From NCBI RefSeq assembly GCF_009914755.1, contig NC_060930.1: a DNA stretch of 64,000 nt; one strand, 5' to 3'. Below, in pieces: positions 1-64,000 of the stretch. The notes beneath the pieces are model-generated. The model did not search any database. It had not been told where the DNA came from and was given only the letters and a program-made list of their open reading frames with translations. Both the position numbers and the translations under genes were made by a program. The stretch comes from the human T2T-CHM13v2.0 reference genome, Homo sapiens. Within the stretch, counting starts at the first letter, position 1, and the number at the start of each line of letters is the position of its first letter.

Positions 1-1088
1 TCTATAGATCTTTAAATGGCCCACTGGCCCATCTGGTAGCAGAAATGTAGCTGAAGTTTTTATTATTAATATTATTCCAGGACTATGAGTTTGAGAAACC
101 AAACATTGGTCATGAACTATTTTAGCAATTTTGAACAGTCACCACACACAGACACATATACACAAGTGTGTGTTTGTGTACAAACATATATATTTATTTG
201 ATTTGGATTATTTTATCTCTTTCGTGATAAGTCATGGACTGCAGAGCTTTTAGTGATGAAAGCTTTAAGGACTCAGGAAGGATCAGGTGGCCTTTTGGGT
301 TCTCCATGAGCCTGTACTTAATATTGGATTTATTTTCTCTTAAATACCACGTTTGTTTCTGCAATTCATGTGTATAACACTGATAACTGATGGGTTATCA
401 TAGGTAATTTGACTTGGACCATGGAGTTCATTCAAATTGCATATCTTAACAATTTCAGTACTGGCTGATTTAGCATGAAAATCCGGCAAAGTATTTCCTT
501 GGTATTCAATTATTTTTTGTCCTGCTTGGGTTAACAGTTTTATAAACCATTCACTGTCTTCACTGGAATTCTGGGAATTTTTATGCAGTCCAGATGATAT
601 GATCCTAAAGTTATCAGATACGTTTTTTAACAAACACACATTTGTATGCCTTTATAACTGCTCATCAAAAACATATTTTCCTTTTGTTTATAACTCTGTA
701 TATGCAATTGTTTATTCATATTTAGTAGTTTTAATTATATATAAAAATAATAATTTTAACTCTTAGTAACCTTAATTTATAGTGAAAACACTAGAAAGAA
801 ATTTTGAACTGTTTTGTATCAGTATTTGTAGATGAAAACTATTTTATAATTATTTAGAAAGATGTTTCCTTACATTATTATTTATTAACAGATCTAAATA
901 TATTTAGCTTTTCTATATCATATAAAAATAAGATGTCAAAATATATAAACATAAACTTATGTTTAATAATTAATGTTTCAGTATTTTAACTTACAAATGA
1001 CTCTGAACTTTTATGATTATCTATTATTTAACATACCGTGACTTTAAGATTTTAAATTACTGAAAATAATTTTGAAACTGTGACACAG

Positions 1089-1452
1089 TGATATGGTTTG
1101 ACTGTGTCCCCACCCAAATCTCACCTTGAATTGTAGCTCCCATAATTCCCGTGTGTCATGAGAGGGACCCAGTGGGAGGTAATTGAATCATGGGGGTAGG
1201 TTTTTCCAGTGCCATTATTATGATAGTGAATAAGTGTCATGAGATCTGATGGTTTTATAAAGGAAAGTTCTCCTGAACACACTTTCTTGCCTGTTGCCAT
1301 GTAAAACGTGACTTTGCACCTTGTTTGTCTTCAGCCATGATTGTGAGGCCTCCCCAACCATGTGGAACTGTGAGTCCATTAAACCTCTTTCCTTTATAAA
1401 TTACCCAGTCTCAGGTATGTCTTTACCAGCAATGTGAGAACAATCTAATACA
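1089..1452 (+). mobile_element. THE1 (MaLR) solo LTR
   Basis: Starts tgatatggtttgactgtgtccccacccaaatctc, has ATTAAA, ends ...ctaataca; 5-bp TSD CACAG at 1084-1088 and 1453-1457. Confidence 0.93.
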
Positions 1453-2021
1453 CACAGCTACATTCCCTAATGTCTTTTCTGGTCATCTTCGGTCTCAAGT
1501 AGCCATGTGGTTTCCAAGATGGCTATGAAGGGCAGAGCCTTTCTGAGACCTGGATTTACATACCAGGTGTAGAGCTCAGGACAGAAGATAGATCTGGGAA
1601 GACTGTGCCTCGAGGATCTGATCCCTCCCAGAATAGCCAGGAGGCAAAGCTAGGGCAGGGAAGAAGGGGCCACATTGGACTTGACTCTGACTTGCAGCAG
1701 CTGGTCTAGACACTGAGAAAATGTCTCCAGGCCTCATGTCCACCTATCCAGACCCCCTAATCCAGGGGCTCAAAACCAAAAAGATAGGCTCACAGTCAAA
1801 CCAATCAAGTGTCCAATATATTTAACCAATAATTTTGAAGCCACTCCTATTTTATCAACAATTCAAAAACTAGCTGTATTTACCAAATATTATCACCTAT
1901 ATATAACACATACATAGACATAACAGACACACAGACAGAAGCAGATCTTATAGATTTATAAGATTCTTCATTTGCCAGTTTTCAAAGTTTCCCTCTCCAC
2001 CCCCATCAACCTCTTGATTAC

Positions 2022-2157
2022 CTGTAAGTTTCCTGAGGCCCCCCCAGCCATGCTTCCTGTACAACCTGCAGAACTGTGAGCCAATTAAACCTCTTTTCTT
2101 TATAAATTACCCAGTATCAGGTAGTTCTTTATAGCAATGCAAGAATGCATTAATACA
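2022..2157 (+). mobile_element. MST-type (MaLR) LTR, 3' portion only
   Basis: tgtaagtttcctgaggcc...cagccatgcttcctgtacaacctgcagaactgtgagccaattaaacctc...taataca; the 5' half is absent. Confidence 0.85.
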
Positions 2158-2627
2158 CCTTGAATCTTGTCTTTGGCTCTTGGATTCCCTTGAACAACTT
2201 AGCCAGTGATTCTTCTCTATCTAGGCAGGCAAGAAAAAAAATAAACAAAGTGGGTAGAAAATAAAAATCTCTGTGAATTTCCAAAAGCCAAAGTTTACAT
2301 CCCCTTCAATATTGCTGTTTACTACCAGTTTCTATCTGACCCAAGGAGACATAGGATGCCTCTAACTGAGTCCAAGCCAGTTAATTTTAAATCCATTCAG
2401 TCCTGAACCCAGTCCAGTTTCTGTTGCAACTTCGAAACCCAGTTTGGCTCGGAAATTTACTCAAACAAACTTGGAGAGCTCAAAACGCAAATCTGCGGAG
2501 CTTTGGAATCAGAGAGAACTTGTAACAATCCCCAGTTGCTTCAGGAGAACAGTAGACACAACGGGCTCAGTAAGTACCTCACTTAGTCACTTGATGCTTC
2601 TGGGGGTCACTAGAAGCTCTACATCAG

Positions 2628-2645
2628 ATCCCACTTTTGACACTA
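2628..2645 (-). promoter_or_regulatory. Retroviral primer-binding site, tRNA-Leu type
   Basis: Minus strand TAGTGTCAAAAGTGGGAT, 16/18 to TGGTGTCAGAAGTGGGAT (complement of the tRNA-Leu(CAA) 3' end), 2 nt from the LTR end. Confidence 0.8.
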
Positions 2646-2647
2646 TT

Positions 2648-3023
2648 TATTAAAAAGAAGAACCTTAGACAAATTAAGTTTAACAGACTTTAATTGAGCA
2701 AAGAACAATTCATGAATTGGGAAGCCTCCCAAGCCAGGATAGACTCAGAGAGACTCCAGTACAGTCACATGGCAGAAGAAGATTTATGGACAGGAAAAGG
2801 TATGTGATGTCAGTCAGATTGATTACAGCTCGGGATTTGCCTTATTTGAACGTGCTTCAGATAAGGCAAATAAGCTGGCCGCCTATGATTGGGTAAAACT
2901 CAGTGATTGGCACAAGAGTAGGTTGCAGTATACAGTTAAGTTTCAGTTTACTATGTATGGGGAAACTCTTAGGCTGAACTCAAAATATGTAAGAGCCAGT
3001 TTTAGACTAAACTTAATGTAACA
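2648..3023 (-). mobile_element. MER57-family LTR (5' LTR of the partial provirus)
   Basis: Reverse complement begins tgttacattaagtttagtctaaaactggctcttacatatttt; homologous to the LTRs at 4208, 55064 and 58014. Confidence 0.85.
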
Positions 3024-3143
3024 ATTGTCAATTCAAATTTTTAAAACCTTCCAGAAACAAAATCTTAGCTGCTGAAGGATGACAGTTTGTTCTATTCTTT
3101 CATGAATTGCCCTTATCCACACCTGAAACTCAGAGGCAATGAA

Positions 3144-3309
3144 CTTTCTTTCCTTTTCTTTTCTTTCTTTCTGTCTTTTCTTTCTTTCCTTCTTTCTTTT
3201 CTTTTCTTTTCCTTTCTTTATTTCTCTCTTTCTGTCTTTCTTTCTTTCTTTCTCTCTCTCCTTCCTTCCTTCCTTCTGTCCATCTGTCCTTCCTTCCTTC
3301 CTTCCTTCT
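3144..3309. repeat. (TTTC)n/(CTTC)n polypyrimidine simple repeat
   Basis: Read directly from the sequence. Confidence 0.95.
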
Positions 3310-3561
3310 GGCTATACTACCATTTATTTTCTTGTTACAAGAAGAAATGTAATCTTAAATTAGCTGTCTTAGGCTGTTGAGAATTTTTAGAAACCTTCTC
3401 TAATTAGCATAATTTTCAAAAAGCATATTTTGAGGCTGAAATAATGAAGCAATAAAATTTTCCCCCAACCCCTAAAACAGTTTTAGTTCAACAACTAGTA
3501 TGTTCAGTCTCAAGCAGTAACAAAAGTCCAAACTTTTTTCTGGGTTAAATCTTCTCTCCTT

Positions 3562-3969
3562 GTATTAATCAGGTTAGACCAGGTTATGCTTTGGTAACAT
3601 ACAAACCCCAAACAAGTTTGCTTTTTGTTTGTTTGTTTTGTTTATCCTAAGTCCTCTCAAGACCACAGGACCCTCTAAGGCAGTAACTCCTCCCAGTAGA
3701 AACTGAGCAATTAAAGTTACTTTGCTCTTGGGACATTACCTTCTTGACATGGGGGTTCCTTGTTGCTATGAAAGAGTGAAGAATGAAGAGTTATCCAGGG
3801 ACTTCTTATGGCTGTAGTCTGGAAGTGATGCATATAATTGCCATTCACAGTTCATTAGCTGTAAGTAGCCATATGCCCCAGATAGCTGAAAGGAGCTGGA
3901 GAGTGCAAATCTTTCATAATTCAGGAATGGAAAGACAGTGATTGGTGAGTATTAGTACCATGTACCACA
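3562..3969 (-). mobile_element. Old MLT1-type (MaLR) LTR
   Basis: tgtattaatcaggttagaccaggttatgct...gtaac start; ctggaagtgatgcat...gccattcacagttcattagc core; ends ...taccaca. Confidence 0.55.
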
Positions 3970-4207
3970 CCTCCCTCCCAGTTTGTGCCTGCTAAGGCTA
4001 GGAGGTGTGGGCAAGTTTTTATTTTATTGCCTCATGTTTCTGTCCCTGTCCCTTCCCCAGTGCCCCCACACAGTGGTCTTAAAACCATGGTAAGCTGTCA
4101 TTGCTTCTCCCAGATAGAACGGGGACCAGAAAGGAAAAGTCAGGGATGACAAAGTTCTTACTTTACTAGGATTACTGTGAGCTCACATAACACTTTCTGG
4201 TGTGGCT

Positions 4208-4575
4208 TGTTAAATTAAATTTAGTCCAAAGCTGCCTCCTTACATATTTTAAGTTTGACTCATAGGTTTCTTCATACATAGTGAACTGTACCTAACAGGA
4301 TATATAAATAGACTGTAACCTACTCTCATACCAATCACTGAGTTTGGCCAATCAAAAGTGGTCAACTGTCAAACTCCATTCAAAATAATGCAAATGCTGA
4401 GCTGTAACCAGTACAGCTGTTTCTGTACCTCATTTCTGTTTTCTATACATTACTTCCCTTTTTCTGTGCATAAATCTTCCACCAAATGGCTGTGCTGGAG
4501 CCTCTCTGAACTTATTCTGGTTTGGGGGCTGTCTGACTTGCAAATCATCACATCATTCTTTGCTCAGTTAAATTC
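4208..4575 (+). mobile_element. MER57-family solo LTR, 3' end truncated at the L1 insertion
   Basis: tgttaaattaaatttagtccaaagctgcctccttacatattttaag... up to ...ctttgctcagttaaattc. Confidence 0.88.
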
Positions 4576-5952
<1,377 letters not shown>

Positions 5953-6088
5953 GTGCTTTTAAAAATCCTTATGACCAGGTTGTACACTACGTCACTTACA
6001 TCAGAATGTCTGAGGGTAGCAGTCAGGCATCATTATTTAAAAAATATATGCTATGATTCCAATGTGCAGCAGAGTTTAGCAATCACTG
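5953..6088 (+). mobile_element. MER5-type hAT MITE, right part
   Basis: ...caggcatc...tgattccaatgtgcagcagagtttagcaatcactg terminal motif. Confidence 0.6.
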
Positions 6089-6479
6089 TTTTACACCATT
6101 TTTCCTTTCAACAATTTCTCAGTGAAAATTCGGATCCTTCAAAATGCTGGATTAAGTATTACATTATTACAATGCCCTTTCTTCTCATAATATTCTTTTA
6201 CTTCATAGATTTTTATTGTATCTTATAAGTATATGTGCATTTGTATATCAATCTCCTTCCCCAGGCTGTTGAGTTCTATGAGATTAGAAATCACATTTAT
6301 TTTCTGTTTACTATTATATTTTCTGTTTACTATTATCCAGGAGTTGGCAAAGGGCCTGAGGTTTAGGCACTCAGGGGGGTTTTTTTGGTAGGCTTTTAAG
6401 CAAATCTTCAGTTGTTAAATGAATAAATCTTTCTTATTACTCAGAAACCACCTCTAGATTTAGAATTATGTACTGAAAA

Positions 6480-6680
6480 TAGCATGGGTTTTGTTGCTGT
6501 ACAAAGCTTGGTTCAAATTCTAGCTGTGTTCCTTCACTAGCCTGTGAAAACTTAGATAACTTTGGTCAACTTTTCTGAGCCTAAATTTTCTCCTCTGTAA
6601 ATTAGAGGTAACAATTCTTATCTCATAGGATTATTAGGAGAACTGAGGGAAATAACAAGATAAAGCATCTTATAATGTAC
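6480..6680 (+). mobile_element. MIR SINE, preceded by an L2 3'-end fragment at about 6250-6428
   Basis: ggttcaaattctagct...ctgagcctaaattttctcctctgtaaattagag MIR core. Confidence 0.7.
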
Positions 6681-7225
6681 TTTCAAAAAATTTAGTTTTC
6701 ATTTTCCTTTGTGACCTCCCAAGGATTAAAATTTCCACACTCTTTTCGTCCCTATTCTGCAGATACATATTTGTTTGATTTTCATTCCCTCAATTCCAGA
6801 CTTTTTCCCTCAAGGCTATTTTTTTTTATCTTCCAAAGGAGGAACAAGCTAATCAGACATCTGGATTCCTCACATAGTGGGGTGTTCCCTCAGAGGCCCA
6901 TCTAATAACTCATGTCTACCTTCACAGTGTCTCCTGAAGAAGATGACTCCACCTCTGTCATTTTACATTGCATTTTATTGAAGCAAAAATATTTTGCGAC
7001 ATAAAAAATTGCTTTTAGTCACTTTTATTGTTATGTAAAATGTACAAATAAATATCAACTCCTTGTCATAGAATTCTTAAGTAATTATACAACTAAAATC
7101 ATATGTTAAATATAATTAAATCTATAAAACCAAATTCAAATTTACAACATGAATTTAATGTGAAGATAATGTGTGTTCTGAAACACAACAGCCTCTATTG
7201 ATTTTAAGGATAGACAATTGAACAC

Positions 7226-7498
7226 TGAGGGTCTTCAAAGCATTCATAGGAAATGCATATTATAAAAATTAAAAAAACTTTAAAGGGTACTTAGTTTTCT
7301 TCAGTTAATAATGTAAAAAAGGTGGCATTGATGTAGTCAAACTCTTAGGACCCTCAGTTCTTTCGAGATGGACTAAATGGCTGTTATAATCACATACAAA
7401 AGTGTCTTGAACTTCATAGAACTTATGTTGAGAACAGAAGTTTATATTTGTATTTATATTTTTAATTCCATTTTCCACAAGCTTTTTGAAGTCCTTCG
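7226..7498 (+). mobile_element. HSMAR2 mariner, internally deleted (both TIRs plus transposase 3' end)
   Basis: Left TIR tgagggtcttcaaagcattcataggaaat; right TIR ttttccacaagctttttgaagtccttcg then TA; internal sequence encodes a degenerate ...DPQFFRDGLNG...QKCLEL...YVE. Confidence 0.8.
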
Positions 7499-8030
7499 TA
7501 TATCCTGTGTTTAACTTCATATTGACTTGAATCTTTTGGTTTTGCTCATGATAAATTATAGAGTCATTTTTTTCTAGTTTTTTTAATAGTAAACTTATTT
7601 TTAAACACCATTTAATTATTTTTCTGGGCAAATCAATATAAACATGTACTCTTCCATATAATGCTAAAAAAGAAAAAAGAACAGTGGTAAACAAAAAAGT
7701 CCTCTTCATTGAATTTGTATATTTACTACTGACAATCTATTGCAAGTTGCCATATGGAGTGACAGTATCTCCACAAAGCAATATGAATGTGTTGCTGCCC
7801 TCCCAGTATACAGAAATTTTCTGGTTTGGCGTGTATACAAGGCCACGTTCCATATAATGAAATCCCTACCCCACCATCTTACTCTTCTCACACCACAGTA
7901 AGGTTTTACTCGCACACTGTGTCCTCATACTCTCTGGCCTTCTTTTGGCTCTATTCCTCTCCTAAACATACTTTAGATGTGACTGCTGAAGTCACTTGGC
8001 AGAATTCTCTTGTAAGGTGCTCATTTAGAT

Positions 8031-8252
8031 CAGTGGTCATTGAACTACAGCCTGCAAACCCAATCTGATTCCCCACATATTTTTGTAAATAAAATTTTAC
8101 TGTACCATACTCACACCTAATTGGTTTTGTTATCGCCTATGGCTTTTTCCTGCTACAATGGAAAACTAAGAAGTTATGATAGACATTGTGTAACCCACAA
8201 AGGTAAAAATATTTTCATCTAGCCCTTAACAAAAAATGTTTATTGAGTCTTG
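8031..8252 (+). mobile_element. MER58A-like hAT-Charlie MITE
   Basis: cagtggtcattgaactacagcctgc...tttgtaaataaaattttactg...aaaatgtttattgagtcttg; degenerate 8-bp flanks atttagat/gtttacat. Confidence 0.75.
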
Positions 8253-10124
8253 GTTTACATAACCAGGATTAATCACTGAAATAAAAGCACACACACATAT
8301 ACAGATGCCAGAGAATATGTCTGTGGATTCAAGGTGTAGAAATATTCACCTATTTCCTTGAAAGAAGTGGGTTTGAAATGCTGAGAGGGGACCAAGTTAT
8401 GAATCACTCATTAGAGGTTAGATGCTTCAGGTATCTGTCTTCCTTGCTTCGCTGAGGCCTGCTTAGACTGTTGCAGAACACTTCACCACTCTTCTATTTA
8501 TGGTCTATAGATCAAACACAGTGCTAGGCAAATTGCAGGGACTTAGCAAACATTTGTTGAACAGATGGTATTGAGATAGTGACACTGAACTAGGAGTTAC
8601 CAAGAAATATTGGAGTTCTTTAGGAGAACTACCAGGTAGATGCAGACCAGAGTCACCCTTTAGGGCAGTTGTGGGGACATCTGTGGAGCAAACAATAGGA
8701 ATTATGTAGAGGGCCTTTGCAAGGAGTGGACCCTGCAAGAGCAGTCACCCTGGAGCTGCTGCCAGCAGAGCCCAGAGCTGCCCTGATGGAAGATCTTGCT
8801 GTGGGAATTGCCTTAACAAAGGCAGAAAAATATCTTTGAAGGTCTCCAGTTCATGCTGTGTTGTGGAATATTTGCTGTCCTCCCCGCTAGGAGGAAGAGT
8901 CACAATTTACTCCTTATAGCTACATACATGAGTTGCTCACACAATCTATTCTTTGTTACTAGATATAGTTACCTTGCAGCTAGGAGAAACGAAATAAAAA
9001 CAGTAACAAAGAAAAGAAATTGTTAGAAAGGACTCTCGGGACAGTAGGGAGAAACTATCTGTGTGAAGACACTTGTGAAACTCAATAGTTTATTTTCTAA
9101 CTTCTTTTGAAGGAGATTTTTAGGGCAGATACTTGAGACATGTTTACAGAAAAATCCTCAGCATTCCCCCTTTACATCTAGCTTAACACATATTTGTAAG
9201 GGAGTTTATGCTGAACTTATGGTAGTAATAGGATGAAAGTTTGGCCTTTATTTTCTAAAATTTTTCTAAAATGAAATATATATGAATTCCTGAGAAACTT
9301 GCTTTAAACCTACATTTTTTTTTAAGATCAAAGGAATATTGGCATTATTTGTTGGCAAAAAGTGAAGTGACTTTCCAAGCATCAAAGCTGTTTAAAGTGT
9401 TTTGAAAATACAATTGCACTCTTCATCTGTTTCCCTTTAGAACCAGCGTATAATGCATGCCAGTTATTGTACTGTGCCTTAGATGGGATGTTAAAATGTA
9501 ATCTTAGTTGAAATAAATTGAAGTTCCTCATTAGATATTGAACAGCAACATGAGGGAAATTGGTTTCCTCTAATCTTCCACATAAGGAGGCAATCTCTTT
9601 ATATGCAAGTAAAGGATTTTGCATATTGATTGCATTTTCTGATGATGAACTTACACATTTATAGGCTAAATGGCATTCTCTAAAGAGAAGATGCAGAGTA
9701 AATATCTATTTTCATAATTTCCTCTAACGAGTTACCACTCCAGCATGCCAAACACTGTAATAGCACGATTCATATCTCTCTTATCCAAATAGTATTATTC
9801 TCTTACATTGACTTTATGCTTCCATAAATGCATAAAAAGTTTACTATTCAAACAAAACAGCAAGAAAACCCCTGTCTTCAATGCCCAATATGAAATTTCA
9901 CTCTGTACTTTCGGGATGAAGGGGGAGGCAGAGTGACCAACTTGCTCTGGTTTGTCTGGGACTTTTCTGGTAATAGTGATGACAGCTTTAGCCCAAGGAA
10001 GGCTAAACAGATGATTGGAGCCCCTTAGTCCTGAGCAAAATGGATGGTTGCTAATTTGAGATGACCAGATTAGTAATTGTTTAATTTTTTTCTCATTTGT
10101 TTAAATTTTCTCTCTTTATTTATG

Positions 10125-10630
10125 TATGTTTACTGAACCATTGGAGAATAAGCTGGAGACATTATGCCACTTTACCTCTAAAAACTCAGTGATTATTTCC
10201 TAAGTACGGTCTCTTTCATGACCACAATATATTCAGTATATTTATTAAAATCAGGAAATTTGGTGTTTATAAAATACTCTAGTCCACAATGCATATTCAA
10301 ATTTCATTGAGTATCTCACGAATATCCTTGATAGCTTTTTTTTTTCTCCTGGTCTAGAATGTATCCCAAGATCACATATGTCACATCATTGCTTTTTGTC
10401 TTCTTTAATCTAGAATAATTTCTATACTTTCTCTGTGTTTCTTGTCCTTAATATTTTTGAAAAGTATAGGCCTGCTACTGTGTAGAATATCCCTCAGTTT
10501 GGGTTGGTCTGATTTCCTCATGATTATATTCCGTTTATACAGTATTTAGGCAGGAATACCAACAAGATGATGATGTGTCTTTCTCAGAAGACACATGATA
10601 TTAGTCTGATATAATATTGGTGATGTGGCA
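10125..10630 (-). mobile_element. Ancient L1MC-type 3' fragment
   Basis: actgaaccattggagaataagctggagacattatgc...tgtagaatatccctcagtttgggtt...ggcaggaatac motifs. Confidence 0.6.
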
Positions 10631-11683
10631 AAATACTTAGATTTTCACTCTGTAGTTTTAGTATCTATAGAAAATGTTCTAATGTCATCACTATTTTTAT
10701 ATTCATTGCCATTCTATTGTCATTTTTTAAATAAGAAAGAACTTGCCACACATTTTTTAATTTACAGGGAGACCCTCAATTCAGTGTAAAATTTATTGTT
10801 ATACTTGTCCTATGACCTAGCTTTATTATTTTCGCCCACCAGTAGTTCCACCAGGTAAATTCCCTGAGAAATGCAGTGATCTCTGGACCCTGAGTCTCCT
10901 GAAAACAGGCAAAATCCATCTAGTTATTGCCCTTTTGTAAAAAAAGAGGACGTTTTGTGCTATCAGAAAACATCTTTGAAGACTTTGCAGAATAGAGTTT
11001 ATGTATATTCCGTAGGAGGACCCTTTCACAGCTTAATAGCCAACCACATTTATTGACCATCTTCTGCCTGCAGCATATTTTACCAAATGCTGCTTTATAG
11101 AGCATTATCTCTAATCTATACCAGCACAGACTATTGGCTCTCTTTGGAGAATAGAGTTTGCCCCATTATCTGCCTCTCAATGATTTTTATTAGTTTCCAA
11201 ATGCTACCTGCATAGTTTCTAAGACTCAAAGAGCCAAATACATCTAGTAACGCATACACATTATATATATGGGATTTTCTTTGTTGTGCCATAGATCATC
11301 AGAAGACATGCTTACATAGGTCAGGTTGAAGGCAATCAATGCTCATTTTGTGAACAAAAGAGTGGCTTTTTGGACTTAAGAAATTTATATGCATTTATGT
11401 CTTGTTTTGCCTCCCAAAGTCTTTTTAGTTGATTGTTTTGACATCTATAGGCATACTTAATTCAGGAAGCAGCATCAAAACTGTACTATTTGCCAATTGA
11501 CTTAGGTCGAAAAGCCCTTAACTCAGTCTGTGTCATGGATTCCTCATCTCTAGGGTTACATTAAAGAGAACGAACTCTTAACTTTTGAGTCTTAGAACTC
11601 AGATCATTTCTTTGGGTATGAGCATTATAGATAGTTATGATGTGAAAAGTAATAAATTTCAGTAATGGTACTGAGAATAGATA

Positions 11684-12011
11684 CAGCTGTCCCTTGGTAT
11701 CCATAGAAAATTGATCCCAGGACACCACATCCCTCGAGTAACAAAATTCACAGATGCTCAATTCCCCAATATAGAATGACATAGTATTTGCATGTAACCT
11801 ATGCACATCTTTCCATATACTTTAAATCATCTCTAGAATACTTATCATTAACAAATACAATGTATATGCCATATAAACAGTTGTTTTATTTATTTGTTTT
11901 TTTTAGTGTTATCTTGTTTCTTTTTTTTTAACTTATCTTTTTCCAAATATTTTTAATCCTTGGTTGGTTAAATCTAGGAATGTGGAACCCATGGATTCGG
12001 AGGGCTGACGG
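11684..12011 (+). mobile_element. MER2 (TcMar-Tigger) non-autonomous element
   Basis: TIRs cagctgtcccttggtatccat / atggattcggagggctgacgg, with TA on both sides. Confidence 0.88.
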
Positions 12012-14092
12012 TAATTACTAATTACACTTAGCTATACTCTCTGGAAATTTCAAAAGTTTTCTTGATTTCCTTATGCCTTTGTTTCAGGGACTAATACCCA
12101 TCCTGGTGCTGTAGGAAACTTACATAACAGGTATTAGAGTTTTATCATGAACACAGTAAAAAGAAACCACTATATTCATAAATAGGCTGAAAAGAAACCC
12201 ATGACTTAGTTTTTAAAGAAACTTGAGACATTTAAACAATCCTAATCCATTTTCTATACTAAGATGGAAAATAGAATCCATTTCTTCATCAGTAAATAAA
12301 AACCAATGAGTACATTATTGAATTAGATGAGCTCTTTGCTTTCAGTTAAAAAAATACTAGATCAATAATTGTCAAATAATTAGATGTTTCTATACCTTGC
12401 ACATTAGAGTTAGACTAAATTAAAGATAACCCTTTGTTTTTGTCTGTAGGCTTATTTCATAATAGAGGTTCATAATAGAATAATCAGTTTATACAATTAA
12501 AATCTACTTCTTAGGATTTATAACTTAGCTTTCTTTTCTAGTAGTTTATAGTCATATCTTCACTTTAAAGACATATTGTTGGTCATGTCTATGATTCATT
12601 TGAGGCTGTCTTTGGTTAGGAATGAAAACCCCAAACTGCAAACATTTTCCCATGGGAAAATGCCATCTGCTTTAGAGTGATTTGCTTTATGATGTGGATT
12701 CCAAACTGCATTGTATTCATCTGCTTATAGCCAAACACACTGAAGTTCAGCCACAAGCAGAATTCTCATGAAAGATTGCATGGGAAATAATAGAGAAAAC
12801 AATTTAGCAGTAGTCTCCCATAGTGAGAGAAAAACAGAAGAAAAAAATAGTAGAGAAAGAAAAAAAGCATTTGAGAGCAAAGGAGAGTATAGTTAGAGAA
12901 AGAACTCCGGGGAAGACAGGTGAGGTGATGGGTAAAAGAAGGAAAATACTTTCAGGGAAACAACTTATCTTTCATCAGAAACTCAGTTTAGGCTACTTTT
13001 TGAAAACTACCTACCCAAGAACTTTTCCACTTTTAAAATAATCTGTATTTATTCTTCATAATCATCTCTTCTTACTCACTCCACTTTGTTTTATGGCACC
13101 CTATACATATCAGTGTAGGCATATACCACAGACAAAAGGAAGAAATGAGGGAAAAGGAAAAGGAGCAAAAACTGTGTGGTACTCTGCAAAATGTCATAAT
13201 AATAAGTGTATTAGCTGCATTTTATTATATCACAGATGAGGAAAAAGAATTTAAACCAAAGATTGAAAAAATCCTAACTAGTTTGATTGATAAGGAATGA
13301 ATTATAAAACCCATGGAGATTTATAGGGCATTATTGTTTTTTAAATTTTTGTGGTAACTTCAACATTTTACAGGTATTGGCATGTTTGACAATAATGCCA
13401 TGTAGCTAGAACCAAGCTGATTTGTATGTGGAGGGTTACTATTAATATGCACACAGTTCCTGTTTAAAGAGAAAGTCTGCCAAAAGCAAAATACCCTATT
13501 AAATAGCTGTCTCAAATATGCCCAGATGGAATGAGCACCATACATTGTTCTTTATTCTGCTTAGTCTGTTTTATCTGCTTAACTAAGGACCATCGTATTT
13601 TCACCTCATTTTTCTCTTTCTTTTTCCTGAGGATAATCCCCATCACCTCCCTCTTTGGTTTAATCACATTTCTTCTCTTTACACCGTCACTGAAATACTA
13701 TAGCATGAGACCGTCATGAAAAGATTATTACATGAAATATGGTACGCTGATGTATTGTATTCACACAATGCCTATTTTGAGGTTTTGTACAGAAGGTTTG
13801 GTCAATGCCATATGCTCAGAATGTTCCTATTCTTGGACTATGAATGTTATCTCTGAGGGTGTAATCAGAGTCTAAACTGGGTGAGCAGGTTCCTCATTAC
13901 CTCTTGATCACTGTCATTATGGTGCTGTGCTTTATTTCCAGATCTGGGCATCTTTCCTTAGGCTACCACAGAACACAGAAATTGTACATAATGTACACCC
14001 ATCTCTTCCATTATGCCTAGCAAAGGGTTCTGACCTATTATGGGGATTTAAAATAACAGAAAACCTCACAGCTTTACAAAATGCAGTTGTTG

Positions 14093-14223
14093 ATCCTTTT
14101 GCAACTTATGTGTGATGATTGGGTATTTATACTCATGTGCGAGATATGCTGCCCTCCAACCTTGTTACCACATTTGCACATTACCCATCTGATGTAAAAA
14201 AACCAACCAACCAATAAAAAAAA
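14093..14223 (+). pseudogene. U13 (SNORD13) snoRNA retropseudogene with A-rich tail
   Basis: atccttttgcaacttatgtgtgatgattgggt...gagat...aaccttgttac...gcacattacccatctga matches U13 (box C TGATGA, box D CTGA); A-rich tail; flanking direct repeat aaaacctca. Confidence 0.9.
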
Positions 14224-14634
14224 GGAAAAACCTCAGTCGTTAAATCATCTTCTCTTCTTCCCTAAAGTTATTGTGCTGGAACCCTGTAGAGGAAACACGG
14301 ATTAGCTTCAGTTTGGTGTTGTATTTTGAACATGGAGGTATTCTGTGGTTCACATTCTTCTGGGAAAAGTCCCAGTCACCAATGGGGAAGGATGTCACAA
14401 GTCTCTAAGGTCCACTACATACTGTCCACTCAGGGAGGGGCAAATGGATGGGTTGGAGGTTGCTGAGGCCAAAGGAGGAGGATAACAACAGGCTAAGTTT
14501 TTTCCTTTCCCATCCCCAGCCATAGGCCAACATTTTTTCATAGAGAAGTCACTTCATAGCATGATGTACCAACTTCAAAGATTTTGTGACACATTTTTAA
14601 ACTCCTCCGAGAATGATATACAATATACTTCTGG

Positions 14635-14780
14635 TGCCTTAGAGTTTACTATATACACTTTCACATATGTTGCCTTATTTGATCTTCACAAGAACCTTAT
14701 GAGTGATCTCTTATTCCCCTTTGTGGGGGAGGAACAAAGGCTGAGAAACTGTGACGTTCTCAAGGCTGTACGGTAAATCA
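14635..14780 (-). mobile_element. MIR SINE
   Basis: ttcacatatgttgccttatttgatcttcacaagaaccttatgag...ggaggaacaaaggctgaga. Confidence 0.65.
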
Positions 14781-15428
14781 ACAACATTTTCATTGGCACC
14801 CATTACGTGTCAGGGATGATGGTAGACCGTAAGGACCAAGCCAAGATGAGGACTAAGGTTTCAGAATTCTCAGTCTCCTGTCTGGCCTGTCCCATGGTGT
14901 CTTCCTTCCTGATGAGGACAGTTGATAGAACCCGGCATTAGCTTCCAGCTGCATCTCTTTTCTTCCAGGTAAAATGTCCTCTTCTTCCCCACTGAAACAC
15001 ACTCGTAGTCAAAGCTACTTTTATTTCTGTCTGCATCATTTCACCTATTAGAATGTTAACTCCCTGAGGACAAGAATCATTTTTGCTCTTTGTTGTTGTT
15101 TTGTTCTGTCATCTTATAGCCTACATGGTGCAATTTTGTTCAGATAAATTGTGTAACATAAAATCCCCGTGATATATAAAGTTCTACAAATATAATTAGT
15201 CTGTGGGTGACTATAAAGTAAATCATGATATTTTTGAGGGGAGGTGATGAAAATTAGCTTGAACTTCTCCTTTTCCATGCACTTAGTTATTTTAAAGTGA
15301 TTGACATTAAGTTATGAAGTACAAACTAGGTAGAAGTAATAGATGTGTCACAATATGTAGGGGAAATAAAAGCTTACTCATAAAATATAGTTAAATTATT
15401 TTGAATACTCAGGCTTGTAGTTTGACAT

Positions 15429-15447
15429 TGTGTGTGTGTGTGTGTGT
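15429..15447. repeat. (TG)n microsatellite
   Basis: Read directly from the sequence. Confidence 0.9.
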
Positions 15448-15970
15448 AAAGGAAAAGAATATAAAGCTAATTACATCCAGAAATGGAAGAAATGGGAACT
15501 AGAGACTGGGAGGCTGCAGCATTTTTTCATCCAAAACAATCTCAATTCCAACAACAAACCTTTATGAAAGAGTTTAGTTTCCTGAGTGAACTGATGAGCT
15601 CACTTTTCCTTTTCATTTTTCTTTCCAAACTGCACAGCTGAAAAGCATTGTCAGTGGAAACACCCTGTTAAGTCAGTGATTTATACACCCTATCTGTTGG
15701 TTTTTTTCTTAAGATTCTATTTTAACTATTATCTCTTCGAGAAGAGAAACATGACATTCTAAATATAGTCCTCAAATTTTTATATATTCACACTCAGTGC
15801 AAAACATTTCTGAGTTATATGTAATTAATGTACCCAAAGAGAGATTGAAAAAAGTTCAGGGGTTTCTTGTCCACACTTATCCTAGCCTTTATATACCATA
15901 AGAGGGTTAGCTGGATCCCAGAACATCCACCAACAGCATTTGATGTTTAAGAGGTCTAAAATTAAAGCTA

Positions 15971-16005
15971 TGTGTGTGTGTGTGTGTGCGTGTGTGTGTG
16001 TGTGT
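15971..16005. repeat. (TG)n microsatellite, one interruption
   Basis: Read directly from the sequence. Confidence 0.95.
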
Positions 16006-16204
16006 AAGATGAAAGTCTAGAAAGGGGTGGAGATGAGAAAGCAGAAAAAAAAGTCATTATATAAAAGTTCATTTGTGATAATGACATTATTTAAGAAATA
16101 CATTGAAAATGAAATTCGAATATTCCACTGCAATTAAAATGAATAAACAGTCTGTATATTAAGATGGAGAGATAAGGTAAAAAATAACATTGAATAAAAA
16201 AAAT

Positions 16205-16389
16205 CAGTCTGGGCAACATAGCGAGACTTTGTCTCCACAAAATAATAAAAAAAGTTAGTTGGGTGCCTGGAGTCCCAGCTACTCAGGAAGCTGAGGCTTG
16301 AGCCTAGGAGGCTGAGGCTGCTGTGAGCCATGATTGCACCACTGTACTCCAGCCTGGGCAACAGAGTGAGACCATATTTCAAAAAAAAA
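16205..16389 (+). mobile_element. AluJ-type, 5'-truncated and internally deleted
   Basis: ctgggcaacatagcgagac...gctgtgagccatgattgcaccactgtactccagcctggg, then A tail. Confidence 0.85.
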
Positions 16390-16985
16390 CCCAAGTTGTA
16401 CAAAAATATTTAACAATGACAACTTTTATGTAAAATAAAAAATAATACAAAATATAATATATGAATTCATATATGTATGGTATGATTATTTTTTAAAACA
16501 CATATATTGCATTTTGGTTAATAAATTTCTATGGAGAGGTAGGATAGAGAAGGTAACTGGGGAAAGATGAATTTAGTTTTAATATTTTATTTCCTTTAAT
16601 GAAGAAAATATAAGAACCAAATATGGCAGATTATTAATAGTTCAAAGGGTGGTGTTTGCTCTATTATTTCCTATTTCAGTATATACATAATTTTCAAATT
16701 AACAAGAACAAGTAAATTTTAGCCTTTAAAACCATTTGTATATTGAGAAAATCTAGAGTAATACAAATTTGGAGGTTTAAGATGTACATCATAAAATAAG
16801 TGATTGAGCTCATTTTTAAGTGTTCTGATTACACTTGCATCATTTATGGAGATACAATGTTTTCTTTAAAAATGTTCACCACATTACTATTTGAGGTCCA
16901 CTAATATTTTAATATTGTGTTAGCAAAGATTTTTGGTATTCCCTTTAGTGCTCAACGTTGGTACACTAACTCAGAGGTGTTTTGA

Positions 16986-17160
16986 TTTTTTCATTTTCAA
17001 AATGAATATATTTTCATTTTCATGAATTCAAATGAATTCATTTCAAAATGAAATATTTTCATTTTCATTTTCATGAATTCAAATGAATTCATTTCAAAAT
17101 GAAATATTTTCATTTTCATTTTCATTTTTTCATTTCAAAAAAATTCTTATTTCATTTCAC
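16986..17160. repeat. AT-rich minisatellite (46-51-bp period) built from short palindromes
   Basis: Unit tttcaaaatgaaatattttcattttc(attttc)atgaattcaaatgaattca; units start at 16995, 17041 and 17092. Confidence 0.9.
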
Positions 17161-17164
17161 TCAC

Positions 17165-17533
17165 TGATATGGTTTGGCTCTGTGTTCCCACCCAAATCTC
17201 ATCTTGAATTGTAATCCCCATAATCCCCATGTGTCGAGGGAGAGACCAAGTGGGAGGTGGTTGAATCATGGGGCGGGTTTCCTCCATGCTGTCCTCATGA
17301 AAGTTAGTGAGTTCTCACAAGATCTGATGGTTTATAAGGCAGTTTTCCCCGCTTTTGCTCCCCGTTTCTCGCCTACACCATGTAAGATGTGCCTGCTTCC
17401 CCTTCTGCCACAATTGTAAGTTTCCTGAGGCCTCCTCAGCCATGTGGAACTTTGAGTCAATTAAACCTCTTTCCTTTATAAATTACCCAGTCTTGGATAT
17501 TTCTTTATGGCTGTGTGAAAACAGACTAATATA
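17165..17533 (+). mobile_element. THE1D-like (MaLR) solo LTR
   Basis: tgatatggtttggctctgtg...acagactaatata; 5-bp TSD CTCAC at 17160-17164 and 17534-17538. Confidence 0.92.
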
Positions 17534-17570
17534 CTCACTATCTGTGCAGTTGTGAAATTTGAAATAAATG

Positions 17571-17762
17571 TCCTTCCTTCCTCCCTCCCTCCCTCCTTTC
17601 CTCCTTCCCTCCTTCCCTCCCTCCTTTCTTCCTTCCCTCCCTCCCTCCCTCCTTTCCTCCTTCCCTCCTTCCCTCCCTCCTTTCTTCCTCCTCCTTCGCG
17701 CCTTCCCTCCTTCCTTCCTTCCTCCCTCCCTCCCTCCCTCCCTCCTTCCTTCCTTCCTTCTT
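17571..17762. repeat. (CCCT/CCTT)n polypyrimidine tract
   Basis: Read directly from the sequence; source of the P/S/F-rich and G/R/E-rich spurious ORFs. Confidence 0.95.
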
Positions 17763-17947
17763 TACTTCCTTGTTTCTCTACTTCCTTTTTAATTTTTTCT
17801 TTCATTAGGGAGATAATTGTTTTACTTGTTTGTTGGCCATCTCTCAATTGAAATATTTAGCATACTGTGATGTACTTTTTTCCACAAACCTTTTCCATTT
17901 CTACGTTACTACATCCTTTGCATATTTGAAGCTAATTTTCCCATTAG

Positions 17948-18052
17948 TTTTTTTAAGTGACCTGTTGTAATTGTACATATTTATGGGGTACCAGAGACTG
18001 GGGAAGGGAGGAAGGAGAAAAAGATGGGGAGATGTTGGTCAGTGAGTACAAT
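17948..18052 (-). mobile_element. Tiny L1MA-type insertion with 5' inversion
   Basis: Minus-strand L1 3' terminus (ttttaagtgac...aattgtacatatttatggggtac) fused to a plus-strand 3' UTR piece (accagagactggggaaggg...gttggtcagtgagtaca). Confidence 0.65.
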
Positions 18053-18202
18053 GTTTCCATTGTTTTTTTCTCCTGAAAATTACTCTGGAACTTGTGTAAT
18101 AGTTATAATTGTGACTAACTGCACTGTGACTCACCTGACCATAGCAGCATGCATTTAAAAGGAGGAGACGGTAATGTAAATGAATCTGGAGAGTGCTACA
18201 AC

Positions 18203-18705
18203 TGTGTAGAAGACATTGCTAGTGGTCTATCCAATATCCATACCCCATTGTTAATGAACTAACAGAACATTGATTTCTTGAAGGTCAGCAGTGTGTCCAG
18301 TCAAAAAGCTTACTTCCTCAGCCTCTTTTGCAGCTATTGTTGAATATGTGACTTGGTTTGAGAGAATAAAAATAATTAGGAGTCATTGAATAAGTATTCT
18401 AGAAAATGTTTTGAAAGGTACGACCTTAATGGGCAAAATTCCTTTGCTTTTCCCCCTTTCTCTTCTCTCTTCCTTTCTGAAGTGCAAACTTTATGCCCAT
18501 AGGTATGGTAGCCATCTTGCAAACAGGAAGATGAAGATCACATGTGAAGGAGAGCAGAGCTGAAGAGCAGCAGGACCCCAAGGCCCGGATGCCATAATCT
18601 AGAAGCTGGCTTAGATTGGGCTTGTCCACTAGTAGACTCATTGTTACATGAAAAATGCTCAACAATAGAAGATCCATGTGTTTAAGCTACTGTTATTCAG
18701 GTGTA
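18203..18705 (+). mobile_element. Old ERVL/MaLR LTR (LTR16- or MLT1-like)
   Basis: acttcctcagcctcttttgcagct...gccatcttgc...tgtgtttaagctactgttatt motifs. Confidence 0.55.
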
Positions 18706-20344
18706 TCCGAGCCAGCTGGAGGAGAGCCTAGGGATCCTTTATTTTAGAGATGATGAAACTCAGATACCAAACAGGTTAAGCAGTACACTTTATCTATGGT
18801 CTAACTGCACAGCATCTGCACAACATCTGCATTCTATAATAATTATTGTTTTGGAAAGACAACATGTTGAAATGTTTTAATGGTTATTTAGCCATACCTT
18901 TGGCAATCAACAGTGGATTTGCATAGTTCTTTTTTTGCAGGATTCAAAGGACTTCCAACATGGCATTCTTAACCTTTCTTCTTTGTCGTCACTGAATGGC
19001 CTTTATACCTCAATCTGAAGCTTGAATGTGTTCTTCACAATCCCCATATTAGGTATTTTGTTAATTCATCCTTACAGTTTAAAGAAAGGATAAATTCACA
19101 ATCATTTGAGGTATGAGATAAAATATTTTCTCTTTGATTTTATAGTATATCCCAACAAAATAATACCAGAGAAATAAAATTTTTCAGAACATTCTCTATT
19201 TCCTTCTAGATATATTTAATCAATATACCAAAGATCTTTGCTTATAAAACTTAATTTTGAGTAGGGAAATCAAATTGCACTAAAAGTAGATCTAATAGTC
19301 TCATCTTATTTAATAAGAACTTCCATTTTTAAAAAACAGACATTTATTATCAGTTATGTGCTGTCAGGCACCGTTTTTTGCTTTCAATGAAAAAGTGAAT
19401 GTGAACGTGTCTCTACATAGGGAAGGATCAAACATAATGAAACAGATAAATAAATGAACCAATGATGACGGCTTAGTGAGAAGAAGGCAGTGAGAGAGGT
19501 GTTTATAGAGTCCGATGGGAAGGGAGAAGAAAAACATTGAAATCAAACTGTCAGTTAGGTGAGACATCCTAGGAGAGATGATACCTCAGATATGTCACTA
19601 TGGAAAAGTAAAAGTTGGCCAGGCATAAAAGGAAGGAACATTCTAGCTGAATACAATATGTTTAATGATGATATAAAACAAGGCAAGCAGGACTAAATTG
19701 AGGAAAGCTTACATAATTTAGGATAGCTGGAATAAAAGTTTATGTGGGAGAGAGACACTAGATAAAGCTAGGAAGCTAAAATAAGGCAGACCAGGAAGAA
19801 TATTACTCAGTTAAATTAATATCAATTCAACAAGCATTTTGAGTATCTCACTGTGTACCAGGCACTGCCCTGAGATGTGGATTACAAAGGCCATAAGGAT
19901 TTACAGCTTTGTGCTAAATTGAGTGGGTGTGATTTTTTTTCTCGGAAGGTTCCTCTGGATATTTCTGAGGCCAACCTGTGTCATGAGTCATAGAGGAAGA
20001 AGAAACTGGAGGTGGGATGGAGAGTGAGCTAAGCAGTGTCTGCGGTCCTGGGGAGCATTACTGCACCTGCTAGCCCACAGAAAGCTTGCTGGCTATTGAT
20101 GATTCCTGGCTTTTCCCTGAGAGCAACTGGATGCCACTTTCTACGTGAAACCGTGTTACTTAGGGATGGAAATGAAGCTAGGAATGGGAATGGGAATGGG
20201 TTGGCTCCTACTTGTGTGAGGTGAGATAATGAGAATGTTGATATAATGGAAGCTCTGCTTGTTTGAAGCTCTTTATGCTGCTCCCTGTGTTACCTTATTT
20301 GGATGATTATATTTTGTTTTTATTATAGGATCGAGTCAATTATC

Positions 20345-20720
20345 AACTATCACTGTCTTCCATTTTGTGTTCCAATTTAGCATTTTCAGAAACTTAAGTA
20401 AAATGCATTTTCATTACTGTTCATGGTATTGCATCCTTTTCCTTTCCATGTAAACCATCTTGACTTCCCAAGACTCTGTTTCGCATCATCTGCCTCTCTA
20501 GTGTCTTCTGCAATCTTATTTGCCATTAATTGTTCCGTAGCTGAAAAAATTCCTGCATGCTCAGAGATGGCATTTTCTAAGGAGGTGAAGTTTTCAGTAC
20601 TTCTCAATTCTGCATCATCTTCCCTTTCTGTCCTCTCCTCTCTCATCAGTTTAAGTAAAGAATCTTGTTCTTAGTTGGTTTCTGTCATTTGACATTACTT
20701 CTACCATCAAGTACTTACAT
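20345..20720 (-). mobile_element. Probable pogo/Tigger-type transposase fossil (CENP-B-type HTH)
   Basis: Minus-frame ...FTSLENAI...GIFSATEQLMANKIAEDT...SLGKSRWF...FYLSF*KC*IGTQ follows the LE..L..W...QLKALEIA...FKAS.GW...LSLRRRT pattern; in-frame stops on both sides. Confidence 0.4.
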
Positions 20721-21648
20721 TTCTGATAGGACATGCTTCAAGAAAGAATCTTCTTCAGGACCCAAAGGAATGATGCTATTTATAATAGTAAAGGGATAGA
20801 CAATGGGGTCAAATTTAGTGTCACTCACTGGCATTGCTCAAAAGTCACTCAGATCTCACCTTAAGTCTGGATAAAACCCTCTCCTTTTGGCGAAACCTAT
20901 TTTTAAAGGTTTATAAAATCTAAGAAATTTAGAATATTTGTTGAAGCTGAGACCTCACCATAGAAGAAAAGGCATTTTACCTTGCAGTACTTGCACTATT
21001 ATTATAAAAGAAAGAAAGCATGCTAGTAGTGCTAGCATTGAAGAAATTAACAGTCTAAAGAAAGTAGCAATCTTTAATAATTTGTTTCTTGACTTCTTTC
21101 ATATTCTGACCAGCAGATGAGCAGTTGTTCATGTTTTTAATTTTAAAAAAGGAGGCCACCATTTTTTTGCTGTGTTACAGATACTACTAAATACCATACT
21201 TTAACAACTCAAATACTTTTAATAGAAAGAAAAATCTTTTATATACTATGTATGTCAGTATTAGCATATAATAGTAAAATAGAAGTAGTTAAATTTTGTT
21301 TAAACAAAGGTCTTGATGATTTCATATATTTATACTGAAATAGACATCTAAACACAGGAGAAAAATTAATAACATCAACTACCTTATATTGACGTTATAT
21401 TGATAATAAATAGTGTGTGTGCCTTGTCACCCTACCTTCATCTCTCTCCAGCAACATCTCTTTCTGTGCTGTCTTCAGTGTCCTTCCAATTAGAATAAAT
21501 CCTTATGTAATAATGATACTCCAAATATTTACTAGCAGACCTTTTACAATTAGAAATCATTGTAGTTTATAATTATAGTTTATGAAACATATTACTTGCC
21601 TCTGAATTTCCCAGTGTGTGTGTGTGTCGCGGGGGCGGCGCTGGGGGG

Positions 21649-21928
21649 TTATTTATTTTTTTTCTGAGACAGAGTCTCATTCTGTTGCCAAGGCTGGAGT
21701 GCAGTGGCACGTGATCTTGGCTCACTGCAACTTCTGCCTTTTGGGTTCAAGTGATTCTCCTGCCTCACCCTCCTGAGTAGCTGGGATTACAGGTGCGGGT
21801 CTCCACTCCCGGCTAATTTTGGCTAATTTTTTTTGTATTTTTAGTAGAGACGGGCTTTCACCATGTTGGCCTGGCTGGTCTCGAACTCTTGACTTCAGGC
21901 ACTCTGCCCACCTTGGCGTCCCAAAGTC
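21649..21928 (-). mobile_element. AluS, slightly 5'-truncated
   Basis: Dimeric Alu in reverse; imperfect TSD cccagtgtgt / cccattgtgt. Confidence 0.93.
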
Positions 21929-23169
21929 CCATTGTGTATTTCACAGAACATTAGAACTGAGAACAGTTCATGAATATCAGGGTCCTAGAGCCAAAGGAAT
22001 GTGGGAAATAGTTCCTATCACGTTTTTCTCTTGAAAATTTATAATGATCTTTGGTATACATTAAGAACTGATATCTGGAGTATAGAAACTTGTTTCGTTT
22101 GTTTAATTACTGCTTTCCCAAATAATAGACTCATTTGGGTTAATGTTTTGGGATCAGTGTTCCAAGAGCCATCATTCAGGAAGCAGTGGATTAACCAGAC
22201 TTTCAAATATAAATGGTTTTAGAAGTCAATTTTTCAGGCTTGCTCTCTTAACTTGCACTCTTTTTTCTCTTGTTATATTTGCAAATTGTCTCCAATGTGG
22301 GGAAATTATTTTTAGCAAAATGTAATTTAAAGCAGATACTTCAATTTCAGTATTTACTAAGCTACCACTTGCAGCTTCATCTAAATGAAGAATCAATACC
22401 ATCAAAAGCAAGTATTTCCATTTAAAAAAACTATTGCTATTAATGCATTTAAAAAATTTAGGACAATAGCACTCGAAATTTTAAAACTTTTCTGTTGGCA
22501 AATATACAACACTTTAAAAATGCAAACAATAATGGAAATAAATGTATTACAAATTACAGCCCAGGGAAGGTTTCTAGGAAGAAGTAAATGCCTATTTCTT
22601 GGATTTTCAAACATAATATGTTACTGTGATTCAAAGGAATACTGGCAAAGAAATGAAACTGAAAACATTAGCTTGGCCTTATTCAAAGTAAAAGATTTTT
22701 GTAATTCTGATTTGCCATGTGTTAAGGGATAAGGAATGTAAAATCACAGAGAATAATTTGAAGAATAATAACAGTGTGATAAAGCACTCAAAGGGTTCCA
22801 TGCTAATATAAATGGAAAGAAAACAGGGCTTAATTTTAAAAATTGAAAGGAAATACAAGAACAAATGGAGACCTACAGACATTTTAAATTCATGAAAGAT
22901 GTGAACAGCATTCTCATTCATCAAATACAGAACACGTGCAATAAAGGGGCTCTATCTGAATCTTGAAAGTTGAAATATGAGTACTACCAAAAGGGACACT
23001 TTACATAACACGTCCTGACAGGCAAAGGATGTAAAATAGTTCAAGGAAGGTTTTAAGATATTCATAAATAAACCGTGATTTTAAAAAAATGTTGTTGCTA
23101 CTTCAAATAGCTAAGGGAAATGGATTGCTTGTAAACAAATATGAATGTTGACTTTCTAAGTCAATATAA

Positions 23170-23365
23170 TAAAGTATTTAAGAGTGTGGTATCTGGAATT
23201 TAACTGTATCATTCGTCATCACAACTTCTGCACTTATGTTTTAAAGTTACTTAATGTATCTAAATCTCACTTCCATCTATAACATTTGGCAAATGACAGG
23301 ACCTATTTCACTGGATTGTTGTAAAGTTTCAGCACAGCTCTAGGTACAGAGGAAGTAGATAAAAA
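23170..23365 (+). mobile_element. MIR SINE
   Basis: taagagtgtggtatctgga...aagttacttaatgtatctaaatctcacttccatctataa. Confidence 0.55.
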
Positions 23366-24764
23366 CTGGTAGCTATTGTAATACTGTGATAAAATGCATA
23401 TTTGATGACACATCATTGAACTTTTGGGCACAGAGAAATCCCCAGACACTTCTCAGAGCTATTTTAAAAGAACAGATATTAAGCTTGGAGGAAACTGGCA
23501 ACATCTCCCATATTTTTAACCTCTTAGTCAATATTCCCTATGGTACAATTTTGAAATTATATAATGATTTTAAAGTTTATTATATGTCTAAATCTGCCAT
23601 CAAATGTGTTTGGTGATTTTCTGTGCCCATAGTTTTGTCAACTCAAATATTTATTATAAAAAGCATTCCTGAATATTTTATTTAACTTTTATGACTTATT
23701 TGCAAATGTTTACTTATCTCGGAACTAGAAGAGAATCCTTCATCTTGCCCTAATGGTCAAATTCTTGTATTTTTAATTTTGTCTGATGTGATGGTAAGAG
23801 AAGAAAGTTGTTTTTCCTTAGCTATTGAAGTTTTCTGAGTGTACTTACTGTAAGTAATGAACTTTAATTACTTTTGCAATTATAGCTTATTTGATTGAAT
23901 TTTCCACTGACTGCACAAAACATCTGTCCTGCTGGGACCATACATCGTCTCTGGTCTGGGTACAATATGTTGTCAAAATATAGTAACATTTGCAGTCCAT
24001 TAATTTCTGAAGCAATAGGCAAGTTAGGCTTCCAAAAGGGCTGAGTTTATACTTGGGAATTCTGTTCCTGTGCTTTCCATCTAAGTGGACCGAGACCATT
24101 CATGCTTTCCGATTTGTTTTAGTCTCTACTTAGTGTTTAATAAACAAATATAAACAATTAGCACAGTATTTGGCTTGAAACTCTGTTTTATTCTGACTAT
24201 ACCAGCTGTCCTCAGATATTATAGAAATAACAATGGTTAGAAGGCACTTCATTATGATTTTGCAGACATTAGGATGCGGTTATTGGAATTAAGTGATAAG
24301 ATATTTTTTGATAACAGCACTTTTATGTGAACTTCTTTGAAGACTAAGACTAAAGATACTTAAAAGGTGGAAAAGAAGCTCCTAGGAATACAAAAACTTT
24401 TGATTTTGCCTGAAAGTACAGTGAAAGACTGTTATTATTGTTACCATCATTTCTTGTTTTTTACAGAAATGTATTTCAGAATATGTGCTCAGAATATTCC
24501 TCTAGTAAGGTCTAGAGACCATTTTCTTATGTTTCAGATAAAACAGGTAAGGCATAAATAAATCACAGAGAAAGAATAATGTTGAATATGTATAAAGGCT
24601 TAGGGCAGTCACCAGTAAAGGTCATTAATTTCTATAAAGATTTTGGAGCTACCGTATCAATTTACTCAAGTTTGGTTTGTGTTTCTCAATCAACAACAAT
24701 TGTTACTCCAATTTTCAAAATAGAAAATATTGTCCATCCAAGTCTCAGTCAGAATTTTATGGTT

Positions 24765-25055
24765 GTAGAAACCATTCATGTTCACCCACATTTTCCATAC
24801 GTCCTTGCAGTCTTTTGCTTATGATTGGTTTCTGGTCAGAGAATGGGTCAGAAGTAATGAATACCATTTCCAAGGCTGGCTCTTCACCCTTCTCTTTTTC
24901 TCTCCCAGGTCAACCTTAGAGGTCAAGTGTTTCAGATGGCAGAGCTACAAGATAATGGGGCTGCTTTGTCCAAATTAGGCAGAGCCACCAGTAAAAGACA
25001 AACATTTTTAATCTTAAATTTCTGAGATTTAGGCCTGTTGCAGCACCCATATTAA
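24765..25055 (+). mobile_element. Old LTR16/MLT-like LTR fragment
   Basis: ttctggtcagagaatgggtcagaagtaatg...ccatttccaaggctgg...cagatggcagagctacaagat...ctgagatttagg. Confidence 0.5.
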
Positions 25056-25826
25056 ATCATTACTATACCATTACTAAGTGACTTATGCAAACCATATCTA
25101 ATCCCAGTGAGGTAGTTGCCATTGTACCTATGAGAGTGAACATTACTTCAGGAGGGCTATCTATGACTCTTTGGCACTATCTAAACTATATATTATGTCC
25201 ATTCCTCAGCTCAGCAAGATACAGCATTTATAGTCATACATACTTACATTCATATGTATAGCTTATTCAACTGCTAACTAAGCAGACCAATGACAAAAAT
25301 AGTACAACATGAACTGTTTTTATGAGGGAGGAGAGAGAGCCTAGGAGTAGGCTCAGGAAGCCCCACTGGAGGATGACCAGGTAAACAGGCAGGGCTAAGA
25401 ACTAGGGAATCATCAAGGGTTGAAGAAGGAGTGAAACGACCTTTCAAAGAGCATCCCTGAGAAACAGGCTTTCAACATCCAGAGCAACCATGGGGCTGAG
25501 AGGAAAAATTGTGACCATGCCATCATCACAGTGGGACCTGCTGAGTACAAACTGCTAGATTCCTACTGAAGGCTCCTTCCTCCCTTTCCTATCACAGACA
25601 TAGATGAAAACACACTGGTGGGGAAGGGTTGAGCCCTGCGAGGTTATCTGATGCACCCTCTCTACCACTTTTGTGCATCTTAAATGGGGTTTAAACATCC
25701 TAAAATGTCTGCAATGTGTTCATTTCCTGTGGTAGATCTACAGTGTGTGACAGGAAATCTATTTCTTTTCCTGTAGATGCTAAATTCATTACCTTGACAC
25801 AGAATTTAGACACACTCTTTGCACTA

Positions 25827-25840
25827 GCTTCCATAGCAAC
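25827..25840. promoter_or_regulatory. RFX X-box-like motif
   Basis: GCTTCCATAGCAAC (reverse complement GTTGCTATGGAAGC). Confidence 0.4.
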
Positions 25841-27079
25841 CAGTATCAGGCATTTTTTTTTTCTCCTTTTTCTTTCGCTGGAAGCTGGGTAGTTAAATGT
25901 AGTGGCAAGAACAGTACTTAATTAAAAATTTTGTAAAAGGCACCTAATACTACTGTACCAAGGGTCTCTTCATACTGTCACCTCTGTCATGACATACTTC
26001 ATAAACCCATAATCACGTTATAGACCACAAGCAGAATTTAGGCTAGTAGAATATGGGATTCTTTAAGATCATTTTATGAAGGAGTTTCCTTTTCTCTTTT
26101 TCAAATTCACAGCATTGAGAGCTATTTGAGATAATGGATGTAATTGATTATTATTGAAGGCAAGTCTTGGACAGGTACTAGACGTAAGTGGCCCAAATGT
26201 TGTTACGGCTCTGAATAACCCTACATTAAAATTCCACATGGGTTGGAGTGGCATCTGTTTCTGTCTTCAGTAAAGAGAAGAACACCACAAATTCATCATG
26301 GCAACAAATTGTCCTCGTTTCCTAAAGAGCAAAGTGAATGCTTATAAATAACAAAACAATGTTAATGTTTTTCCTACCTTAAATAATAGCAGGGTTGGTT
26401 TGAATTGGTGGCTGAAAAGGAAGAGACAGAACACCTGTTTTTAAGAGTCCAACATTTATATGCTAACACATATCAAAAAAGTGAGGCTGTGAGCATACAG
26501 AAACTGATGCCCAGAGAAAATTCTTAAAACACTTGGACATTTTGAGGCTGTGTCAGTGCCAGGCTAGGTACTAAATAGCAACAATCATCTAGCATTGTAC
26601 ATGCTCAGGGCTCAAACCACCCAGCCCATCTGGTTTAGCTTGCTTGGACTGTTTAACTTTTATTTTAAACGTAGTGTTCAGAAACTACTTTGAGGTGGGA
26701 GAATGCTCTAAGGAAAAACCACTACGTTTTACAGCTCAAAGCAAATACATCACAGTGACTGAAGAAGGGGTGATTGTTTATAATGTTTCTTATCTTTTTT
26801 CCTCTCTCTTCCTCATGTTCATTCTTATCTCCCTTCACCACAGAGATACTTTGCACTTAGTGATTATCTCATTTCTCTCCTTATTCTTAAGTCTGAAATA
26901 AATCCAGGTCTATACAGTAAGATTCTACCATCATGTATTCCTTTTTCTTTCTTCCTCAAATTATTTCCCTTATTAAACATTATTTTGCTTACTTGGTAAA
27001 TTAGGGTTGAAGTCTTAGTAATGTATTTTGGTAACACATAGCCAGATAATGCAAATCCTATGTAAAAGTAGAGCACTTT

Positions 27080-27468
<389 letters not shown>

Positions 27469-27576
27469 TCATTAAGTAGCATAATAGGACACTTGAACAA
27501 TATAACTGACATAGACAGAAAATATAAGAAAAGTAGAATGAGAGTAAACTCAGCGTCAACAAGTGCTTGAAGAATG

Positions 27577-27620
27577 ATAGACTAGGCAGATATTAGACTA
27601 GGCAGATATAGACTAGGCAG
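27577..27620. repeat. About 16-bp tandem triplication (tagactaggcagata)
   Basis: Read directly from the sequence. Confidence 0.85.
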
Positions 27621-28075
27621 GGGATACAGAAATGTATGAATGGAGGCACCTTTCCTCAGGCAACTGGTCTAATGCTCAATAATTGCAATAACAAGATTTA
27701 GATAATGTGCCACCGATTATATGTGCTAGCAGGGGAGAGGTAAACTACTAGTAACTGACTAAATAGGAAATGCTTCACAGGTGAGTAGAACTTGGTAGAT
27801 GTAACTAAAGGAAGGGTTCAGGGCTTAACAGCAGTGGTATGTGAAGGAGAGGCATTCTAAGATAGACATGAGAAATGCAGGAATTTTTGCCCTGGGAAAG
27901 AAGTATTCCTGGATCCAGGTTTGACTAGGGCAGGGTATAGTGAGAGTGACACTTTAGGAAGATGAAGGAAGACAATTTGATGTTTTGGCTCTCTCAGGGA
28001 GTGGAAATGGGTCAAATAACAAGGGACTGTATTAGGATAGTGGTCATAAAATGAGTTAAGAAAGTACATTCTTTT

Positions 28076-28372
<297 letters not shown>

Positions 28373-28639
28373 AAGAAAGTACATTATTTTAATAAAAAAG
28401 TTGAGGGAACTAAATGACTAATTAAATATGATGATTAATTTCCAAATCAGTATTTTATAATAGGAAAAACTCATCTATGGTTGATATTTTTTATTTTGTT
28501 TGGAAAGCACCAAATCTCCCATTTTTTTTTTTTCTGGAAAAATGAGACCATTTCAAGGGTTCTGTGATTTTAAAACAATTTTTATAACAACACAAAAGTT
28601 TTCTGAGTTTATTATTATTATTTTTAAATGAACTGATAA

Positions 28640-28809
28640 CAATTTTTAAATATTATCAGTCTCAATTTCAAATATGGCAAATAATGACAGATATCTATCT
28701 ATTTACTATCTATCTATCTACCTATCATTCCACTTAAAAGCTCTTTGGAGTTCTCAGTAATTTTTAAGAGTATAAAGGGATACTGAGACCATTAGTACGA
28801 GAACTCCTG
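28640..28809 (+). mobile_element. hAT-Charlie1-like terminal fragment
   Basis: aaaagctctttggagttctcagtaatttttaagagtataaagggatactgagacc...gagaactcctg. Confidence 0.6.
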
Positions 28810-29391
28810 ATGTTTTACAAAGTATTAGTGTAGTCTTACCCATTAATATGGAAAAGTAGAGATAAGCACTTTGATCAATGCATATCTCTCATGATCAATG
28901 AAGTCCAACAAAGGACAGTACAAACTATGAGAGATCCTAGTGATAAAATGGAATCATTTTTTAATTGAACTGCATGAGGAAGCTCTCACACTCCAGCATC
29001 CACCAATTTTAAGCATGCTTATTTTACATTGCATTAGTTACAAGCCATTTAGTAGAGGGTCTTCCTTTTCCCCTTCTCCATGTTGTTACATTCAGATTTC
29101 AGGATGTCCACTGAAAAAAATTCTAGTTTGATAATTATAGCTGACACAGGAATTAGTCCAGGCCACATAACTTGCTGTACATTTTGCCTTAATCCTCTAG
29201 TGAGCAAAAGTAGAATGCATGTATCAAAATATCACATGTATCTCATAACTACGTATAATTATTATATATCAATAAAACTAAGAGACTGTAAAAAAATTTT
29301 CACCTTCCACAAAGTAGGTAATAATATGATATTGACAAATAATATATTTAAATAGGAATTGTGTATAATACCCATATCACAATAGAAATAC

Positions 29392-29570
29392 GATATTTAA
29401 TATAAATATGTATGGCTATGGTATTTAATTTATATGGTATTTAATATAATATGTGGTATTTAATTTATATGGTATGTAATTTATTTGGTATTTAATATAA
29501 TATATGGTATATAATTTATATGGTATTTAATTTAATTTAATTTATATGGTATTTAATATAATATGTATGG
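29392..29570. repeat. AT-rich tandem repeat (tatggtatttaatttata / tatggtatttaatataata)
   Basis: About 8 imperfect 17-21-bp units. Confidence 0.9.
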
Positions 29571-30019
29571 CTCTTATCCATGCAGGAAATTCATCTGCAG
29601 CCAATTAGCTGGGAATATTCAGGAGGAACATGCATAGGAATGGAAACTAAATTTCTTCATATGCCTTACAACATAGTTGTTTCAGGGCAGAATGCTTTAG
29701 AAATCAGATTCATGTAGATTACCCAGCAGAATGAAATATTTCTCTAATTCATTGTAAACCAACAGTGCTCTGAAAAAGGAGTGCTGGTAGGGGTAGGGCA
29801 GGCGGTGGAGAAGGCAGTAACCAGTATCAGTCTCCACAAAGCTGCTAGGTTCTGGGATCCTCCCCGAGAAGCTAGGTTCTGTCTCCCATCAAATATAGGT
29901 TTAGTTGTACGTCGTCCTGTGTCTCTATGTGATTTTGAAAGAACTTCCCACTGATTAGTGTCCAGCTTCCTCCACCTTAAGATTATTTTGGGCACTCAAA
30001 TGAACAGTCAACAAAGTAA

Positions 30020-30335
30020 CAGGGTCAAAGTTTAAAGGTCATGAAAGACAAAGGCTGAAGAATTCCAGATTAAGGGGACTGAAGAGACATGAGAAGTAAA
30101 TGTAATGTTTGGTCTGGGATTGAATACTGGATCAGAGGAAGGACATTAGCGTAATGCCAATTGGCAAAAGTGTAAATAAGGTCTGTAGATTTGGTGATAG
30201 TACAGTACCAATGTTAATTTTCTGATTTTGAATTTTGTACTGTGGAGAATCTGGGAGAAGGGAATGTGAAAATTATTTGTACTATTTCATAACATTTTTT
30301 ATGTCTGAAATCATTTAGAAATTAAAATTAATGAT
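30020..30335 (+). mobile_element. L1ME-type 3' UTR fragment
   Basis: ggtcatgaaagacaaaggctgaagaattccagattaaggggactgaagagacatga...accaatgttaattttctgatttt. Confidence 0.65.
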
Positions 30336-30399
30336 AAAAAATTATAGATAAAAATGTTACAATTGTGAAGGTGCTTACTATTAAAATTATATTTCACTA

Positions 30400-30640
30400 T
30401 GGGTAGTGATTGAGAATATAGGTTGGGGCATCAGAATTCAGGGGTTTGAATCCCAGCTCCATTACGTAGTAGTAGTATAAATTTCAAATTATACTACTAA
30501 TTAATCTCTAGGTACTTCAGTTTTCTCATCTGTAAAATGGAGAAAACAGTGCTTTCTACCTTTCAGTGTGGTTGTGAATATTGAATGAATGAATGTACGT
30601 AACGTGCTTGGAAAAGTGCCAGGTTCCATAAATGTTTGTG
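30400..30640 (+). mobile_element. MIR SINE
   Basis: gggtttgaatcccagctccattac...cttcagttttctcatctgtaaaatggag. Confidence 0.85.
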
Positions 30641-33057
30641 AGAATTATGAAAATTATTTGTATGGTTACAGCTGTTATGTATGGAATAATATTAGAATGA
30701 AATACAATACTGTAAATTCTATCTCTAGGTGAGATACTAAATGTAAAGCCAACTATTTGTCAGCTATGCAGAAGCTTAGACAAATTATTGGTCAAGAAAG
30801 AAGCAAGTAGATGCAATGTTTGAATGTTTGACATTGCCCCAGGAGGGCACGTGAGTAGACACAATTAGAAGGTCAGGGAAACCTGTTAATGAGACATTTT
30901 TAGGAGATTTGAACTCCTGGCAAGCTAAGTCCCTATTAGCTAAAGATAGAGTGTATCTGAGAAATAATGTGATGTAGAAGAAATGACTTTCTATTCAGCA
31001 TATAGGCCCAAGAAAAGTTTAAATTTTATTTCTTGAAAATGTTAGTTTTCACATGTGAATCCATTATAAACCATTGCAGTGCAGCATGAAGAGGGGAGAA
31101 TGTAGTTAAGATTAGCATTAGAAACCTAGTATTCCAACAGAGCAAGGCCTGCAGGAATGGGAGAAGAGTTTCAAACAATGTAAGTTATTACCTATAGAAT
31201 GATATGTTGTGGAAAAATTGGACTTTGTATCATAAAATCTAGTTGGTCTGATGCAGTGTAGCTCAATGTACACAACTTCTACCCTGTAAATTTGCGATTA
31301 AGCCCAGCTGTGGTATCTTGGACTCACCAAATTTTATATTTTCCAATTTTGTTCATTCTATGAACTCAGAACTTCTCTAAGAAACTCTGAAATGAAGCAT
31401 TAGGCTATGAAATTAATATAATGAAGACTTGATTTTGACAAAGTATAAGATTATATCATTGCAACTGAATAGATTTCTGACTTTATTTCTTAATTTCAGA
31501 CTATCATCCTCATCTATTTTTCAAAGATAGTTGAGACTAATCATGACTGTCTTCATCAGGGTCCAACCAGGAAACAGGAATTGCTAAATATTACAAACAG
31601 AGGAAAGAATCTCAAGACATCACTCTACTTCTAGGGGCAGAGGGACACAGAGAGAAGGTGGTATTAGCAGAACCCAGGACTAAGGATTTTCTCTTGTAAT
31701 AAACGACACAGGACCATCAAGGTAGGTGGTATCTGGCAGGGAGCTAGAATCATGTAAAATGGTGCTTGATGAATGGAAAAAAGATGGAGAAACACTCTAT
31801 TTCTCTTCCCCTTCTACCCTTAGTCTTCCACCATTGTCTCTGGTGGCCAAACATGGCAGAAAGCCAGTTAGTGAGGGAACCTGGAAAACTTAGTTTGCAG
31901 GTAAAGGGCAGGAACAGATCTGTGTGCAAACAGGCAATGACCACCATAATGCCTCTGTCCATGCCTAAAACAGAGATGGAAACCGAGTCTCTGCTCTGGA
32001 ACAGGCAGTGTTCAGGAGAAGCTTTTCCATCTAGATGCTATTTCTTTAATTTTTCAGAGCAAGTCTGTGAAGTTGTTATTATTATTTCAATTTTGTAGAT
32101 GAGGAGACAGAATCTTGAAGGAGTTCTGGTCTCTGTTTAAAGTTTCAGAGCCAGAAAGGAACAGAGGCCACCTGGTTCTACACATACTCATTTTTCTTTT
32201 TTCTGTGTCTGTTCAACACTTGAAAGCTTGCTTGATATTATGCTGAGACTGTAGAGTTTAAAACTCTGGAGCTAAAAGAGACAACAGAATTCATCCAATC
32301 TGACTTTAAAGATGCAGAAACTGAGGACTGGAAAGCTTTGCTTAACACATATCTTGACCAGAATAGGAACTATAACTTAAAGTTTCCGTAAGACACTGAG
32401 TAATTACATCAATATTTAACATGAATGGCATCTGTCTTCTTGTTCTCTACTCAGTCATTGAGGATCTCAGTGGGGAATGGGATGAAGAGCTCAGGTGGAA
32501 GGGATTTGCCTTGAAGAGGAGGATGCCTGTCGTGCATGTTCTACTCTATTTTTTTATGAAGTACGGATCTATGCTATCCACAGGGTTGAGAGGGAAGGAA
32601 GACATTAGGAGCATGCTATAAGTTTGGACTGTCTGCTGAGAGAATGGAAAGTGAATGTGCCTAGGAATGAATACAATGAAGTGAATACATAGTGGAGCAT
32701 TGAAGACTCACCTGGGCGTGAATGGAAGCAATGTGAGATGGTACTAATCAGCAAGACTATTTTTTTTTCAGTAGTGCTCATGGTTCTGGAGAAGAAATAG
32801 AAAAGTGAGTCCTTAAACTGATCCCACATTGTAGAAGGGTCTGGCAAGCGAGGCCTACTGGTTAGAGAGCAAGCAAACCGAGAGCTTTCATAACACAGGC
32901 AAGAGGGAATCGATGGATCCTGGGAAGGATAGTATCACAGGATAAAGGAAGGACTCCATGAAGTTTAAATTTAGAGTTAATGAGAGAAAAATATTGGAAG
33001 GAATGAATGGACAGAAAGTTCTGATCAGAAAATGTGATTTCTAAGCTTGAGCTTTCA

Positions 33058-33350
33058 GGACCATGTGGTTCAATACAATAGCCACTAGTCACATATGGCT
33101 ACTCCAAACTGGGATGAGCTGTAAGTGTAAAATATAGCCCAGATTTTGAAAACTTAGAATGAAAAAAAGAATGCAAAATGTGTTACTATTTTAAATATTT
33201 ATTCCATATTGAAATGATAATATATGGGATATATTGGGCTAAATAAAATGTTATTAAAATTAATTTCACCTGCTGCTTTTTAAAATGTGGCTACTGGAAA
33301 AGTTAAAATTATACATGAGGCTTGCATTACACTTATATTGGATAGCACTG
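33058..33350 (+). mobile_element. MER33-like hAT-Charlie MITE
   Basis: tagccactagtcacatatggctac...aaatgtggctactggaaaagttaaaattatacatg...ttggatagcactg. Confidence 0.75.
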
Positions 33351-33380
33351 TTTTAGCAGTTGTATAGTTACAAATCAAAA

Positions 33381-36300
33381 CAGAGCTTTTCAAAATGTGA
33401 TCTTCAATCATTTAATTGATATTTAGGGCATAAACGACCAATATTTTAAAATAGCTAGAAAAATTATCATGGTATAAAAATTAAAGAGTAAACAACATTT
33501 TAATATGTGTTAATGAAAGTGATCATGGCTTAATTTAAGAGGAAGAAATTTTCCTAGTTTTTCACTGAATTCATGATACAAAACTCATTTGCAGATAGAT
33601 TAATACATTGATTAGGAAACACATTCAATAGTTTTCTATTCTTAGTCTTTATATATTTGTATTAAATTAGTCATGAGTTGGCAATATGGAAATAATTAGT
33701 TGGTGACTGTCAAATAGTGCTGAATAATCAGCTTGTCCCGAAACTCAGGGAGATTTCTGTTTAAAACCACTTCCAGTGTTGTTGACAAACATTTCCCACT
33801 CAAAGTAGAAGTCAAAAGATAAATGCAAATGGATTTCTAATCCATTTTTTAGTCGCAATTATCTCTAGAAATTTTATTGCCTTTTTATAGAATTTGAATG
33901 TGGTTTTAAAATAAAACTCTTACATAGAGTGTCAAAAGATCTTTGGCAAGGGTGCCAATAGGGAGAGGTTAGTCTCTTCAATAAAAGTGCTGGAAAACCT
34001 GGATAATACATGTGTAAAAGAATAAAGCTGAACCATTATTTTATACCATATACAACAATTAAAATGGATTAAAGATCTAAACACAAGACCTGAAACTATG
34101 CAACTCCTGGAAGAAAACATAGTGGAAAAACTTCATGACATGAGATTTGACAATGATTTCTTGGACATGAAACCAAAAGCACAGACAACAAAAGCAAAAA
34201 TAGAGAGATGGGACCACACGCAACTTAAAAAACTTCTGTAGATTAAAAGAAACAGTCAACAGAGTAAGATGGCAACCTACAGGATGGGAGAAAATATTTA
34301 GAAAACACACATGTGATATGGGCTTGGGTTAGTATCTAGAATATATAAAGAACTACAACTCAACAAAAAAATCTAACATCCAGTTGAAAAAATGGGCAAA
34401 GGACTTGAATAGACGTTTTATCCAATAAAATGTACAAACTGCTTGCAAACATATGAAAAGATACTCAACATCAAAAAACACTAGGAAAATGCACATTGAG
34501 ATGTCACTTCGCACTCATCAGGATGGCTAATTAAAAAAAAAACAAAATAAGTGTTGGCTAGGATGTGGCAAATTGGAACTTGTACACTGTTGGTGGGAAG
34601 GCAAAATTGTGCAATCCCTATAAAAACAGCATAAAAGCTGCTCAAAAAATTAAAAATCGAATTATCATATTTTCCAAAAGAAATGAAAACAGGTTTTCAA
34701 GGAAATATTTGCACACCCATTTTTATTGCAGATTAACAATAGCTAACAAGTGAAAGCAACACAAATGTTCATTGACAGGTGAACAGATAAAGAAAATGTG
34801 GTCTATACATAAAATGGAATATTATTCTGCCTTAAAAAGGAGAAAATCCTGTTACATGCTACAACATAGATGAACCTTAAGGACATTGTATAAGTAAAAT
34901 AAGACAGTAAAAAAAGACAAGTATTGTATAATTTCACTTATATGACATTTGTAAAATATTCAAACTCACAGAAACATAAAGGTCATTGCCGGGGGCTGAA
35001 AGGAGGACAAACTAGGGAGGTGTTTCATGGGTATAGAGTTTCAGTTTTGCAAAAGAAAACGTTCTGGTGATCTGTTTCACCATAATGTAAATAAAGTTAA
35101 CAATACTGCACTGTACACTTTAATCTGGATAAGTTGGTAAATTTATTTTTTGTGAATGGTGAATTTTTATGTTTCTTATCACAACTGAAAAAAAAACCTT
35201 GAAAATATAGTATCAGTTGCTTCAACAAGTGAAACAAATTGTGAAGGGTTGGAGAAGCATGAAACTTTCAGCAATTGACCTATTAATAAAACAATTCCAT
35301 CTTTGCAAGAAATTCTCACAATTTTTTCAAAATATTCCCAAGATTAAAGCATGGAATGTTTTATATTCAAGTGATAAATGCAGGTTAGTCAAGATAAAGT
35401 ATTTAAGAAAGCTACTTGAGATAGCTATACACAGAATTAGGTCATTAAGAAGTGTTTATATCTTTGTTGATATTTTTGAAATCAACACCCAGTGAACTTT
35501 TAATAGTTACTGGCCTTCGGATATCTCCTTAAAGTATTGAAAAAGCATATGCCCAGTGGTCCTATTAATTATGTTCATATAGTTTTATGTTTCTTTCAAT
35601 ACTGAGTATACATCAGGCAATATTTTGCTCATTATCAACAGTTCTCTGTGAATGAAGATGTGTATTGATTGACATGAAAGTGCAATTAGTTTTATTTGTG
35701 TAGTAACATATTCTGTTGCTCTATACATAGTTGAAAATTTGTCAGTATTGATCTAAATGAACTTTGCTAGTCAATACCTTGCTTACAAAGTAATCATTAG
35801 GTACCAAATTACAGCTCCCTTGGTGCAAATTTTCAGAGGTAAACAGAACAAATAATCACCTAGTACTCATTCCTCATGTAAATCTCACACATACTGGGAC
35901 CTAATTCATGCTCTACATGTTAGACGCTTGTAGAACTATAAAGCAAAATATCTGTTAGCACACAAATATAACAGCAGTTGCTCTTCTAAATTACACAACA
36001 TTGATATTATGCAAAATACACTGGTGTATTTTGTGTGCAACTCGTTTTGCTTTCTTTCCAACACATATGCGTATTTTAAATTAACTTTGCTGGTTGTTAT
36101 ATAAACTTCTCAGCAATGGTATGCCTTATACCTTTTTGCGCCCTGAGGCTTATAACTGAATGCTGCCTCTTTTGTTTCAGTTTCTTCTCTGCTTTTGGCA
36201 AGCAAACTCATTAATTCTATACTGGAAAACATTATTTCGTCTTCATTTTGGAAAAACTCAATTGGTTTACCAGAGAAGTCCCTGTGATTTTTTGTAAATG

Positions 36301-36700
36301 ATGTAAAAGGTTTTATGACTTGATACCAGTATTTGATATACTTTCAATAGAAACTGCAGATATAAATCCATCACTAGTTCAATAAAATTCAATATTCTGA
36401 TTCTCATTATTATGCAGCCTATTTTCATTTTATCCTCCTCTGTTTATGCAAGTGATTGCACTTGCAGAGTCACTTGTCCTGGAGTTTGGTTCACTATTTA
36501 TGACTTTCCTGATTTTAGTAATTTATTGATTATTTTGCCACCTTTATGCTTCAATAAACAATATTGGAGCCATTGATCTATTTTTTCCTGAATTTGCAAT
36601 ATGCTATAGAGTAATAACTGCAAATGAAAACAGATAAATGCTGAAACAATATATTGTTATGCTGAGATAATTCTAAAACTGAATGTTAGATAAAATGTAT
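33381..36700 (-). mobile_element. Near full-length Charlie/SPIN-type hAT transposase fossil, split by an L1M
   Basis: Minus-strand motifs in correct order: KPIEFF (36251-36268), TIAEK, CQSIHIFIHRELL (about 35636-35674), WIRNPF (33827-33844), IKTKNRKLLNV (about 33620-33655); TIR-like cagagcttttcaaaatgtg at 33381. Confidence 0.8.
33920..35195 (+). mobile_element. L1MB-type LINE-1, ORF2 3' end and 3' UTR
   Basis: gatctttggcaagggtgccaa...aaatgggcaaaggacttgaatagac...aatggaatattattctgccttaaaaagg...gggtatagagtttcagttttgc, then A tail. Confidence 0.9.
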
Positions 36701-38019
36701 ATTGACTGTTTAAGTTGTTGTTGTGTTATGGGTAAACTTCAAGCATGTGATTAAGAACTTAATACAATTTCCGGCACTTCTCATTCTTCAGCTCTGACGT
36801 TTCACATTTCTGAAGGGTTTTGCCCCTAGCACCATATTTACTCTCTTTTTCCCAGCCCTCAAACATTTACTTATAGACTTACTTATTCATTACTTGCTTA
36901 CAGATGAGTTTCACCACAGGAAAAGATTATTGGGGCACAGGTTAGTATTATACTAATATGTCTGCGCAAGGTGGGGGCATTGACATGCCCCAAAATGTTG
37001 GCAATAGAGTCTTACAAGTCAAGGGCAAGAGTCTTCAGTGAATGTGGGGAGTTATATGGAGATTGGAAGATGGCAGAAATGAGGGTGGAAAGAGGTTAGT
37101 ATAGCCAAATAGAACATGGTGCTATGAAGAGAACCTCATTTGGGGGTTCAAATTCCCACTCCACCTCAAAAACTAGGTTAATTATTTAACCTGTTTGAAA
37201 CTTGCTTGGGGTGTTGTGTGTATAAAACCACTGCTTTTTGGAGTGGACTTAAGAATTATGGAAAATAAAACAATGTCTTGAGACAATGCCTGTCGTGTTA
37301 TTATCTGCTTATAATGAGTGAGCACATAAATAAAGATGAATCCTACAGTCTCAAACATGAGTGAAAGAACAATTGTTGAAAATGTTGGTGGGAACTTGGG
37401 AGTGTTATGACCCTTGAAATGCAAGGAGAAGGAAGACAAACAACCTCTATTTCAGAGGAAAAGGATCATTAGGATATACTGGAGAGATTATTCTATGAAG
37501 ACACTAAGTTTGTAGTAAAATCTACTGACAGTTGAATGGAGGTTCCTTTGGATTCACTGGAACTAATTTTTAAGGAGGCAGACAAAGGGAGGATGAGGAA
37601 GGGAAGGGGTTGAAATGAATTTGGATAAGGCTTTGCTGGTCCGAAGGGGCTTAGTGTTGGCTGAAGTGGCTTGGCTTGATTATGAAGTGTGGGAAGCAGC
37701 ATTTAGGTAGTAGAAATGTGGGCTCCTTTAGGACTTCAATAGAATTTGGGAACACTATATATATATATAACTTCTACAGTGTTTTAATCCCAGCTATACA
37801 TGAAGGGCTTAGAGTTATACTTGGTTAATTCAACTTTGGATTTCAGTTTCTGGCCTCTACTGGCTTTCAAGGAGCAGTACTGATGGGACACCAAAAGGAT
37901 GGCACTCTGGGTTTTTAGAGGGTTCCCAAGAAGAGTGATGAGTATGGCAAGTGAGTCCTTTGCACTTCAGTTCTTCCTATTTGGACAAAGTGGGCTCTAC
38001 TCAATGCTGTCTGGTATAA

Positions 38020-38225
38020 AGTAGTCAGTAGAGGAAGTTGAAAGATCATGAATTGCATATTTAGACAGGACTAGGCTTGAATACAAGCTTTTTCAGTGGT
38101 GTAAATTTGAGGAAATTACCTAGATGTCCAGAGATTCTCTTTTCTCATTTGTAAAATGGGGATAATAATGAAAGCATTTGCAGGTATTTGTGAGTGTTAA
38201 GTCAGATAATATGAGCATGCTGCTT
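38020..38225 (+). mobile_element. MIR SINE, followed by an L2 3' end (minus) at about 38310-38445
   Basis: ttctcatttgtaaaatgggataataatg core; ttcattcagtagtcaacaaatatgtattgagcatctgctat L2 tail. Confidence 0.7.
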
Positions 38226-39307
38226 GTTATATCGGAGATGATGAATGAAGATTCATTTCTTTCCTGTGCATTTACAAATTGTCTCTCCCAATTTTGAAAA
38301 CGGTTTGTTTTATTCATTCAGTAGTCAACAAATATGTATTGAGCATCTGCTATATGTAGGTTTTGTGGTGGTTGCTGAGAAACTTCACACTATTATGTGG
38401 AAAAGGTAAACATAGCCACTACCTTCATAGAATTTATAGACTAGTATATATTATGAACCAGATTTTTAATTGTTAAAACCATCAGGCAATGGTGTAAGTT
38501 TAATTCTTGTGCAATCAAGCCCACATTTTGGGCATTTCTACTCAATGCTAATTTGCACTATAATCTGACCTCCAATGAAAGGGTTTTTCCTTAGTAGTAA
38601 TATGTTGATTTCTAGAGCATTGAGGAGAGTTAGCTCTCCATCTGTCACCTCTTCTTGGTGTCACTTTGTTTTAATCTTCACATTGTCATTTATAATGGGA
38701 TAAAATATTAATAATGATTTAATTTAAATGAGATAAGTAATGTTATCAGTTAGCTTTTATACAGTCTTATTCCTTACGTGTAATATTCTGCCTTGTGACA
38801 CATGAAACACTGTTGTCGTGATTGTGAATAAAGTTTCACATTTAACACTATAAGAAACCACATCTATCTGCCTTTTAAGCTAAGAGAAGGACATAAAAGG
38901 TTTTTTTTCTCCCATATAAACTTGACTCTCAGGTATAAAGATATGGAAAATCCATGCAAAATTCTATTCTAGTCACCTCATGCTATTCTATTGTGAAGGC
39001 AGAGGACAATGTATGCAACAGGATGAATTCAATATTTTTATACATCCAAAATGGATATTGTAAGATAAATATATATTCCCAGGCAAAATGATCTTTAATC
39101 ATTGCTTCAGTACATCACAAGAGGATCTCAGGTCTCTCACAATATATACTCTGATATAGATCATGTCACAGTTTTACACAAAACACTTATTCAGCATAAA
39201 CTGGCCTTGCAGAAGCTACACTGCCCTTCCCCCTCCATTTCCACTTTCCGTGCTCCCTTCCTCCCTTGGGAAGATGCACGCTTGTTCCATTTGCACGCAG
39301 CACCAGC

Positions 39308-39321
39308 GTTGCCATGGAAAC
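39308..39321. promoter_or_regulatory. RFX X-box palindrome
   Basis: GTTGCCATGGAAAC matches GTTNCCATGGNAAC, in a locally CpG-containing, repeat-free stretch. Confidence 0.6.
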
Positions 39322-40399
39322 TCGCCTCCTTTTCTTCCCCCTCCCCAGTTACCAAGCTCAGCTTCTGGACTCAGTGCCAAGACCTCCTCTGTACAACCTC
39401 AATATTCTTTCAATGTTTAGACAAATCTGTTGGAAAATGTTGTTTACATTTTTTTCACAGTGCTATAGCTGCGTGTTTTGTGCAATACATTTCCCATGGA
39501 TCCACCTATGTTCTAAGAGAGATTCCTTTTCCCCCTTCTTTTCAATAACTTTAAAAAATATTTTATTATTTGGTTTGATTTCTAATGGAGCATGAAAGGT
39601 AACTCAAGATCACAAAAATTCCATCCTGTGGTCAATTCCATCAAGTCCTGAATTTAATACTTTATGTGTCTGGGTTTTGTACTTTTACAGAGGATTTCTG
39701 TTTTGCAAAATTTGTAGCATGATGCCTGTTTTTTTAAAAACCCTAAACACTTATTAAATTAGTTTTCATACCTTAGAAGTTCATTAAAGTGCATATGTGG
39801 ACCTTACGTTATTCCAGCAGTTATTATTCTGATGTTTAAATGATATGTTTGCGTCCTCCATTATTTGAAGTTACAGTGAGATGCCTTACATAGCAAATTT
39901 TATGCAGACTTGTAAAGTATTGTATGGAGTTGAATTAGTCATTCTAACACTCATGTGTGCTGGCACAAAAAGTTCTGTTGGTGAAATGACTGTCCCTTCC
40001 CCCACCTGTAAAATGTCAAATTTTCTTATAAATTTCTTAAACATTATAAAGTAGGCTTAGCAAAGTATTTATTTATTTAACTTTTTTATTATAAATAAAT
40101 CATATAAGCCAGCCTGGCGTCTCACTATGCTGATGGCGTGTTTCTTCACTGTAAACATTTATATTTAAAAATGTAAAAAGACGACTTCTATTTGGAAAAA
40201 AACTACCTGTGATAAACAGAAGAGGGAGCAATATTTCTTCCTTTTCTTGGACACAGAATGTGGTGGTGGTGTTTTTCTAATTACCATTTCACCTTTTTTT
40301 TCTAAATGGAAACCTCCTCTGTTATAATCTCTGCTGTTGATTTTCTTTTCCTTTCTTTCAATTTTTTACGGGAGGAGGGGTGTCTAGTGATGGTAGTAG

Positions 40400-41130
40400 T
40401 AGGACCACCCATTTCGATCAAAGAAACAAAGGTTAAATTCTTTCTGGCTTGCTACTTTCTCTTAGGATATAGTTAAATATTAGAAACCTTTGTCTCCTAC
40501 TGTATATTTTTACTTCCAACAATACTTAAAAAAAAAATTCTACCGCGACACTTTACAAAGAAGCTCTGGCATTGTGTAGTCAAATGGAGTGAATGAGTGC
40601 ATTCTCCAGGGCCTGCCCTGTGAGAGACTCTGTCTCCCTGTTGTTCTCACTTTGAGCTAAGTAGGAGCCGTGCACATCTGAATAACAGTCTTTTCTGCCT
40701 AGTGCAATCCTGGATTGTTACAGTCTAGAGGCCAGCCATGCTGTCACCGGCACAAATTGATTTAACCATCAATTGCTGTGGTCATTAAAGCTGTTAAAAG
40801 TCCCCGCCAAACTGATGAATTGCAACTGAATGTGAAATGAGTCTCTGAGTCTGTTTCCCACCATCTCATATCAAAGGCTATTGTATCCCTGCAAAGTAAA
40901 GGGTCGGGGATTCAGGCTGGGGTTCAACAATGGGCTCTGTCAAAGGATAGAGCTCCATTCACTCTGGCACTCCCAATTACAGTTTGCTTTCCATACCTTA
41001 TTGTATAAAATTTGCATCCAACTAATACATTGAATTATTGACATACTTTGGGTGTCAAAGGAGTCGTTGAATGGTTTGTTTTTAAAATACATGGAATTCT
41101 AAGCATCTGGTGGCTACTGGGTCGTGACAA
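40400..41130. promoter_or_regulatory. Candidate enhancer (TCF/LEF, SOX and homeodomain motif cluster)
   Basis: No recognisable repeat; ATCAAAG/GTCAAAG x4, AACAAT/AACAAAG/ATTGT, and inverted AATTGAT-N6-ATCAATT. Confidence 0.4.
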
Positions 41131-44100
41131 TGAAATAATTCCCTGGTTTTCCATTGTTTGCAAAAGAACTAATTTTCTCTCAGCTCAGATTTAACACTTT
41201 TAAACACTATGCACAACTCCTTCCATATTCACAGCCATTGCCCATTTCTGAATTTTTTAAAGGGAAGGGATAGAGGAATAATGGTACTATTCCTGCCTAA
41301 CAAAAACGTAATAAAAATGATTAATATATAATATAATTTAAATTATTCACTATCATCTCTTTGGGGCCAAAATAACTGGGTAAAATGGAAACTACAATTT
41401 GATTTGATTATTTTTTACCTGAAGAAAAATGAAAAGTAAAAAAATGTGATATGAAACTAAAATCACATTTAGGCATAGGATTTTAATGCCCAGAAAAACT
41501 TTCATTAGTTTTTTTAGAGAAAATAATAGACTAGATTTTATGTTTTCATGGTTAAGCCAGTGAAAGGGCTATGAACCAATTTGACAATGAACACATATAT
41601 GTTGCTAATAATGATTATTTAGTTAATAAGTAAGTATGGGGAGATGAATGATCATCAAAATTCTTCGAGCTCTGACACTGCAATATTAGCAGGGAACTTC
41701 AGAATATTTTGAGTTTTGTAGCAACATTAATATCCTCCTGTTGGTGATAAAATTTTTCTTTTTCCTATTAGACACTCATCTGAAGAGTACTTTAAGTCTT
41801 GAGTTAAATATATCAAACAATTCCATTTCTACACGCACTTGCATATGCAATTTGCACGAGTTCACCTGAGGATTTTAAAAGATGTTTATTTTAATATTTA
41901 AGGACTGCACAAGGAGTCTTCATTTCGAATTCCAGAGCTTTTAGTTGTCTTTTCTTTCTCTTTTTCTCTTCTTAAACTTCACGGTGGTGTGACTTCAGCC
42001 CCTAATGCTTTCCATGATGCATAGAGGAAACTCTCTGTAGGAGAAACACGACTTTGGAGATCAAAGGAAGAGAGCTCCATGTCTATTCCCAGCAACTCCA
42101 CATGCCCTGCTTATTTTCTTTCCCTAGCTCATCTTACCATGAAGTGCTATCAACAGGGCTGAGAAGAACAGATGTGGAAACAAAATAAATCTGAGTTAAT
42201 ATTGTAATGGAGGTTACATGAATACAAATTATAGAGGAAAGTAAGCACAGCCAGCAACCACCAAAGTGTCATACTGAGGAGAGAGGAAGGAGGGAAGTTG
42301 TGCTTACAGATTCACTGTGTAGGTCAGGGGTCCGGGCCATTCACATGTATTAATAATGAGTTGGCAGACAGATCCAGGTTTGTATTTCCCTAGACCCTAT
42401 TTACCATAGACGTCTCTGGTAACTGTGTATGAAAGTCCATCAGTAAGAACTGTTACATGTTACCCAAGGTTCCAAATGACCCTTGAAGAAGGTCAGTGGA
42501 TTCTTGTCTTTAAAAGATCTATTGTTCAGAAAAAGGGGTGGAGGGAGCACAAGCTCTCTAGGTGGAGAAAAACCAAAAACCAAAAAAACTAACCTCAAAC
42601 TGATATAAGCATTGCAAACCAGATGGAGCATCTATGTTTCATGACCCAAGAAACTATAGTACATTTTAGATGGAATTTAATATGAAAATCAATTCTTTTG
42701 ATAATCCTCACTCAGAGGACAGCATTGGAAATATTATACTTGTTGTGAGATGAAATGTAAAAGTGATACAATTTCCCAAATTCTTTAAAGATTATTTGCC
42801 CCAGCTATGCATTCTGGGTTAACAGAATTGTTTTCAACATTGGGTGATAGCAACATTTCTACATTTATTATTAGTAATTTATGTCCTTATTTATTTAAAA
42901 GTTCTTAAGCTGTTGATAGGAGAAAGTCTTGCTTTAGTGTTATGTAATTAACTTTAGGTTGTCTACTACCTATAAAAGTACACACTGAAATATATGTTCT
43001 TACTGAAAATAAACTTACTGGATAGCATGGCACAAGAGATGTATGAAGCCTGTAATCAGGTTAAAGTTTTTAACTTAATTTAATAGCATATTTTACTCAC
43101 ATACATATATATATATATTTAAACCATTTAAGTAAGAGGTCTCTAACGGGTGCTTTATCATTATTTCCTTTCAGTAGACTCAGGAGACCAGCCAGCCTAC
43201 AGGCTTTGTTTAAGAATACTGAAATGCAGCGCGTGTAATAGGTCCTTGATAAATCTCTGCAGGGTGCGTGAATACAGTCTCACAATACTGCTGTAAGATA
43301 GAACAGAGATTTATGCCCCTTTTACAGCTGGGGAAATTGAGTCAGAATTTTGCTTAATTTTCTAACGTCACATGATTGAGAAAACTTAAACACTAGTCTA
43401 TTGTGTGCAGAAGACTCATTGATTGTACTATAGCATTTCCATAATAACTTAAGGTTGAAGACATGACAGAGATAATCCTTTTGCAAAAAAAAAAAAAAAA
43501 GAGCCATTTTCATAGCACGCATAGACTTCAATTCTCAAATTAGAGAGCATTGTGTCTTTCTTTCTGCATGGGCATGTTTTCTCCCAGACCAGAACTCATA
43601 GTATTATATTGTATGCTACTTTATTTAAAATACCATATCGCATATTCCTAAATTTTAATGTTTTTTATTTAAATTCAATTTAAATATTATTTCTTTGTTT
43701 CTTCTAGCCTAATAATTTCAATTTTAAAAGCTCATCAACTTGTTTCATTTTTATTTAATTCAATTTTTTTTTTCAATTTCTCTTGAGATTTCTTCTTTGA
43801 CTTAAATGTAATTTAAAAGTGTGTTGTTTAATTTTCAAGTATTTTAGGATTTCCCAGCTAACTTTTTGTTATTGATTCCTATTTTAATTCCACTGTAGTC
43901 TGAGAGCAAACATTGTATGAATTGTATTCTTCTGAATGTGTTCAGGTGTGTTTTATGGGCCAGAATGTGGTCTGCCTTGGTAAATGTTCCATGTGAGCTT
44001 GAGAAGAGTGTTATTCTGCTGTTGCTGGATAAAGTAGTCTACAGATATCAATTATGTCTAGTTGATTGATGGTGCTGTTTAGTTCAGCCATGTTCTTACT

Positions 44101-44404
44101 GATTTTCTGCCTTCTGGATCTGTTTATTTCTGACAGGGGGGTGCTAAGTAATTGTACTAATAGATTCATCTATTTCTGCTTGCAGCTCTATCAGTTTTTG
44201 TCTCACGTGTTTTAACACTGTTGTTAGGTGCATACACGTTAAGGATAGTTATGTCTTCTTGGAGAATGGACCCTTCATCATTATGCAATGCCTCTGTTTA
44301 TCCTCAATAACTTTCCTTGGTTGAGGTCTGCTCTGTCTGAAATGAATATTGCTACTTTTGCATTCTTTTGATTCATGTTAGCATGGAATATCTTTCTCCA
44401 TCCA

Positions 44405-44692
44405 TTTATTTATTTATTTATTTAGAGACCAGGTCTCACTCTGTTGCCCAGGCTGGAGTGCAGTGGCGTGATCTCTGCTCACTGTAACCTCTGGTTCCTG
44501 GGTTCCAGTGATTCTCATGCTTCAGCCTCCTGAGTAGCTGGGATTACAGGTGCATGCCACCTTGCCTGGCTAATTTTTGTATTTTTAATAGAGATGGCAT
44601 TTCACTATGTTGGCCAGATTGATCTTGAACCCCTGACTTCAAGTGATCTGCCCACCTTGGCCTCCCAAAACTCTTGGATTACATGTGTGAGC
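44405..44692 (-). mobile_element. AluS (Sz-like)
   Basis: Reverse dimeric Alu with a (TTTA)n tail. Confidence 0.92.
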
Positions 44693-45629
44693 GAGTCCTT
44701 TATTTTTAAACTTTATATATCTTTATATTTAAAATGGGTTTCTGTAGCCAACATATAGTTAGGTCTTGTTTCTTGTTCTACTCTGATAATGTGTTTTTTA
44801 AATGATGTACTTAAACGTTGATGTTCAAAGTGATTATTGATACAGTTGGATTGATATCTACCATATTTGCTGCTATTTTCTATTTCTTGCCCTTGGTCTT
44901 TGTTCCTCTTTCTGTTATGGTTTTAGTTGAATATTTTATATGATTCTGTTTCCTCTTCTCTCCTAGCATATTAATTACACTTTTTAACTTTTTGTGTGGT
45001 TGCCCTAGAGTTTGCAATATACTTTTGCAACTAATCCAAATTGACTTTCATATAACACTATATACCACTTCATGCATAGTATGAACCCCTTATGCAAATT
45101 TTCCCTTTCTGTTCCTTGCATCACTGCTGCCATTTATTTCATGTATACATAAGCATACATGCACATAAGCAGATGTAATTGAATATATTGTTGTTATTAC
45201 TATTTTGAACAAACTTTAGATCAATTAAGAATAAGAAAAATAAAAGTTTTTATTTTACCTTCATTTATTCCTTCTTCAATGCTTTTCTTTAGTTAGATCC
45301 AAGTTTCTGAACTACATCATTTTTCTTCTCTCTAAAGAACTTCTTTTTTTTTTTATTTTTTATTTTTTATTTTATTTTATTTTTTTTTACGAAGATCTTA
45401 TAGCTTTTATTTTAAAATTTTAGTCACGAATCAGTAATACAATTGGCTTATCTCCACTTATATTTTTATTCAAATTGTGCTTCTGACAAAAATCGGACAA
45501 GTTAAGGCTACTTGCTCACACGGCTAAAGCATATTTTAAAAATAAAATTTGTGGAAAAGACAATATTTTTTCGTTGCCAGTTTCCAAATAGTTTCTCCTC
45601 CTTTTTTAAAAAGAAAAACCAAGCTTCTT

Positions 45630-46413
45630 TTTTTTTTTTTTCATTCTATTTCATTTTATTTTGTCTTTTCTTTTTTTTTTTTTTTTTTTTACATTTTTTT
45701 TTTTTAAATTTATTTTTTTATTGATAATTCTTGGGTGTTTCTCACAGAGGGGGATTTGGCAGGGTCATGGGACAATAGTGGAGGGAAGGTCAGCAGATAA
45801 ACAAGTGAACAAAGGTCTCTGGTTTTCCTAGGCAGAGGGCCCTGCGGCCTTCCGCAGTGTTTGTGTCCCTGATTACTTGAGATTAGGGATTGGTGATGAC
45901 TCTTAACGAGCATGCTGCCTTCAAGCATCTGTTTAACAAAGCACATCTTGCACCGCCCTTAATCCATTTAACCCTGAGTGGACACAGCACGTTTCAGAGA
46001 GCACAGGGTTGGGGGTAAGGTCACAGATCAACAGGATCCCAAGGCAGAGGAATTTTTCTTAGTGCAGAACAAAATGAAAAGTCTCCCATGTCTACTTCTT
46101 TCTACACAGACACGGCAACCATCCGATTTCTCAATCTTTTCCCCACCTTTCCCGCCTTTCTATTCCACAAAGCCGCCATTGTCATCCTGGCCCGTTCTCA
46201 ATGAGCTGTTGGGCACACCTCCCAGACGGGGTGGTGGCCGGGCAGAGGGGCTCCTCACTTCCCAGTAGGGGCGGCCGGGCAGAGGCGCCCCTCACCTCCC
46301 GGACGGGGCGGCTGGCCGGGCAGGGGGGCTGACCCCCCCCACCTCCCTCCCGGACGGGGCGGCGGCAAAGACTGAGACAGCTCCGCTGCCCGCTGAACTC
46401 CATCCTCCCGGCC
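45630..46413 (-). mobile_element. SVA_F1 body (MAST2 fragment, short VNTR, SINE-R, compound poly(A))
   Basis: SINE-R about 45706-46215; GC-rich VNTR about 46216-46363; inner 15-bp TSD AAAACCAAGCTTCTT at 45615-45629 and 46414-46428. Confidence 0.95.
46359..46412 (-). other. MAST2: Transduced MAST2 exon 1 fragment (SVA_F1 hallmark; not the gene itself)
   Basis: Minus strand cgggaggatggagttcagcgggcagcggagctgtctcagtctttgccgccg translates as REDGVQRAAELSQSLPP, which I recognise as the MAST2 N-terminus. Confidence 0.9.
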
Positions 46414-49400
46414 AAAACCAAGCTTCTTAACAAAGATCCTGAAGTGTTGAGTTTACTAATTTAGTTCAAGAACTTCTTTTAACATATCATACAACTCAGA
46501 TCTCCTGGCAACAAAGTCCCACAATTTTTGTTTGCCTAAGAAAGTTTTATTTCTTCTTCACTTGTGAAGAATATTTTTGCAGGGCACAAAATTTTTGGCT
46601 GGTGTTTTTTTTTCAACATTAAATATTTCACTTCACTTTCTTCTTTTTTTGAATGGTTTCTGCTGAGAAATTGGATGTAATTCAATTTCTATACCACTTC
46701 ATGCGTAGTGTGAGTGCCTTGTAATAGTAAGGTAGTACTCTTCTATAGGTAAGGTTATTTTTCCTCTGACTTCTTTCACTAACTTTGATTTTCTGTAGTT
46801 TGGATATGATATACTAAGTGTACTTTTTTTGCCATTTATTCTGTTTGGTATTCTCTGAGCTTTCTGGATTAGTGTCTGACATACATTGGTGGGAAATTTT
46901 TACTCATTATTGTTTCAAATATTTCTTCTGTTATTTTTTCCCTTTCTTTCCCTTCTGGTATTCCTATTATGTGTATGTTATACCTTTTGCAGTTTTTCCA
47001 CAGTTCTTGGATATTGCTCTTTTTTTTTCTTTTTTTGATCTGCTTTGCGGTTTCAAAGGTTTCTATTTAAATATCCTCAAGCTTAGAGATTCTTTCCTTA
47101 GCTCTGTCCAGTCTGCTAATAAGCTCTAAAGGCAGACTTCATTTCTGTTTCAGTGGCTTTTTGTGTATGTGTGTCTCTAACATTTTTTTTTCATTCTTTC
47201 TTAGAACTTCCATCTCTCTGCTTACATTGCCTGTCTGTTTTTGCTTTCAATCTACTTTATTCGTCAGAGTCCTTAGCATCTTAATCATAGTTATTTTAAA
47301 ATATCTTGTCTGACAATTCCAACATCCCTGCCATATCCAAGTTTGGTTCTGATGTTTGCTTTGTCTCTTCCAACTGTGTGTTTTTTGCTTTTGTTTTGTT
47401 TTGTTTTTGCCTTTTAGTATGCCTTATACTTTCTTCTTAATAGCTGGACATAAAGTAAAAGGAACTGCTGGGTAAAAGGAACTGCTGTAAACAGGTCTTT
47501 AGTAATAGGCGAGTTGGTGTGAAAGGAGGGGACGTATTCTATCGCTCTATAGTTAGGTCTCAATCTTTTAGTGAACCTGTGCCTCTGGACTTTGAACCTT
47601 ACAAGTGATTCTCAGCTGTCTGCTTCTCCCTTAGCTGGGAAAGAATGCCTACAGTGGACTAGAGTTTTTCCTTCCCCTGTGTAAGTTAGGCATCCATAAA
47701 ACCCTGGCAGGTTAGCCTCTGGTTAAACAGTTTCCTCTGAGGGCATACCTTGTTAAGAACAGAATGAAGCATTTATTAAGCTGACCAATTTTGTTCTTCA
47801 TAGCATTATGTGATTCCGAAACTTCCAGTTAACTTCAGTTTTTAGCCCCACTTCTTACTCCATCTTCTATGCTAGCTAATTCTGAGTTTGGAGACGCCCT
47901 AGATTTTTGCTGGAAAGTCCTCCTTTCTCCACTGTGGGCACTCAATATGTTTTAAAAGCTATAGCTTTCTCTACCTTGTTTCATTTATGAATAACTTCAT
48001 AATCTTTTTTCTCTGGAAATGGCTTTCCTCATAATCTACTCATCTTTAAAGGGTACATCTTTAAACATATACTTTAAAAATTACTTTACTCTCATTTTAT
48101 TAAGATTTTCTCATTTGCCATCTTGAATCATGCTGTTTTTGATTCTAAAACAGTGTTTATTGATTGATTTATTGGGATTGACTCAATTTTTATTTTATTT
48201 TACACAGTCTTTTATTATTACAGAGGTACAAGTACAGTGCAGAAAATTAGAAAACACAGACAAAAGTTTAAAGAAATTAAGATAATTCCAGAAATCACCT
48301 CTGTGCATCCTTCCAGATCTAACTGTCTTTCTGGCCACCTATCTACCTACTCCTACAACAAAATTTTTTAAATTAAAAAAGACTATGCAGTACATACCTA
48401 CATACCTTTTTTGTAACTTATTTTTTCAATAAACTCTACCCTTCTATTTTAGTAAAATTTCATTGCACCTCATACTGAGACCATATTCAAACTTCTCCAG
48501 CTGAGTCCCAAATATTCTTAGTATTGCATCTGATCTTTAAGTTGCTTTAAACTCTTTTGATCAAGCACAACTTCTCTTTCATAACACATATTTATTATAT
48601 GTGTTATTATATGCGTTATGTAAATATGACCAGAGACCTGGTCAATTTCCTTGAAGAATGTTAAAAACTCTGTGTTTATAAACTCTCTGGGTCTATCTGA
48701 TGGTGTCTTCATTTTCCTCCTGATTCCTTTCTTCCTTTATCCTTCACTTCCTTTAATTATTTTACTTCCTTTATTCCTCTTTAGTTTGCTTTTTCTTTCT
48801 TCTTCCTGTTCTTGTTCTCCTTTCCGCTCCTCCTCCTTCTGTAATTGAATTTCTCTATTCCCTCTGTATCCTGAAAACAGGAATCATCCTTGGAAAGCTT
48901 GATGAATTCAAGTTAAACATCTTTGTCTAGAATACAATGTAGGTGATTTTGTGGGTTTCTTGTTGAATCATATCAGAGGACACATTCTATCTAGTTGACT
49001 CACCAATAGTAATGCATAGGTGGGCCACTGGATCTGGATGATGACAGTCTAATCCTTTTATTGCACAGGAGTGTTTTGCCCTGAGACACTAGAAAGTAAC
49101 TTGTGTCAAGTGTGGTTCTTGCTTTCACCTAAGTGATTTTAACATGACTTGGTAATACTTGCCTAGGTCAATAAGAGGGTTTGGAAAATTATGTTTTTAA
49201 AATCCTATAATTTCTTCTACATTTATTAGCTTAAGTGTTCTGTAAATTAGAGAAATCCATCATCAGCTGTGATTAGTTGTTACTTTGAAAGGCTGGATAA
49301 ATGCTCAATTTCTTTCTTTTAATTACCAATCATCAAAGTAAAAGTAGTTTGAAGAGTTACTGCTGATAGCAATATGAAATTTTCCCAACTTTTTCCTTTT

Positions 49401-49919
49401 TGATTATTGTTATTAACTCATGAATTTTCATTGACTCATAGTATTTATATCCACTACAATCTTTATTTCTGGGTATTTTTCTGGTCTCTTAACCACCTCA
49501 TTATTCTAAAAGACTCTTTCCCACAGCTCTTCTCTGTTCAAATCTCTAGTGCCTCCACCTTCATGCTCATTCTCAGACGATGGCTGTCTTTGTTTCCTAT
49601 TTCACTGAGGAAAAGGAGGTACCATGAAAGTAATAGGAGTCCTTTCATCCTGGTTCCTGCATCCTTTTCACATGGCCCCATTATTTAGTCCAATAGCTTC
49701 TTGATTTTTGACATAAGATGTTCTAGGCTCACCTTGAACCACTCATGCTACTGAATTGAACAATTTTAAAGTGACCCCTGGATGTTTTCAGTGGAGAATG
49801 ATGTTAGAGACAACAGTTTGTATGCTAGGTCTGAATATTAATATTAGTAAATATTAGTTTAAAATTAAATTATTTGAATTAAATATTAGTTGAAATACTA
49901 AACTTCTATCTTTAAAAAT

Positions 49920-50205
49920 ACATTAAACTTAAAAGGAATGAAGTACTAATACTTGCTGTAACATGGGTGAACCCTGAAAACATTATGGTAAGTGAAAGAA
50001 ACCAGTCACAAAAGGCTTCATAGGAAAGGGATAGAGACTTTCATGAGTATGGGATTGTTTTTTGTGGGTGATGGAAATATTCTAAACTTAGTGGTTATGG
50101 TGGCATAACTCTGGAATATATTAAAATTCACTGAGCTGTATACTTTATGTGGGTGAATTGTACACTATGTTAATTGTATCTCAATAAAGCAGTTATAGAA
50201 AAAGT
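49920..50205 (+). mobile_element. L1MB/MC 3' UTR fragment
   Basis: aaaaggaatgaagtactaatac...gaaaacattatggtaagtgaaagaaaccagtcacaaaagg...tgtatctcaataaagc. Confidence 0.8.
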
Positions 50206-50856
50206 AAAGATTCAAAGTTGGTCTTGAAAAAATAAAAAAAGAATATGAACTTAGTTTCAGCCTTTCTCAGTAATTCAGAACTAAAACTATAAACATCACT
50301 TATCTGTGCTTTGTTTTAGTATTTTTAGATATCCTTTTGGGTTGTTTGTCCCTATGCTTAATTGATTATAAAAGTTTTCCCATTTTCTCGTTTAGTAAGA
50401 TTTTTGAACACATTTCCTCCTGCTGGTTTGCCTACTTCTATAGCCACACTACTTTTATTCTGTTAAGGGCTAAGTACAATTGTGGTACAATTGTAGGAAT
50501 TGTATGTAAAATAAGAGTTCATTGGTTCCATGCTGAGTGTAATTAATAAAATATAAAAATATATAATAAATGCATTGCTTTACTTTTTAAAAATATTAAA
50601 GGAAGTTGCCAAAACCTATTCTGTTTATGTTAGTCCTTAGTTGGGTTCAAGCAAAGGATGCTGTAGAATGATCCTGAGATGAGATTTATGACTGAACACA
50701 TTACATGAAGCCTCTTCAAACCTTCCCAGTGATGAATCCCTGTAGGCAGAAGGCAATGAATGTAAAACTATATACAGCCATTCTGTACTCCCCAGGGGTA
50801 GGACATTTCTGTGAACCTCATGTTCATATTAAAAGTTAATATGGCTGTTGCATTTT

Positions 50857-52350
50857 AATCATTCAATCAATAAATATTTATTGCCAGGCACTATTCTAGG
50901 TACTGAGAAAAAAATAGTGTATAAAGCTGCCCAAATATCACCCTTTGTCAAGCTTATATCCTAGTGGGGAAAGACATAATGAACAAATAAATAAGTAAAA
51001 TACAATGTGGTATTGGATAGTGAAAAGGAGAATGGAAAATATGAAGGCATGGAAGGGAGACAGGCAGTTCAATGAGGAAGAGTGTTGCAATTTAAATAAG
51101 ACCAACAAGGCAAACCTCATTGAGAAGACAGCATTTCAAAATCTGAAGGAGGTGAGGGACTAAGACACATTGATGTCTGGGGAATAGTGTTCCAGCCAAT
51201 GGAAACTGTGCAAATACATGAGACTCAGGGAACAGCTATGAGGTCAGTGTAGTTGGAGCAGAAAGCAAGAGGGAGAATAATAGTGGTAGAGCTGAGAGAG
51301 AGATTGAGGTATGAATGGTGCAGACCTTGTGGGAAACTTGTCTTTTTCCCTGAGTAAACTCCTTGAGGGTTTTGATCAGAAGAGACTGTTGTTTGGCAGG
51401 TTTTGAAAGCATCACTTTGGTGATTGTCAAGAAGAAGCAGACAATACAGGGCAAGCAAGGAATCATGTAAAGCAGTTAGGTGGCTATTGCGTTAATTTGA
51501 GATGGTGGTGGTTTGGATTAGAATGGGACCTTGGAGCTGATAAGAAGTGCTTGTTGTCTGAATACATGCTGAAATTTGAACTGACAGGATCTGATGATGG
51601 AATGAGATGTATGGTAGGGGAGAAACAGAAATTAAGTATTATAGAAGTTTTCAAATTTGAGACACTGCAAAAATGGAGATGCTATTTCCAGCAATGAGGG
51701 ATAACAGATTTGTTGAGGGGAAATGCGGGGTATAGTTTGGATGGCTTGAGTTTATAGTGCCTAGTAGATGTCCAAGTGGAGATGTTGAGGAGCCATTTGC
51801 ATTCACCCAGGAAAAGAACCTAGATGTAGAGAAGAAATGATCTAAGGATTGTGCCCAGGGCAGCCAACTTCCTTTATAGCTGGAGGACAGCAGAGAATTT
51901 AGGCATAGATGCAGATAATTGGGTAGATGTGGTGCTGGGAGCTTACGAAAGCTTCTCTCTGAGTGCTTCTGTTTTCCCATTGAAATAGAAAGTAGGACCA
52001 TCATCTGAGAAAAAGGATGGGGGTACAAGTATAGGTTTCAAGGGAGATGAAAAAAAGAGTCCTTTAGAAGATAGAAGAATGAGAAGGTAAAGGGATCTGA
52101 GTGGCAGAGCCAGAAAGCTCTCTGGGTGTACCTGAATTCAAAGTTATGAATTCAACATCGGACCATTCAGTGTGATTGTATTGTTTACTCCAGCAATGTT
52201 CAGCTGTGGGAATGAAATCACAAAGTGGGTGCAAGAGTAGGATTTAATCAGGATTAGTCTTTTTACAAGGGAGAACATTGAGCAGGAGGGGGCAAAGGAA
52301 ATGGGGGAATGCAAGGGAGTGATTATAATGAAGAACCAGGGAACTTAAGC
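50857..52350 (-). mobile_element. L2 LINE, 3' end and ORF2 remnant
   Basis: aatcattcaatcaataaatatttattgccaggcactattctaggtactgag tail, followed by a typical purine-rich L2 body. Confidence 0.8.
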
Positions 52351-53474
52351 TGAGTTAAGAAGAATTAGTTGACAAAGTACTAACATACAATTAAAAGAGA
52401 GCATGTAAAGACAATTGCATGAGAATTTGCTGTATGAAAACGTCACTCTATGTCTTTGAGTGTCCCTGGGGTTATAAATACTCTTTCTTTAGAGAGTATG
52501 GCTTCATACTCCAATATCACTTAGAGTCACTTTATTGTGACAATTTTGTTTAATGGGTTCCAAAACACCGTAGAGGCAGGAACAAATATTTCAAATTCAC
52601 AGTACTTTTCCTGCAATACTGAAATTGAAAAACCACTACAACTTGGAAGCTGATTTTCTAATTCATTTGGTAGCAGAATATGACCTCACCTGAACTCAAC
52701 TGGTGGCAAATTGTTGTTTATTTATGTAATAATGTGAATAATCCTACATTATCTGCTGAAATATTAGCATGCTTTATTAAAGGGAACTGCTGGAGACTCT
52801 GGCTGGGATGTCACATAATATACAGAATATTTCTCATTAACATTCTAAAATCTGAAAAAGCCTCAATCTCAGAACCCATTTCACCTTAAGGATTTTGGAT
52901 AAGAGACTATAACCTATACTAACATTCTACTTGAAAGAAAACCGATGTTTGGATATTTAAGTAACTTGTGTAAGGCCATGAGTTGTAAGTGGGATAGCCA
53001 GGTTTGAACCCGATGCTGTGTGAGTCCAGGGTACAACTATAGAATCCATTACTGCATCCCCCTCAGCAACTTTCTTTCAATGGTTGTAGAGTTGTTCATT
53101 CAGCCACTTAACACTCATTGTGCAACTGGGGACCACAATGTGGAGGAAAGAGAAACTCTATGAGGATTCATATAATCTCCACTTGGCTATACTCAAAGAA
53201 TATAGATACATGTTAATGGGAGAGGTATCAGTCTGCCTGTTTGTCTGTCTTAACCAGGAAGATGGGTCAGAGTTGGAATGGAAACACCTTTTTTAATGTG
53301 AGGCAAGAAACTCAAAAGCAGAATCTCTCCTGTTGAGTGAACTGACATGTTCAGCCAGTACCTGCTATCACCGAAATTGCCCAGTTGAGTGGCTGCATGT
53401 ATAAAACATTTGAGTTCTCAATCAAAATAAACTCATTTTTGAAAATCCACTCTTTCCACGCTACAACTACTGCC

Positions 53475-53725
53475 GATAATAGCAAACATTGACTTCGTGC
53501 TCACAATTTTTCAAACACTGTTGTGAACACTTCATGTATTTCATTTCATTTAATGTTTAAAACAACCTTGTGAAGTAGGTAATATTTATTATCCTTCTTT
53601 TATGGATGAAGAAATCAAAGATTAGAGAGGTTTAGCAAATACTCAAGGATATGTAGCTAGTAAAGGGAAATAAAGGCTTCTAATCTATGCTGCTAGGCTT
53701 GAAAACAGTGGTTTATAACCATTTA
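53475..53725 (-). mobile_element. MIR SINE (further MIR pieces at about 52920-53050 and 53760-53910)
   Basis: aacaaccttgtgaagtaggtaatatttattatccttcttttatggatgaagaaatc. Confidence 0.75.
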
Positions 53726-55063
53726 GCACCTTGCGTTTCAAAAGTAAGCAATGATAGCAATAATAATAGCTACTACTTTTTGTAAGCCTACTATGGGTCA
53801 TATACTTTATAAACATTATCTCATTTTGCTGCCACAATAATCCCAAAAGCTTATTAACTGGGAGAACTAAGATTCAGATAGTTGTACAATTTGACTATGT
53901 CTGTACAGCTGCTAATTGCTCCTTTCTGTTACCAAGCCAAGACATTCAAGTCTGAGAAAGAAAAGGCTTCTATATGTGGTTTATCATACTGCTGTACACA
54001 AGGAGGGCAATTTTAGTTACTGGGGTGTAGTTTTTACAAAAGTTCAGGGTCAAAAGCAGTGAAAACTACGACAACTTACCCTTTTAGCCTCTAGTTTTGT
54101 AATTCTGTAAGGTTTTCTTACATACTTTTTCCCCTTTTTTTCCTTTCTTTCTTCTCCTCTCCTTGGAGAATACTTTATAGTGAAAGAGAAAAAGAGTGAC
54201 TTTGTTGACCCAGTGACTTGTTATACTGTTGAAATTCTTTTGGTAATGGCAAGAACAGGTATGTTTGTCTCGTAGGTATTTATCCCTGAAGACATTGAAG
54301 GACTTAAAGCCACCTCCAATAGAGTGGAAGACTAACTGGATCTGCTTTTTTTCCCCTCCATGGAACATGAAAGTGGGATAGAAATAGAATAATAATGAGA
54401 GGGGAAAAGAGTGGGTAGACTAGGAGAAGAAAGTATTCCTGAATGCCTATCTGAAACGGGTCCTCTGCAGGCTGAGAACTGACTCAATAGATGAAATAGG
54501 AAAATGTTTGCCACAACCCTTGTGTCCCAAGGGTAGGAGAGAAAGTCTCATGATAAGACTTCCTTTCTGGCCATGGGATGTTGTTACCTGTCTTTCCTGA
54601 CATTATGGGTACAACAAAGGGATTACACATAGGGGTGAAAATAAGGACAGTCAGTTGGTCTCTTTCTCTGCATTGATACCATGAGCAGGGATTCAATAAG
54701 AACTCAGGTAAATACAGAGGGTAGCATTTTCTTTTGGAAATATTTGAACATAAATGGGGGAAGGGATGGATATAGATGAGTAGGATGCCCAAGACAAATT
54801 GTTAGCCTGCAAAGTGCCTTAGTCAATCATTTTAGAGGAGGGCCAAGATAAATGTGTGAATGCTTCAGTGACAGTTGGCGTTGAGAAACCTGACTGACAA
54901 AAATAACATCAGATGACGTTTCAAGAATCAAGTTCCTTCGAAATTATTGCTTAGAGAAGTGTTTCAAAGCCACTTAGGAGCAATAGTAACTTTCTCAGTG
55001 CAGTGCAGTTCTGGCTATACCTGGAGTTAGGTTCAATATCACAGGTTTAGGGCAAAATTCTTA

Positions 55064-58000
55064 TGTTTGAAAAAGAAGAAAGGAAAACTTCAGCTGAATT
55101 AAATTTAAAAGAGTTTACTTGAATAAGAAATGATTCATGAATGGAGCACCCCCCCAAGCAAGAGTAGGATCAGAGACTCCAGTGCAGCTACAGGGTGGAA
55201 GAAGATTTAGGGATAGCAAAAGGAAAATGACTTAGAGAAAATGGAAGTGAGGTACAGAAATGGCCAGATTGGTTACAGCTTGGTGTCTGCCTCATTTGAA
55301 CCTGGTTTGAGGAGTTGGCCACCTTTGGCCAAAATTCAGTAATTGGCACTAGAATTGGCTGTAGTCTGTATACAACTCCATTTAGGTTATAGTTTACAAT
55401 GTATAGAGAAACCTTTAGGCTGAACTTAGAATATGTAAGGAGGCAGCTTTAGGCTAAACTTGATTGAATAATTTCTGCGTTTTGGTCATCCTCTCATCTT
55501 TTAACCACACAAGATTTCCATAAACCTTTCATTTCACATTTTCCCCAACTTGTAATATTCATCTTGTTTTATCTATTTTTCTTTTACCCCTTCAGTTTGA
55601 AGCCTTTATGTAAATTTAAACCAGACAAAATTTTTAACAAGCATATTTATGTCTTTATAATTTTTCTCATTAAATGCATATCTTACTTTTGTTTATACAC
55701 TTTGTATACAGAATTGCTTTTTTCATATCTAGTAGTTTTTAATTTTGGTAACCCTAATTTCTAGTGAAAACCATAGAAAGTAATTTTGAACTCTTTTATA
55801 TCAGTATTTGTAGATAAAAATCATTTTATAATTTTTTAGAAAGACACTTCTTCAAATTATTGTTTATTAGCAGATGTGAATATATTTACCTTTTCTATAC
55901 CATATAAAAATAACATGTCAATACATATAGGCTTAAACTCGTGAGGAACAATTGATATTTCAGTATTTTCACCTACAGAAGACTTAGACATTTTATGATG
56001 ATCAATTACTTAATGTGACATAACGTGACTCCAAGATTTTAAATTACTGAAAAGCATTTTGAAAGTATGACACAGCCTCCCCAATGTCTTCTGCCAGTCA
56101 TTCTAGGTCCCAAGTAGCCACATGGCACCAAGGAGGACTATGAAGTTCAGGGCCTGTCTGAGCCCATCAGGACAGAAGACAGGGCTATACCTGAAGGACT
56201 ATACCTGGAGGGTCCAACCCCTCCCTAAATAGCCAGGAGGCAAAACAGGGAAAGCAGAGGAAGAAAGGGCCATAACTGGGCTTGATTCTGGCTTGTAGCT
56301 GCTGGTCTAGGCATTAAGAACATGTCACCAGACCTCATGATGGCCACCTGAATCCAGACTCTAAACCAAAGGCATAAGCTCACAGTCAAATCAAGCAAGT
56401 ACCTAATTATATTTAACTGATAATTTCAAAGCCATTTCTGTTTTCCTAACAATTTAAAAACTAACTTTACCAAATATTATCACAGACACATAATGCAGAT
56501 TGACATGCAAACACAGGGAAGCAGATGTTGTAGCTTTCATAAAGGATATTCATTTGTCAGCTTTTAGTTTTTCTTTTCCCCATTTGATCTATCAATCTTC
56601 CAGTTACCTGTTTCATTGCCCTAAGGACTTGTTAACTAGGCAATAGAGTTTCATTTCTAAAGGGACAAATCTTAGGTAGAACAAAAACAAATTTCTATTT
56701 CATTAGCATAGAGCTAAGATTTTATGCCTAAATATTGTATCATCGTTTGCTCAAACCAGGGGGAAACAACTGGTCAAATAAAAGTTTACTTAAGACAAGA
56801 TGGCCAGAAAAGTACCTTAAACAAAGGTATGACTTATTTTGTAAATCTAGGAGGATAGTAAGTATTTCTAATGTACATAGGCAGACATTCTTAAAAATGG
56901 ATATTTCCCTCTTAGATTTAAATTTCTTTTACAAAAGAGTTTCAAGATAGCCAATTAAATTCCAGAAAGGTGTATTTTAGTCAATAGGGTGTTCTTTTCA
57001 ACTTAGCTACCATTTCTTAGCTAAAATTATTGAGTTCAGGGTGAAGCCCCTAAGGAACAGCGCAAAGAAAGCATTCTCTATGCTTGGCCTCTGCATCAAT
57101 AGACCTAAAAAAGAAACAAGCCTATTATACCTGAATACCTACCTTTTATAAACACTTTATCTAAGATAGCTTTCTTTCCACCTTTGGAATGGAATAGTAT
57201 CTAAGCCAAAAGTTTAGCAGATTTAATTTTTCTTATCAGTTAGTCACAAGCTTTTTATTTATCTTTTATAAAGTCTTTAAATAAAAAATACTGAAATCTT
57301 TTTAGAAGCTTCTGCATGTCAGTAGGCATCCCTAGATGAGACTAATTTGGGAGTCCTTATTTTCAAATGCACTTCTTCAGTGCGGTATTGTTAATTTGGA
57401 ATGTTCCACTGTAACTTCTCTTTAGAAGATTTTGCCATTTCTGTAAGAATTTGCTGCTTCCAGGGCCTAATACGTATGCGTGTGTAAGCTGGAAGTTATT
57501 CAGTTCTTCAGAAACTAAGGATTTCATTTTTGCCTCAAATATATTTGGCACTCAAGTCACCTTGATCAATGTAGCCAATGATTTTTTTCCCTACCTAAGC
57601 ATGTAAGAAAAATGAAACAAAGGAGGTAGAAAACAAAAATCCCTATGAATTTCCAAAATCCAAATTTTATACCTCCTGCAGTACTGCCATTTACTACCAG
57701 TTTCTTTCTGACCCAGTGAGACGTAAGAGGCCTCTAATTGGATTCAACTCAGTTAGTTATCAGATCCAATCTGATGCTGGACCCAGTCCAGATTCTGTCA
57801 CAACTTCCTAACCCAGTTTGGATTAGAAATTTGCTCAAAGAAACTTGGGGAGCTCAAAACCCAAATCTGTTGAGCGTTAGAATCCAAGAGAAAACTTACC
57901 ATGATCCTCAGTTGCTCTGAGGGAGCAATGGACACAATGATACCTCACTTGGTCACTCAGCACTCCTGGGGGTTGTTAGAAGCTCTCCTTTGGATTCTAC

Positions 58001-58410
58001 TTCTGACACCACCTGTTAAGACAAAAACTTTAGCCAAATTAAATTTAAAAAAGTTTAATTGATCAAAGAACAATTCATAAACTGAGTTAGTCTCCCAAGC
58101 CAGAATAGGCTCAGAGACTCCAGTGCAGTTATATGGTGGAAGATTTATGAACAGAAAAAGGAAAGTGAGGTACAGAAAATGGAGGTGAGGTACAAAAACA
58201 GCTGAATTGGTTACAGGGTGGCATCTGCCTTATTTGAACATTGTTTGAAGAGTTGGCCACGTTTGACAGTCCAAAACTCCGTGATTGGCACAAGAGAAGG
58301 CTACAGTCTGTTTACAACTCAATTTAGGATAGTTTACAATGTACAGAGAAACCTTTAGGCTGAACTCAAAATATTTAAGTCGGCAGCTTTAAGCTAAACT
58401 TGATTTAACA
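55064..58410 (-). mobile_element. Two-LTR MER57-family non-autonomous provirus (3.35 kb)
   Basis: LTRs at 55064-55470 and 58014-58410; PBS 57994-58011; PPT-like segment after 55470; near-perfect 4-bp TSD ctta/ccta. Confidence 0.9.
57994..58011 (-). promoter_or_regulatory. Retroviral primer-binding site, tRNA-Leu type
   Basis: Minus strand TGGTGTCAGAAGTAGAAT, 16/18 to the tRNA-Leu(CAA) complement, 2 nt after the LTR end ...ttaaca. Confidence 0.85.
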
Positions 58411-59719
58411 CCTATATGACTACATTCACTTCGGACACCAACTGCGAATTTAAGAGTTCTTGGGCCATCTGTACTTCTGTCAACTGGTTACTAATTTGGG
58501 GGCTCCCACTACCCTGTCAGGTTGATAATTTGCTGGAATGACTCCTAGAACTCAACAAAGCACTATACATATAATCATAGTTTTATTATAAATAATACAA
58601 ATCAGGACCAGTCAAAAGAAGAGATGGACAGTGTGAGGTCTGGGAAGGTCCCAGATGCCAAGTTTCCTTGTCCTCAGGATATATCACCTTCTTGGCTCAT
58701 CAATATATATTACTAACCCAGAAGCTCATTCAATCTTCAGGTGTTCAGAGTTTTTGTTGGAGTCTTTCCACAGAAGCATGATTGACTGAATCATTGGCCA
58801 TGTGATTGAACTCAATCTCCAGCCCCTTTCTCCTCCTTGGGATTGGGCTGGATCAAAGTTTCGACCCTGTAAATGGGTGATTGGCCTTTCCAGCAAGGCC
58901 AGCCCTATTCTTGAAACTATTCATGGGCCCACTATACGTCATCTCATTAGCACAAACTCAGACAAATTTCCAGGGGCCATGATTAATAACAAAGACATTC
59001 CCTATAACTTGGGAAATTCCAAGGGTTTAGAGCCTCCCTCCCAGGAACCAGAGACAAAGACCAGCAAAATTCTTTATTATACTCACTCAGGTTACATTAC
59101 AGAACAGAGTACCAATAAATACACTATTTTCTGGGGTTTCTCAGAAAAGTGCTCTCTCATTTCCTATCCCATCACCCCAGTCACTTCCCACTTAATTTTT
59201 TGGTTAAAGAGGGATACTCCAGCAGTTCCTACCTTCCAGGAACACCTGTAGGGAGAGGCATGGGACTTCACCTTCCCTTCCTGTTGCTGATGTGTGCCAA
59301 TGCTGCCTTTTCCTCTGGGTCCACACGGTTGTCTGAATCAGGCAATCCTTATGCTGATGGCAGGGATGGAACTCGTAGAAGCTCATCTGCCTTCCATTCC
59401 ACACAGGGTAGCTTTTCTCTCTCACTCTTCTTTCACTTCTTCATTGAGTCCTTGGGGAAAGAAATCCAATAAGCTCCTGTCATCTGCCCATTCGCTATCA
59501 GAAACTGATTTGTCTGCTTACTTTAAGAAGGTGCACTTTGAAAGTGACCAATGAGCTTTTTCACCCTATCTTGTGTTCCATTTAGGACTCCTTTCACTTC
59601 TCAACCTTCTGTTTATTCTTATGGAAATGGTCAAGAGGAAGTTTTTTTTTTTTTTAATGGAGCTTTGAAGTTATTATATAGTTTGGTTGTGCTACAAGCC
59701 CTCTGCTCTTCACTTACAC

Positions 59720-60437
59720 TGAAACCACCTTTGCAAAGAATATGACAGTAAGAGAAATATACCACATTGACTCCATCTTCCTTCTAGCCTCACAGGCTGG
59801 CTGTCTTCAGTCTTTCCTGGGCACAGGCTAAGCTAACCTTGGGAGGAATTTAGTTTATAGTTTTACTTGGAAGCAAGGATGATAATAGTCCCTCCCTAAA
59901 ACTTTTCCCCTCCTTGTTTGGGGGCTGAAACCACCTTTGTAAGACTAATATTATAAAAAACCACAAGATTATGATTATGGGAGGGGTCTGAATTCTGCTA
60001 ATATGTAGGCGTAGTTTCTATAATCCCTTACTGTTCGGGAGTCATGTGGTCAGAGGTCGCAAGATTTTTGACTTCCCCAATTGTTCCTGTAGATAACATC
60101 ACCATGGTAGAAACTAAGATTAGTCTTTTGAGATGTTTTTCAGACACATTCTGACTCATAACCCAGTGTGTTCTGTGATTCCCTACCCAGAGGTGGACTC
60201 ATGAGGACAGTTTTCTATACTCCTATGAGTGCATCCCCAACCAATCAGCTGCATCAAACTATCTTTGAAAAACTCTAACCTCTGAGCCTTCAGGGATGCT
60301 GATTTAATAACTTTGTCTACTAAATGGTTAGCCGGGTGTTAATTAAACTCTTTTTTTTACTGTGGTAAAAATACCATGGTCTCAGTGAATTGGTTTCATC
60401 TGTGCAGAAGGCAGGATGAACCTGTCAGGGGATTACA
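59720..60437 (+). mobile_element. LTR8-family solo LTR
   Basis: tgaaaccacctttgcaaag...gactccatctt...aattaaactc...ggtctcagtgaattgg...gggattaca. Confidence 0.85.
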
Positions 60438-62423
60438 ATAATGAAATGGTAGATGTGGCTATAAGATTTGAGACTCTGTCTCTTTAAAAAAGCTACTCAT
60501 GTTGAGTGTATTGTAACCACATTAGTTCTAAAGACGGTGAAGATAATCCTCACTTTATTGGTTTCACCTTGGTTTTTATTGATAGGAAAAAAGAAGAATA
60601 ACCATATACATGGCTAATCCCTTGGAAATCTAAACCAGTAGAGTGTTGACCATTAGTTAATACTTTTGTTTGCTTTTTCTAAAAGGCAGTTCATTATAAG
60701 GGGTATTTTAGTATCTTTCTTAAGTAAGTGGTAAACTCTTTCATCAAAAATTATTGTGAAATATTTCAGAACGCTTACTTTTCTTATCATTAAAACAGTG
60801 GAGGTGATTATATTCAGGGTTCCTATTGTGATATATTCTATTTCCTTCTCATTCCATATTATGGGTTAATTGTCTAGTTGCCTATATTTTTCCCTATAGA
60901 GGAAGATATGAAATCATAATTTCACTAGCTCTGCCAAGCCATAATGCAATCTAGATTTTTTAGCCTGAAGTCCTCCTGAATTTTCAGTAGCAGTGATTTG
61001 GGATCAGGTCATCAAGTTTCTCCATAGGACTGTCTTTATGGTGCTGAGACAATCTCACTCCAGAGTGGGAGACCTATTTGGGTTGCCCTTGCTGAGCTAA
61101 GCTGCTCTGTCTCATCAGGTACATTAACAGGAGTGTTAATGCCAATGCTTTTTATCTAGTAATTAAAAAGAGTAACTAAAAGAAAAAAAATTTTAAAAAG
61201 AAATACAATATCTAACTTAAAAAAGTAAGAAAATGTTCAGTTTTATTTTTATTAGTATTAGCATTAGAAGTATGATTCAGTATGAGTACTTTAAAACTTA
61301 GAAACAGCCACCAGATGCTAAAGGTTCACCTGTGACCACAAACCTAGAACTCTTAGCAAGAAAAAATGTATAGAAAGGATAGAATTGAAAGCTGAGAACC
61401 TCTGGAGAACACATGGTTGAAGGGTCACTGGCATTGAAAACTGAGGCTCTTTACTAATACTATTTCCTATTAGGAAAGAGCCTCAATTAAGACAGACGTA
61501 TTATATCTGAAAGAAAGAAACAAAGTGTATTTAGGAAAAAGAAGAGTTAGCTGATCCATCAGTCAAGCTAGCCTTCTGGAAAATAACAATCCACACATTA
61601 GGTAAGGAGAATGTTTTCTCATGTAAAAGGCAACTTGAGACTAACCAAGGCTGACTATAATGCAAATGCAAAAAAGGATTACAAACATATTGCTGGATGA
61701 TACGGGATTATGGCCTAGAAAAGTGACTACCCTTTGTTACTAGGCAAAAAGACAAAAATATCAATTGTTTATCAAGAGGGTGGGAATTAGGTTAAGAGAG
61801 AGATAAACAGCATGTAATTAACTTTATAATTACTCAATTTGTTTAAGCCATTTTATATCTACTTCTGTTTGACAGTTTTTAACTGTGCTTAGAAATGAAA
61901 ATAGAATTATAACTTTTTTAGAAGGCTAATGGAAATTAATATATAGTCTTTTAGAAAATTTGAAAAAATACAGAAAAGTATAGAAAAACAAAACATTCAC
62001 CTTCAGTTTACCTTTAAGGGTAAATGCTATTAACAAAATATTTACATATAAATATTAGTTTGGACAAGAATAGGGTTATATTTTACATGCTCCTTTGTAG
62101 TTTATTATTTTTTCTTGATATAGCCTGGATTTTCTGGAGACCAACAGATAAAGAAGCTATGCCTAATTATTTTAATACCTGTCTTTTATCCCATCATCCA
62201 TTTATATCAATAATACTTTTTAAAAAATGTTGTTCTTAAAATTATCGGTGTCTGTAATTCTAATCATTCTATTCTTGGTGTCCACTCCTTACCCATAGAT
62301 GCGAGTGGTTGGGAATCAAGCCTTCTTCTTGCTTAAGGCCAATGTGGGTATTTATCAGAGTCCTCTTTTCTCCTTTTCTTTCTTTATTTTTTTACCAGCT
62401 ATATGGCTTAAAAGATCATCTCA

Positions 62424-62699
<276 letters not shown>

Positions 62700-64000
62700 C
62701 TACTGTGAAAATGTAGGAAGACAATGGCTGATTAGTTGGACATTGTTATGGACAATACTTGCTAAATGAGAAAACCAATGACAAGGCACCAAGGAATTAT
62801 ATTTAAGAAGAATAAAACACTGAAGTTGTATATATTCCTGAAAGGATCCTTGAATAGAAACAGAAATATTCTGAGAAAGTTTATAAAAACACTCAACTAT
62901 GGGGAAAACAAAGTTTAAAGTATACATGACTTCTTACAATTAAGGATTGGCTAAAAAAAGAGTCAACAGCTACTTGAATTTTCCTAATTTGGCTCTATTT
63001 GCATCGTCTGTTGGAGTATACTAATTGGAATTATAATATTTTTATTTAGTTGTATTAACAAAGAAAGGCATTTTTGATTAGTACAAATTTAAAAAGTAAT
63101 AAAGGAAAAATATATTTCACTTACTTACCAAGTTAACGCCTTAGAGCTTGATGATTCAGACCAGAAGTCAGTTCTTATAGCAATATTTATCTCAAGAACA
63201 GGCTATATAATCCTATACAAAATATCTATAGAAAAATAAACACACTTCAATTGTAGTGTATAATTGTCAATAAATTTTATTGCTGTTTTATCTTAAAATT
63301 TTATGGCCTCCATGAACATAGCTGACAGAGAAACTCTCTTAATTTAATTAATGCTTTCTCTGCAATCACTGTGAGTACATTTTAAATTGTTAACAAATGT
63401 CACATAGACAATTCACTAGAAGTCCTCTTTCAGAATAAGATTGCCATATATTAATCTGCAGTGAGTTTACCACACTTTGCCTGAATCTTTAAGGTAGTAG
63501 AATTCTCATGTGGTGTTACCTATCAGATAATGTTAGTATTTCTATAATCAAGTAAAGGTTTTTATCTTGTAAACAAATAACGATACTCAGGAAAACATGA
63601 AATGCTCTTCCAAAACTTTCCATTTTTCATTAATCAAGGAGAAAGGCCTCTAGCAAACAGACCCCATTGCCTCTTGGTTGTAGCATTAACATGATTACAT
63701 AGGAATGCACAGAAACATGAAATCTATGACGTGTAAACTTGTCAACAAGGCATGTTTATCAAATGCTATAGAGCATCCATGTGGCCAAATATATTGCCAG
63801 GATGCTGAATGGCTCCATTCTTTTCTTTAGGTAGAAAGCATTAGGAGGCATTTCTGTGGATGACAAGATTTCCTGTAGTGGATTTTTGCCTGGTGATCAT
63901 CTGTTACCCCTTCCCCTTTCATTATGGTAGTTAAATGTTCATCCAGGAGTCTAATTCTTGCCCATGGGGCACCGAAGCTTTAGGGGAATTCTATCCCTTC

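What the first reader, a model, noticed from the sequence alone, without database searches (positions are those of the whole stretch)
45335..46480. Nested SVA_F1: two TSD pairs and simultaneous 5' and 3' transduction
Seen, reading the minus strand: outer TSD (46480-46468), 39 bp unique sequence (46467-46429), inner TSD (46428-46414), MAST2/VNTR/SINE-R, poly(A), inner TSD again (45629-45615), about 225 bp unique sequence with AATAAA at 45411-45406, 17 nt, poly(A) (45388-45348), outer TSD (45347-45335). Both TSDs sit at L1-endonuclease-like sites (TT/AAAA, TT/AAGA), and the host L1M rejoins perfectly across the outer one. Established: SVAs are mobilised in trans by L1, SVA_F1 is human-specific, and 5' and 3' transductions occur. 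Inference: a source SVA elsewhere was transcribed from an upstream host promoter, read through its own tail, and was copied here with both flanks and its own TSDs. That would barcode a source locus. The flanks are not the Alu-containing transductions I associate with the best-known SVA_F1 master, so this may be a separate lineage.
Basis: partly seen in the sequence, partly recalled or inferred. Interest (0 to 1): 0.9.

Follow-up and report, generated by a model that had tools for sequence, protein, structure and literature searches.

The report
SVA_F1 copy carrying both source flanks
This is a shortened copy of a human SVA_F1 jumping element that was copied from a still-present parent on chromosome 1 together with short pieces of the parent's flanks on both sides, a correct reading but an ordinary, well-documented kind of event.

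Summary

- **Source found.** It is a 1,875-nt SVA_F1 on the minus strand of chr1 (T2T C1:112,910,123-112,911,997). It is bounded by the same 15-nt duplication that appears as the "inner TSD" in the window.
- **What the chr6 insert holds.** One extra G, 38 nt of chr1 5' flank, the source's 5' TSD, an internally deleted SVA_F1, and the source's idiosyncratic A-rich tail. Then come the source's 3' TSD and 226 nt of chr1 3' flank, ending 17-18 nt after an AATAAA. A new 41-nt poly(A) and a 13-nt outer TSD at a TT/AAAA site close the unit.
- **Barcode.** Only chr1 and chr6 carry these flanks in this assembly.
- **Divergence.** The two copies differ by 5 substitutions in about 989 compared bases.
- **Deletion.** The chr6 copy lacks 1,098 nt: most of MAST2, the Alu-like piece and most of the VNTR. 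The breakpoints share a 5-nt microhomology.
- **Independent lineage.** The source keeps only 129 nt of MAST2 and is not of the chr10 Alu-flanked lineage.

Simultaneous 5' and 3' transduction is already well documented: 32 of 543 non-reference SVAs in one 2025 survey. This is a clean new example, not a new mechanism. Interest is low.

The parts
46468..46480 (-). outer TSD, 5' copy (AAAAGAAGTTCTT), preceded by TT = TT/AAAA L1-endonuclease-type site
   Evidence: D9; paralogs of the host repeat hold one copy
46467..46467 (-). one extra G not present in the chr1 source: untemplated (cap-derived) or filler nucleotide
   Evidence: (chr1 matches query 2-68 only)
46429..46466 (-). 5' transduction: 38 nt identical to chr1 112912050-112912013
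   Evidence: 0 differences in 108 nt from 46466 to 46359
46414..46428 (-). inner TSD, 5' copy = the source element's own TSD (AAGAAGCTTGGTTTT), copied as part of the RNA
   Evidence: (D8)
46359..46413 (-). extra G (46413, also in the chr1 source) plus 54 nt of MAST2 exon 1 sequence; the last 5 nt (GCCGC) are the deletion microhomology
   Evidence: same sequence in the MAST2 gene copy C1:45681143, which is followed by a GT donor
46218..46358 (-). VNTR remnant (3'-most ~140 nt of the source's ~1.1-kb VNTR); a 1,098-nt internal deletion relative to chr1 lies between 46359 and 46358. The lower boundary is approximate
   Evidence: period 37 array 46236-46312; D3, D4
45717..46217 (-). SINE-R module ending in the SVA's own AATAAA (45722-45717), which was read through
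   Evidence: 3' end matches many SVA copies; the module name is from established SVA structure
45630..45716 (-). source element's idiosyncratic A-rich tail (A runs broken by TGT and by a ~29-nt A/G/T-mixed stretch), inherited from chr1
   Evidence: apart from the query's own place, only chr1 matches the whole 118-nt query at 93%; differences are A-run lengths only
45615..45629 (-). inner TSD, 3' copy (source's own TSD)
45389..45614 (-). 3' transduction: 226 nt of chr1 112910107-112909882 (1 substitution, at 45572), with AATAAA at 45411-45406
45348..45388 (-). new poly(A) tail (A runs with 5 interspersed T), added 17-18 nt after the flank AATAAA; chr1 continues with unrelated sequence here
45335..45347 (-). 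outer TSD, 3' copy

Best explanation
The chr6 element is an L1-mediated retrocopy of a read-through RNA made at an SVA_F1 on chr1 (T2T C1:112,910,123-112,911,997, minus strand; roughly GRCh38 chr1:112.896 Mb).

Proposed steps:
1. The RNA began at or upstream of C1:112,912,050, which is 53 nt upstream of the SVA.
2. It ran through the source's 5' TSD, the SVA, the SVA's own AATAAA and A-rich tail, and the 3' TSD.
3. It was cleaved and polyadenylated 17-18 nt after an incidental AATAAA, 226 nt into the chr1 flank. That flank is an old interspersed repeat.
4. L1 endonuclease nicked a TT/AAAA site inside an old L1-like repeat on chr6. The RNA was reverse-transcribed there, giving a 41-nt poly(A) and a 13-nt TSD.
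5. A 1,098-nt stretch (MAST2 remainder, Alu-like piece, most of the VNTR) is missing from the chr6 copy, with 5 nt of microhomology at the breakpoints. I infer a template jump during reverse transcription or a later deletion.

Shown: the parent-offspring relation, the direction, the boundaries, and the poly(A) site. Inferred: L1 as the machinery, the RNA start point, and the timing of the deletion.

The source keeps only 129 nt of MAST2. I infer that it depended on transcription from its flank.
For: - **3' flank.** With the 3' TSD it matches chr1 over 241 of 241 nt with one mismatch. Of the 22 matches, only the chr1 place and the query's own place are near-identical; the other 20 are 68-90% and partial.
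- **5' flank.** With the TSD and MAST2 start it has 2 of 2 matches: its own place and chr1.
- **Structure on chr1.** chr1 holds a complete SVA_F1 between two copies of the inner TSD.
- **Divergence.** 0 differences in 108 nt on the 5' side. On the 3' side, 5 substitutions plus A-run length changes over 46363-45389.
- **Polarity of the changes.** At three CpG sites chr6 keeps the base of other SVA copies (36 of 36, 11 of 13, 9 of 9) while chr1 has changed. At 45839 chr6 has changed (9 of 9 others agree with chr1). So the differences arose after copying.
- **Direction.** The chr1 flank runs on past both ends of the copied pieces. Its 3' side stays collinear with old repeat paralogs to about 767 nt.
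- **Target site.** The chr6 site rejoins over one 13-mer in 10 of 11 paralogs.
- **Deletion junction.** It is spanned only at the window's own place: 1 of 40 scored, out of 49 candidates.
- **Short MAST2.** The source's 129 nt is the shortest of the 29 F1 copies examined; the other 28 have 133-383 nt.
- **Literature.** Weak SVA termination with read-through, untemplated 5' G and 5' microhomology are described for SVA (passages of PMC3287187).
Against: - **No orthologous empty site** could be examined. There is no ape genome or other human haplotype among the tools, so the age and the empty allele rest on paralogs only.
- **The 5' end is ambiguous.** The extra G fits a capped RNA starting at C1:112,912,050. 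But the 8 nt just upstream on chr1 (AAGTTCCT) match the end of the outer TSD (AAGTTCTT) in 7 of 8 positions. That fits a longer RNA truncated and joined by microhomology.
- **An intermediate copy** absent from this assembly, using the same ends, would leave the same structure.
- **The source is not in the active-source catalogue.** PMC12593883 Table S8 lists 10 SVA_F1 sources of non-reference insertions, and none has this TSD. There is therefore no independent sign of activity.
Confidence: 0.93

Rival explanations
1. Two independent insertions at chr6: first an orphan retrocopy of a ~280-nt chr1 transcript end, then an SVA_F1 landing inside it.
For: Nested TSD pairs alone would allow it.
Against: The chr1 locus carries an SVA_F1 at the identical position, with the identical 15-nt TSD and the same odd A-rich tail. 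Two independent insertions would not reproduce all three.
Confidence: 0.01
2. Same retrocopy event, but the RNA was a long host or read-through transcript starting far upstream on chr1. The cDNA was 5'-truncated and joined to the target by microhomology. The 38 nt would then not mark a transcription start, and the SVA was a passenger as much as a driver.
For: - 7 of 8 nt identity between chr1 positions -8 to -1 and the 3' end of the outer TSD. I estimate chance at about 1 in 1000.
- Microhomology at SVA 5' junctions is described (PMC3287187 passages).
- The source is 5'-short.
Against: - The extra G between the TSD and the first chr1 base is not expected from simple microhomology priming. It is what cap copying gives (passages).
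- A TTAAAAG stretch lies 31-25 nt upstream of the first copied base, though such strings are common in A/T-rich DNA.
- The described SVA microhomologies are 1-2 nt, not 6-8.
Confidence: 0.4
3. The chr6 copy descends from chr1 through an intermediate copy, now lost or absent from this assembly. That copy already carried both flanks and perhaps the deletion.
For: An intermediate transcribed from its own first base to the same transduced AATAAA would leave no extra mark. PMC12593883 infers several lost sources (passages).
Against: No third locus carries either flank (2 near-identical places of 22 matches; 2 of 2). No other locus carries the deletion junction (1 of 40 scored). There is no extra nested TSD or poly(A).
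Confidence: 0.05
4. DNA-level duplication or gene conversion between chr1 and chr6, without an RNA step.
For: High identity over about 1 kb.
Against: - Homology ends exactly at a cleavage site 17-18 nt after AATAAA and is followed by poly(A).
- The unit is framed by a 13-nt TSD at TT/AAAA.
- The host repeat is otherwise intact.
Confidence: 0.005

Closest known systems
[quoted passage not shown]
   Same: Flank sequence on both sides enclosed in one TSD and traceable to one source locus. The source's own TSD is carried along; that paper describes 'ultra-short 3' TDs' that are the source TSD.
   Different: This is a copy present in the T2T reference with its parent. Its source (TSD AAGAAGCTTGGTTTT) is not among the 55 sources of that paper's Table S8. 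The transductions carry no Alu, unlike 79 of 87 transduction-carrying SVA_F1 insertions in that paper (passage).
chr10 SVA_F1 master H10_1 / CH10_SVA_F lineage (PMC3287187, PMC10681720, PMC12593883; passages only)
   Same: An SVA_F1 that reads through its weak terminator and passes flank sequence on both sides to its offspring.
   Different: H10_1 offspring carry AluSc (5') and AluSp (3'). Here the source's TSDs abut MAST2 and the tail directly, and the flanks are 38 nt and 226 nt of non-Alu chr1 sequence. There is one known offspring rather than dozens.
Canonical SVA_F1 (MAST2 exon 1 spliced to the SVA_F Alu-like region; Damert 2009, Hancks 2009, Bantysh & Buzdin 2009, cited through PMC12593883 and PMC6139936; the originals could not be read)
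   Same: [quoted passage not shown]
   Different: The source keeps only 129 nt of MAST2; 'full length' is defined as more than 320 nt in PMC12593883 (passage). The chr6 copy keeps 54 nt and has lost the MAST2/Alu-like junction in a 1,098-nt deletion.

Membership tests
SVA_F1 | 5' end made of MAST2 exon 1 sequence | tested here: met
   46412-46359 and the chr1 source match the MAST2 gene copy C1:45681143, which continues into a GT donor and intron. The chr6 copy keeps only 54 nt.
SVA_F1 | MAST2 exon end joined to the 3' part of the SVA Alu-like region (splice junction) | tested here: inconclusive
   The junction is present in the chr1 source: it reads exactly as in F1 copy L035, with MAST2 stopping at the last base before the gene's GT donor (L037). 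It is deleted in the chr6 copy. Membership of the chr6 copy therefore rests on descent from the source.
SVA_F1 | VNTR, SINE-R, AATAAA and A-tail | tested here: met
   TRF period-37 array at 46236-46312. The 3' end matches many SVA copies (40 scored of 650 candidates). AATAAA is at 45722-45717.
SVA_F1 | Human-specific insertion | not testable with these tools
   No ape genome is available. About 0.5% divergence from the source fits a young insertion but does not prove it.
L1-mediated retrotransposition with 5' and 3' transduction | Both flank pieces map next to one source element at a single other locus | tested here: met
L1-mediated retrotransposition with 5' and 3' transduction | New poly(A) at a downstream poly(A) signal in the source flank; the whole unit inside one TSD at an L1 endonuclease-type site | tested here: met
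   AATAAA at 45411-45406, then 17-18 nt, then poly(A) at 45388-45348. The 13-nt TSD sits at TT/AAAA.
L1-mediated retrotransposition with 5' and 3' transduction | Intact empty target site | tested here: inconclusive
   10 of 11 paralogs of the host repeat are contiguous over one copy of the 13 nt. An orthologous or allelic empty site could not be examined.
chr10 (H10_1) SVA_F1 lineage | AluSc 5' and/or AluSp 3' transduction derived from chr10 | tested here: not met
   In the source the TSD copies touch the MAST2 start and the A-tail. The chr6 flank pieces match only chr1 at high identity.

The most novel reading that the evidence does not exclude
The chr1 element is an uncatalogued SVA_F1 source independent of the chr10 master. 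It is 5'-short (129 nt of MAST2, so lacking most of the GC-rich exon that is reported to act as internal promoter). It was nevertheless mobilised, because a cryptic start in its flank, marked by the cap-derived G at 46467, and a cryptic AATAAA in an old repeat supplied the two ends of the RNA. This would be a concrete case of flank-driven rescue of a promoter-poor SVA.
Probability: 0.35. Interest if true: 0.3.

Novelty: new member of a known kind. Interest (0 to 1): 0.2.

Why it matters
- It gives a fully resolved parent-offspring pair for SVA_F1 outside the dominant chr10 lineage, with exact RNA end points.
- It provides a 38-nt and a 226-nt barcode with which siblings can be sought in pangenomes.
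- It shows that a 5'-short SVA_F1 can still be copied when its flank supplies the start and the terminator.
- It documents a 1.1-kb microhomology deletion linked to a retrocopy.

It does not change what is known about SVA biology.

Tried and rejected
- **Splicing as the cause of the 1,098-nt gap.** Rejected: no GT lies at or within the 5-nt microhomology on the left breakpoint (sequence).
- **Siblings or offspring.** Searches with the 3' flank, the 5' flank, the tail and the deletion junction found none in this assembly. These searches score only the best candidates: 40 of 650 for the tail and 40 of 49 for the junction.
- **A gene 3' end as origin of the flank poly(A) site.** The chr1 3' flank is part of an old interspersed repeat that continues past the site. 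Gene annotation of the chr1 locus was not available, so this remains open.
- **Naming the host repeat.** Of 15 stop-to-stop frames scanned against Pfam, 1 gave a sub-threshold L1 ORF1 dsRBD hit and 14 gave nothing.
- **Literature.**
  - Five searches (the last with the four TSD strings) found no mention of this pair.
  - Damert 2009 (PMC2775593) and Hancks 2009 (PMC2775590), which catalogued the reference SVA_F1 copies, are not held.
  - Supplement access closed, so the tables of PMC10681720 and Tables S4-S6 of PMC12593883 were not seen. The pair may well be listed there.
- **Earlier findings of this scan** were not open.
Full report
**1. The observation**

- AAAAGAAGTTCTT at 46480-46468 and again at 45347-45335.
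- AAGAAGCTTGGTTTT at 46428-46414 and again at 45629-45615.
- An SVA-like body between the inner pair.
- AATAAA at 45411-45406, then 17 nt, then an A-rich run at 45388-45348.

The repeat finder lists both pairs as exact two-copy families: D9 (13 nt) and D8 (15 nt). The bases before the 5' copies are TT, so the sites read TT/AAAA and TT/AAGA.

By themselves such repeats are not rare in this A/T-rich stretch. In 500 dinucleotide shuffles, 66 held some repeated 13-mer and 6 some repeated 15-mer. What makes them real is that they coincide with independently defined homology boundaries, described next.

**2. The source**

A search of the window's own assembly with the 3' TSD plus 3' piece (241 nt) gave 22 matches. 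Two were near-identical: the query's own place and C1:112,909,882-112,910,122, minus strand. The other 20 were 68-90% and partial, that is, members of an old repeat family.

The 5' piece with the TSD and the MAST2 start gave 2 matches of 2, the same two loci. chr1 matched from query base 2.

The chr1 sequence shows the following order:
- flank
- AAGAAGCTTGGTTTT (112,912,012-112,911,998)
- an extra G
- 129 nt of MAST2 exon 1
- an Alu-like fragment
- about 1.1 kb of VNTR
- SINE-R with AATAAA
- an A-rich tail broken by TGT and by a ~29-nt mixed stretch
- AAGAAGCTTGGTTTT again (112,910,122-112,910,108)
- flank

So the "inner TSD" of the window is the source's own TSD.

The MAST2 identity was tested. 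The same 128-129 nt occur at C1:45,681,143. There they are preceded by an ATG-containing exon sequence and followed by a GT donor and non-SVA intron, so this is the gene copy (L037). In SVA_F1 copies such as L035 the same sequence is followed by Alu-like sequence.

**3. Boundaries and direction**

- **5' end.** chr6-chr1 identity starts at 46466 (chr1 112,912,050).
- **3' end.** It ends at 45389/45388 (chr1 112,909,882/1), 17-18 nt after the AATAAA. chr6 then has poly(A), while chr1 continues with unrelated sequence.
- **chr1 flank is native DNA.** Its 3' flank stays collinear with old paralogs for about 767 nt, far past the poly(A) site. The terminator is therefore an incidental signal in an old repeat.
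- **chr6 is the target.** On chr6, 10 of 11 paralogs of the host repeat run without a break across a single copy of the 13-mer. The eleventh (L063) had its best right-flank match about 290 nt away.
- **Host repeat.** One of 15 frames of the host gave a sub-threshold L1 ORF1 dsRBD hit (E 2e-4, 21.8 bits against a 22.2 cut-off).

All of this makes chr1 the parent and chr6 the retrocopy. It excludes both DNA-level duplication and two independent insertions.

**4. How alike the two copies are**

From 46466 to 46359 there are 0 differences in 108 nt. From 46363 to 45389 there are 5 substitutions, plus length changes in A runs.

| Window position | chr6 base | chr1 base | Other SVA copies | Which copy changed |
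|---|---|---|---|---|
| 46276 (CpG) | G | A | 36 of 36 G | chr1 |
| 46174 (CpG) | G | A | 11 of 13 G | chr1 |
| 45853 (CpG) | G | A | 9 of 9 G | chr1 |
| 45839 | C | T | 9 of 9 T | chr6 |
| 45572 (3' flank) | G | C | not comparable | unknown |

Two non-CpG changes in about 989 nt suggest an age of the order of one to a few million years. This is my own rough inference from two events and it has a very wide error.

**5. The internal deletion**

chr6 lacks chr1 112,911,942-112,910,845 (1,098 nt). The missing part is the rest of MAST2, the Alu-like piece and all but the last ~140 nt of the VNTR. The breakpoints share GCCGC.

- There is no GT at the left edge, so splicing is unlikely.
- The junction is spanned only at the window's own place: 1 of 40 scored, from 49 candidates.
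- Whether it arose by template jump during reverse transcription or by later deletion cannot be told from one haplotype.

**6. The 5' end of the RNA**

Two readings remain.

- **(a) A true transcription start.** The G at 46467 is absent from chr1, and the source itself also has such a G. Untemplated 5' G is attributed to copying of the cap and is reported for SVA (PMC3287187 passages). A TTAAAAG stretch lies 31-25 nt upstream. This reading places the start at C1:112,912,050.
- **(b) Truncation with microhomology.** The 8 nt upstream on chr1 (AAGTTCCT) resemble the end of the TSD (AAGTTCTT) in 7 of 8 positions. That suggests a longer RNA whose cDNA was joined by microhomology.

I put these at roughly 60:40 and regard the point as open.

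Either way the source needed outside help. It has the shortest MAST2 part of the 29 F1 copies examined, 129 nt against 133-383 nt in the other 28 (30 loci, one of which is the MAST2 gene). The MAST2 exon is said to act as internal promoter (PMC6139936 passage).

**7. Comparison with what is known**

- SVA_F1, its MAST2 origin, its 5' and 3' transductions and the chr10 master H10_1 with Alu flanks are established (passages of PMC12593883, PMC3287187, PMC10681720 and PMC6139936).
- In PMC12593883, 217 of 543 non-reference SVAs carry transductions and 32 carry both kinds (section 7). Table S7 lists 10 such elements outside the chr10 group and 22 inside it. The carrying along of a source TSD is also described there.
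- That paper's Table S8 catalogue of 55 sources includes 10 SVA_F1 sources, and none has this TSD.
- The nearest listed F1 is the polymorphic LRIG2 SVA at GRCh38 chr1:113,068,817. It is absent from T2T, and its empty site is at C1:113,083,088. This gives an offset of about +14.3 kb and puts the source near GRCh38 chr1:112.896 Mb, about 173 kb from the LRIG2 SVA.
- The present case belongs to a separate, low-activity lineage without Alu in its transductions.

**8. Is it in print?**

Five literature searches found no mention of this pair. But the two 2009 catalogues of reference SVA_F1 elements are not held, and supplements closed. The pair may already be tabulated.

**9. Verdict**

The source is identified, together with its exact ends, its age class and an internal deletion. 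The kind of event is well known, so interest is low.

Noticed in passing
G000 C1:113083088-113083104 (outside the window): The polymorphic 'LRIG2' SVA_F1 of GRCh38 (chr1:113,068,817; TSD listed in PMC12593883 Table S8) is absent from this assembly. Its 17-nt target occurs once, unduplicated, about 173 kb from the source found here.
   Followed up: partly
L035 = G000 C1:46116097-46119225: An SVA_F1 with 299 nt of MAST2 sequence lies only about 436 kb from MAST2 exon 1 itself (C1:45,681,143) on the same strand.
   Followed up: no
window 45630-45716 and C1:112910123-112910206: The source's tail is not a plain poly(A). A runs are interrupted by TGT and by a ~29-nt mixed A/G/T stretch before a final A run. 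This could be a very short earlier 3' transduction from a grandparent locus or tail decay. Apart from the query's own place, no locus other than chr1 matched it over its whole length.
   Followed up: partly
window 46536-46688 (-): A stop-to-stop frame of the host repeat gives a sub-threshold match to the L1 ORF1 dsRBD-like domain (PF17490, E 2e-4). The SVA therefore sits in an old L1 in the same orientation, within or just after its ORF1.
   Followed up: partly
window 46359-46467 versus NCBI repeat mask 45590-46366: The hub's mask covers only the VNTR, SINE-R, the tail and the inner 3' TSD with the start of the 3' flank piece. The MAST2 piece, the 5' flank piece and most of the 3' flank piece are unmasked, so a mask-based view would miss the transductions.
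   Followed up: no
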